Source of the DNA: Octopus vulgaris
Taxonomy: Eukaryota
Reading direction: 5' to 3'
Assembly: GCA_951406725.2 (NCBI GenBank)
Contig: OX597829.1
Location: 19,282,001 to 19,346,000, forward strand
Length of the DNA: 64,000 bases
Shown here: one piece after another, positions 1 through 64,000 of the stretch
Layout: the number at the start of each line of letters is the position of its first letter
Position numbering within the stretch: the first letter of the stretch is position 1
Position numbers and translations under genes: made by a program
Notes under the pieces: model-generated
The model's database searches: none
Told to the model about the DNA's origin: nothing
The model's input: only the letters and a program-made list of their open reading frames with translations

Positions 1-1310
1 AGTGAGTATAAAAGGGAGTTGAACCATATTGCTGTGACAGAGAAGTGGATGGACTCATTCACTAACTGCTGTGCCTATTCAAAAGTGGAACTAAATTCTG
101 ACCATAAAATTGTTTCCTGCCACTTCCAATTGGAATTTAGTTGACGAGCACTGGAATTCAAGAAGCATACGACATTCAACTGGATGATACTGCCAAATGA
201 CAATGAGAAAAGGACAAATTTCCAAACCAAATTAAACTCTGCCCTCACTGAGAATCTCAGTAGCAATAATGGCATAAGCACTGACGAAATGAACAATGTT
301 TTAATATCAACCATTACAAAAACCGCAGAGGAAACAATTGGCAAGCGGAATCCTAATAGTAAAAACTCACCATGGGCTTCAGAGGTCACATTGGAACTGA
401 TAGATAATTGCCATAATTTGTAAATGAAATACCTCAAACAGAATGAATCTCATAGAAATGTCATCAATGCCAACCATTTACTCTTTTACTTGTTTCAGTC
501 ATTTGACTGTGGCCATGCTGGAGCACCACCTTTAGTCAAGTGAATCGACCCCAGGACTTATTCTTTGTAAGCCTAGTACTTATTCTATCAGTCTCTTTTG
601 CTGTACCGCTAAGATATGGGGATGTAAACACACCAGCATTGGTTGTCAAGTGATATTGGAGGGACAAACATAGACACACAAACATGCACACGCACTCATG
701 CATATATATATACATATATACGACGGGCTTCTTCCAGTTTCCGTCTACCAAATCCACTCACAAGGCTTTGGTCGACCCAAGGCTATAGTAGAATGCACTT
801 GCCCAAGGTGCCGTGCAGTGGGACTGAACCCGGAACCATGTGGTTGGTAAGCAAGCTACTTACCACACAACCACTCCTGCACCTTACAAGCAAAACAGAA
901 AATGATGCATGCTAAGCATCTGCAAGAAAATTGGATCCTTTGATTATGACCTGCTGACACAAAGAGGCTTACAGAGTGATAAGAATGCTGAGGAAAAGAA
1001 TCCAACAGCAAGGTATTCAACAAATTTGCAATGAGCATGTTAGGGAATGCAAGCTGAAAAGTTATCACGCAGTAACTCAGGGTTCAACAATGCACACAAA
1101 GTGTCCACTGAAAATTTCAAGATGTCTGAACTGCTTGTTGTACTCAAGGAGGCATCAAATGGCAAAGCAGCTGGTACAAAATTCAGTCTTGTAAACAAAT
1201 CACTCAAATATGGGGGAAAAACACCTCAAGCAGCATTCATCAACACATGCAACAAGGTTCTCTTAACAAGTGTGCCTCCTAGTGAATGGAGGTCATCAAT
1301 CAAGGTACCA
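1..1310 (+). mobile_element. Decayed APE-type non-LTR retrotransposon ORF2 (endonuclease end, linker, start of RT), interrupted by a SINE at ~477-885
   Basis: Translations: HIAVTEKW..NCCAYSKVELNSDHKIV (APE C-terminal SDH motif); SPWASEVTLELI linker; ELLVVLKEASNGKAAG..LKYGG..CNKVL...PSEW (pre-RT domain 0). Stops and frameshifts present. Confidence 0.8.
477..885 (-). mobile_element. tRNA-derived SINE family A (~400 bp, central TA/CA microsatellite), full length
   Basis: Minus strand: gcaggagtggttgtgtggtaagtagc...ccgggttcagtccc (A/B-box-like head), accttgggcaagtg, 3' end gactgaaacaagtaaaagagt. About 20 homologous copies in the window. Confidence 0.9.
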
Positions 1311-1625
1311 CCATCTGTTCAAAGCTACGGTTACACACAGCAGCCATTGAAACCTGAAGAAACAAGACCCCTTTCATCAGTTTTTTCTGGGTGTTTGGTC
1401 TTGAAAACCTTTTGTAACTGCCTCAGCAAGTTGGCCTTTTGCATCCCAAAAAAACTGAGGCCGTCACCTTCCCTGCAGATGAAGCGACCTTGGCTTTCTT
1501 TGGAGCAGATAAGGAGGGGTGTTTCCACAGCATGGATTGTCTCCTTCTCTCTGGCTCAAACTGATGAACCCTACACTCATCCTGGCTTAGGAAACGCTCA
1601 AGGAAACCAGCTTTGACAGTCAGCT
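1310..1625 (-). mobile_element. Mariner (DD34D) transposase catalytic-domain fragment
   Basis: Minus translation GFLERFLSQDECRVHQFEPERRRQSMLWKHPSLSAPKKAKVASSAGKVTASVF..LRQLQKVFKTKHPEK matches the mariner T-DETWV..WKH..PKK..AGKVMASVFWD pattern. Confidence 0.85.
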
Positions 1626-1738
1626 AGACAGAAACGATACAGTTATTAATAAGAAAGATTGAAATTAATGTATGGAAGATTTCACAGCACTAGCATCATC
1701 CCTTCATTGTCAGCCTACGAACTTTTCAGCTGATCCTT

Positions 1739-1784
<46 letters not shown>

Positions 1785-1871
1785 GTGTGTGCACGTGCGT
1801 GCATGTGAGTGTGTGCGTGCGTGCATGTGTGTGTGTGCGTGCATGCATGTGTGTGTGTGTGTGTGTGTGAT

Positions 1872-2045
1872 GTAAAAAGCACTCAGTCCACTCTGTCGGT
1901 TGGTTGGTGTCAGGAAGAGCATCCAGTTGAAAGATCCCTGCCAAAACAGACACAGTGGCCTGGGGTAGTCTTCTACCTGGCTCTTGTCAACTGCCCTACT
2001 CATGCATGCATGGAAGACAGATGTTTATTAATGATGATGGTGATG
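1872..2045 (+). mobile_element. Short RTE-tail-like repeat ending in (GAT)n
   Basis: gtaaaaagcac..ggttggtgtcaggaagagcatccag..ccatgc..gcatggaa..(gat)n. Related copies at ~5285-5370, 26570-26795, 33690-34105, 54790-54895 and, inverted, at the RTE 3' end 32450-32650. Confidence 0.7.
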
Positions 2046-2424
2046 GTTATATGTATGTATGTATGTAATATACATACATACATACATACATAGACAGATG
2101 TGTGTGTGTGTGTGTGTGTATCTTTGAACTTGCATTTATTTGTCCCTCAGCATCACTTGACAGTTAGTGTTGGTTTATTTATGTCCCTGTAACTTAGTGG
2201 TTTAGCAAAAAGAGACTGACAGAATAAGCATCATGCTTTAAAAAGAAAATGAAATAAAAGCAAGTTTTGGGGTTGATTTGTTTAAGTAAACCTTTAAAAG
2301 GTTGTACTCCAGCATGGCCACAGTCCAATGATGGAAAGAAGTAAAAGATAAAAGATAAAGATTGGTCATGATTGATTTTAAAAATCCATTGATTTTCTTA
2401 ATCAGGGCAGCTTTGGAGCTATAT

Positions 2425-2579
2425 ACAACCACCAACAACATCAACAACAACAACAGCAGCAGCAGCAGCAATAGTGAAAACAACAGCTGCAACAACAACA
2501 GCAGCAGCAGCAAAAGCAGCAACAATAGCAACAACAACAACAGCAGCAGCAATAGCAACAACAACAACAACAGCAACAA

Positions 2580-2614
<35 letters not shown>

Positions 2615-2987
2615 ATAGCAACTACAACAGCAGCAACAACAACAGCAACAGCAACAGCAGCAAAAACAACAGCAACAACAGCAGCAACAGCAGCAACAAC
2701 AACAGCAGCAGTAACAACAACAACAGCAGCAGCAGCAAAAACAACAACAACAGCAGCAGTAACAACAGCAACAACAGCAGCAACAACAACAACAACAGCA
2801 GCAGCAGCAGCAGCAGCAAAAACAACAACAACAACAGCAGCAGTAACAACAACAACAGCAGCAGCAGCAAAAACAACAACAGCAGCAACGACAGCAGCAG
2901 CAACAACAGCAGCAAAAACAACAACAACAGCAGCAGTAACAACAGCAACAACAGCAGCAACAACAACAGCAGCAGCAGCAAAAACAA

Positions 2988-3022
<35 letters not shown>

Positions 3023-3160
3023 ACAACAGCAAAAACAACAACAGCAGCAACGACAGCAGCAGCAGCAGCAACAACAGCAGCAAAAACAACAACAACAGCA
3101 GCAACAGCAGCAACAACAACTAAAACTACTACAACAACAACAACACCAGCATCAACAACA
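2425..3160. repeat. Compound (AAC/AGC)n trinucleotide tract, ~730 bp
   Basis: Direct reading; includes recurring higher-order blocks such as agcagcaaaaacaacaac and agcagtaacaac. Confidence 0.95.
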
Positions 3161-3636
3161 ACCCTGAGTGTAAAAGCTACTGAATGTTTAGAGCAAGGGG
3201 TTGATGGAATTCTTATAGAGTGCAGATCCCATCTTGACCAATGAGAAATAATTGGTATTCCTATCATTTCTCTCTTCAATGGCAGCGTGAGTGGTCGGAA
3301 CGAGTTAACAAACCTTAATTGTTGTTATTGCTGCTGATGCTACTGCTGCTGCTGTTGATGATGTTGTTGTTGTCGTTGGTGTTATTTATGTTGTTTAAGC
3401 CTGGAGCTAAACTATATCTGTAGCATTATTCTGTCACATGACCTGCTGTCTTGACCAATGAGAATCAGCTTCATGGCTGGTTCTCTGCCAATACATCTCT
3501 TCTTTCATTGAGTATTAAACCTGAACAAGTTTCCATTAGTAATGCCTAAGTATGCAGGAAACTTTGAGTTGTAAAAAAATAGAAAGAGTTGTCGACATTG
3601 TGTGTGTGTGTGTGTGTGTATGTGTCTCTCTCTCTT

Positions 3637-3865
3637 TTTTACTCTTTTACTTGTTTCAGTCATTTGACTGTGGCCATGCTGGAGCACTGCCTTTAGTCGA
3701 CCAAATCGCCCCCAGGACTTATTCTTTGCAAGCCTAGTACTTATTTTATTGGTCACTTTTGCCGAACCGCTAAGTTACGGGGACATAAACACACCAGCAT
3801 AGGTTGTCAAGCGATGTTGGGGGGGGGACAAACACAGACACACAAACATATACACACACATACAT

Positions 3866-3920
<55 letters not shown>

Positions 3921-4087
3921 TATGATGGGTTTCTTTCAGTTTCCATGTACCAAATCCACTCACAAGGCTTTGGTCAGCCCGGGGATATAGTAGAAGACAC
4001 TCGCCCAAGGTGCCACACAGTGAGACTGAACCCAGAACCATGTAGCTGGTAAGCAAGCTACTTACCACACAGCCACTCCTATGCCTA
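3637..4087 (-). mobile_element. SINE family A, full length
   Basis: Homologous over its whole length to 477-885. Confidence 0.9.
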
Positions 4088-4344
4088 TATATATGTTTTG
4101 TATACATTCGAGGCTTTCTTCCAAGGAGTCTAATGCGCTTGGCTTAGATTTTCCTTTGGAGCTGGCCAGATCGGAACAATCTCAAGATTAATCAGCCGAA
4201 ATTGCGAAGATGATCCGGTTCTTGACTGAAGATTGAAGGCTTCGAATGTCCCGTCCGTGTTTTTTGTATCATCTTCTAAATGTTTCACGTTCTTGTCCCA
4301 GTTTGTATTTTTTTACATTTACATATATATATATGTATATATAT

Positions 4345-5260
4345 ATAATTTCAACAATTGAGGGTAAAATTAATTAATTATTAATCAATTTCACCAAGTA
4401 TTCAGTATGAGGGTAAAATTAATTAATTATTAATCAATTTCACCAAGTATTCAGTATGTAAAGGGACCATTTAGCTGATCTAGAAACGTACGTTCTCAAA
4501 TAACCTTCGCAATTGTGATTTTTTTAATGTTTTTACCCCCATACCTTCGTGGGCTATTTTGAGTAAGCACTATCTGAGAGAAATTTTCTTTAAGTATTAG
4601 AATTTGGCTAAAAAAATTTTTTTTGGCTGCTATTTCTAATGAGTTCAGTATGTGGCAAAGTAATTTATTTTACTAAGCCCTTTATAAAATGTAATATTTT
4701 GAATTCGCCTTAAATGGTCCCTTTACATACTGAATACTTGGTGAAATTGATTAATAATTAATTAATTTTACCCTCAATTGTTGAAATTATAATTCATTTC
4801 TCTCTGTTTAATGCTTCGGTTTTCACGGATAAAATTATGGTGTTTGCTAGGTTAGCCCACGTGGGTGGAAAGGGGAGGGCAGAAATTCTTCGCTTGCATA
4901 TTTTGAATTTGTTGGCACTGTTAGTCTGAACGGATCTTCGGAGGTGAAAAGTCGCCAAAAGGGTATGCTCCTACTTTCAGTGTTTACAAATCCGAATTAA
5001 GGAATTTTGGGCTGACGAAAGAAATGTCGAATTGTATTTGGCTGATCTAGAAACGTACGTTCTCAAATAACCTTCGCAATTGTGATTTTTTTAATGTTTT
5101 TACCCCCATACCTTCGTGGGCTAATTTGAGTAAGCACTATCTGAGAGAAATTTTCTTTAAGTATTAGAATTTGGCTAAAAAAATTTTTTTTTTGGCTGCT
5201 ATTTCTAATGAGTTCAGTATGTGGCAAAGTAATTTATTTTACTAAGCCCTTTATAAAATA
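4345..5260 (+). mobile_element. Penelope-like pseudo-LTR / retrozyme-like non-coding element in (TA)n
   Basis: Direct repeat 4474-4690 = 5041-5259; inverted copy 4346-4473 of 4711-4791; hammerhead motif at 5006-5067; (TA)n on both sides. Confidence 0.7.
5006..5067 (+). ncRNA. Type I hammerhead ribozyme motif
   Basis: tttggg-CTGACGA-[..gtcgaat tgt atttggc..]-GAAAC-gtac-GTT-ctcaaa. Stem I is 6 bp, the stem III loop is palindromic, and the base of stem II is mismatched. Confidence 0.6.
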
Positions 5261-5794
5261 TATATATATATATTTATTTATAACCTGGTGCAGCTCTCTA
5301 GCTTTCCAGTTTTGGTCAAACTGTCCAACCCATGCCAGTATGGAAAGTGGATGTTAAATAATGATAATGATGTTGATTATTACCTCCACCTTAGTAAGGG
5401 CAGAAGTATTGTTTTCAGTTGTGTTTGTTTGTTTGTCTGTGGACAAGATATCTCAAGAACTGCTTGATTAATTCAGATGAAACATTAGAATTCAACTCAT
5501 TCTTCAAGCAGATTCGTCATCCAGCTTCAGTCCATCAAAACAACCTGTCTTCAGTAGCAATAACTTTACTTTGATTACTATTGCTATCTTTAACATTGAT
5601 TTCAAATTTTGGCACAATGCCAGCAATTTCATGGTGATGGTGGTGGTGGTGGTGGTGGTGGTGATGGTGGTAGGTCGATTACATCGACCCCTCCCCCCAC
5701 CGCACTGCTCAACTGGTACTTTATTTTATTCACCCAGAAAGAATGAAAGGCAAAGTCAACCTTGGCAGTATTTGAACTCAGACTCTAGAGACAG

Positions 5795-6100
5795 ACATTG
5801 TTTGTTCCTTCTCAAGCCATGCCTGGCTCATAGGGCTGGTTTCCTGGTTTCCTTGGAGTATAGGTTCCCCACCTGGACAGGATACCAGTCCGTTGCAGGT
5901 GAGCTGCAAGATGCAGGAGGAAAGAGTGAGAGAAAGTTGTGGCGAAAGAGTCAGCAGAAGTTTGCCATTACTTTCTGCCGGAGCCACGTGGAGCTTAGGT
6001 GTTTCGCTCATAAACACACACATCACCTGGACTGAGATTCAAACCTGTGATCCCTCGACTGTGAGACTGCTGCTCTAACCACTAGGCTATGTGCCTCCAC
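5795..6100 (-). mobile_element. tRNA-derived SINE (family B-related head)
   Basis: Minus strand gtggaggcacatagcctagtggttagagcagcag...ggtttgaatctc A/B boxes; body similar to 24030-24220. Confidence 0.75.
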
Positions 6101-6301
6101 AGAAACAGACATACTACCACTAAAGCATTTCTCTTGCCATGCTAATGATTCGGCCAACTTGCCAATAATAATAAGCCTTTCTATTATAGACATAATCTTG
6201 AAATTTTGGGGAAGGAGGTCAGTCAATTACATCAACCCCAGTGTTCAACTGGTACTTATTTTATCAACCCTGAAGGGATGAACGGTAAAATTCTGCCTCA
6301 G

Positions 6302-6848
6302 TGATGCAGTACCAGGCAGTGACTCCCATGACTTCTTAAATGGTTGGAAGTGTTATCATGCACATTGTTTTGTCTTGGTATAAAAGATGGGCTACAGCAA
6401 ATATTCTGCTCCATACCACAGATTTGCTTGTTAGTTGTTTGACCTTAACCAGTTGACCATGTCCCTTAGTGGCTGACGATATGTGCATCTCTGATCACGA
6501 GCAGAAGTAGCAGGGGAGCATCATAGCCATGTGTTGAGAGGGATTCTTTGGGGTTTGGATAATTCACTTCTGGAAACAGGGTTGTTTTGTTCAACATCCT
6601 TAAACAACCCTTATTCAGTGACCTTTTGAGCGGGATGGGTTACTCGACTAGAAGAAAATTCTAACTGGGCCCCACCTGTGAGGTCATGTGCTGTTTATCT
6701 TGATATGAGATCACCATGGCACACACATATGGTTGTGATGCATGTGCCTGGTGTACCCTTATCAGACGAGTAGTCATGATGGGTATACTGGGCTTCGTAT
6801 ATTTTACCCCAGTGTCACTTTGATGGCATGCACTGCTCTCTCACTCAA
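6302..6848 (+). mobile_element. ~550-bp non-coding interspersed repeat ending in (TAA)n
   Basis: Highly similar copies at 25100-25556 and 25576-26101; all end ...gcactgctctctcactcaat. Confidence 0.85.
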
Positions 6849-6865
6849 TAATAATAATAATAATA

Positions 6866-6898
<33 letters not shown>

Positions 6899-6899
<1 letters not shown>

Positions 6900-7318
6900 G
6901 AGCATCAAAGGCTGGATATAGTAACTTTTAGGAAGGACAAACAAGAGTGCCTAGTTGATGTGGCAGTGCCAGGAGATCAACATATCATCATGAAAGAAAG
7001 AGAAAAGTTTGGTAAATATGGAGACCTGAGAATTGAGATTGCTAAGATGTGGAAGCTACGAGAGTCAAACATAAAGGTTATCCCTATTGTCATTGGAGCA
7101 TTGGGTTCAATACCAATCAATCTGAGGAACGTCTGAAAACCATAGAAATACCCTACAATCTAGGTATATTGCAAAAGTCAGCATTACTTAGAACTGCAAG
7201 CATATTGCGTAAAGTACTGTCTGTCGAAAGTCCTTGTTGTAACTTGACAAACAGTACAAACTCCCGGTAGACACAATAACTTCAATCAACAACCTTACAA
7301 TAATGTGCGACGTTTATA
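6899..7318 (+). mobile_element. 5'-truncated R4/Dong-clade non-LTR retrotransposon (restriction-like endonuclease C-terminus) in (TAA)n
   Basis: HQRLDIV..VDVAVPGD..EKFGKYGDL..VIPIVIGALG..LQKSALLRTASILRKVL; (TAA)n on both sides, the known target of Dong-like elements. Confidence 0.85.
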
Positions 7319-7518
7319 ATAATAATAATGATGATGATGATGATGATTTCAAGTTTTTCCACAAGGTTGACAATTTTGAGGGGATGGGATGAGTCAATTA
7401 CATCAACCCCAGTGATCAACTGGTACATATATTTTATCAACCCTGAAAGAATAAAAAGTGAAGTCGACCTTGGCAGAATATGAAGTCAGAATGTGAACGA
7501 TTCTGCCAGCTTGCTGCC

Positions 7519-7564
<46 letters not shown>

Positions 7565-8214
7565 TAATAATCTTTTCTACTAAGTACTGGCATTTTACTG
7601 GTACTTAATTTATCAATCCCAAAAGGATGAAAGGTAAAGTCAACAATTGAACACAGAACGTAGAGACAGATGAAACATTTCGCCCGGTGTGCTAACGTTT
7701 CTGCCAGCTTGCCGCCTTAACTACACAACTAAAAATAGTAGTAGTAGTAGTAGTAATAGTAGTAGTAGTAATAATAGTAGTAGTAGTAGTAGTAGTAATA
7801 ATAGTAGTAGTAGTAGTAGTAACCGCGCTAACAATAACACCAACTTCAGTTAGTAATACTTAATGGTTATAGTAACTGTAACAACTACAGAAGTACTATC
7901 AACAACATTAATACTAACAGCAACAGGAACAATACATATTAGTATATACATGTTTTTTTATTTGATTATTTTTGTCCTTTTTTTTATATTATTATTATTT
8001 ATTTTTTTCACTGAAATGTTATCATTAAAGCTTGTCTAATTGAAAACTTTGTTGTCGAACTATTGATTCGGGGGAATCAATGGCAAGATGTTTGATCTGT
8101 GCAGTCTTTCCTTTGTTTCGCAGATCATTGTGTATTGGGGTAGAAAGCATACAGGGGTGGAGACAGACAGACAGACAGACAGGCAGGCAGACAGACAGAT
8201 AGATAGATAGGCGG

Positions 8215-8720
8215 ACACACGCGCACATGCATACACATGCACACATGCCCACACACATACACATGCCCGCACACACATGCTTGCACATGTGCATGCACAC
8301 GCACACACACATACACACACACACACACACACACAAGAACACATACACATGCCCACACACAAACACATGCTTGCATGCACACACACACATACACACACAA
8401 ACACACACACATACACATGCCTACACACAAACAAGCACATGCTTGCATGCATACACACTCACACATACACATGCCCACACACAAACATTAAAAACATGCT
8501 TGCATGCACACATTCACACACACACAGAAACACACACAATACACATGCCCACAAAACGAACACATGCTTGCATGTACACACACACACACACACTCACACA
8601 TTCTCACATACACACAAACACACACAATACACATGCCCATACACAAACACATGCATGCATGCGGACATGCACATACAGGCACACATACACACACACACAC
8701 ATACACACAAGCACACACAG
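8215..8720. repeat. CA-rich minisatellite (unit ~acatacacatgcccacacacaaacacatgcttgcatgc + (CA)n)
   Basis: About 6 recurrences of cacatgcc...cacatgcttgcatg. Confidence 0.85.
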
Positions 8721-9664
8721 ATGCAGAGTCTGGCAGATAGACATATGATGCAAATATAAATGAAATAAAAATTGAAGAACAAATGGAATAAGGAGGTGAA
8801 GAAATGCGGTAGGGTGAGTATGGGGGTAGAAAAGATAACATAGAAGAAGGGTGGAGAAGAAAAAAAGAAAGAGACAAGAAAGAAGGAAAATGAAAGTCAG
8901 AAAACAAAAAAAAAACAAAAAAAAAGGAGGAGAAGGAAAGGGAAAAAGAGAAAGAGAAATATGAAAGAAGGAAGGAAGACAATAGGACGGGTAGAAAGAG
9001 GTGAAAAGTTAATTGAAAAAAAAAATAGAAGCATGAAAGCAAATATAGATTAAAAAAGACTACAAATAAATGAAAAAGAAAAACCAAAAAATAAATGTTT
9101 TAAGGAAATAAAACAGTCATGGAAATATAAAATTTTTTGTTTTTTAAAAATCGATAAAAGAGAAAGAAAGAAAGAACAATGAAGAGTATAAAACCCAATA
9201 AATATCTATGTTAAAATTCATTTTCCATATTTTTTTTTTGGTGTCTTCTTTTCAAATATTACTAATATCTCCATTTTTTTTTGTTTGTTTTTGTTTTACG
9301 TTCAGGACAGAACTGAAGCTACATCCCACAAACATTGTAAACCACATCAAAGGAATACCCATGTGTATGATTTTGCATGTGTGTGTGCGGTGGGGGTGAA
9401 CCTTCTTTTTGCTTTACCCAATTATTCTTTCCACCAACCCCCACTAGCCTCAACTAGAATTGGAGTTTTTTTCCCCCCTGGCATTCTTACACTGCCAATG
9501 GTTTGTTTTTTTTTTTTACATTTTAACCTGCAGCGGGCCAAACCTCATTTGCATCAATCTCGCTAATTCTGAGTGAACCTAAATGAACCTGAAAAATTTA
9601 GGTGGACAACCTTATGATAAAGTAATCTTCCTTCTTCAGCAGGTGCAGCTGTGTTGGCAAAGTA

Positions 9665-9928
9665 GTGGGTTCATGGTAAGTAGTTTGCTTCCCAGCCACA
9701 TGGTTCCAGGTCCAGTCCCACTGTGTAGCACCATGGGTAAGTTTCTTCTGCTATAACTAAGGCCTTGTGAGTGGATTTGATAGATGGTAACTGAAAAAGC
9801 TGGTCATATATATATATACTTATGTATATATATATTTATGTATATATATATATGTATATATATATTTATGTATATATATATATATGTATATATATATATG
9901 TATATATATATATGTATATATATGTATA

Positions 9929-9978
<50 letters not shown>

Positions 9979-10915
9979 AACCCACAAGGGTAAACAAGAG
10001 AGATAGAGACAGGCAGAAACAAGGAAAATGCCCCTTGTATTTGAATACTATGCAAATATTCTTTTAAAAACTTTTTTGCTTTAATTTTTCCAAAATTTAA
10101 TTGTTTTCTACACTTACAGTCAAAAGAGTTTCAATGACTGAAACCGGTACTGAAATGTTTTTTTATAAAATTATTTTAGCATTTTCTACCTGGACTTTTT
10201 TTTTCCATACTTATATAGTAATTTTTTGCTAGTTTTGTTTTGTCTTTTTGTCTTCTCTCCTTGTGCTGTATGAACATTTAAGGTGGTTTTAGAGTCAGAT
10301 TCTGGCTGCTATTTTCAGCATGGCGGTATCTCGTAGATACCCTAAATTATAATTTTAATAATAATTATTACCTTTGAAGGTTTTTATTTCTATGCTGGCC
10401 ACTTGATAAGATCGTTATGTAATTTAAATTAACGATCTTATCCTTATATATATATATGTATGTGTATGTATGTTTTTATGTATTTATGTGTCATCTATTT
10501 TTTAATTATTATAAATCTTCCATTAAGGAGGGAGCCGGTTTCCAACAAAGATACAAGGCTCCATCTTTGGGATGTAGTTAACACAGACATATTTACATTT
10601 GGAACTTGAGAAAAGTCTTGCATAATTTTACTGTTCCACTTACAGATTTAATATATGTATGTGTATATGTATGAATGAACATATATATCTATCTGTGTGT
10701 GCCTTTGTGTCTGTGTTTGTTCCCCACCCTTGCTTGACAACCGGTGCTGGTGTGTTTATATCCCCGTAACTTAGCAGTCCAGCAAAAGAGACCAATAGAA
10801 TAAGTACTAAGCTTGGGAAAATTAATAAAGCCTGGAGTCAGATTGTTCAGCTAAAACATTTCCAGGTGATGCTCCAGCACAGATACAATCAAATGACTGA
10901 AACAAGTAAAAGATA
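9665..10915 (+). mobile_element. SINE family A split by expanded (TA)n and a ~470-bp insert (9976-10445)
   Basis: Head at 9665-9800, tail at 10690-10915. The insert shares tggctgctattt with the 4345-5260 family. Confidence 0.7.
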
Positions 10916-11870
10916 ACCCAGGAAAGATGAAAGGCAAAGTCAACCTCACTGCAATTTGAACTCAGAACATAACAACCACTAAGCACGTTCCTAGATGAGC
11001 CAATAACTTTGCTTGCTTGCTGCCTTCACACATCACCCAGACTCACTAATATAAAAACAAATTTGTTATTGAAAGTTATAATTTTAAATTTCACTAACAT
11101 GAGTACATTCATAACAAGTTACAATAAGGTCAGACAAAATGCTTGAATGTCATTTCTTCAGCGCTCTGCATTCTGAGTTCAAATTCCATTGAGATTAACT
11201 TAATCTTTTCTCCTTTCAGAGTCAATAAAATAAGTTCCAGTTGAGCACTGTGGTCAATGTGATCAACTAGCCCCTTTACTCTAAATTTCAAATCTAGGAA
11301 CATAAACTGTGACTAAGGTTTGGTAGAATATTTTAATCAGAACTTTTGAAAACAAGTCATTTGTACTACAGAGCCAGAGGTGGTTTCAGCAGAGTTGGTA
11401 TCAAAAGGGTTAAGTTGGTGAGCTGGAAGAACCCTTAGCATGCCAGACATCTTTACACTCTGAGTTCAAATACTACTTTGCCTTTCATCCTTTTGGGGTT
11501 GATAAAATAATATCAGTTGAGCTCTGGGATTGATGTAATCACCTTACCTTTCTATCCTGAAATTGCTGGCTTTGTGTCTAAATTTGAAATCATTAGGAGT
11601 AGCATTAAATATGAGAAAAAAAAAACTAAAATCTGTTTCCTTGAATTAAAATTTTTCTGTTAAAATATTATAATTTTAAATTCATAAAAGAAAAAGTAAT
11701 TTTGAGTTCTCCATATCAGGCATGGCTGTGAGGTAAAAAGTTTGCCTCCTAACCACTTGATTCTGGGTTCAGTCCCACTGTGTGACACCTTGGGCAAATA
11801 TCTTGGACCAATCAAAGCTTTGTGAGTGGATCTGGGGGTGGGAAACTAAAATAAACCTGTTGAATATATA

Positions 11871-12285
11871 CAGGTGTGATAGGTAAAATGTTGGCATATT
11901 TTTAATGACACATATGTGCATTGTTTGTTTTTGTAGGGTGAGTTGGTCACCTGACTCCCCAGACTGCAACCCCCTTGATTATTATGTGTGATGCACAGTT
12001 GTGCAAGAGACCAACAACTCCATGTAACACCAAAGATGAGCTGAAGGCAAGAATTATGGTAGCATCCACAAACTTCAACAAGGAGACCATCTAGAATTGC
12101 AGGAGATTCTGAAGTCATATGGAGGCTGTAGTTGAAGCCAATGGCGATTTTATTGTATAAATTTACTCTTTAGATATTTACTCAAGATATTTTTATGCAA
12201 TTTTGGTAAATATATGTTAAAATGAGATATCAGTGTTATCTTCATTTTTGCGTAATTTAGATGACAATATATTCATTGCACCCTG
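11871..12285 (+). mobile_element. Internally deleted Tc1/mariner-superfamily element nested in a SINE A (11718-12710)
   Basis: TA|caggtgtgat ... attgcaccctg|TA termini; encodes WSPDSPDCNPLDYYV..NTKDELKARI..EAVVEANGDFI, a transposase C-terminus. Confidence 0.85.
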
Positions 12286-13094
12286 TATGTATGTATGTAT
12301 GTATGTGTGTGTGTATATATATATGTATATATATTAATTGAAATATATATATCCCTTATGGATGATCCTACTGATAAGTTTCACACTAGAGGTTCAACAT
12401 AGTGTTGGGTAATAGTCTGATTATATAACCCTGCACTTTTCAGAGATGGCAATTATGGAATGAAATTTTTTGAGTGTACATGAGTGTGTGTAATTTGAGT
12501 CTGTGTTTGTCCCCCCACCACTGCTTCACAATTGATGGTGGTGTGTTCACATCCCCATAACTTAGCAGTTCGGTAAAAGATACTGATAGAATAAATACCG
12601 GGCTTTCCAAAAAAGTAATAAGTACTAGGAGTCCATTCATTCAACTAAAATTCTTGAAGGCAATGCCCCAGTATGGCCACAGTCTAATGACTGAAGCAAA
12701 TAAAAGAGGTAAGATATCAGATGAAAATACAGCATATTCAAAGTTGTGTTATTTCAAGTTAGTGAGATACTTGCATTTGATATTTATTACGAATAATTTT
12801 AATTACTGGTACTCTAACATAGCTTCAGTATTATGGCTGCTTGCTTTGTGATATCATGTTGGTTTCTTTTAATTCACAAACTAAAGTAAGTAAGCAATTC
12901 GCATGCTAAACTAGTTTCCACTAATTATGCTCTGTAACAGTAGCTCTCTCATCAAACCAGCTGAATTTGATCAGTTAAATTTGTTTTAATCACAAAGCTA
13001 CATATTATTTTCTTTTGTTTTTAATTTTACATCGACCTCACATTTGGTATTTCAAGCTGTTCTTCTGGAGATTCCATGCCCACTTTACGCAAAA

Positions 13095-13400
13095 GGTATG
13101 TGGCTCAGTTGTTAGGATATTAAGCTTGCAGTCATAAGGTCTTGATTTCAATTCCCGGCGGCGCGGTGTGTCCTTGAGCAGGACACTTTATTTCACATTG
13201 CTCCAGTTCACTCAGCTGGCAAAAATGAATTGTACCTGTATTTCAAAGGGCCAGCCTTGTCACATTCTGTGATCCACTGAATCTCCTTGCGAAATACATT
13301 AAGGGGACACATGAATGCGGAGTGCTCAGCCACTTGCACACTAATCTTATGAGCAGGCTGTTGTTCTGTTGATTGGGATCAACTGGATCACATGTCACTG
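13095..13400 (+). mobile_element. tRNA-derived SINE family B
   Basis: gtggctcagttgttagg..tttcaattcccgg..tgtccttgagcaggacactttatttcac..ctcagctggcaaaaatga; homologous to the 22444-23648 units. Confidence 0.8.
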
Positions 13401-14029
13401 ATACCAACAAATTACCAAGCTATACCGATTCACAAGCAATAGTTGAATCAGCCAAAATGAGATCCTTATTTCTTTAAAATCAGAAATTTCATAATCTAAA
13501 TTCATAGGCCAGTATTTTTTTAATTTAAAAATTTTTTTTAATTTTTTGTATTTGAAATAGATCTCTCATTTTGTTCATAGTATTCCATTAGCAATAACTG
13601 AATTAGCAAGTCGAGAATCTTATTTCTTTTAAATTAGAAATTTGATTATTAAATAACAGACCAGTATTTTTTAAACGATCCACAATAATTGGCTGAGCAT
13701 CATCAGATGCCTCTCAATTTTTTAACCAATATAACTGAGTTATATTGTTAAGTTATGAGGATGTAAACATACCAACATTGGTGATGGGAGACAAACACTA
13801 AAACAAACACACACACACACACACACACACAAACATACACATGTACATGAACACATACACACTTAAACACACACATTCTTTCAGTTTCTGTTTGCCAAAT
13901 CTGCTCACAAGGCTTTGGTCAGCCTGAGGCTATAATAGAAGACACTTGCGCAAACTGTCACACAGTGGGACTGAACCTGGAACCATGTGGTTGGGAAGTA
14001 AGATTCATACCACACAGCCACACCTCCTA

Positions 14030-14415
14030 TTAGTTCTTTTTCCTTTCTTTAAGTCTTTTGTACATAACAATGGCAATGGAAGAGTTTTTTTTCGATGATT
14101 TTCAGAATGTCTTTTCTAAAACAAACTCCTTCACTAATCAATATATATATATCATGTCAACTTATAATTCCTCACAGCTTCATACAGTAGATTCATAGAT
14201 CTGTATTGTGAATATCACTGATTTTGACTTCTGAATAAGCCATGCTTCAACATCTCTTCTCATTTCACCTATTCTGATGCAAACAGTATTGTTATCCAGT
14301 GCCCTGTCATCAAAACCTTCGTCATCTCTCTCAAGAACTGCAATGAAGAAAGTTGATGTTGCTGGTTTAATCAAATCCTTATCTTTGATATAAGGATACC
14401 ATAATGGTTTTTGCT
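14030..14415 (-). mobile_element. hAT Buster/Charlie-type (ZBED5/SCAND3-like) transposase remnant
   Basis: LIKPATSTF...DNNTVCIRIGEMRRDVEAWLIQKSKSVIFTIQIYESTV matches the Buster pattern LIKP..SNNTV.RRI.EM..D.E.QL...K...FS.Q.DEST; the catalytic D is mutated. Confidence 0.75.
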
Positions 14416-14645
14416 GTAATTTATTTACTGTTTTACTCTTTTATTTGTCTTACTCATTTGATTACGGTCATGCTGGAGTACCACCTGTAGTCAAACAAAT
14501 CGACCCCAGGACGTATTCTTTGTAAGCCTAGTACTTATTCTATCGGTCTCTTTTGCAGAACCGCTTAGTTACAGGGACATAAACATACCAGCATCGGCTG
14601 TCAAGCAATGGTAGGGAGACTAACACAGACACACATGCAAATATA

Positions 14646-14684
<39 letters not shown>

Positions 14685-14742
14685 GGACATTATTTACATT
14701 ATTTACATTTGATGGATATTTGTCCTCATCTTGTTTGTTGTT

Positions 14743-14790
14743 AACACAACATTTTGGCTTATATATGCCCTCCAGCCTTCATCAGGTGTC
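14743..14790 (-). ncRNA. Degenerate minimal hammerhead motif
   Basis: Minus: gacac-CTGATGA-aggct..agcc-AAAAT-GTT-gtgtt. GAAAC has decayed to AAAAT while stems I and II are retained. Confidence 0.55.
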
Positions 14791-14826
14791 TTGGGGAAAT
14801 TTCGAACCTGGTATTTTTCGATGTTG

Positions 14827-14856
<30 letters not shown>

Positions 14857-14857
<1 letters not shown>

Positions 14858-16055
14858 CTGTATATATATATATAAAAGGCAAGATATGTGTGCGTGTGTG
14901 TACGTGAATGTAATTTATGCACATCCACAAATTAGCATGCACGTCGCTCCAATTTTAGGAGGATATTCATCACGACCCTAGCTGTATTTTCATCAAATTA
15001 TTTTCCCCCAAGGCACCAGCAAAGAGCGGTAAAAAATAAATTTTCAACCATAACTTAACAATTTTCATAACGGAGAAATCAACCATTGTTTACAAACATG
15101 AGTTAAGTCTCCTTCTAGCGATGGTGTAAAGACAGGGAGTGAGTGAGAGAGAGAGAGAGAGATAACAGATTTTTAAAATTTCGTTTTTTTTACTGTGTGA
15201 TTGACAGGCAAAAACAGACTGACAGGTGTTGTTATGTATGTATGTATGTATGTGTGAATGGCTTCAGTCACACACACACACAAGCATGTATGCATACAAA
15301 ACATATGTATGCAATGTGTGTGTGTATGTGTTGCCCGTCTATATATATATATATATACACAATATAAACGATATTCTCCATTTCTCCACAACTAATTTCC
15401 AAATTAGCTGAATCCTTTGCTCTACTCATAGCGATATATAGCTGGTCGTGCGTGAACATGGGAGAAAGAGAGCAGAGGTTACCAGAGCAAAAGACCTACA
15501 TGTTGACTGTAGACATGCTCCTTTGCAAACAATCAGCTATTATTTTGTAAACAATGTTTTGAAACTGTTCATGTTTTTGAAAGGAGAGATCTGACTCTCA
15601 CATCTCTGTGGGAGAAGGTAGGCCTCTATTCCACTTACAAAACTTACGTCTGGGTGTTTACAAATTTGCATTTTGTAAACAATGTTTCAAAACTGTCCAT
15701 GTTTTCGAAAGGAGAGATCTGACTCTTTTCAACCATAATGTCTACCAATTTTGATGTATTTTGTTCAAACTTGATGCCAGCATTACTTCGGACTCATGGG
15801 ATCTTTGAATGTTTTAAGTTCTCCAAAAACGAAAAAAAAAAAAGAAAACAAGCGATGAGTGGAAAAAATTGATAAACCGATTCCTTATGGGATTTCCCAA
15901 TCAAATTGTCTGCAAAATTTCAGCCAAAAGTTTACCAATTTCAATGGATTTCACTCAAATTTGACATCAATGTTACTTATTTGCTTTGAAACAAAGAGCT
16001 TGATTAGCTTAATAATCCTAACTTAATCCCAAGCAAAACCAGGCTATACTGCTAG
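14857..16055 (+). mobile_element. Non-autonomous Helitron
   Basis: A|TCtgtatatatataaaagg 5' end and ...aggctatactgCTAG|T 3' end, no TSD; internal PIF1-helicase motif remnant; second copy at 29637-30722. Confidence 0.75.
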
Positions 16056-16553
16056 TTATTATTAATATAGAACTGTATCATATGTACAATGGGTTTCTTT
16101 CAGTTTCCATCTACCAAATCCACTCACAAGGCTTTGGTCAGCCTAAGGCTATAGAGAAGACACTTGCCCAAGATGCTATGCAGTGAGACAGAACCCGGAA
16201 CTATGTGGTTGGGAAGCAAGCTTCTTACCACAGAGCCACATCTTTCTCTTATCTTTTATTTGTCTCAGTCACTGGACTGTGGCCATGCTGGGGCATTGCC
16301 TTGAAAGGTCTTTGTAGTTGAACAAATCAACCCCAGTACTTGTAATTATTTTTTGTAAGCCTGGTACTTACTTTATCACTCCTCTTTTGCTGAACCACTA
16401 AGTTATGAAGGGAAGAGGACATAAAAAATCCAGCACCAGTTGTCAAGCCAAAGAGGGGGACAAATACAATTACAAAAACACTCACCCACATATATACATA
16501 TATGTATATATAACAAATGAAAGACAGAAGATGGAAAATATGAGAATATATTA

Positions 16554-16663
16554 TTTATCACAACAATTGTTTCGACACATCTAGCACTGACTCCTGTTGT
16601 GGGACACACAAAAACTGGTTCAGGAGTATCCAATGGTGCAGACATATCTCGTCAGGTGATAAA
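16554..16663 (-). ncRNA. Type I hammerhead ribozyme, intact core
   Basis: Minus: tttatcac-CTGACGA-gatatgtct..gcac..actcctg..caggagt..gtgc..agatgtgtc-GAAAC-aatt-GTT-gtgataaa. 8-bp stem I and long stem II. Confidence 0.8.
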
Positions 16664-16932
16664 AAAAAAATCCCGTGAAAATGACAGTTCCATAATGCAA
16701 CTTTTCGTTTTGTAGAGAGAAAAACAGCTAGATGGAGGAAAATTCTTCATATATATAGAAGATTCAAAAATAAAATTGCAGAAGACAAAAAGAGAATCAA
16801 ACACTTAATCCAGCGACACACATGTGTGTATGTGAGTGCATATGTACACTTGCATGTGTGCATCTGTGTGTGTATGTGAGTGTGCATGCATGCATGTATG
16901 TGTGTGTATATATATATTCATATATCTATATA

Positions 16933-16973
<41 letters not shown>

Positions 16974-17062
16974 AATTACTATATATATATATTTATAAAT
17001 TACTATATATATATATAAATTACTATATATAAATTACTATATATATAAATTACTATATAAAT

Positions 17063-17108
<46 letters not shown>

Positions 17109-17285
17109 TACTATATATATATATATAAATTAATATATTACTTATGCAGTATTTATATCCGGGAATTTAGCGCGCCAGAACGAGGGCATTTGAATGTAAC
17201 TGTGAATATAATCGGCCGTACTGTTCGCCTCTATCCAACCGCATGTTGATTTTGTCATGCAGTTCGACTAATTATATTTTGATGT

Positions 17286-17361
17286 ACTCTACTGACGATT
17301 CGAAAATACTTATATAAGTAAAATTACATAATTTATTAACGATGAAACAATTGTATAGAGT
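17286..17361 (+). ncRNA. Type I hammerhead ribozyme motif
   Basis: actcta-CTGACGA-ttcg..tacttatataagta..cgat-GAAAC-aatt-GTA-tagagt. Perfect 6-bp stem I, GUA cleavage triplet, weak stem II. Confidence 0.7.
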
Positions 17362-18763
17362 TAATCTATTTTTTCGTTATCTTTCATTTGTCCTGCTCGC
17401 TTATGTTCTTGGTGCGTTGAATTATTTCTTGAGAACAATTCTCTGGTGGTGGATTCCCTTTGCGGATCTATATCTAGCATTAGAGCGTCCACATAGTGGA
17501 TCCTCTCTCATAGTCTTATATATATATATATATATATTTATTCATATTTCAGTTTCTGTGTTCCAAATCCACTTACAAATCTACTCACAAAGTTTTGGTC
17601 GGCCTGCGGCTATAGTAGTAGACACTTGCTCAAGGTGTCACACAGTAAGACTGAACCCAAGACCACATGCTTGGGAAGCAAACTTCTTACTACACATCCT
17701 TGCCTCCAAGTAATTGGGGTTTTTTTTACACACACACACACACACAACAGGTTTCCTTTCGGTTCCCTTGTGTCTACCCCAAGTCCACTTACAAATTTCA
17801 ATCAACCTGAAAACACTTGCTGAAGATGCTGCACAGTGCAACTGAAAGCAAGACCATACAGTTGGAAAACAAGTTTTCTCTCTCAACCACACAGTCACAC
17901 TTCAGTATGTACAACAACTGGTTGCATTTTGTGCAGAGAAAATAGTTTGTTCATTGGATTATTTTGAAACTTGCACTTTGGGTGATTTAGAATATTCTAG
18001 TTTTGAAGTTATCTGAATATTTTGTTTCATTTTCAGATTTGCCTTGAAACTGCCATGCTTCATTGATTCAGCAGCCATACAATGTTTAACCAAAGAATCA
18101 ATGAAACAGAGAGTGAAACAGCTTGACTGTCATGTACAGCAGAAATAGAAACCAAACTTGAATTAGTTCTTTCAACTGATTAGCTTTTCTTTGGTTTCTG
18201 CTGCTCATTTTAACCACAGATTTAATAACTGGAAGAAAGAAAAATACTTTGGAGAAAAAAAAAAAATTATAAAATATATTTTAACATCTTAAGGCATATG
18301 TGTGTGTGCATGTGTCTGTATATGTGTGCATATATGTTTGCATGCATGTATGTGTGCATTTGTGTGTGTATGTGAGTGCATACGTACACTTGCATGTGTG
18401 TGTATGTGAGTGTGCTTGCATGTATGTCTGTGTGTGTATGTCTCCGTATGTGTGTGTGTGTGTGTGCATATCCTTTTGCATTGGATTACTTAGTGGTGAG
18501 AAATCTGAGGTTTTTTTTTCCTTTTCTTTGTGTAACTGAAAGAAACTGAATGCCCAACATTCATAGAATGTGTTGCATTCTCTGTCATTTTCAAAACACT
18601 CAAAGCCTCTATCACTGACAGATCAACACCAATGTCTCAGCAATTCCTCGAGTGTTACTCTTGTTGCCCAATTCCTTACGAATGCTACAGAAATCAAAAT
18701 GTACAGCACATTATACTTGCACTGTTATGAGATACACAGAATACAGCAAACAATATGAATATT

Positions 18764-19045
18764 AGGGTGGAGTGAAAATAAAAAAATTGTGGGAATTGAA
18801 AATGCCTGAGGGCTAAAATATTGCTATATTTGATTACTAGAAAAATGCTAAAATTTTGCTGAGATCAGGTCCCTTAAACTCTGAAGATGGGAAATTTTAA
18901 AAAAAAATTTTCACAATAGCGGAGTTTGGGGGGGTTTGAGGGAGTAAAATGCCCTTGACTGATCTCAGCAAAAATTGAGCATTTTTCTACTTATAATATA
19001 TAGCAGGATTTTAGGCCTCAGGCATTTTTAATTTCACTTCACCCT
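18764..19045. mobile_element. MITE with long imperfect terminal inverted repeats
   Basis: agggtggagtgaaa..aaaatgcctgagg..agaaaaatgct..ttttgctgagatcag versus ctgatctcagcaaaa..agcatttttct..cctcaggcatttt..tttcacttcaccct. Confidence 0.75.
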
Positions 19046-19816
19046 CACGAGTAACTCTACACTTTACCTACAGGACCACAGTACAAATGCTTACAAATGA
19101 TGCATTTTCCTCATTAACTAATGAACAAGTTCATTGCCAATATATATAATTTTTTTTTCCTTTTTTACTTGTTTCAGTCATTACACTGTGGCCATGCTGG
19201 GGCACCACCTTGAAGAATTTTTAATCAAATGAATCCATCTCAGTACGCTTTTATAAAAAAAGGTTGGTACTTATTCTCTCAGTCTCTTTTGATGAACTGC
19301 TAAGTTATGTGAATGTAAACACACTGACACCAGTTATCAAGCAGTGTTAGAGGACATACACAAACACAAAGACATACACACATAGATATACATACATAAT
19401 TACGAGGAATGCAGGGCTAGTCTTACTGTAACTCAGAAAAATCAAGGATTTGGTGGTAGTGGTGGTCATTGTCATCATTGCTGTCGTCATCGTGGTGGTT
19501 AATAATCATCATTATTATCATTGGCTGTCCTAACAAGATACATCTATTGTTTATCCCCACTTCAGCCTTGATCAAGCAACCATATGATTAAAGCTAAATG
19601 ATGATGATGATGATGATGATAGTTGAAAAAGACATGTTCTTGACCCCCCAGACCAAAGATAAACTTTTTTTATTTCAAATTTTTATAAATTTTTACTAAT
19701 ATTTAATAAGATGAGATTCATCAAAACTGGTAATATTTTCTTCATGGAATTTTTTATAAAATTCCCTCTTAAATTGAAATGTCTTAGACTTATTTCTGTG
19801 CTATTTCCACCTCCAT

Positions 19817-19870
<54 letters not shown>

Positions 19871-20009
19871 GTAGGAAAGGCCAGTTTAAGGGATTACCAT
19901 GGGTTTCCCATTCATAAAGGATAATCCCATACACCAGCCTTCCCCACTTTTAATATAGACTACTCTACATCTTAGAGTGTGCTTCTTCTCCAGATTTGTT
20001 TTCTACAAA

Positions 20010-20045
<36 letters not shown>

Positions 20046-20125
20046 GTAGGGAATATAATTCCAAACTTACAGGGAAAAATTCAATTTAGCAATTCTAAAT
20101 CAAATTTCACAATATATAATATATG

Positions 20126-20398
20126 TATATAATTTATAGAAAAACCACCATTAAATAATTCAATAAAGAAAGATGTTATTCACACCATATAGAAAACATA
20201 TACTATAAAAAGCTTATTTTAAAAATCAATAAAGTACAAAAATAATAAATAGTAAATAGTAGTAAAATTACTATTATTGTTTTTGTACTTTATTGATTTT
20301 TAAAATAAGCTTTTTATAGTATATGTTTTCTATATGGTGTGAATAACATCTTTCATTATTGAATTGTTTAATAGAGGTTTTCCTCTAAATTATATATA
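20126..20398. repeat. Foldback inverted repeat inside the (TA)n of a SINE A
   Basis: About 75 bp of perfect arms, 20168-20242 versus 20280-20354, with imperfect extension. Confidence 0.9.
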
Positions 20399-20951
20399 TA
20401 CATATACACTCGACAGGCTTCTTTCAGTTATTTCCAAAATCCACTCACAAGGCTTTGGACAGCCCGAGGCTATAGGGGAAGACATTTGATCCAGGTGTCA
20501 TGCAGTGAGACTTAACCTGGAACCATGCAATTGTGGAGCAAGCTTCTTACCACACTACACAAGTTACAAATGAATGCAAAAGCAGATAAGTTCTAAAGTC
20601 CATCTTACAACAAGCAGTGCTGAGATTTCATTGAGCAAAAAATACAAAAAGACAAATCAATCCCCAGTTTATCTCTCACAGGGCAAAGTCTTGGAGAGCT
20701 TGGCAAAAATATGTGACACGTAATTACGAAGAATGCAGGGCTAGTCTTACTGTAACTCAGAAAAATCAAGGATTTGGTGATAGTGGTGGTCGTGGTTGTC
20801 GTTGTCATTGTCATCATTGCCGTCATCGTGGTGGTGATAATCATCATTATTATCATTGGCTGTCCTAACAAGATACATCTATTGTTTATCCCCACTTCAG
20901 CCTTGATCAAGCAACCATATAATTAAAGGTATTCCAGCAGTGACCATCCTG

Positions 20952-20955
<4 letters not shown>

Positions 20956-21008
<53 letters not shown>

Positions 21009-21011
21009 CAC

Positions 21012-21056
<45 letters not shown>

Positions 21057-21068
21057 GATTATTATTAG
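20956..21068. repeat. (TTA)n microsatellite
   Basis: Direct reading. Confidence 0.95.
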
Positions 21069-21885
21069 TGGGGAAAGAATAACTACATTATAGAGCAGGT
21101 ATTTCTCCAAGAAAATAAAGTATGATTTGAAAAGAGAATTTGGCTGCACTTTTTAATAAGTTGAGCAGTAAACAACAGGTTTTATATTTAGCTTAAATCG
21201 TAACAAGGTTTCTCTAATAATTGTTAATTAAAGTTATTTTTTAATAAGTTCCTATTTATAAGGATATTTTAGTATTATTTACTGAGTCACTTGTGTAAGT
21301 TTAACATTAAAACATGTAAGGACAACGAATATTTAATACATATGTAGTCTTTTAATTATTAACTTTGGATTATGAAATAGTGTAAATCACTCAGAATTAG
21401 TTATATTATTAGTTAAGTTCAATCAAGCTTGTTTTGTTTTGGAGTGAATAGAATATAAAAGCTTTCACTTTTATACTAATAACTATGGAAGACTGGCGGG
21501 AATATTATCTGCATGGACGTCAAGGGCTAATTTGGTATTTAGTTAGATAATTTAGAAGTTAGCCATAGGTTTACTTATTGAATTTATTTCCCAATACCGT
21601 TTTTATACATAGGGTAAATGTGTTTCTGTGTTGTAGTTTAATTAATAATGTTAGTGTTTAATACTTCCTAGAATTAAGATTGAATGAATGTGGTGATATC
21701 TAAGGTATGTTTGTTCCCAAACAACACTTATTTAGTGCTGTTGACACTGCCAGATTGAATGGTACTATTCGGGTGTCAAAACCATAGTGATATCTATGGG
21801 GCAGCTGATGATGGGGGTATGTTGGATTGTTGGTATGGGTGTTATTGTATGTGTGGAATAGTTTTATAACACATCCATTTGATAG

Positions 21886-21923
<38 letters not shown>

Positions 21924-22443
21924 TTATGTTTTTAATTCTATTTTGCCTGTTTGCACACACACATACATATATATGTCTGTATATATAACTAGTTTGATAA
22001 GTGTTAATGTATGAAACTCTCGTCATATTGGTTCTGCTAAATATTAATGTGTGTGTGTGTGTGTGTGTGTATAGACACTCATGTTTTGAGTTCTGATTTT
22101 GATTTTTTTTGCATCACCAAACGTAAAAAGAGAAAAAAAAATTACAGAATATGCTATTTTATGAAGCTTCATCTAAAGCGATACTTGATAAGCATATTCA
22201 GATGTTTTTGAATAAATTCTTAATGACAGAAGGTGAATAGCTCGAGCCAGTGTTGATGATATCAATTACTCATTAAGTTTTTAAAATGGGAGCTAACTGC
22301 TAGTGTCTAAATTTGAATTGATGTTGAGAGAGATGATGATGCTTAGGTGGTAGACTATTAGGATTTTTATCAGAAAACTATGAACTGGGATTTTGATTGC
22401 TGCCTTGATACTATGTTAAGATATTTATGTTAAGATAGACACC

Positions 22444-23648
22444 GTGAAGGTGCATGGCTTAGTGGTTTGGGCATTTGGTTCATGATTGTAAGTTTGTGAG
22501 TTTGATACTCAGTAGTGCGTTCTGTCCTTGAGCAAGACACTTTATTTTGTATGTTCCAGTTTGCTCAGCTGAGTAGTAACTGAGTAGTACCTGTAATTCA
22601 AAGGGCCAGCCTTGTAATACTCTGTGTCAGTGCTGAATCTCCCTGAGAACTACGTTGAAGGTACATGTGTCTGTGGTGTACTCAGCCACTTGCATGTTAA
22701 TTCCATGAGCAGGCTGTTCCGATGTTTGGATCAGCTGGAACCCTCTTTGTGAAGATGCATGGCTTAATGGTTAGGGGTATTAGGCCCATGCTTGTTAGGT
22801 CCTGAGTTTGATACTTGGCAACACATTGCATCCTTGAACAAGACGCTTTATTTCACATTGCTCCAGTTCACTCAACTGGCAAAAATGAGTTGTACCTGTA
22901 TTTCAAAGGACCAACCTTGTAATACTCTGTGTCAGTGCTGAATCTCCCTGAGAATTACGTTAAAGGTACATGTGTCTGTGGAGTACTCAGCCACTTGCTT
23001 ATTAATTTCATGAGCAAGCTGTTCCATTGATCATATCAACTGGAACCCTCTTTGTGGGGATGCATGGCTTAATGGTCAGGAGATTCGGCACCCGATCATA
23101 AGATCATGAGTTTGATTCCCAAGAGTACATTGCATCCTTGAGCAAGACACTTTATTTCACATTAGTCCAGTCCACTCAGCTGGCAAATATGAGTAGTATC
23201 TGTAATTAAAAGGCCAGCCTTGTCACACACTCTGTGCCATGCTGAATCTCCATGAGAACTACGTTAAAGGTCTGTGGAGTACTCAGCCACTTGCTTATTA
23301 ATTTCACGAGCAGGCTGTTTGGTCAATCATATCAACTGGAACCCTCTTTGTGAAGATGCATGGCTTAATGGTTAAGGCATTTGGCTCATGATTGTTAGAT
23401 CCCGAGTTTAATACTTGGCAACATATTGTGTCCTTGAGCAAGACTCTTTATTTCATGTTGCTCCAATCCACTCAGCTGGAAAAAATGAGTTGTACCTGTA
23501 TTTCAAGGGGCCAGTCTTGTCACATTCTCAGTCACACCAAATTTCCCTGAGAACTACAACGAGGGTAGACTTATCTATGGAGTACACAGCCACTTGAAAG
23601 TTAATTTCATGAGCAGGTTAGTCCATTGATTGGACGAAATGGAACCCA
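22444..23648 (+). repeat. Head-to-tail tandem array of four SINE family B units (~300-bp period)
   Basis: Units start at 22444, 22749, 23054 and 23350; recurring junction ggaaccctctttgtg..gatgcatggcttaatgg. Confidence 0.9.
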
Positions 23649-23837
23649 GGTCATTTTACTCAGCAAAGCACCGACCGAATGACCATAAATCCTTGTTGTT
23701 TATAAAAGCCATACATGCAGTGTATACTGATTGTCTCCATCGTCGTGTCTTATGAAAACACATCTAAGTTTACTGGTGATATATCTTTGAGGGTTATGCA
23801 ACATATTCTAACCAAAGATATTTTACCAGTGATATAT

Positions 23838-24220
23838 GGAAGCACTCCGTTGGTTACGATGACGAGGGTTCCGGTTGATCCGAATCAACGGAACAGCCTG
23901 CTCGTGAAATTAACGTGTAAGTGGCTGAGCACTCCACAGACACGTGTACCCTTAACGTAGTTCTCAGGGAGATTCAGTGTGACACAGAGAGTGACAAGGC
24001 CGGCCCTTTGAAATACAGGTACAACAGAAACAGGAAGTAAGAGTGAGAGAAAGTTGTGGGGAAAAAGTACAGCAGGGATCACCACCATCCCCTGCCGGAG
24101 CCTCGTGGAACTTTTAGGTGTTTTCACTCAATAAACACTCACAACGCCCGGTCTGGGAATCGAAACCGCGATCCTATGACCGCGAGTCTGCTGCCCTAAC
24201 CACTGGGCCATTGCGTCTCC
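23838..24220 (-). mobile_element. Young tRNA-derived SINE (family B variant) with 13-bp target-site duplication
   Basis: A box TGGCCCAGTGG, B box GTTTCGATTCC; TSD accagtgatatat at 23825-23837 and 24221-24233; CpGs retained. Confidence 0.9.
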
Positions 24221-24499
24221 ACCAGTGATATATATATAACAGCACATTACACCATGCATTAATAGTGGCACAGATTTCCTTGTAACGCATAACGGGGGGT
24301 GGGGGTGGGGGGAAGAAAACTCATTTCAAATGGAACACATTACAAACAACGCACATTACTGATGAAATACTTCAACAATAGTATATATATATATTTATTT
24401 ACTGCTGGCTCATAATATGCATTCATTAGCATCTATTGATTGTCTCAATAGAATCAAGACAATCAGTTGATCTTATCGTCAAACCAAAGGAAAATTAAT

Positions 24500-24535
24500 G
24501 ACAAAGAGTATAATAAAAACAACAAGAACAACAAC

Positions 24536-24570
<35 letters not shown>

Positions 24571-24821
24571 CAATAACAACAATGATAATAATAATGATGA
24601 TGATGATAATAATAATGATGACAACAGTGGTTTCAGATTTTGATGCAAGGCCAGCAATCTTAAATGATGGGTTCAGTTGACTACATCAGCCCTGATGTAA
24701 TCAACTGGTACACATTTTATTGCCCCTAAAGGATAAGAAGCGAACAATAAGTAATAATAATAACAGTAATGATAATAATAATAATAATGATAACAATAAT
24801 AATAATAATAATAATAATAAC

Positions 24822-24865
<44 letters not shown>

Positions 24866-24926
24866 TAATAATAATAATAATAATGACAATAATAATAATA
24901 ATAACAATAATAATAATAATAATAAC

Positions 24927-24958
<32 letters not shown>

Positions 24959-24980
24959 TGATAATGATAATAATAATAAC

Positions 24981-25036
<56 letters not shown>

Positions 25037-25075
25037 CAATGACAATGATAATAATAAAAATTATTATTATTATTA
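24500..25075. repeat. (AAT)n microsatellite tracts
   Basis: Direct reading (24510-24620 and 24750-25075). Confidence 0.95.
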
Positions 25076-25099
25076 TTGTTGTTGTCGTTATTATTATAA

Positions 25100-26101
25100 A
25101 TGCCCTGATCTTAACTGACTGGAAATGTTAACTTGTACATTGTCTTGTTTTGGTATAAAAGATGGGCTACAGCAAATATTCTGCTCAATTCCACAGATTT
25201 GCTTGTCCTTAACCAGTTAAGCATGTCCCTTGGTGGTTGACAATATGTGTATCTCTGATCGCGAGCAGAAGTAGTGGGGGAGCATCATGGGTGTTTTGCG
25301 CAACATCCTTAAACAGACCTTATTCAGAGACCTTTTCAGCGGGATGGGCTACTTGACTTGAAGAAAATTCTAATTGGGCCCCACCTGCAAGGTCATGCAC
25401 TGTTTATCTTGATATGAGATCACTATGTCATGCACATATGGTTGTGATGCATGTGCCTGGTGTACCCTTATCAGACGGGTAGTCATAATGGGTATATTGG
25501 ACTTTGTATATTTTACCCCTGTGTCACTTTGATGGCATGCACTGCTCTCTCACTCAATAATAATAATAATAATAAATGCCCTGATGCAGTACCAGGCAGT
25601 GGCTCTCATGGCTTCTGATCTTAACTGAATGGAAGTTTTATCATGTACATTGTTTTGTCTTGGTATAAAAGATGGACTACAGCAAATATTCTGCTCAATA
25701 CCACAGATTTGCCTGTTGTTTGACCGTAACCAGTTGAGCATGTCCCTTAGTGGCTGACGATATGTGCATCTCTGAACATGAGCAGAAGTAGTGGGAAAGC
25801 ATGTGTTGAGAGGAATTGTTTTGGGGTTTGAATAATTCACCTCTGGATATATGGGTGGTTTTGTTCATCATCCTTAAAACTGGGATGATGGGCTACTCAA
25901 CCTGAAGAAAATTCTAACTGAGCCCCACCTGCAAGGTCATGCGCTGTTTATCTTGATATGAGATCACCATGTCACGCGTATATGGTTGTGATGCATGTGC
26001 CTGGTGTACCCTTATCAGGCGATTAGTCATGATGGGTATACTGGGCTTCGTATATTTTACCCCAGTGTCACTTTGATGGCATGCACTGCTCTCTCACTCA
26101 A
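25100..26101 (+). mobile_element. Two tandem copies of the ~550-bp (TAA)n-associated repeat
   Basis: Each starts aaatgccctgat; separated by (TAA)n at 25557-25575; homologous to 6302-6848. Confidence 0.85.
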
Positions 26102-27377
26102 TGGTTTCAAATTTTGGCACAAGGCCAGCAATTTTGGGGGAGTAGGGTAAGTTGATTACCTTGATCCCAATGCTCAACTGATATTTATTTTATTCCCCAG
26201 AAAGGATAAAAAGGCAAAGTCATCCTTGAATAGATGCTCTCCAAGTAGGAAGCACCTATTATTGTTATCAGAATACTTAGAGAAGTGCTTGACAATTGAA
26301 GGTGCCACCTCAGTCCACTGACTGTGGAGTGGTGGCACCTGTATAACACCACCAGTAACAAATGCTGTATGATACAACAGAATAGTGACAACAACAATAA
26401 CTCCCTCCCTCCCTCCCTCCCTCCCCCCCTCTCTCTCTCTTTCTCTCTGGCCAGTTAACCATGTACCTTCTCCATAGCAAAATACCTGTATCTACCTCTC
26501 TGTCTCTGTGTCGCACTCTAACCTTTCATAGCCTCCTCCCTCTCAAAGATTCCTTGTCTTGCAAGTTACTTTGGTGACCCTGCTGGTGCTGGTGCTACAT
26601 AAAAAGCACTCAGTCCACTTTACAGGGTGGTTGGTGTTAGAAAGGGCACCCAGTTGTAAAAACTATACCAAAACAGACACAGAAGTCTGCTGCAGATTTC
26701 TGCCTGACCAGCTCCTGTCAAAGCATCCAACCCACACAAGCATGGAAGGCAGATGTTAAACAATGATGATGATGTTAATGATGATGATGATGATGTCTCT
26801 TGAAATATCTAAACATTTAAATGTAAATTATTTAAACAATATATATATATATATATATTACAAATGACTATAATTTTAATTACTCGTTTCTTTGTTTTTT
26901 TAATTTGTGTCCTTTTTTTTGCACATGATTATATCCAGTTCTGCTTAATTAATTGCAATTTCACATATCTTACTGATCCTGCAAGCATTTAATTTAGTAT
27001 CTCTTCTGTGATCTTACAATTAATCAGGCATTAGTAATTTTATAAAGCATGGAATATTCACCACCAACAGACATTTCACTGGCAGTGAAAGTCAAGTCCT
27101 CTTTTTTCACTCGTATTTGAAATGTTTTTTTTTCCTTTTAGTTTTATTCCCTTTTATTCATCTTAAAAATAAGCAGCTGCAAACAGCATTTCATTGTTTG
27201 TTGCATCAAATATATTATTTACACAGCTAGAATCTGATTAAACATCTTCATATCAGAAACATTGCTGAAGCAGGCTGTTTTATGTTCTGCAACATGAAAC
27301 TATAAACATCATTTGAAGTAAAACAATAAGGTGAGATAGTATATTAAAATGTAACTAACTTGTCACATAGTTTTGCT

Positions 27378-28325
27378 TTAACCCTTCAGCATTTAAACTA
27401 GCTATACCTGGCTCAAATATTCTACCTGCTTTATGTTCATACTATCCAGATCTGGTCTCACACCTACCCTACAATGTCATTCTGAAAATAAACAATTATA
27501 GGCGCAGGAGTGGCTGTGTGGTAAGTAGCTTGCTCACCATGCTTACCAACCACATGGCTCCGGGTTCAGTCCCACTGCATAGCACCTTGGGCTAGTGTCT
27601 TCTACTATAGCCTCGGGCCAACCAAAGCCTTGTGAGTGGATTTGGTAGAGGGAAACTGAAAGAAGCCCATCAAATATATATATGCGTGTGTGTTTGCGTG
27701 TCTGTGTTTTTCCACCCAACATCACTTGACAACTGATGCTGGTGTGTTTACATCCCTGTAACTTAGCGGTTTGGCAAAAGACACCAATAGAATAAGTACC
27801 AGGCTTACAAAGAATAAGTCCTGGGGTCAATTTGCTCGACTAAAGGCGTTGCTCCAGCATGGCTGCAGTCAAATGACTGAAACAAGTAAAAGAGTAATTA
27901 CATTATTGAAATCTTAAAGCCATAAGATAATACATGATTAATTCAAAACAATGTGAATATATAAGCATTACATTTGGCATGCTAAAAGGTTAATCCAACC
28001 ATGCCCAATCCAAATATTCTGTTTTATGTTCAAAAAGGACAGATCCAGCCTCTCACACCTACTCTACAATGTCATTTTAAAAATAAGCAATCACATCATC
28101 AAAATCTCAAAGTTTTGAGTAATCTGAATGCTAAAGGATTAAGCTAGCCATATCCAGTCGAAGTATTTCACCTGTTTTGTGTGTGGCCTCTCACACTTAC
28201 CTTACAATATCATTCTAAAAATAAACAATTATATTATTGAAATCTCAAAGCTATGAGATAATGCATGAACAATTTAAAACATTAATTCAATAAACAAGCA
28301 TTAAGTAAATTAAGTGTTAAAGGGC
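27378..28325. mobile_element. Three tandem piggyBac-type MITE units; the first carries a SINE A (27500-27895, + strand)
   Basis: TTAA|cccttcagcatt ... atgctaaaagg|TTAA termini; shared core ctctcacacctaccctacaatgtcattct. Same family at 45952-46516. Confidence 0.7.
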
Positions 28326-28790
28326 TCACAAAAAAACAAACATTACTGAGCTAACACAGGAGCCTCTATTCTACCCAATATGCTAGAAGAAGTAGCCAAA
28401 TTCCCTGCCTCGCTCTGCCTCACCCTACTCCACCATAAATCACAGTCTTAATGCTATAACATAGGAAAAAATACATTGAATGATGTGGTCACTTATATTC
28501 ATTTATTCTTTTACTTGTTTCAGTCATTTAACTGCAGCCATGCTGGAGCACCCCCTTTTGCCGAACAAATCGACCCCGGGACTTATTCTTTGTAAGCCTA
28601 GTACTTATTCTATCAGTCTCTTTTTTTGCTGAACGTCCAAGTTACTGGGACACAAACACACCAAAGTGGGTTGTCAAGCGATGGTGGGTGGGGCCTAACA
28701 CAGACACACATACACAAATATATACATACATATATATATATAAATATATATATATATACACATACTTATACATATATATACATATACATG

Positions 28791-28838
<48 letters not shown>

Positions 28839-29328
28839 TATACATAAAGAAGCATTGGTTATAAAACAAACATTAAATTTGGGTCAACAACTTTATATAC
28901 AACACCACCCCGCAAACATTTAATCATATCGAAAAAAACACCAGGGTCCACAAACACATAAAAAATACATATACATAAAATCACAGAATGTAAAAATATA
29001 TATATTCTGATAAAATACAATTAGAACAGCTTATCAAAAGTTAAATACAATGACCAAAAATTCAAATATAATATAAATAAAGATAAAAATAAAATAAAAT
29101 AAGTGTCCAATGGCTAAAAAGATGTTATCATACGATTAAAATATTTTTTTTTAATTATTAAAAAAAATTTTTTTTTAATATTTGAGAAAGTCTTTTACTT
29201 CCCTCACACAGGTACATCCAAAGTCAATAAGTAAGCAGACTTCTACAGGTCAAATTCACATACATCTTGAAAAAAGTCTTTTATTCCCCTCACACAGGTA
29301 CGTTCAAAGTACGGTCAAATTCAACATT

Positions 29329-29423
29329 CACATATATCAATGGTCATTTCGGGAGCTCACCACCGCAGTTCATTTACACTAAAGTGCATCACGGCGATGA
29401 CCTCCCTCATCAGGATAAACATG
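29329..29423 (-). ncRNA. Type I hammerhead ribozyme motif
   Basis: Minus: catgtttatc-CTGATGA-gggag.tcatcgccgtg..tgcggtggtga.ctccc-GAAAT-gacc-ATT-gatatatgtg. Confidence 0.75.
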
Positions 29424-29636
29424 AAACATGCACAGATCAAAACTTTTATTTTATTTTGCGCAGGAGTGGCTGTGTGGTAAGTAGCTTGCCTACCAACCAC
29501 ATGGTTCTGGGTTCAGTCTCACTGCATGGCACCTTGGGCAAGTGTCTTCTACTAAAACCTCAGGCCGACCAAAGCCTTGTGAGAAAATTTGGTAGACGGA
29601 AACTGAAAGAAGCTTGTTCGTATATATGTATATATA

Positions 29637-30722
29637 CTAGCAGTATAACCCAGCCTTGCCCAGCATTAAGTTATGATTATTAAGCTAATCAAGTTCTTTA
29701 TTTCAAACCAAACTAAGTAATATAGACGTCAAATTTTGGCGAAATCCATTGAAATTAGTTATATTATATATATATGTTATATATATATATTATATGTATT
29801 ATATATATTATAATATAAATATATATGGGCAACAGACATGAACAACATACACACATGTACGTACGTACACCTATTGCATGTTTTGTGCATGCATACATGT
29901 TCATAAACAGAAATGAATGGGAAAAATATGTTGTTAAATTTGTAGATTAACACTCGCATGATTTTCACTAAGAAAAGAAATCGTTTTTTTTTGCTTGGAA
30001 TCAACTACTCTGGCCTCAAAACCCTTTTTGTGGTCCATGAAACAGAGTGGGGTGTGGTGGAAGCCTCGCAAATCGTACCCATTTATATTGTGCAATTCAC
30101 TGACAAATTGTTACTCACCTCTTTGTTTCTTTGTTGTTAAATAAATGGATTGTCAACAAAACACTTTTTTACGCGGCGTAAAATAAAAACAAAACTCTTT
30201 CGCACCCAAAGTGATGTGTGTGAGAGAGAGAGGGGGGGAGAAAGATGAACGATTTAAAATAAATAAATGATTTAAAATAAATATATTGTAATTGTTGTGT
30301 GAGAAAGTATATATACTATGATTATAAAATATAGTGTGCCTTTCAAAAGCAAAAAACTAAACATTTTACATTTTATTTTTTATGAACGTAGTCACTTACT
30401 CTCTCTCTCTCTCTCTCACCTCTCTCACTTTGTCTTTCCCGTGAAACTCTCTGCCACCTTCCACTTTTCTTTATCTTATTTTTTTTTGTCAAAAAAGCAA
30501 AGGCTGATATTTTTTGTGGCTAAAAGCTATGTCTGAAAATAGATATTTACGCTATCCACGGGTGCCTCGGGGGTGGGAGGGAATAAGTTGACAAAATCCA
30601 GATAGGGTGTTGACAAATGTCCTAAAATTGGAGTGACATGCATGCTAATTTGTGGACGTGCATAAATTACAATCACGTACACACACACATGCGCACACTC
30701 ATCCTCCCTTTTATAGATATGA
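29637..30722 (-). mobile_element. Non-autonomous Helitron, second copy
   Basis: Both ends are reverse complements of the ends of 14857-16055 (ctagcagtata..attaagctaatcaag; gcatgctaatttgtggacgtgcataaattac). Confidence 0.75.
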
Positions 30723-30909
30723 TATATATATATATAGTACAAAGTAAGATAGGGGTTATGGGTGTAACCCACTATGGGATATCATTTATCCAATATACTG
30801 TTGGTAAAGTACCCAAATTCTTAATACATAAATGTTTTTAATTGCAATGCAATTAATTCATTTATTGTATTAAACGGGTGAAGGTAAAGAAATATTTTTA
30901 CCGTAAATT

Positions 30910-31120
30910 TATAATACAAATAAGAAAATGGAGAAACAAATTTAGTTTGTTCATCAACTTACGGATATTAGAATGTTAGATTATTTATTCATTTTACAAA
31001 TGAGAACATCTATGCTTTTGATGTTCTCATTTGTAAAATGAATAAATAATCCAGCATTATAATATCCGTAAGTTGATGAACAAACTAAATTTGTTTCTCC
31101 GTTTTCTTATTTGTATTATA
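30910..31120. repeat. Foldback inverted repeat, ~100-bp arms, 9-nt loop
   Basis: 30910-31010 versus 31020-31120; few mismatches. Confidence 0.9.
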
Positions 31121-31740
31121 TATATATATATATATGTGTGTGTGTATGTGTGTGTATATGTTTGGGTGTCTGTGTTTGTCCACCCAACATCGCTTGACAA
31201 CCGATGATGGTGTGTTTACATCCCCATAACTTAGCAGTTTGGCAAAAGAGACCAATAGAATAAGTACTACGCTTACAAAGAATAAGTCCTAGGGTCGATT
31301 TGCTCAACTAAAGGTGGTGCTCCAGCATTGCTACAGTCAAATGACTGAAACAAGTAAAAAAAAAAAGAGTATTTATTTTATATTTGTCCATTAGGCCTTT
31401 TGATAGTTTCGAATTTTTGGTCATTGTATTTAACTTTTGATAAGCTGATCTATTTGTATTTTATTAGAGTATATATATTTTTACATTCTGTGATTTTATG
31501 TATATGTATTATTTTGTTTATGTGTTTTGGAACCATGGTGATTTTATATATGATTAAATGTTTGCGGGGTGGTGTTGTATATAAAGTCGTTGACCCAAAT
31601 TTAATGTTTGTACTATAACCAATGCTTCTTTATCATCATCTCATTTATATTTGAGCACTTCTTTTGCAGTCCTATTAACCCTTTTGGTTCTGTAATAAGA
31701 GACAAATATTATTTCTTATTGTATATATATACATGCATAC

Positions 31741-31820
<80 letters not shown>

Positions 31821-32449
31821 TACAAAATTTTCAACCCCTATCTCATTTTATAATATATATATATATATATATATATGCAACAGGCTTCTTTCAGTTTCTG
31901 TCTTCCAAATTCATCCACAAGGCTTTTGTCAGCCCAATGCTATAGTAAAAGACACTTTACCCAAGGTGCTATGCAGTGGGACTGAACCTGGAACTATGTG
32001 GTTGGGAAGCAAGCTTCTTACCACACAGCCACTCCTGCACCTGCATATACAAAATGATAGGCTGAGCCAGGTTCAAACAAGAACAACAACAAGAACAAGA
32101 GAAACAGCTTAGATACTTAGTGTACCTTTTAGATAAGGCATTTGAACTTTTATTTGTAAATATTCTGATCATGACTTTAAGCAGCTTTACTTTCTGCATG
32201 TTAAACAATTCATCACATTTGCATAATCAATAAACTCTGTTGGTTAATATGTCATCAACATTCTATAGACTAAAGCTTTATTAATTAACTGGACTCTTGC
32301 ATCAACTGCATCTATTTCAAATCTTTCTGTCTTTGATCAGTTGGTACTTCAATGCTCAAGTGTCTTGTTGCCACTTCTAATATTATTAGACTCACAGAAA
32401 TTCAAAGATATAAAATTTTTGAATGAACACAATATATTGATATGTCCAT

Positions 32450-33590
32450 ATCATCATCATCATCATCATCATCATCATTATCATCATCATTTAATGTATG
32501 TTGTCCATGCTGGCATGGGTTGGATGGTTTGACCAGGGCTGGCAAGCTGGAAGGCTGCACCAGACTCCAGTCTGATTTGGTATGGTTTCTATGGCTAGAT
32601 GCCCTTTTTAATGCCAACCACTCCAAGAGTGTAATGGGTGCTTTCATGTGCCACTGGCATGAGTGCCACTGGCATAGGTGCCACTGGCATGGGTGCCACT
32701 TGCATGATGCCAGTATATGCCACGACTGTGATTTTGCTCAACTTGATGGGTCTTCTTCTCAAGCATGAAACAATGCCAAAGATTTTGGTCATTGCCTCCA
32801 TGAGGCCCAGCACTTGAAAGGAACTCAGCCACTTTGCATCCGTGAGGCTCAACACTTGAAAGGAACTTGCCTCTATGAGGCCCAGTGTTTGAAAGGAACT
32901 CAGACACTTTGCCTCCATGAGGCCCAACGCTCAAAAGGTGCTCTTTATGCACTGCCAACATGGGTGCCAGTTACATGACACCAACATCGGTCACAACTAC
33001 GATTTCACTTGGCTTGACAGGTCTTCTTAAGTACAGCATATTGCCAAAGGTCTCGGTCACAAGTCATTGCCTCAGTGAGGCTCAGAGTTCAAAGATCATG
33101 CTTCACCAACGCTGTCTTCCTGGGTTTACCTCTACCACAGGTTCCCTTCACAGTCAGAGATCAGCACTTCTTTACACAGTTGGCCTCATTCATATGCATT
33201 ACATAACCATACCAGTGCAGTCATCTCTTGCACACCACATCTGATACCTCTTATGCCTGACTTACACTCTGTCGAACATTCGCACTGACATTGCACATCC
33301 AGCAAAGCATACTGGCTTTGTTTCTTTTAAACCTACACATGTCCTCGGCTGTCACAGTCCATGTTTCACTGCTATGCAACATAGCTGTTCATACACAGGC
33401 ATCATACACTCTGAAAAAGAGGCCCTTTGTTGCCAGCAGAGGTAGGAGCTCTCTGAACTTTGCCCAGCCTAATCTTATTCTCACAGTTACATTCTCAGAG
33501 CTATTAACTTGGTCACCTAGATAACAGAAGCTATCAACTACCTATAGCTTACCCCGCTGACAGTTGATGAAGTCTATTTTCTGCCCATTT
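32450..33590 (-). mobile_element. 5'-truncated RTE-clade LINE with 3' UTR and (GAT)n tail
   Basis: Minus translation VVDSFCYLGDQV..RIRLGWAKFRELLPLLATKG..VYDACV.TAMLHSSETW..MLCWMCNVS; 3' UTR contains short tandem repeats (gtgccactggcat). Confidence 0.85.
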
Positions 33591-34189
33591 TCAGCATTTT
33601 TTGTACCTGTGTATCTACCAGACACAAAAGCTATTTTCCCTGTTAACCTTCCTCTAATATTGCTGCACCTTTTATCTGTCTAAAGCTTACACCAGATTGG
33701 CACTCATGCTAGTGGCATGTAAAAAGTATCATTCAAACGTGGTCGATGCCAGTGCCGCCTGACTGGTCCTGTGCCAGAGGCATTTAAAAAGCACTATTCA
33801 AGCATGATCGTTGCCAGTACACCTGACTGGCTCTCATGCTGGTGGCATGTAAAAAGCACCATTCAAGCGTGGTTGATGCCAGTACCACCTGACTGGCTTT
33901 TGTGCCAGTGGCACATAAAAAGCACCCACTACACTCCTAGAGTGGTTGGCGTTAGGAAGGGTATCCAGCTGTAGAAACTTTGCCAGATCAGACTGGATCC
34001 TGGTGCAGCCTTCTGGCTTGCCAGCTCTCAGTCAAACCGTCCGACTCATGCCAGCATGGAAAGCGGACATTAAACAAAAATGATGACGAAGATGATGATG
34101 ATGATATATGGATGCACAAGAAGTGGAGTGGGATCACAGACAAACAAACAGAAAAGTAGACTTTGTATGCAGTAGATGTATAATGACAA

Positions 34190-34720
34190 CAAAACACTAA
34201 GACGGCTCTCTAAAAGTAGTTGATAGTTTCCATTACCCTGGTGGTCTAATTAGCAGCAGAAATGCATATTCTGAATGTATAGAAACCTGTAAACAAAAAA
34301 ATAAGCTGAAGAAATTTTAGGAGGCTATTACCTCTGATTGTACAATAGCTTGGTGTTTCTCCCTCAGAGCAACAGGTAGATTGTGTGATGCTCTGTATAT
34401 GAACTGTGAATGCTGCATAGAATTAAGATGTGGGCTGAGAACGCTGATGACATGTCAAGACAAGATAGAAATGAAGTGATTATGAGCAATGTGAATGAAT
34501 GACCAAGCACAAATGGCATAAAAGGAATCAGATATTGCCTCCAAGAGAGAAGACCATGCTATGGGCATGTGATGAATATGGAACATGACAGCTCCATAAA
34601 TTGCAGTTGACATAACCTGTTAAAGAGGGAAGCCAAGGAAAATGTGCGATGAAGTGGGAGAAAACTGATCTCAAGATGATCAGCTGCTCACAGAGGATAT
34701 GACCAAGGATTAAGTGCTGA
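34190..34720 (+). mobile_element. Older, more decayed RTE fragment
   Basis: aaagtagttgatagtttccattacc (KVVDSF.Y), aattttaggaggctattacctctg; homologous to the reverse of 33400-33550. Confidence 0.65.
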
Positions 34721-35007
34721 GTATCACATGTATCACAGAACTCCCCACCCCACTCATTTGTGCAGTTCAACTAACCGATGCTAAAAAAAATTGGTAATTA
34801 TGGAAGTTGGACATATATTGTAAAATGCATTAATATGTGTAGTACGTTCTTTTATTCTTTGACTTGCTTCAGTCACTTGACTGTGGCAACTCCTTAAAGA
34901 AATCGACCCCGCAACTTATTCTTTGCAAGCCTAGTACTTATTCTGTTGCTTTCTTTCCACATCAGTTGTCAAGCAATTGTGGTGGGAGGACAAACACAGA
35001 CACAAAG

Positions 35008-35073
<66 letters not shown>

Positions 35074-35076
35074 TAA

Positions 35077-35302
35077 GGCGACGAGCTGGCAGAAACGTTA
35101 GCACACCGGGCAAAATGCGTAGCCGTATTTCGTCTGCCGTTACGTTCTGAGTTCAAATTCTGCCGAGGTCGACTGTGCTTTTCATCCTTCTGGGGTCGAT
35201 AAATACAGTACCAGTTTCGCACTGGGGTCGATGTAATCGACTTATTCCCTTCGTCTGTCCTTGTTTGTCCTCTCTATGCTTAGCCCCTTGTGGGCAGTAA
35301 AG

Positions 35303-35307
<5 letters not shown>
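35077..35307 (+). mobile_element. SINE family C (ggcgagctggcagaaacgttagc...aaagaaata)
   Basis: B-box-like gagttcaaatt and central ttcatccttctggggtcgataaa..gtaccag. Copies at 39257-39482(-) and 42487-42717(-), with fragments at 7340-7720, 10915-11025, 11130-11590, 42965-43260, 57975-58185, 58730-58870. Confidence 0.85.
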
Positions 35308-35339
<32 letters not shown>

Positions 35340-35523
35340 CATGATAGATCGCTAGCCACTACACACATTTTTTTGCTCTCCTTGTTTCTTTGAGTGTTCC
35401 TTTCAGTGGAAGAGCGTATGCTCGAAACATTAAAAACTTTTCAATTCCCGAGCGTTACACTAATACATCTGTTTGTTTTCTACACCACCTGTCTTCATCT
35501 TTTGTTTATTTGTGAATTCTCCC

Positions 35524-35567
<44 letters not shown>

Positions 35568-36763
35568 TGTCTGTGTTTGTCCCCCCACCACAATTGCTTG
35601 ACAACTGATGTTGGTGTGTTTACATCCCTGTAACTTAGCAGTTCAGTGGAAAGAAAACAACAGAATAAGTACTAGGCTTACAAAGTATAAGTTCCGGGGT
35701 TGATTTCTTTAAGGCATTGCCACAGTTAAGTGACTGAAACAAGTAAAAGAATAAAAGAAAGTGCATGCATTTTACAATATATACCCAACTTCCATAATTA
35801 CCACAATTTTTTTAGCATCTGTTAGTTGGAACTATATTATATATATATATATATATATATGATGTGCTTTTTTCAGTTTCTGTCTTCCAAATTCACTCAC
35901 AAGGCTTTGGTTGGCCTGAGACTATAGTAGAAGACATTTGGCCAAGGTGCCACATAGTTGGACTGAACCCAGAACCATGTGGTTGGGAAGCAAGCTTCTT
36001 ACCACACAGACACACATATGCACTACACTGTCTACTTTGACATTTTTTCAACAGATGGATACCTTCCTAAATCCAATCGGCTTAGAGAGTGTATATTTTT
36101 TTTTTTTTTTTTCTGTACTTGTTTCAGTCATTTGACTGCGGCCATGCTGGAGCACCGCCTTTTAGAGTGGTGAAAGAGTACAGCAGGGATCACCACCTCC
36201 TGCCGGAGCCTCGTGGAGCTTTTAGGTGTTTTCGCTCAATAAACACACACAACGCCCGGTCTGGGAATCGAAACCGCGATCCTCCGACCGCAAGTCCGCT
36301 GCCCTAACCACTAGGCCATTGCTTTTATTTCTGTTTTTGTTTTTCATCGCATCATCAATCATTATTGAGGCTACCATGCACCTTGCAAAACTATAAACCC
36401 CAAAGGAGGCACCTAGATAGATAGCAGATGAGGGATTCAGAAAAGAACAGGTTGCTTGCTGTAGAATCAATTGTTTTTTTGGTGGGTGGGTATTTTTTCA
36501 AATCTGGCTACAATAAGCAGAGATGGAACAGCAATACTAAGACCTTCTTGCAGAGCTTCCAAGACTGGCATCAAGGAAAAAATCAACTACATTTTATGGG
36601 TTGATGTGGTAAGAAGAAGCAACTTATCGATGTCTAGTAATCCTCTAACTAGAGACCAGGTCATTTAAATACCATCAACATAGTGCCTCTCCACATATAC
36701 CTGCTAAAGCACTCCATAAATACCTCTGCAATGTTAATTCAAATCACTCATTTTCTCAGTAAA

Positions 36764-37245
36764 TAGGGTAAAGACCCCCTTCAGTTATGAGTGACCATGA
36801 GATTGCACCTATAAAGTTCCCCTCCAAGACACAAGTCCAGGCAAGGTTGTTTATGGAAGACCAGCAGTCACCCATGCATACCGGTCTCCCCTCTCCATGC
36901 CATTATATACACATAGAGTAATGGGTAAAGACCCCCTTTGGTCATGACTGACCATGTGATTGCACCTATAAAGTTCCCCTCCAAGGCACAAGTCCAGGCA
37001 AGGTTGTTTATGGAAGACCAGCAGTCAGCCATGCATACTAGCCTCCCCTCCACACCATCAATGTTATCCAAGGGAAAGGCAAAGGCTGATACAGCTTGGC
37101 AACCCATTTCTACAGATGAGTGAACTGGAGCAATGTGAAATAAAGTGTCTTGCTCAAGAACACAATGCACAGCCCAGTCCAGGAATCAAACTCCCTACCT
37201 CATGATTACGAGCCTGATGCTCTAACCACTGAGCCATGCACCTTT
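36764..37245 (-). mobile_element. tRNA-derived SINE with tandemly duplicated 3' part
   Basis: Minus head gcatggctcagtggttagagc..gagtttgattcc; 36766-36900 duplicates 36922-37052. Confidence 0.8.
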
Positions 37246-38392
37246 TCTCAGTACTGCAAAGTATAACAAGGCATAACAACATTAGATTTCTTTGAACAAG
37301 ATCATTGAATTTGATGGCAGCAAATAGTTTCTTGGTAACATTACCTGTTAGAATTTTTTTTTTTATAGCAAGTCTTATCTATTAGTAATTCAACATATTT
37401 CATCTTCTTTATGTAATTACAGGTTAAAGCCTCTGCTGCTTTTCTAGCAGATAAACCAGTATAATGGAATGTGTTATCTCTTCGGCTTTTTTTTTTTTTT
37501 TAAGAAAGAAAAGAAAATGAAGAAAGAAGATTACGAACAAAACAGAACAGAACTAGAGATTTAAAAAATATATGCATGTATGTATGTATGTATTTTATTA
37601 ACAAGAAATAAGCATCATTAGTAGAACTGAACACAGAATTTGAAAAAAAATAAATCTTGAGAAGAAACTCAAAAAACAGCTAGAAAACACAAAATACATT
37701 TCCAAAACAGAACTGGAAAATTAGAAAGAAGAATGAAAAACACCATTAATAACAAACAAACATTATTAGAGAAAAAAAAAAGTATGTTAACAAAAATTGC
37801 AGTACTGCACGTATGAAACAAAATGAATAAGAAGAAAAAAATTAAAGAAAATAAGAGGAATATTGAACATAAATATCAGCAAATATTAATAAAACAGGAC
37901 GTGGAATTTTAGAAATAAGAATTAAATATAAACGAATCAAAAATGAGAATTAAAGAAAAAGAGACAAGCGTCATTAACAAATACCAAACATTTTCAACCA
38001 ACATAAATATTGTCAACAAAAACAAATATTATCAGCAAATATAAGCAATATCAAACAAAATAAAAATTATCAACAATAATAAAAAAAAATGGACATTATT
38101 ACCAAATGTAGAACTATGGATTAAAAAAAAAATTAAGTTAGCTTCGACTAGGAATCAAAGCTACCTTGTGGACATGGCACCTGGCTGTCTACCTTTTTAC
38201 TCTGCAGTTCTCACAATGGGAGAGAACAAATATTATTGGCATCACTGATGTGAGAGCTAAATTAATAAATTATTTAATTAGTGTGCTTTTTTTTTTTAAT
38301 TAATACTTAATTATTTAATACACCGTTTTATACCATTTTAAACATAAAAAGCAGAAAATACATTATACATGTATTCATATACCAACACATAG

Positions 38393-38437
<45 letters not shown>

Positions 38438-38506
38438 CACATACATATATATATTTATATATACATGTGTGTGTATATATATAAGTATATGCGTGTGTGT
38501 ATGTAT

Positions 38507-38544
<38 letters not shown>

Positions 38545-39532
38545 GTGTGTGTGTGTGTACATATATATATTCTGAGAAACAAAACGTTATTCATAAGCAT
38601 ATACTTGAGAAAATATAACTTCTGCATGCATTCATATACACCCTCAACCCTACACGCTTTTCTGTTCACATACATACATCTTCAGGGATACTTGAATACA
38701 CATTTGTGCAGTGTGTATATCCAAGTATAATCATATTTACAAATATACACACAGATACATATATATATATGTATGTGTGCATTCACATCAGTCTTTAACT
38801 AACCATCACTGACTTTACATACTCATCTCTTCACACACAACCGCTTAGATGTACCCTGCCAGGTCATATCAAATATGTACTTCAGGTCATTGAAAATGTC
38901 GGAGCTTCACTAGTTTGTGGCCAAATACTTTTGGCAGTAAATTTGCTTCACCTATCTAACAACCAATTAACCCATCAAAGATAGCAAGGCAGGTTAACGA
39001 GCCCTCTGCTTAAACTCTTAAATGGCAGGCAAGGAGTGCATGAATGTGTGCCAAATGAGCAAAATAGTTTTTAAATGTCTCTTTTCCTTAATGGTAATTT
39101 TTTATACTTATTTTCACTTTAAACAAGTACAAAATATAAGTACAGCAAGATATTCACTTTCCTTTGCACCTGGTATGAGCATAAATTCATTTGAGATACC
39201 TGTATTGTTTTTGTCAAACTAATGTACAAATGGAGAAAAATCAGGACATCTCCATTCTATTTCTTTACCACCCACAAGGGGCTAAATACAGAGAGGACAA
39301 ACAAGGACAGGCAAAGGTATAAAGTCGATTATATCGACCCCAGTGCATAACTGGTACTTATTTAATCGACTCCGAAAGGATAAAAGGCAAAGTCGACCTT
39401 GGCGGAATTTGAACTCAGAACGTAACGGCAGATGAAATACGGCTACGCATTTCGCCCGGCGTGCTAACGTTTCTGCCAGCTCGATCCATCCAGAGCTAGT
39501 TGAAGCTTCCCTTTCTTCTGTCCAATCTAGAG

Positions 39533-40027
39533 CAGTGTTTCTCAACCAGGATTCCGCAAAAGGTTCCTAGGGGTTCCATGAGAAAGAGTGAGATAGGCTA
39601 ATGCTAATTTCATGATTGTTATATTACTATACATGCACAACATATTGTTGATTGTTGTAATCTTGTAATATAAGTATCATCCTATCTAACCTATTATGTT
39701 ATCAAAAAAATATAACAACCATTGGGGATATATTGAGTGATGTCTGTTATTTATGGACACCTTATATATATATTATATATATATATATATATACTCTTTT
39801 ACTTGTTTCAGTCATTTGACTGTGGCCATGCTGGAGCACCGACTTTAGTCGAGCAAATCGACCCCAGGACTTATTCTTTGTAAGCCTAGTACTTATTCTA
39901 TCGGTCTCTTTTGCTGAACCATTAAGTTATGGGTACGTAAACACATCAGCATTGGTTGTCAAGTGATGTTGGGGTGGACAAACACAGACACACAAACATA
40001 CACACACACACACACACACACGCGCAC

Positions 40028-40060
<33 letters not shown>

Positions 40061-40381
40061 TACGACGGGCTTTTTTCAGTTTCCATCTACCAAATCCACT
40101 CACAAGGCTTTGGTCAGCCCGAGGCTATAGTAGAAGACACTTGCCCAAGGTGCCATGCAGTGGGAATGAACCAGAACCATGTGGTAGTAAGCAAGCTACT
40201 TACCACACAGCCACTCCCATGCCTATATATATATATATATATATATATGATATTTACCATGTGAACTACAATAAAAAAAATATGAGAAAAATATGGTATA
40301 TAATTTTTTTGTGCAGGGGTTCCTCGAGATATGTAATTTATTTTAAGGGTTATGCAAGGGTAAAAAGGTTGAAAGGCATTG
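39533..40381. mobile_element. hAT (Buster/Charlie-type) MITE with nested SINE A (39793-40225)
   Basis: TIRs cagtgtttctcaacc / ggttgaaaggcattg; 8-bp TSD atctagag/atctagat fitting the NTCTAGAN target preference. Confidence 0.8.
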
Positions 40382-41142
40382 ATCTAGATCATTGTCATTA
40401 TCATCATCTGCCTCATCTGATGTTGAAGGAAAGTCAGAAAAAAACAACTTCTGTTTGTGACTTAATTTCTCCCATCAATAAAGGTTATTTGTGCTTAAGC
40501 ATATTTGACAAAGTGGATACTTGGACATCAGTTGATGATGGTGGCATCCATATAAAATTTTTAAAGCATCAGTTGATGATGTCTATTGTTCTTTAATGAA
40601 ACATCAATTGATGATACCCACTGTTTTAGGGGTTAAGCATGCTCCTGGAAATCTATTGGTGCAGCCACAGTTGTGTAGTCAAGATATTAACTTCACACTA
40701 CTGAGATTTTGGGGTTTGGTCATACTGTGTGACACTTTACCCAATTGTCCTCCAGCATAACTTTGAGTTGTCCAAAACCCTGTGAACAAAACTTGATAGA
40801 TGGAAACTGTGTGGAAGCTTGTTGAAAAAAAAACCATTCCTGTTATTTAACACTACCATCTGGCTCTTAGATGCCTTTAGTGGGATCCAGTCTGTTGTAA
40901 GCATTTGACTAAAATCTCCAGTCTGAGTGTTACTTTAATTCTTCTTCTTCACCAGTCTCAAAGACCATGGTAAGTGTCATAAATGCCAGCTTCTTCCTCT
41001 AAGCCTTTAAAAGAAAAAGCCAAATACTTCCTCTCAAGATAGCTTGGCGTAAACAATACGGGTAAAGTGATGGGCATAGCTGAGTGGTTGAGAAGTTTTC
41101 TTTGAAACTATGGAATTCAGGTTTGATCTCATTGTGTAGTAC

Positions 41143-41590
41143 TCTCTTTACTCTTTACTCATTTCAGTCATTTGACTGCGGCCATGCTGGAGCACCACCT
41201 TTAATCGAAGAAATCGACCCCAGGACTTATTCTCTGTAAGCCTAGTACTTATTCTATCGGTCTCTTTTGCCAAATCGCTAAGTTATGGGGACATAAACAC
41301 ACCAACATTGGTTGTCAAGCGATGTTGGGAGACAAACACAGACACACAAACATATACACACACATACATACATATATATATATATACATATATACAATGG
41401 GCATCTTTCAGTTTCCATCTACCAAATCTATTCACAAGGCTTTGGTCGGCCTGAGGCTATAGTAGAAGACACTTGCCCATGGTGCCAAGCAGTGGGACAG
41501 AACCCGGAACCATGTGGTCGGTAAGCAAGCTACTTACTACACAGCCATTCCTGCGCCTATAGCTACTTACCACACAGCCACTCCTGCGCC
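41143..41590 (-). mobile_element. SINE family A with duplicated 5' head
   Basis: gctacttac.acacagcca.tcctgcgcc repeated twice at 41529-41590. Confidence 0.9.
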
Positions 41591-42236
41591 ATTGGACAAA
41601 TGTATTTATTGTGGCCCTGGGTTAATCCAAGAACTGTGAGTAGGTGGAAACTGTGTAGAAGCCCTTGAGATGGACGGAACTTATGATTCAGAAGTCCTGC
41701 TTTGTCATATTTATGCTATTCTAATTCTACCAAAGAATTACCCTAATCCATTCCCACTCAGGGCCTCTAACAAACCACATTCTTTTCTCTTCCTTTTCTC
41801 CTCACCATCCATTCCCATCTGTGGCTCAGCATTTCATTTCTACTGATCATTCACACAACCACTATTTTTGTCTTACTCTTTTGGCAACACTTTGGTTGCC
41901 CTTCCCTTATAATGCTTTACCAACAACTTGTTTTCCAACTGGGCTATTTTCTCCTTCGGCATCAACAATCAACTACATAATCTCTAATACTTTCCATTTC
42001 CTTATCTTGCTCTATCTGCAGATCTATCTAGATCAATGGTTCAGTGGTTCAGTGGTTCAACTGGGGTCCACATGACTTCTTAGGGATCCATATACGGTTC
42101 TGTCATTAAAATTAATATTTCACAAATAATATAAGTGAGGTGATTACACTAGCCAAATGGTTAATGTACCCATCTATGTCATATTACTAGTTATTACATG
42201 TCTTGCACACTGTTCTAAAATACTTATACTCTAAGG

Positions 42237-42744
42237 CAGTGATTCTTAATTAGGGTCCACATGACCCTTGAGGGTTCATGTAACATTTAGTTGTTAAAAA
42301 TTATCTGCAATAAACTGGTTATATTTCTACAAAATTCAAAATATTTTAGTATTTTTTAAAAACAATTCTTACAAATATTTAATTATAAAAATATATGATA
42401 TTTAAAAAATATCAAATGGCTAGGGGGGCCCAGTTGAGTAAAATGAGAATCAAAGGGATCCACAGACAAAGAATGGTTGAGAACCTATTTCTTTATTACC
42501 CACAAGGGGCTAAACACAGAGGGGACAAACAAGGACAGACATAGGTATTAAGTCGATTACATCGACCCCAGTGCGTAACTGGTACTTAATTTATCGACCC
42601 CGAAAGGATGAAAGGCAAAGTCGACCTCGGCGGAATTTGAACTCACAATGTAATGCAGACGAAATACCGCTAAGCATTTCGCCCGGCGTGCTAACGTTTC
42701 TGCCAGCTTGCCGCCTTATGGTTGAGAATGGTTGAGAACCACTG
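42237..42744. mobile_element. hAT-type MITE with a SINE C inserted in its right TIR
   Basis: cagtgattcttaa ... ggttgagaaccactg; the SINE at 42487-42717 is flanked by duplicated atggttgagaa. Confidence 0.7.
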
Positions 42745-43832
42745 ATTTAAATCTATTCAACCTATCTGTTCACTTGTTCATATGAACATATTGTGACACT
42801 TACATGCTTGTACACTCAGACTGACTTCACTTATGCACCGACTCTACTGCTATCTGCTATTCTTTGTGCGTAAATCAGATATTCTATCCATCATCCATCT
42901 CCACCGTCCACTATACTGAAACCACATTCTTAACCCATTTTTTTAATCTTTATTATTAATATCATAACTGGCAGCAAGCTGAAAGAGTTGTTAACAGACC
43001 GGACAAAATGCTTAGCAGCATTTCATCCATTTTTACATTCTGAGTTCAAATTCCACCAAAGCTGACTTTACTTTTCATCATTGTGGGGTTGATAAAATAA
43101 GTACCAGTCATTCTGAGTTCAAATTCTGAAGACGTTGAATTTGCTTTTCATCCTTTCAGAGTAGATAAAAATAACTGGTAGTCAAACATTAGGTTTGATA
43201 ATACTGACTGATTTCTTCTCCTAAAACTAATGGCTTTATGCCACGATTCAAAACCATTATTAATACCATAACTCCTATGTAACAACACAGATTTGATTTT
43301 TGTTTTTTTACTCTATTTCTTCTCTCTCTTGTAAAAGGACATAATTCAAAACATTGGTAATTTGCCTTTTTCTTATAGCATTTATATTGCAATTATTTTT
43401 ATTTATTACTGCTCTTTTTTTTTTTTACTGCTGCAGACCCACAAGGAATTTCTTAGAGTCTGGATTTTTTTTTTCCATTTATTCTATATTTGAATAATTT
43501 TGCACTAGATTCAGCAGGTATCTAATCAAAGTAAATACAAAAAAATTCATCTCAAAGAAAAACAACAAACATGCATGTGATATCTATATGCAAACAATCA
43601 TATCTATAATTTTTATATGTAAGTACATATATATACACATTCATATGCTTGAAGGCATGCATAAAAATACTGATATACACACATGCATGCATACTAAAAC
43701 ACACGCAACATTGAAACATGCATACATATGTACACACATATGTATGTACATGCGTATGTGTTTATGTGCATATATGTCCATATGTATATACATACTTAAG
43801 GCATATACACACACATACATGCACACACACAC

Positions 43833-43867
<35 letters not shown>

Positions 43868-43919
43868 TTAATACAAACAAGAAAACAAAAACAACAACGC
43901 AAGGATAACAAATAAATAA

Positions 43920-43953
<34 letters not shown>

Positions 43954-43954
43954 A

Positions 43955-43985
<31 letters not shown>

Positions 43986-44235
43986 TGTATGTATGTATGT
44001 ATTTTATATAAACCAAACAAGAATATATACATATATACATATATATATACACACACACACATATATATATATATATATTTATTTATTTGACATCCTTGCA
44101 TTGTTGTTTTTGTTTTCTTGTTTGTATTAACTTTATATATATATATAAAGTTAATCCAAACAAGAAAACAAAAAGACAGCAATGCAAGGATGTGGTACAA
44201 ATAAAGTATTATTGGACGCTCAGGAAAGAAGGGAA

Positions 44236-44301
<66 letters not shown>

Positions 44302-46980
44302 CTCGATACAGATCTCAGAGCCTAAGTTCAAACCATTTGAGCACCACTATTTGTTTTTTATATCGAGCATCTCTAAAGCTCAACTTTTGACTGTATACAC
44401 ACTGTATACACAGTGCACACACGCACATATACACACACACACTTACACATATATATCTCTTTGTACAATCATAGTTATGTTCATTTATGCATGTATGTAT
44501 ATGTAGATGTATATCTATCTATCTGTCTGTTTATCTATCTATCTGAGTGGCACCTGGGGCAAGTGTCTTTTACTATATAGCTTTGCTCTGACCAAAGCCT
44601 TGTGAGTGGATTTGGTGGATGGAAACTGAAAAGAAACCTGTTGTGTGTGTGTGCACATGAGCATGTGTGGAGTGTCTGCATGTATGTGTGTGTGTGTTCT
44701 CTGCTATCACTTGATAATTCGTTTTGGTATGTTTATATCCCCATATTTAGTATTTTGGCAAAAGACTGATGAAATACATATTGGGATCAATTTGTTTGAG
44801 TAAAATTCTTCAGGGTGGTGCCCCAGCATGGCCACAGTATTATGCCTGAAACAAATAAAAGATAAAAGGAAGCAACAATAGTTTTCAATTTAAAGAAAAA
44901 CAAAATTTTGAATCAAAACATTTTCTTCTTTTAAATATATTTCCATGGAAAATGCAACTGTAGTTTTCAAACTTCAATGCTGAACACCCTGGTAAATTCT
45001 GTTTTTGATCTCCTGTAAGTCAAAGTGAAGGAGAACCACTAGTTTATGCTGTTGTAGTGTAGACAGCAGAGTTGTTGTTGAAAGGCATTGGTGATAAGAA
45101 TCCCTCAAGAGAGCTGAACAAGGCCTTCAGAGAAGAAATCCCACCCAATCATGCAGATGCTTGGCCCCTTAACATTTTACACTCTAAGAGGGCTGGACCA
45201 CATCCAGGTCGTAATTCCTAGATGTCCTTCTCTGATATCTTTTAACCATTTGTATGTCGGAGGCTTGTGCTTTTAAACTGTCTGGAGGTTTCATCTAGTT
45301 GGAACTCCTCTCCATTGACACACCTTTCAAACTTATTCTTGTTGTTGGCATCCTTTTGTCTCGGGAGACAATAGAGTTGCGCATAAACTAATCCAGTTTG
45401 GTTTTTACATTCCATGTCCTCTCCAGTTTCCTCTCCAATTTTGTGCAGGTCTGGGCTAGATGTAAGAAAATCCTGGGTAGCCCAATCATCAGGATTCCTC
45501 TCTCGACCTTGCTGATGTAGTCTAAAGGAGTGCAGAGCATTACGTTTGCTGGTGCAAACGTAATGCTCTGCACTCCTTGGCTGCAGGAGCTGCCGGAAGA
45601 GTGTTGAGTCGAACACTGAACCGCCTACGGGGCTCCACTCCGGATTTCTTTGAAGGTTGTCTCCTTCCTGTAACCCTGGATAGAGGCCCATAACAGGTAC
45701 TGTCAGCCGGAACGAGCTGAGCCTGGGACTTGTGTCAGACAGGGTCATCACTCCCTGAAGTAGTGAAGAAAATCGCACACAGGAACAAGCTGAAGCTGAG
45801 TAAGATGTTTATGAAGGCAGTGTTGGGATATACTTAAAGGAGAAATAATATTGGTTGTCATGTAGCACACTGGAACAAGTAGAAGCTGAGTAAGAGTTTT
45901 ATAAGGGCTAAACTGGAATGCTAAACTGATGAGTAAATAGATGTTTATTCCTTAACCCTTTAGCATTTAGATTATTTTGTCATGTATTGCTTATTTTTTC
46001 ACATTGTTTTGAATAATCAGGTATTATCTTGAAGGTAAGAGATTTTGATGGCATCTTTTATTTTTCTCTTTTACTTGATTCAGTCATTAGACTGTGGCCA
46101 TGCTGGGGCACCACCTTGTATTTTTAGTTGAGTGAATCAACTGCAGTACTTATTTTTTAAGCCTGGTACTTATTCTATCCATCTCTTTTAGCAAACCCCT
46201 AGATTACAGGGTTGTAAACACACCAACACTGGTTGTCAAGTGGTGATTGGTGGACAAGCACTGACAAATACATAGATATATATATAAATATATACATGTA
46301 TATACGACGAGCTTCTTTCGATTTCCATCTACCAAATCCACTCGTAAGGTACCATGCAGTGGGACTAAACCCGGAACCATGTAGTTAGGAAGCAAGTTTC
46401 TTACCACACAGCCACTCCTGCACACATGATTGTATATTTTTAGAATGACATTGTAGGGTAGATGGGAGAGGTGAGATCTGGCTGATTTCAACGTAAAACA
46501 AGTAGAATAAAGGATTAAAACAAACCTTACTTTCAGATGTGAATTAACAGATATTTCTAATTGGTCTTTTATGTATATTTTTATTTGCTTAAGGAGCTTA
46601 TGTTGTTCCTCTTCTTCTTCTTCTTCTTCTACTTCTTTTTTTGTTTTATTTTTGTTATAAAGCACTGACAAAAATTAAGTTCTTTATAATGTAAAGTTTA
46701 AATCCCTGCTTTTTATTTTGGTGGTAATTTGCTAATAAAGAGTGAAGTTATGTTTTCTGAAGCAGATTCTGAAGATTTGTGTCTGAATGGAAATACATTC
46801 TACACAGTCAATAGACATGCGTAGACAAAGAGTTACAACTATGTAACATAATGCAAGTTCAAACTTGAATTCATATCTATCTACATCTTTGTAAAATAAT
46901 CATACAATATAAATAAATAAACATTTAATTCTCTTTCAAATTTTTTTTAGTTACCTATCTTTTGGGTTGCATTCCTTACT

Positions 46981-47362
46981 CTGTGTGTGTATGTATGTGT
47001 TTATGTGTGTGTGTGTGTATGTATGTATATGTGTGTGTATGCATGTATGTATGTATGTATATATGCATGTATGTATATATGCATGCATGTATGTATGTAT
47101 CTATGTATGTGTGTGTATGTATACATGTATGTATGTCTGTATGTACGTATGTATGTATGTATGTATGTGTATGTGTATGCATGTATGTATGCATGCATGT
47201 ATGTATGCATGTATGTATGCATGTATGTATGTATGAATGTATGTATGTATGTATATGTATGTGTGTGTGTGTGTATGTATGTTTGTATACATGTATGTAT
47301 GTCTGTATGTATGTATGTATGTATGTATGCATGTATGTATGTTTGTGTGGGTGTGTATATAT
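46981..47362. repeat. (TATG)n/(TG)n compound microsatellite
   Basis: Direct reading. Confidence 0.95.
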
Positions 47363-47594
47363 GTAGTTCATACATGAGATCCAGATATTCTCTGTATAGA
47401 ATACAACCTGTAGTGCTCAACAGGTTTAAACTTGAGCAATGCCAAGATAAGCAAATGAGACAGATCAATACATAAAGTATATTAAATACAAGAAACAGAA
47501 AAAATGTATATATGTATACAAATAAAAAGTTCCAACTTACAAGGAGTGCAAATGATACAGAGAATGAATGGGGTTGAAGAAAAAGTATTACAAA

Positions 47595-47685
47595 TCCATC
47601 AGCTGTTTCTGGGGGCTTGGTGGTCTGTAATAATGTTTGTAGATTGATTCCATCATAGGATGAGACGAGCTTCCATCTTCAGGGA
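47595..47685 (-). ncRNA. Degenerate hammerhead motif
   Basis: Minus: tcc-CTGAAGA-tggaagct..agccccca-GAAAC-agct-GAT-gga. The U of NUH is mutated and stem II partly mismatched. Confidence 0.5.
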
Positions 47686-50110
47686 AGAGATCTTACATAT
47701 GAGATTTTAAAAGAGAGAAGTTCAAAGATGGAATGATTGAATGTGGAGAGCTAAGTACTGGGGTTGATTCACTCAACTAAAAATACAAGGTGGTGCCCCA
47801 GCATGGCCACAGTCTAATGATGGAAACAAGTAAAAGAGAAAAAACAAAGATGCCATCAAAATCTCTTAGCTTAAAGATAATACATGATTATTCAAAACAA
47901 TGTGAAAAAATAAGCAATACAGGACAAAATAATCTAAATGCTAAAGGGTTAAGGAATAAACATCTATTTACTCATCAGTTTAGCATTCCAGTTTAGCCCT
48001 TATAAAACTCTTACTCAGCTTCTACTTGTTCCAGTGTGCTACATGACAACCAATATTATTTCTCCTTTAAGTATCAGTTTAAGTATCAGTTCGACAGTTT
48101 AAAAGCACAAGCGTCCAGCATGTCAGAACAGGGCACCTAGGAATCACGACCTGGATGTGGCCCAGCCCTCTTAGAGTGTAAAAAGTTAAGGAGCCAAGCA
48201 TTTGCTTGTTTGGGGTGGGATTTCTTCTCTGAAGGCCTTGTTCAGCTCTCTTGAGGGATTCTTATCACCAATGCCTTTCAACAACAACTCTGCTGTCTAC
48301 ACTACAACAGCATAAACTAGTGGTTCTCCTTCACTTTGACTTACAGGTGCACTGGAGATCAAAAACAGAATTTACCAGGGTGTTCAGCATTGAAGTTTGA
48401 AAACTACAGTTGCATTTTCCATGGAAATATATTTAAAAGAAGAAAATGTTTTGATTCAAAATTTTGTTTTTCTTTAAATTGAAAACTATTGTTGCTTCCT
48501 TTTATCTTTTATTTGTTTCAGGCATAATACTGTGGCCATGCTGGGGCACCACCCTGAAGAATTTTACTCAAACAAATTGATCCCAATATGTATTTCATCA
48601 GTCTTTTGCCAAAATACTAAATATGGGGATATAAACATACCAAAACAAATTATCAAGTGATAGCAAAGAACACACACACATACACGCAGACACTCCACAC
48701 ATGCACATGTGCACACACACACAACAGGTTTCTTTTCAATTTTCATACACCAAATCTGCTCACAAGACTATGGTTGGCCCAAGGCTATAGTAGAAGAGAC
48801 TTGCCCCAGGTGCCACTCAGTGGGACTGAACCTAGAAACATGTAATTGAGAAGCAAACTTCTTACCACACAACCACACCTGCACCTATACTTTCAATATA
48901 TATTTAATGATCATATTTACAAATAACAAAATTATGAATGACAAGCTTTCCAACATACTGCAATATTAGCATGGAATTCCTAAAGCCTTAGATGATATTT
49001 TTTAAAAGATCAAACTCCACCAAGGTACTCTTTGCAGCAAACCAGTGCCCTTTTCAGAACCAAAACCCTAAATTTTCCAAATACAGTTGCCACACCACCA
49101 CAATAGCCAGAACTGTACAGTCATCCCAGCACAGCTACAACCACCATCACTGCAACCTATGCCACACATCTGCAACCCAGTCTGCACAATAATAGGCATG
49201 ACCACAAAATATACCCCATCACTAACTTCACCGATCAATTACCATTATTATTACAACACTGAATACCCTGCTACATTATCCACAGCCACCATCATCATCA
49301 CCACTGTTACAACCATTATCATACCACTGCCACATTCACAGCAGCTGCCCACATATCTATACTGAACATTGTACCACTACCATCAAAGCAGTACTATTAT
49401 GTATTAAGTATTAACTCCATTCAACAGGGACTATTCAGTCCTTTTACCAGGTTCTGACACAACATCAGTGGTTTGTTTCAAATTTGTTATACTTTAGGGA
49501 AATAGTAGAAGCTTAGTCATATCCTGATTTGATTCCAGTTTTTAACTGTTCTGCTGTCAGCTAAGTGGATGTCTGTATTGCCCAAAGCACGGCACTAGTC
49601 ATGTAATACAAACACCTAAATCTTTAGGCAAGGAATCAACATGGCATTCTCTTGGCTATACCGATTCTTTGTTCACTATTGTTCTTGATTTTTATTTCCC
49701 GGTCAGCTCATTTAAATAAAAACATATGATCAAAGGCATTCCATACATGACCATTCTACATATTTAAGCATATCTGGAATTACATAATCTAATGTATCTT
49801 GATCAAATATAAGAGGGTAGGGTATGAAATGAGGAAGATTTGTTATTATTTCTAGCTAGTTAAGCAACCACATGCACACTTCTCTCACTGTTATGCTGCA
49901 AGAAAAAACTCCCATATTGTGTTCATGAGACATTTGCTCTTTATTCAGCAAATAAAATTCAAACTAAAAGTTTACATGTTAAAATTCTGACTTGCCTTCT
50001 TTTACTTGTTCCAGTCATTAGACTGCGACCATACTGGGGCACTACTTTGAAAAATTTTTAGTTGAATGAATCAACCTCAGAACTTTTTTATTTTTTAAAG
50101 CCTAGTACTT

Positions 50111-50278
50111 ATTCTATTGATCATTTTTGCCAAACTGCTAAGTTAAGGGGATGTAAATACACCAACATTCTATTGATCATTTTTGCCAAACTGCTAAGTT
50201 ATGGGGATGTAAATACACCAACATTCTATTGATCATTTTTGCCAAACTGCTAAGTTATGGGGATGTAAGTACACCAAC
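50111..50278. repeat. Triple tandem ~56-bp duplication within a SINE A fragment
   Basis: attctattgatcatttttgccaaactgctaagtta.ggggatgtaa.tacaccaac x3. Confidence 0.9.
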
Positions 50279-50779
50279 ACCGGTTGTCAAGCAGCGACGA
50301 AGGACAAGCACAGACTCGAAATTATATATGGATAAATTATAAAATTATTACGTCATATGTAAACAAACATAAGGTTTTTTTGGTTTTTTTTTGAAGTGTT
50401 GAAATGCATTGTTTATTTGCCACCCCCAGACCCCACAAAAACACATATTGCCTACAGCAGTCCCAAAGGTGCCATCCGGGGTGAACTACCCCCTACAGCT
50501 CAACCACCCGCCTTACCTAGCTACACTAGTGGGTTGATGATTTATTAAGAGTTTCTCAACACAACACTCTTATTCTCTTTCTATTATTTCTTTGTCACAG
50601 AACAGAAAGGCCTAAATACCTCCTGGACACTACCCTTCTCTCATAGACTAACACAAAATCATATAAATTTCTGAAACCCAAAGTTCTCTCCTTTGTCTTC
50701 CTTGTGGCTTTTTTGTACTTGTGGCTTTTCTTCTCTGATTTCTCAAAACTTCTCTTATCACCCACTGCATTATATAATA

Positions 50780-51665
50780 CAAGGTGGTATCGAGAAGTTC
50801 CCAGATGAGTTCTGTAGCATGCCAACAGATAGCAGCACACACTATTGCATGCGTAGTGAGAGCTAGAAGTGACCTTCAATGAGGTGGTGTGTTGAGTGAC
50901 ATCACAGTGTTTACTTTGCAAGTTGTGAAATTTGTGTTTTTGTGATTATGTGTATGCTGTAGTCTGTGATTTTGTCATGAACAGGAACAAAGAGCTAACA
51001 TGATATTTTATGCTAAACTTGGGAAGTCTGCTACAGAGATGTTGAGCATTCTTTGGAAAGCTTACAGCAACAAGGCAATGGGCTGTACGCTATGTTTCGA
51101 GTGGCACAAGCGCTTCAAAAGCAGAAGAATATCTCTGGAAGACCTGCCATGAGTGTCCTCTCCAGAAATGTGGTATTGTTCATTGAAAATTCACACACCC
51201 CTCCCCAGAGCCAGACCATCAATTGAGAATTCTACTGTGATATTTTGAAGCATTTGAGAGAGGACATTTGGCAAAAGCAATCAGATCTGTAGAGTGGAAG
51301 GAATTGGAGTATTTACTGAGCTCTCCTCAATCATGGGTTTCTTACCAAAAACAACATGGTATCACTTCTACACCTGCCCTATTCACCAGATTTAGCACCT
51401 ATGGACCCCCATCTCTTCCTCAAGATGAAAATGCAGCTCAAAGGTCACTGTTTTAACACCTTTTTTTTTGAGATCCAGAGTGAATCGCCCTTGGCTTGCT
51501 TATGGAATTCAACTTCCAGGCTCAATTCCAAAAGTGGCAGGAATACTAAGACTGCTGTATTGCTGCACAAGGTGACTATTTTGAAGGAGAAAATGTTAAA
51601 ACTTGAGTGAATATGTTATTTTTTATTAAACATAATTAGTCCGATCACCTTTTGATTCCACCTTG
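50780..51665 (+). mobile_element. Internally deleted mariner transposon
   Basis: TA|caaggtggtatc ... gattccaccttg|TA TIRs; EQRANMIFYAKLGKSATE..FEWHKRFK N-terminus; QTIN.EFYCDILKHLRE; PYSPDLAPMD.HLF motif. Confidence 0.92.
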
Positions 51666-52548
51666 TAATACAGTTATTGTCTGAGGTAGGTTGGATCTTC
51701 CAAGAACATTTTTTTTTACATGAACTGGTACATAGAAGTTCAAAAAGAAGGAGTCACTAAATTACAATGTTGTTATTGTTTTAGGCCAAGTCAGCTCTGA
51801 TCAAAGAGGTTTTAGATGAAGGACATTCCAGTCATGACCACTGAAGCTTATTTTGATTTAATATATAATTATTTTTATCACTTTCCATTATAATGATTCA
51901 TGTCTACATTACCCAAAGTAGATTTCTTTTCTCATGATGGCAGGGTTGAGGTGGTGGGGGGCATTTGAGGCAGATTTGGCTACTATATCAAGCGACCACA
52001 TAGTGGCTTTCCTCATTGGTGCATGTAATAATTACAAACATTCTTGGCAAATATACATTGAGTTTAACGGTAAAAGTAAAAATATTTCAACACAAGAGAG
52101 ATTGCTACACAGACATCAACCACATGTAATAATTATACTTTTCCCAAGACAGATTAATAATTGCAATGGGAAAATATTTTAATGAATAAGATTTAATGAA
52201 TAGATATTGTTTACACGGTTGAGTAGTTCCAATACCAAAAGTGGTATGGGTAGTAATAGATCTGTATTTAATAATATGACTTCTACAGTAAGTAAATATC
52301 TCCTTGACTAAATATTTTCTATTCATAGCATGGCAAGATACAAAATCAATACCGTTAAACAAAAGTTTGTCAGTTAGCTCAAATGTTGGGCACAAACATG
52401 TCTGTGTGGTTAAGAAGTATTGCTTGAGAATCATAAGGTTCAGGGTTGGATTCCATGGTACAGGAACCTGTTATAAAAATATTATATATATATATGTATA
52501 TATATACATGTGTATGTGTATGTATATGTATATATATATGTGTGTGTG

Positions 52549-52583
<35 letters not shown>

Positions 52584-52591
<8 letters not shown>

Positions 52592-52800
52592 TTAAAGATA
52601 AAACCACTATTACGCAAATCAAGCAGTGAAAAACATAAACCAATAAATAGAAATAAATTAATTAATATAATATAATATACAAAATATATAAAATTTTATA
52701 TATTTTGTATATTATATTAATTAATTTTATTTCTATTTATTGGTTTATGTTTTTCACTGCTTGATTTGCGTAATAGTGGTTTTATCTCTAATTTAATATA
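52584..52800. repeat. Near-perfect palindrome, ~105-bp arms, no loop
   Basis: Centre tataaaa|ttttata at 52693/52694; ccactattacgcaaatcaagcagtgaaaaacataaacc versus its reverse complement. Confidence 0.9.
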
Positions 52801-52883
52801 AATATATATATTTATACTGTAAAATTAGATTTAATCCTAAATCTAATTTTTCCCTGTAAGTTTGGATTTACTCCCTAATATTA

Positions 52884-52920
<37 letters not shown>

Positions 52921-52926
<6 letters not shown>

Positions 52927-53154
52927 AGGGTTTTTTTGCAACAAGTTGCTTAAACCACATACCAAAAATATTAGAAATAGCAGTCAAAGGGCTACTATTT
53001 CTTTTACTACAAAAATAAGTCTCCACAAAACAACAAATACTGTTGTTTTGTGGAGACTTATTTTTGTAGTAAAAGAAATAGTAGCCCTTTGACTGTTATT
53101 TCTAATATTTTTGGTATGTGGTTTAAGCAACTTGTTGCAAAAAACCCTTATTAT
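52921..53154. repeat. Foldback inverted repeat, ~115-bp arms, 5-nt loop
   Basis: 52921-53035 versus 53041-53154, loop aatac; the downstream tail resembles 4711-4775. Confidence 0.9.
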
Positions 53155-53272
53155 AATTATATAAATTTTTACCGAATATGGTCCTTTTCCATACCGAAAT
53201 ACTACTAGGTGAAATTTATTGATTTTATTAAATTAATTATATTTCACCCTTTATCTGTATATATATATATAT

Positions 53273-53675
53273 ACTCTTTTACTTGTTTTAGTCATTTGAC
53301 TGTGGCCATGCTGGAATACCGCCTTTAATCGAGCAAATCAACACCAAGACTTATTTTTTGTAAGCCTAGTATTTATTCTATCAGTCTCTTATGCCGAACT
53401 GCTAAGCTACAGGAACGTAAACACACCAACATCGGTTGTCAAGTGATGTTGGAAGGACAAACACATACACACAAACATATACATCACATACATACATACA
53501 TATATATATACAACGGGATTCTTTCAGTTTCCGTCTACCAAAATCATTCACAAGGCTTTGGTCGACCCAAAGCTATAGTAGAAGACACTTGCCCAAGGTG
53601 CCATGCAGTGGGACTGAACCTGGAACCATGTGGTTGGTAAGCAAGCTACTTACCATACAGTCACTCCTGTGCCTA
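53273..53675 (-). mobile_element. SINE family A, followed by (GATA)n at 53690-53800
   Basis: Full-length homology to 477-885. Confidence 0.9.
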
Positions 53676-53688
53676 TATATATATATAT

Positions 53689-53775
<87 letters not shown>

Positions 53776-53825
53776 AATAGATAGATAGATAAACTGATAG
53801 GTGGATACACACACAAACTCATATG

Positions 53826-53859
<34 letters not shown>

Positions 53860-53898
53860 GATAAATAGATAGATAGATAGATAGATTGATAGATAAAT

Positions 53899-53935
<37 letters not shown>

Positions 53936-54396
53936 CTTACATACATACACACATACATACATACATATATACACACAAGCTCTGAGAACCACTGTCCCAA
54001 AGCAGAATTGTGTGTGTGTGTGTGTGTATAAATTGTAAGATCCAAGGATCTAAGCGTAGGAAGTTTGTAAGATTTAAGCAGTCCATGGCAGGTATAAAAA
54101 ATAACATTCAGGTACAATAATAATTTACCAGCGGTGAAAGCTGTAGGCTTTTCCCATACCAAAGTTTAATAAATTGAAAAAAATTTTTTATAGCTCATAG
54201 TTAGCAACTTGAGTTGCTACCAATGCAAAAAAATATATATATGTTACCTGGCTAGCAGATCCTGTGATGTAATAATTCTTCAATGAGGGGTACACACCTA
54301 GCTACGCATCAGGCCAAAGATTATTATTATATATTCGACAAGTTAACTTCGGATTCTTTAATGACAGTCTAACCTTCATATAACTAAGGTATCTTC

Positions 54397-54478
54397 GGCT
54401 GAGGATTAGCTAGTGGAATACTCCTCATTGAATAATTATTATATCAGAGAAGCTGCTAGCTAGGAAACATATGTAGCC
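54397..54478 (+). ncRNA. Hammerhead motif with a diverged inverted partner at 54239-54315
   Basis: gg-CTGAGGA-ttagctagtgg..ctgctagctag-GAAAC-atat-GTA-gcc; 11-bp stem II, short stem I. Confidence 0.6.
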
Positions 54479-54919
54479 TGGATTTTACCTGCTCCACTCG
54501 CCAATTTGAGTTTGTATATATGGTGCTTCAGCATGGCTGCAATCAAATGACTGAAACAAAAGAATTTATCATTCTGTTTTGGAACAGTGGTTCTCAAAGC
54601 TCATTATATACAGCAATAAAGAATAACATGCAAACATTGGGCTGATGTTGTCTGTCAGCAAAATATATATATATATATATGCATACATGAGTGTGGATGT
54701 GGGTGTGTGTGTGTGTGTTTGTGAAAATTTAAATGGGTATGTGTGGATGTGTAAGTGTGCATGTGTGAAGGTGGGGTGTGTCTGTGTATGCCAGATCAGA
54801 TTGGAGCCTGGTGCAGCTTCTCCTGGCCTGCCAGTTCTCAGTCAAACAGCCCAACCCATGCCAGCATGACAATGATGATGATGATGATGATGATGTATAT
54901 ATATATGTATGTATGTATG

Positions 54920-55064
<145 letters not shown>

Positions 55065-56649
55065 ATGCATATATACACACATACACACACATATATACAT
55101 GTCTATATGCGTGTATTTTTCACATCATCAAAAAAAGGAAAATGAAAACCCAATGTTTTGTGTTCATTCAATGAAGCCCATTGATGTATTCTCCATCCTA
55201 GACTGAGTCACAAACATTTCCTTATCACTCTTGCCTTCAGAAATCTAGTGAACCAGTTATTGTTCCATTACAAACCTACAACCAGTGATGCTATTGTTCG
55301 TTAATCATATTATGTAATATATCATAATTCAAATTAATGTTTCAGTTTTTGGGATTTTTTTTTTTTGTTTTCTTCTTAGAGGAACTTATTTGGTTTATCA
55401 CTAAATTCTTGAATGATTATACATGGAAATAAAGGATCTAATTCAGAGTTAGATACTGAATCATCATCTTTGGATCGCAGTAAAGTAAGGTCACGCCCCC
55501 ACCTCCAACACTTTGTAACTTTCATAAGCAACTGCGGTCGGTCCTACGGAGAGAACAACCAAAATTGGCTGTTGGTGAAAACTGAATCCCTGGGGAAGGA
55601 ATTTCAACTCAGAACATAAAGAGCTGGTATAGATACAGCAAGGCATCCCTTCTGATGTTCTACTGATTCCACCAATTTCACTGTGCTTGACCCTAGTGCT
55701 TTTATTGATCCTACCCCTGAAAATTCACCCCCACCAGATTTGAACTCAGAATGCCTTTACTCAGTTTAAATCCTGCTGTGATTTTAAAAAAATTTATTTT
55801 TTATTTTAATTCATTTTATTTTTATTTATTTGATATTCTAATGAAATATGTACTGACACCATTTGTAATAGAATAATGTTCTAGCATCTCTGGGATTGCT
55901 GAAATAAAATATTACTAATTTTATTTTAGGAATCCCAGGATTCATTGAGAACCTTTGAATAAGAGACAATAATGATGCGCTAATTTTCAAACCATACATT
56001 TTTCTTTCTTTTTTTTTCTTTTTCTCTTTTTTTCTTCCTGTTTTTATTTTTTATATCCCCCCAGTTGTTCAGAAACCTCAAAGTTTGAGAAGGTCTGAGA
56101 TTTTTACAATTAGGCAATTATGCTGCTGCCAGACTTTTGAACCATTCTTCTTTTAAACCACCCCGCTTTCTTTTTTGCGATACAACAGATTAATAATAGA
56201 TGGGTTCAATTCTTTGTAATTTCATCAATTAATTTCTAGTACTGGTTATTTCAGCATCAGAAATTAAATGAAGAATTATCAAAATTGGTTAACCTTGTAA
56301 ATTTATATAAAATGGTGCAGAAACCGTTAAAGATAATCATATCAAGAAATGGTGAAAAGAAACATATTTAATCAATTTCCTTCGACATGTTGCACTTTAT
56401 CATTTTTTTTTGTTTTTGTTTTTTACACACACACACCCACCCTTTTTTCCCCCCTTTCTCTGTTAAATCAAGAATTTCTAAAACCAGATGTTTCTCAATG
56501 CAAGGTTTTTTGAAGCCCAAACAGAAAAATATAATCAAAAAGAAAAAAAGAAAAGAAAGAAGAGGGGCAAAGAAGTTGCTTATATAATTCAAAAGGCCTA
56601 CTTATATAAAGAATGTCACCTCTAAACTTCTGTATATACAAACATATGT

Positions 56650-57270
56650 ACATACATGTGTGTCTGTGGGTGGGGGTGTTTGCGTGTTTGTGTGTGTGTG
56701 TATGTTTGTGTGCATGTGTGTGTGTGCGCGTGTGTGCGTGTGTATGTGTATTTGTGTGTGTGTGTGTATGTTTGTGTGTACATGTGTGTGCGTTTGTGTG
56801 TGTTTGTGTTTACAGAGATTTCTTACTTGTTTATATGTGTGTGTGTGTATTTGTATTTGTGTGTGTGTGTGTGTGTGTGTTTTCTGTGTGTATATGTTTG
56901 TGTGTGTGTGTGTGTTTTGTGTGTACATGTGTGTGCGTTTGTGTGTGTTTGTGTTTACAGAGATTTCTTACTTGTTTATATGTGTGTGTGTGTGTTTCTG
57001 TGTGTATATGTTTGTGTGTGTGGGTGTGTATGTTTGTGTGTGCATGTGTGTGTGTTTGTGTTTACAGAGATTTCTTACTTGTTTATATGTGTGTGCGTGT
57101 TTGTGTGTGTGTGTGTGTGTGTGTATGTTTCTGTGTGCAAGTGTGTGCTTGTGTGTGTGTTTGGTGTGTTTGTGTTTACAGAAATTTCTTACTTGTTTAT
57201 ATGTATGTGTGTGTGTGTGTGTGTTTGTGTGTATGTTTACACAGAGGTTTCTTACTTGTTTATATGTCTT
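56650..57270. repeat. GT-rich minisatellite with unique core cagag/aatttcttacttgtttatatg x5
   Basis: Cores near 56808, 56953, 57060, 57175, 57240. Confidence 0.9.
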
Positions 57271-57502
57271 TGAATACTTTGTACAGCTCACTGTGTAAAA
57301 AAGATGGTATAAAAAGGATTTACACATTGTAAATGAAAAGTGAAAAAATAGGGAGACAGGAAAAAGGAATGGAGTATCATACGAACATATTCACAAACAG
57401 GGAACTCAGTAGATACAGATACACCCACATGCACTCACACACACATACACCACCACCCATGCACAACACACATTCACACACTCACACACACACACACACC
57501 CC

Positions 57503-57543
<41 letters not shown>

Positions 57544-58196
57544 CCCACACACATTCACACATACTCACACAAACCCACACATTCGCACACACTCGCACAC
57601 ACACACTCTCACACACACATGCATACACATACACCACGCACACATACAGTTGTGCATACACACGCACACACATCCTTCATACATGTGCTCATAGTCACAC
57701 TGGCACACACATGTGCACACACACACACACACACATGTGACAGATAAAAAAAAGGAGAGGGAAAGGCATAAAGTGAGAGACACATCAACACACATAAAAA
57801 ATAAAACATATTCTTTGATTCAGAAATTTGTATAATTTTGTGTTAGCCTATGAAGAAATGATAATTTTTTTCAGGCTTATTTAGGACTTTCTGTTCTGTG
57901 ACAATGTAATAATGGAATGAGAATAGGAGCATTGTGTAGAACAACTCTTAATAAATCATCAACCACCATATTGGCTTCAAATTTGGGCACAAGGCCAGCA
58001 GTTTCAGAGGAGGGGGCTTAGTTGATTACATTGATCCCAGTCTTTGACTGATATTTATTTTATTGACCCTGAAAGGATGAAAGCAAAGTCAACCTCAGTG
58101 GAATTTGAACTCAGAACATAAGGACAGATGAAATACCACTAAGCATTTTGTCTGAAGGCTTAATGACTCTGTTAGCTTACTGCCAGTTATGGTATT

Positions 58197-58612
58197 ACTC
58201 TTTTACGTGTTTCAGCCATTTGACTGTGGCCATGCTGGAGCACTGCCTTTAGTCGAGCAAATCGACCCCAGGACTTATTCTTTGTAAGCCTAGTACTTAT
58301 GCTATCGGTCTCTTTTGCTGATCCACTAAGTTACGGGGCCATAAATGCACCAGCATCGGTTGTCAAGTGATGTTTGGGGGACAAACATATACACACACAT
58401 GCACATATACATATACACATATATACAACAAGCTTCTTTCAGTTTCCATCGACCAAATCCACTCACAAGGCTTTGGTCGGCCCAAGGCTATAGTAGAAGA
58501 CACTTGCCCAAGGTGCCTCACAGTGGGACTGAACCCGGAACAATATGGTCGGTAAGCAAATTACTTACCACACAGCCACTCCTGCACCTAACCACACAGC
58601 TACTCCTACGCC
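58197..58612 (-). mobile_element. SINE family A
   Basis: Full-length homology; an older copy lies at 59330-59722. Confidence 0.88.
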
Positions 58613-60399
58613 TATGTACTTATTAATACTTATTAATAATAAAGAATTAAAGAAACAGGTTAAGAATGTGGTTTCTGTGTAGAGAATGGTGGAGAGTTGA
58701 TGATGGATAGAATGTCTGGCCACTCCTTGACTGTTACTTATTTCATCAAAACTGAAAGGATGAAAGGCTAAGTCAACCTTGGCGGAATTTGAACTCAGAA
58801 TGTAAAAACGGTCAAAATGCTGGTAAGCATTTCATGTGGCATGCTAACAATTTTGCCTGCTCCCCACCTTATCATCAACCATCATATTGCTGTTAAGAAG
58901 CCACACTTCTTTTTCTATTAGCATAAACATGGAGTAACACAAGGTTGTTTTCTTACTCCCTTTCATTATACTCTCTGCTTATAATTGTGTTCCTTTTTAC
59001 AGCTCTTCAAACATAATTTAATTTGCAGGCGATACTAAAATAATAGTTCTGCTTAGTGTTAACAACTTAACACAATAAGATGAAATGTTTTCTGTTTATT
59101 TACTTCATCTTAGGAGGTGAAATATTTTTTCCAAGGTAGAACATTGAACAAAATGTCTTGTGGTATTTAATTACAATTTTTTTTTTTATAGTTGTTGCTG
59201 TAAAATGCAACTAATTACCAGGATCACTAGAGCATTGAATAGAATACCAGAATACCTAACAACATTCATTCTGACATTCTGACTTTTTTTTCTTGTTTTA
59301 TTTTTATTCAAGTTCTTTCTGTTTTTTTATATTTTACTTGTGTGAGTCATTGGATCATAGCCATGTTGGGACACCACCTTGAAGGGTTTATGTTTAAAAA
59401 CTCAACCCTAGTACTTATTTAATCAGTCTCTTTTTTGCCAAACCACTAAGTAAGGGGTAAGGGGGATTTAATCAAACCAACACAAGTTATCAATCAGTGG
59501 TGGCGACGAACACAAATAAAAAGACACATGCATACATATACACACAGAATTATATACAGACAAAACTGGTTTTCATTCACCGCCTACCAAATCCACTTAC
59601 AATCCTTTAGTTGGGGGTGGGGCTAAAGAAGAAGACACTTGTGCAATGTACCACATAGTGGGACTGAACCCTAGACCACATAGTTGAGAAGCAAACTTCT
59701 TACCACACAGCCATGCTTCCACCTAAAGTTCAAATACTGTCATAGTTATTTTTGCCTTTCATCCCCTTGGAGTTTTGATTTTAAAAAAAGGATCAATATA
59801 GTGGAAATGGATTTGTGGAAATGTGAGAGGTTTAGGTAAAAAGCCTTCCAGTATCTTCTCTGGCTCTTTTATGTTATGATCGTAATGTCTGAGATGGCAT
59901 CGGTACAAAGCTGCAGCAACCTGAGTCAGTGGCCTTTCACTTGGATAGACATCAGTGGCATAGAGAGGGAAATATTTGTGTGCATAGACAACTGCCAGTC
60001 TTCCTTATGAAAATCTTGGCCAAATCAGCCCATACACATGTAGATACATGGTCAACCTTGGATGGGAGAAGTTCTAGCTCTCTTTACACAGATCAAAAAT
60101 CAGCTTCACAGGAAAACAAAACTCAAACTATTAAATATAGACTTTCAGTCCTACAGCCATGTGCCTTTGTGAGACATGGTCTAGTGGTTAGGGTATTGCA
60201 TTCACAATCACCAGGTTCTGGGTTCGATTCCTCTTCTGGATGGTGTGTTCTATTCTTGGGTAAAACACTTCCTTTCACATTGCCTGAGATCTGAGATCTT
60301 CTAGTTCATAGCTGACCTGGGTCTAAACAACCACAACATTAACTAATTGTAACAACACAGTGAAACCATCAGATTTACTGATTTTGAAGACTGAACTCA

Positions 60400-60766
60400 A
60401 AAAAATTAAATCATCACATCACCTTCAGCATTACCACTGTCAATCTTATAATTGTCATCGCCATTGCAGTCATTGTCATCACCACCATTATCAGCTCTCT
60501 TCATCATCATCATCATCATCATCAACATCATCATCATCATCAACTGACATTGTCGTTGTTGTTGCTGTTGTCAAGATTATCATCTTTGTTGTCATCATCA
60601 TCATCATCATCATCAACCAACATAATCGTTGCTGTTGTCAAGGTTATCATCATTGTTGTCATCATCAACATCATCATCATCATCATCATATTCATCATCA
60701 CCAACATCATCATCATCATCATCATCTTCATCATCATCTTCATCATCATCATCATCGCTGTCGTCG

Positions 60767-60797
<31 letters not shown>

Positions 60798-60805
60798 AGT
60801 CATCG

Positions 60806-60862
<57 letters not shown>

Positions 60863-61045
60863 ACATTGTCATCATCATCCTCATCATCATCATCAACCAA
60901 CATAGTCATTGCTGCTGTTATCAAGATTACCATCATTGTTGTCCACATCATCATCGTCCTCCTCCTCCTCATCATCATCATCGGCAGCAGCAGCAGCAGC
61001 AGCAATAGCTGCAACAACAGCAGCAGCAGTAGTAACAGCAACAAT
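60400..61045. repeat. (CAT)n/(CGT)n/(CAG)n compound trinucleotide tract
   Basis: Direct reading; internal repeat catcaaccaacata..gctgtt.tcaag.tta.catc.ttgttgtc occurs about 3 times. Confidence 0.95.
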
Positions 61046-61162
61046 GAAATCATTCTCATACTTGAAAGAGAGTTTAATCTATTTCATGTATTTTTTTTTT
61101 AGTTTTATTTGTCATGTTTAAAAATTTTATTCTTTCCTTTCTTCTCATTTTTCAGTTACTTT

Positions 61163-64000
<2,838 letters not shown>

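What the first reader, a model, noticed from the sequence alone, without database searches (positions are those of the whole stretch)
4345..5260. 567-nt ribozyme-delimited unit in tandem-plus-inverted arrangement (retrozyme/pLTR-like)
Seen: the GAAACGTACGTT cleavage half occurs twice, ending at 4494 and 5061 (567 nt apart) within a ~217-bp near-identical direct repeat. The 5' end is an inverted copy of internal 4711-4791 with a 49-bp tandem slip. There is no ORF, and (TA)n lies on both sides. Established: partial tandem plus inverted 5' copy is the Penelope insertion signature. Inference: reverse transcription of a multimeric or circular ~567-nt RNA; near-identity suggests a recent event.
Basis: partly seen in the sequence, partly recalled or inferred. 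Interest (0 to 1): 0.72.

Follow-up and report, generated by a model that had tools for sequence, protein, structure and literature searches.

The report
Young hammerhead retrozyme with Penelope footprint
This is one young copy of a 567-base, protein-free repeat found at hundreds of places in this animal genome; it carries a hammerhead ribozyme motif predicted to cut its RNA, and its two-armed insertions nearly always begin at two fixed points, one per arm, which suggests that a borrowed Penelope-type enzyme likely copies a single RNA, possibly a circle, into both DNA strands.

Summary
Observation confirmed. Window 4344-5262 is one insertion of a dispersed non-coding family (539 exact hits to a 22-nt ribozyme motif). 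The 567-nt unit runs between predicted cleavage sites; only the second junction has a complete type I hammerhead. None of 58 sampled loci joins a coding Penelope-like element (PLE), so it is neither an ordinary pLTR nor a local duplication. Copies sit in (TA)n as tandems, often two-armed. Arms end at unit position ~203 or ~297; 42 of 44 classifiable two-armed insertions use each site once. Arms of one insertion differ by ~1%, against 8.6% between loci, so both usually copy one RNA variant. Three collinear non-coding sister families (50-70% identity) keep the ribozyme, with compensatory stem I changes. Best reading: a non-LTR retrozyme moved in trans by PLE RT/endonuclease, primed on both target strands from an uncleaved multimer or circle. 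Cleavage, circular RNA and the helper PLE are not shown. Retrozymes as non-autonomous PLEs are in print, and this scan noted the same two-armed, two-start pattern for other families in this genome. New member of a known kind.

The parts
4320..4343 (.). Left (TA)n target tract; it is also the end of a different, older repeat at about 4095-4320
   Evidence: sequence
4344..4473 (-). Inverted arm: unit positions 297 to 217, starting at the long ('tail') start site
   Evidence: 100% complementary to 4711-4791 (I1/I2, L001)
4359..4458 (-). 49-nt perfect tandem duplication in the inverted arm (inferred RT slip; it spans the last hairpin of the 3' domain)
   Evidence: period 49, 100%; hairpin
4469..4472 (.). 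ATTT shared by both arms at the inversion junction (microhomology)
   Evidence: sequence
4469..4500 (+). Truncated ribozyme junction: end of stem II, GAAA, palindromic stem III, GUU site (after 4494), stem I 3' strand; no CUGACGA half
   Evidence: one search finds the only CTGANGA core at 5012
4495..5061 (+). 567-nt unit between predicted cleavage sites; 34% GC; strongly folded
   Evidence: (z -5.2)
4600..4791 (+). Conserved 3' domain of hairpins holding both predicted RT start sites: short at about 4697 (unit 203), long at 4791 (unit 297); 94-nt tail between them
5006..5067 (+). Complete type I hammerhead motif: stem I 5006-5011/5062-5067, CUGACGA 5012-5018, long stem II with an A-A mismatch at its base, GAAA 5050-5053, one-pair stem III with palindromic loop, predicted cut after GUU 5061
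5062..5262 (+). Partial second unit ending at the short start site and merging into TA repeats
5259..5273 (.). Right (TA)n target tract; no target-site duplication can be read
   Evidence: sequence
52920..53260 (.). Separate short two-armed insertion of a diverged sister family (short-site arm on -, long-site arm on +, fold-back junction, TA on both sides)

Best explanation
The locus is one young insertion of a dispersed, non-coding, hammerhead-bearing 567-nt repeat family with the Penelope insertion footprint, and it is likely a non-LTR retrozyme copied in trans by the RT/GIY-YIG protein of a Penelope-like element. Inferred cycle: (1) tandem copies are transcribed; (2) the ribozyme, probably as a dimer through its palindromic stem III, cuts slowly to unit length and the unit may be ligated into a circle; (3) a PLE protein binds the folded 3' domain and cuts both strands of a (TA)n tract; (4) one strand primes at unit position ~203 and the other at ~297 of the same RNA; (5) both cDNAs run back through the intact ribozyme junction for up to five units and are joined head to head by short microhomology or fold-back. 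In the window the short-site cDNA ran about 790 nt; the long-site cDNA ran 81 nt with a 49-nt slip. Shown: copy number, lack of ORF, architecture, fixed ends, one-of-each rule, arm identity, ribozyme covariation. Inferred: transcription, cleavage, circle (about 55% against an uncleaved multimer), the helper protein.
For: 539 exact motif copies, control 0; 159 matches from 40 scored of 1890 candidates, with head-to-tail arrays. 0 of 58 pattern-picked loci have an arm continuing into a PLE ORF; the PLE fragments in 3 of them lie 0.9 kb or more away, beyond TA tracts. Ends: of 38 two-armed insertions in that set, 33 are long+short, 2 long+long, 0 short+short, 3 unclassifiable; in the BLAST-picked set 9 of 12 are long+short and 3 unclassifiable; binomial p 3.7e-8 for 33/35 and 1.1e-10 for 42/44. 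Flanks are >=70% TA in 89 of 116 and 30 of 38. Within an insertion, same-strand units differ at 265/28,610 and opposite arms at 259/25,888 sites, against a median 8.6% to other loci. 138 junction crossings were counted, 15 of 16 apparent stops at position 1 also continue through the junction, and one arm (L010) stops at the cut site. Inversion junctions overlap by 1-9 nt in 24 of 48. Stem I pairs 1-4 are paired in 46, 45, 45 and 42 of 46 distinct motifs, with different letters per family. Coding PLEs with long open RT + GIY-YIG frames, variant hammerheads, TA targets and two ends about 32 nt apart exist in the genome. One locus joins this family to a coding PLE's end within one TA-flanked insert. 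A purified PLE protein extends both strands and starts at two internal sites that bound the tail (PMC11167929).
Against: No cleavage or circular RNA was shown. The motif departs from the optimal core (GUU site, A-A at the base of stem II, one-pair stem III), Rfam misses it, and only 1 of 9 predicted frog retrozyme dimers cleaved in vitro (bioRxiv 2026.07.22.740005). The window copy has one complete ribozyme only. No cognate coding partner was found: a profile of this family and one sister does not hit the pLTRs of the two coding families examined, and PMC3846280 reports no cross-mobilisation between PLE families in a rotifer. The chimeric locus can also be a later deletion at a 4-nt microhomology. 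Exceptions to a single template exist: L079 switches haplotype mid-array, and the arms of L085 and L111 differ. Pattern-picked loci must span the junction once, which biases against arms that stop at the cut site. Arm identity could also come from one source locus per cell, or from conversion between arms. 19 of 48 junctions show a gap rather than microhomology. The antisense strand also folds better than shuffles.
Confidence: 0.8

Rival explanations
1. Same PLE-driven insertion, but the template is an uncleaved linear multimer read from genomic arrays; the ribozyme is weak or only trims ends, and no circle is involved.
For: PAc insertion in vitro did not need ribozyme cleavage and used unprocessed RNA (PMC11167929). 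The core is suboptimal. L079 is a haplotype mosaic. 114 of 128 arm tallies are under two units.
Against: Stem I is kept by compensatory change in four families. The unit folds with its 5' end paired to the ribozyme's 5' strand. Arms reach 3-5 units of one haplotype, whereas most possible source loci hold under two units. Known retrozymes accumulate as circles (PMC7229834).
Confidence: 0.4
2. Ordinary pLTR fragments: 5'-truncated ends of a coding PLE whose body was missed.
For: Same footprint as coding PLEs (PMC8557442, PMC3846280). Only two coding families were compared in depth, of 14,802 first-look candidates for one endonuclease query.
Against: 0 of 58 loci continue into an ORF. Upstream of the ribozyme every long arm continues into the next unit. 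None of 20 and 30 sister-family loci joins an ORF either (nearby fragments in L114, L123 and L162 are separate).
Confidence: 0.05
3. A satellite or fold-back DNA element spread by DNA-level duplication and recombination, or an assembly artefact.
For: Tandem arrays and inverted arms in microsatellites can be misassembled or expanded by unequal crossover (model cited in bioRxiv 2026.07.22.740005).
Against: Dispersal over many contigs, two fixed 3' ends with variable 5' ends, the one-of-each rule, ribozyme covariation, and presence in independent public runs under four organism labels.
Confidence: 0.03
4. Two independent RNA molecules prime the two strands, and the long+short rule reflects an asymmetric protein complex rather than one shared RNA.
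For: L085 and L111 carry arms of different variants; two long+long cases exist. A cell expressing one source locus would give matching arms anyway.
Against: Opposite arms differ by 1.0% while co-active subfamilies differ by 8.6%.
Confidence: 0.2

Closest known systems
Metazoan non-LTR retrozymes (Cervera and de la Pena 2020, PMC7229834; abstract, passages, sections 14, 15, 17 read)
   Same: Non-coding tandem units with a type I hammerhead, low GC, strong fold, co-existence with PLEs bearing variant hammerheads; weak stem III with a palindromic tetraloop as in axolotl HHR_Amex1, which works as a dimer.
   Different: 567 nt against about 170-400 nt; long stem II; cleavage and circles not shown here. 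The searched text of that paper has no mention of inverted arms, target sites or cephalopods.
Animal retrozymes as non-autonomous PLE sequences (Li, Clavereau, Pollet, bioRxiv 10.64898/2026.07.22.740005; parts 1-3 of 5 read, supplements closed)
   Same: Proposes PLE origin and PLE-driven mobilisation; unit range 51-972 bp includes 567.
   Different: There nearly every frog family is sister to a PLE pLTR; here four families are homologous to each other and no coding sister was found. The parts read give no insertion-junction analysis.
EN+ Penelope-like elements: Penelope/Poseidon PAc, Neptune, Naiad (PMC11167929 parts 1-2 of 4; PMC8557442 and PMC3846280 passages)
   Same: Partial tandems, inverted 5'-truncated arm, tail at one end only, (TA)n bias, two internal RT start sites, hammerhead in the terminal repeat.
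   Different: No ORF; tail 94 nt against 30-40 nt (about 32 nt in the two coding families here); multi-unit arms.
Non-autonomous Chlamys PLEs such as MRC1 (PMC8557442 passage)
   Same: Non-coding, pLTR-forming, multi-copy head-to-tail insertions.
   Different: [quoted passage not shown]

Membership tests
Non-LTR retrozyme | Type I hammerhead motif in the unit | tested here: met
   Complete motif 5006-5067; stem I covariation; core departures GUU and A-A noted; not detected by Rfam
Non-LTR retrozyme | Head-to-tail tandem units, many genomic copies | tested here: met
   arms up to five units
Non-LTR retrozyme | No coding capacity, GC under 45% | tested here: met
   (34% GC)
Non-LTR retrozyme | Unit length | tested here: met
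   567 nt: above the 170-400 nt of PMC7229834, inside the 51-972 bp of bioRxiv 2026.07.22.740005
Non-LTR retrozyme | Two consecutive complete ribozymes ('active' copy criterion of Li et al.) | tested here: not met
   The window copy has one complete motif. Other family copies meet it, e.g. L054, L079, L105, so this concerns the copy, not the family
Non-LTR retrozyme | Self-cleavage | not testable with these tools
   needs in vitro transcription
Non-LTR retrozyme | Expressed as unit-length linear and circular RNA | tested here: inconclusive
   Only assembled contigs of runs guessed to be RNA were available; contigs crossing the junction also arise from tandem DNA
Autonomous PLE / ordinary pLTR | RT + GIY-YIG ORF joined to the repeat | tested here: not met
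   0 of 58 loci; one chimera with a different PLE's 3' end
Autonomous PLE / ordinary pLTR | Partial tandem plus inverted 5'-truncated arm | tested here: met
   38 of 58 and 12 of 19 insertions two-armed
Autonomous PLE / ordinary pLTR | Tail at one end only (two RT start sites) | tested here: met
   42 of 44 classifiable; tail 94 nt
Autonomous PLE / ordinary pLTR | AT-rich or (TA)n target | tested here: met
   89 of 116 and 30 of 38 flanks
Non-autonomous derivative of a named PLE | Sequence homology to the pLTR of a coding family | tested here: inconclusive
   No profile hit to the two coding families examined; a 60-nt 70% match to one (E 0.004, A/T runs); other coding families not enumerated

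The most novel reading that the evidence does not exclude
The element belongs to an old clade of protein-free circular-RNA parasites (at least four families, 50-70% identical, same layout and fold) that has evolved as its own lineage without a coding parent. Its 3' domain offers two similar hairpin-ACCCT-AT-rich sites 94 nt apart, and a PLE RT dimer primes both cut strands on one circle, one site each. Hundreds of young insertions would then be a genomic read-out of how Penelope elements make both strands, and evidence for rolling-circle reverse transcription of retrozymes.
Probability: 0.35. Interest if true: 0.65.

Novelty: new member of a known kind. Interest (0 to 1): 0.38.

Why it matters
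That PLEs mobilise animal retrozymes has been argued from co-occurrence and pLTR similarity. This family adds insertion-level support: TA targets, inverted arms and two fixed start sites. The near-strict one-short, one-long rule with matching arms turns the known 'tail at one end' into a testable model of two-strand priming on one RNA, a step PMC11167929 leaves unvalidated. The qualitative signature is in print, and this scan recorded it for other families in the same genome, so this finding adds counts, a 94-nt tail and a sister clade rather than a new system.

Tried and rejected
Rfam found no hammerhead; the motif was read by hand and by covariation. Expression: no RNA holder listed on record. 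Four runs guessed to be RNA hold the unit in contigs, and X7 contigs cross the 5061/4495 junction, but contigs cannot show strand or ends, tandem DNA gives the same junction, and no silent control stretch was laid; not used as evidence. Empty site: none among the 15 joints shown of 423 in four other runs; undecided. Cognate coding partner: followed through the chimera (family B), a neighbour's endonuclease (family D), flanking fragments and two loose-end motifs (one led to sister family F, one to an unrelated AT-rich site); none matched. A shared ACCCTT motif at the long ends of D and of the non-coding families is too short to count. A Pfam accession recalled for a PLE domain is not in the library. 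PDB search with the family B frame gave 0. No host gene was identified: 3 window frames had no Pfam hit. The one-of-each rule in coding families could not be tested well with +/-1.5 kb loci: D gave 2 long+short and 1 long+long; B's two-armed loci were long+short, but the search favoured long ends and several are repeats of one array. Rows left out: L015 and the second cluster of L097 ran off their loci; L098 was classed one-armed by the script but reads short+long by eye; L097 and L098 were excluded from the within-locus counts. Literature: 7 searches showed no cephalopod retrozyme paper and no count of the long/short rule; the library lacks most subscription papers, and bioRxiv supplements could not be seen. 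The organism was not determined here; earlier scan notes call it an octopus.

Full report
Observation. GAAACGTACGTT ends at 4494 and 5061. The direct repeat covers 4469-4693 and 5036-5262; 4344-4473 is a perfect inverted copy of 4711-4791 with a 49-nt duplication. There is no ORF, and TA tracts flank the element. Only the second junction holds a whole type I hammerhead: stem I 5006-5011/5062-5067, CUGACGA, a long stem II with an A-A mismatch at its base, GAAA, a one-pair stem III and a GUU site. The ten bases across stem III are a perfect palindrome (duplex -11.6 kcal/mol), like the amphibian motifs that cleave as dimers (PMC7229834 section 15). Rfam misses the motif. The 567-nt unit folds well below shuffles (z -5.2). 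As circles, five family monomers give z -5.4 to -10 against -1.8 for one flank control, with 12 shuffles each; the antisense strand gives -3.7 to -7.4.

Family. A genome search scored 40 of 1890 candidates and gave 159 matches, including arrays of full units. A 22-nt motif across the junction has 539 exact matches and its reversed control none. The first 100 listed matches, on two contigs, form 58 loci, all fetched. None continues into a PLE ORF; PLE fragments in 3 loci lie 0.9 kb or more away, beyond TA tracts.

Ends. Arms end at unit position ~203 (short) or ~297 (long) and merge into (TA)n; flanks are at least 70% TA in 89 of 116 and 30 of 38 cases. Of 38 two-armed insertions in the pattern set, 33 have one long and one short end, 2 have two long ends, none has two short ends, and 3 could not be classed; in the BLAST set 9 of 12 are long+short and 3 unclassed. 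Against independent choice p is 1.1e-10 for 42 of 44. Either arm can be the longer (18 against 15; 4 against 5). The window fits: long site on the inverted arm, short site on the direct arm. A tail on one end only is described for PLEs at 30-40 nt (PMC8557442; PMC3846280) and corresponds to two internal RT start sites of a protein that cuts and extends both strands (PMC11167929). Here the tail is 94 nt.

Template. Units within an insertion differ at 0.9% of sites and opposite arms at 1.0%, whereas the median distance to other loci is 8.6% and to the nearest locus 0.8%. Several subfamilies are thus young together, yet both arms of an insertion usually come from one variant. Exceptions: L079 switches haplotype mid-array, and the arms of L085 and L111 differ. 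Arms cross the ribozyme junction (138 crossings, plus 15 short ones), and one arm stops at the predicted cut (the sampling favours crossings). The template is therefore a circle or an uncleaved multimer, not a cleaved linear monomer. Fourteen of 128 arm tallies reach two or more units. Inversion junctions share 1-9 nt in 24 of 48, are blunt in 5 and show a gap in 19.

Sister families. Flanks led to non-coding families C, F and G, collinear with the window family A: identity A-C 57%, A-F 61%, A-G 50%, C-F 70%. Stem I changes in sequence but stays paired (GAG/CUC, CCAUG/CAUGG, ACUGUG/CACAGU, CUACG/CGUAG), and stem III stays palindromic. C and F show the same two ends; only the short end was seen for G. 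The 3' domain folds into conserved hairpins (37 pairs, 4 with two-sided changes, 16 sequences); each start site follows a hairpin, an ACCCT-like motif and an AT-rich stretch. These are predictions on related sequences without a shuffle control. A further sister copy, also short+long, lies at window 52920-53260.

Helper. [quoted passage not shown] Both have variant hammerhead-like motifs, TA targets and two ends about 32 nt apart. Neither pLTR is detectably homologous to A or C. One insertion joins A, 7 nt past the cut site, to B's 3' end; this fits a template switch or a later deletion. The helper is not identified.

Mechanism and confidence. Non-autonomous, PLE-mobilised retrozyme: 0.8. Both strands primed on one RNA, one site each: about 0.7. 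Circle rather than multimer: about 0.55. Ribozyme activity is inferred from covariation only; 8 of 9 predicted frog dimers failed to cleave. Expression was not established.

Comparison. It works like a PLE insertion but is not a coding PLE. It meets the sequence-level features of non-LTR retrozymes (PMC7229834; bioRxiv 10.64898/2026.07.22.740005); cleavage and circles are untested. Seven searches showed no cephalopod retrozyme paper or count of the long/short rule, within a partial library. The scan's notes already report two-armed, two-start retrozymes of other unit lengths in this genome; none matched this sequence. I reached the two-start reading before that look-up (notes). Verdict: real, new member of a known kind, interest 0.38.

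Noticed in passing
window 52920-53260: Short two-armed insertion of a further sister family, short+long ends, palindromic fold-back junction, no ribozyme left.
   Followed up: partly
window 4095-4320: A different multi-copy repeat between TA tracts, whose TA end is the target of this insertion; also next to sister-family copies in L154 and L158. It holds a CTGAAGA...GTC stretch that may be a variant hammerhead.
   Followed up: no
L054 2974-6065 (G000:C11:52.98 Mb): Chimera: 3' end of coding PLE family B joined at a 4-nt microhomology to family A just past the predicted cut site.
   Followed up: partly
L188 (G000:C1:70.85 Mb): 3' UTR of coding family D runs into the pLTR and ORF start of family B, a chimera between two coding PLE families.
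   Followed up: no
L170-L199; L051: Coding families D and B carry hammerhead-like motifs with U at core position 3 (U3-A8 in D) and a CCGG palindromic stem III; D has very many near-identical copies with open frames.
   Followed up: partly
L079 (G000:C1:213.67 Mb): Five-unit arm that switches between two subfamily haplotypes mid-array; the other arm matches the inner haplotype.
   Followed up: partly
L010 2065 (G000:C26:5.69 Mb): The only arm seen that stops exactly at the predicted cleavage site, joined to unrelated DNA; it may record a cleaved 5' end.
   Followed up: no
L123, L135, L147, L168: Members of these families insert repeatedly into the TA tracts at the ends of earlier PLE or retrozyme copies, building nested clusters.
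   Followed up: no
G000:C28:6.39-6.42 Mb (L035, L040, L041, L043, L052, L053): A roughly 8.9-kb segment with a two-armed family B copy is repeated at least four times in tandem.
   Followed up: no
L155 1842-2096: Another long-stem-II hammerhead motif (stem I UGG/CCA) in an inverted pair.
   Followed up: no
window 2425-3162: 730-nt CAA/CAG repeat, next to a 190-aa open frame at 1044-1613 without Pfam hit; possibly a poly-Q exon.
   Followed up: no
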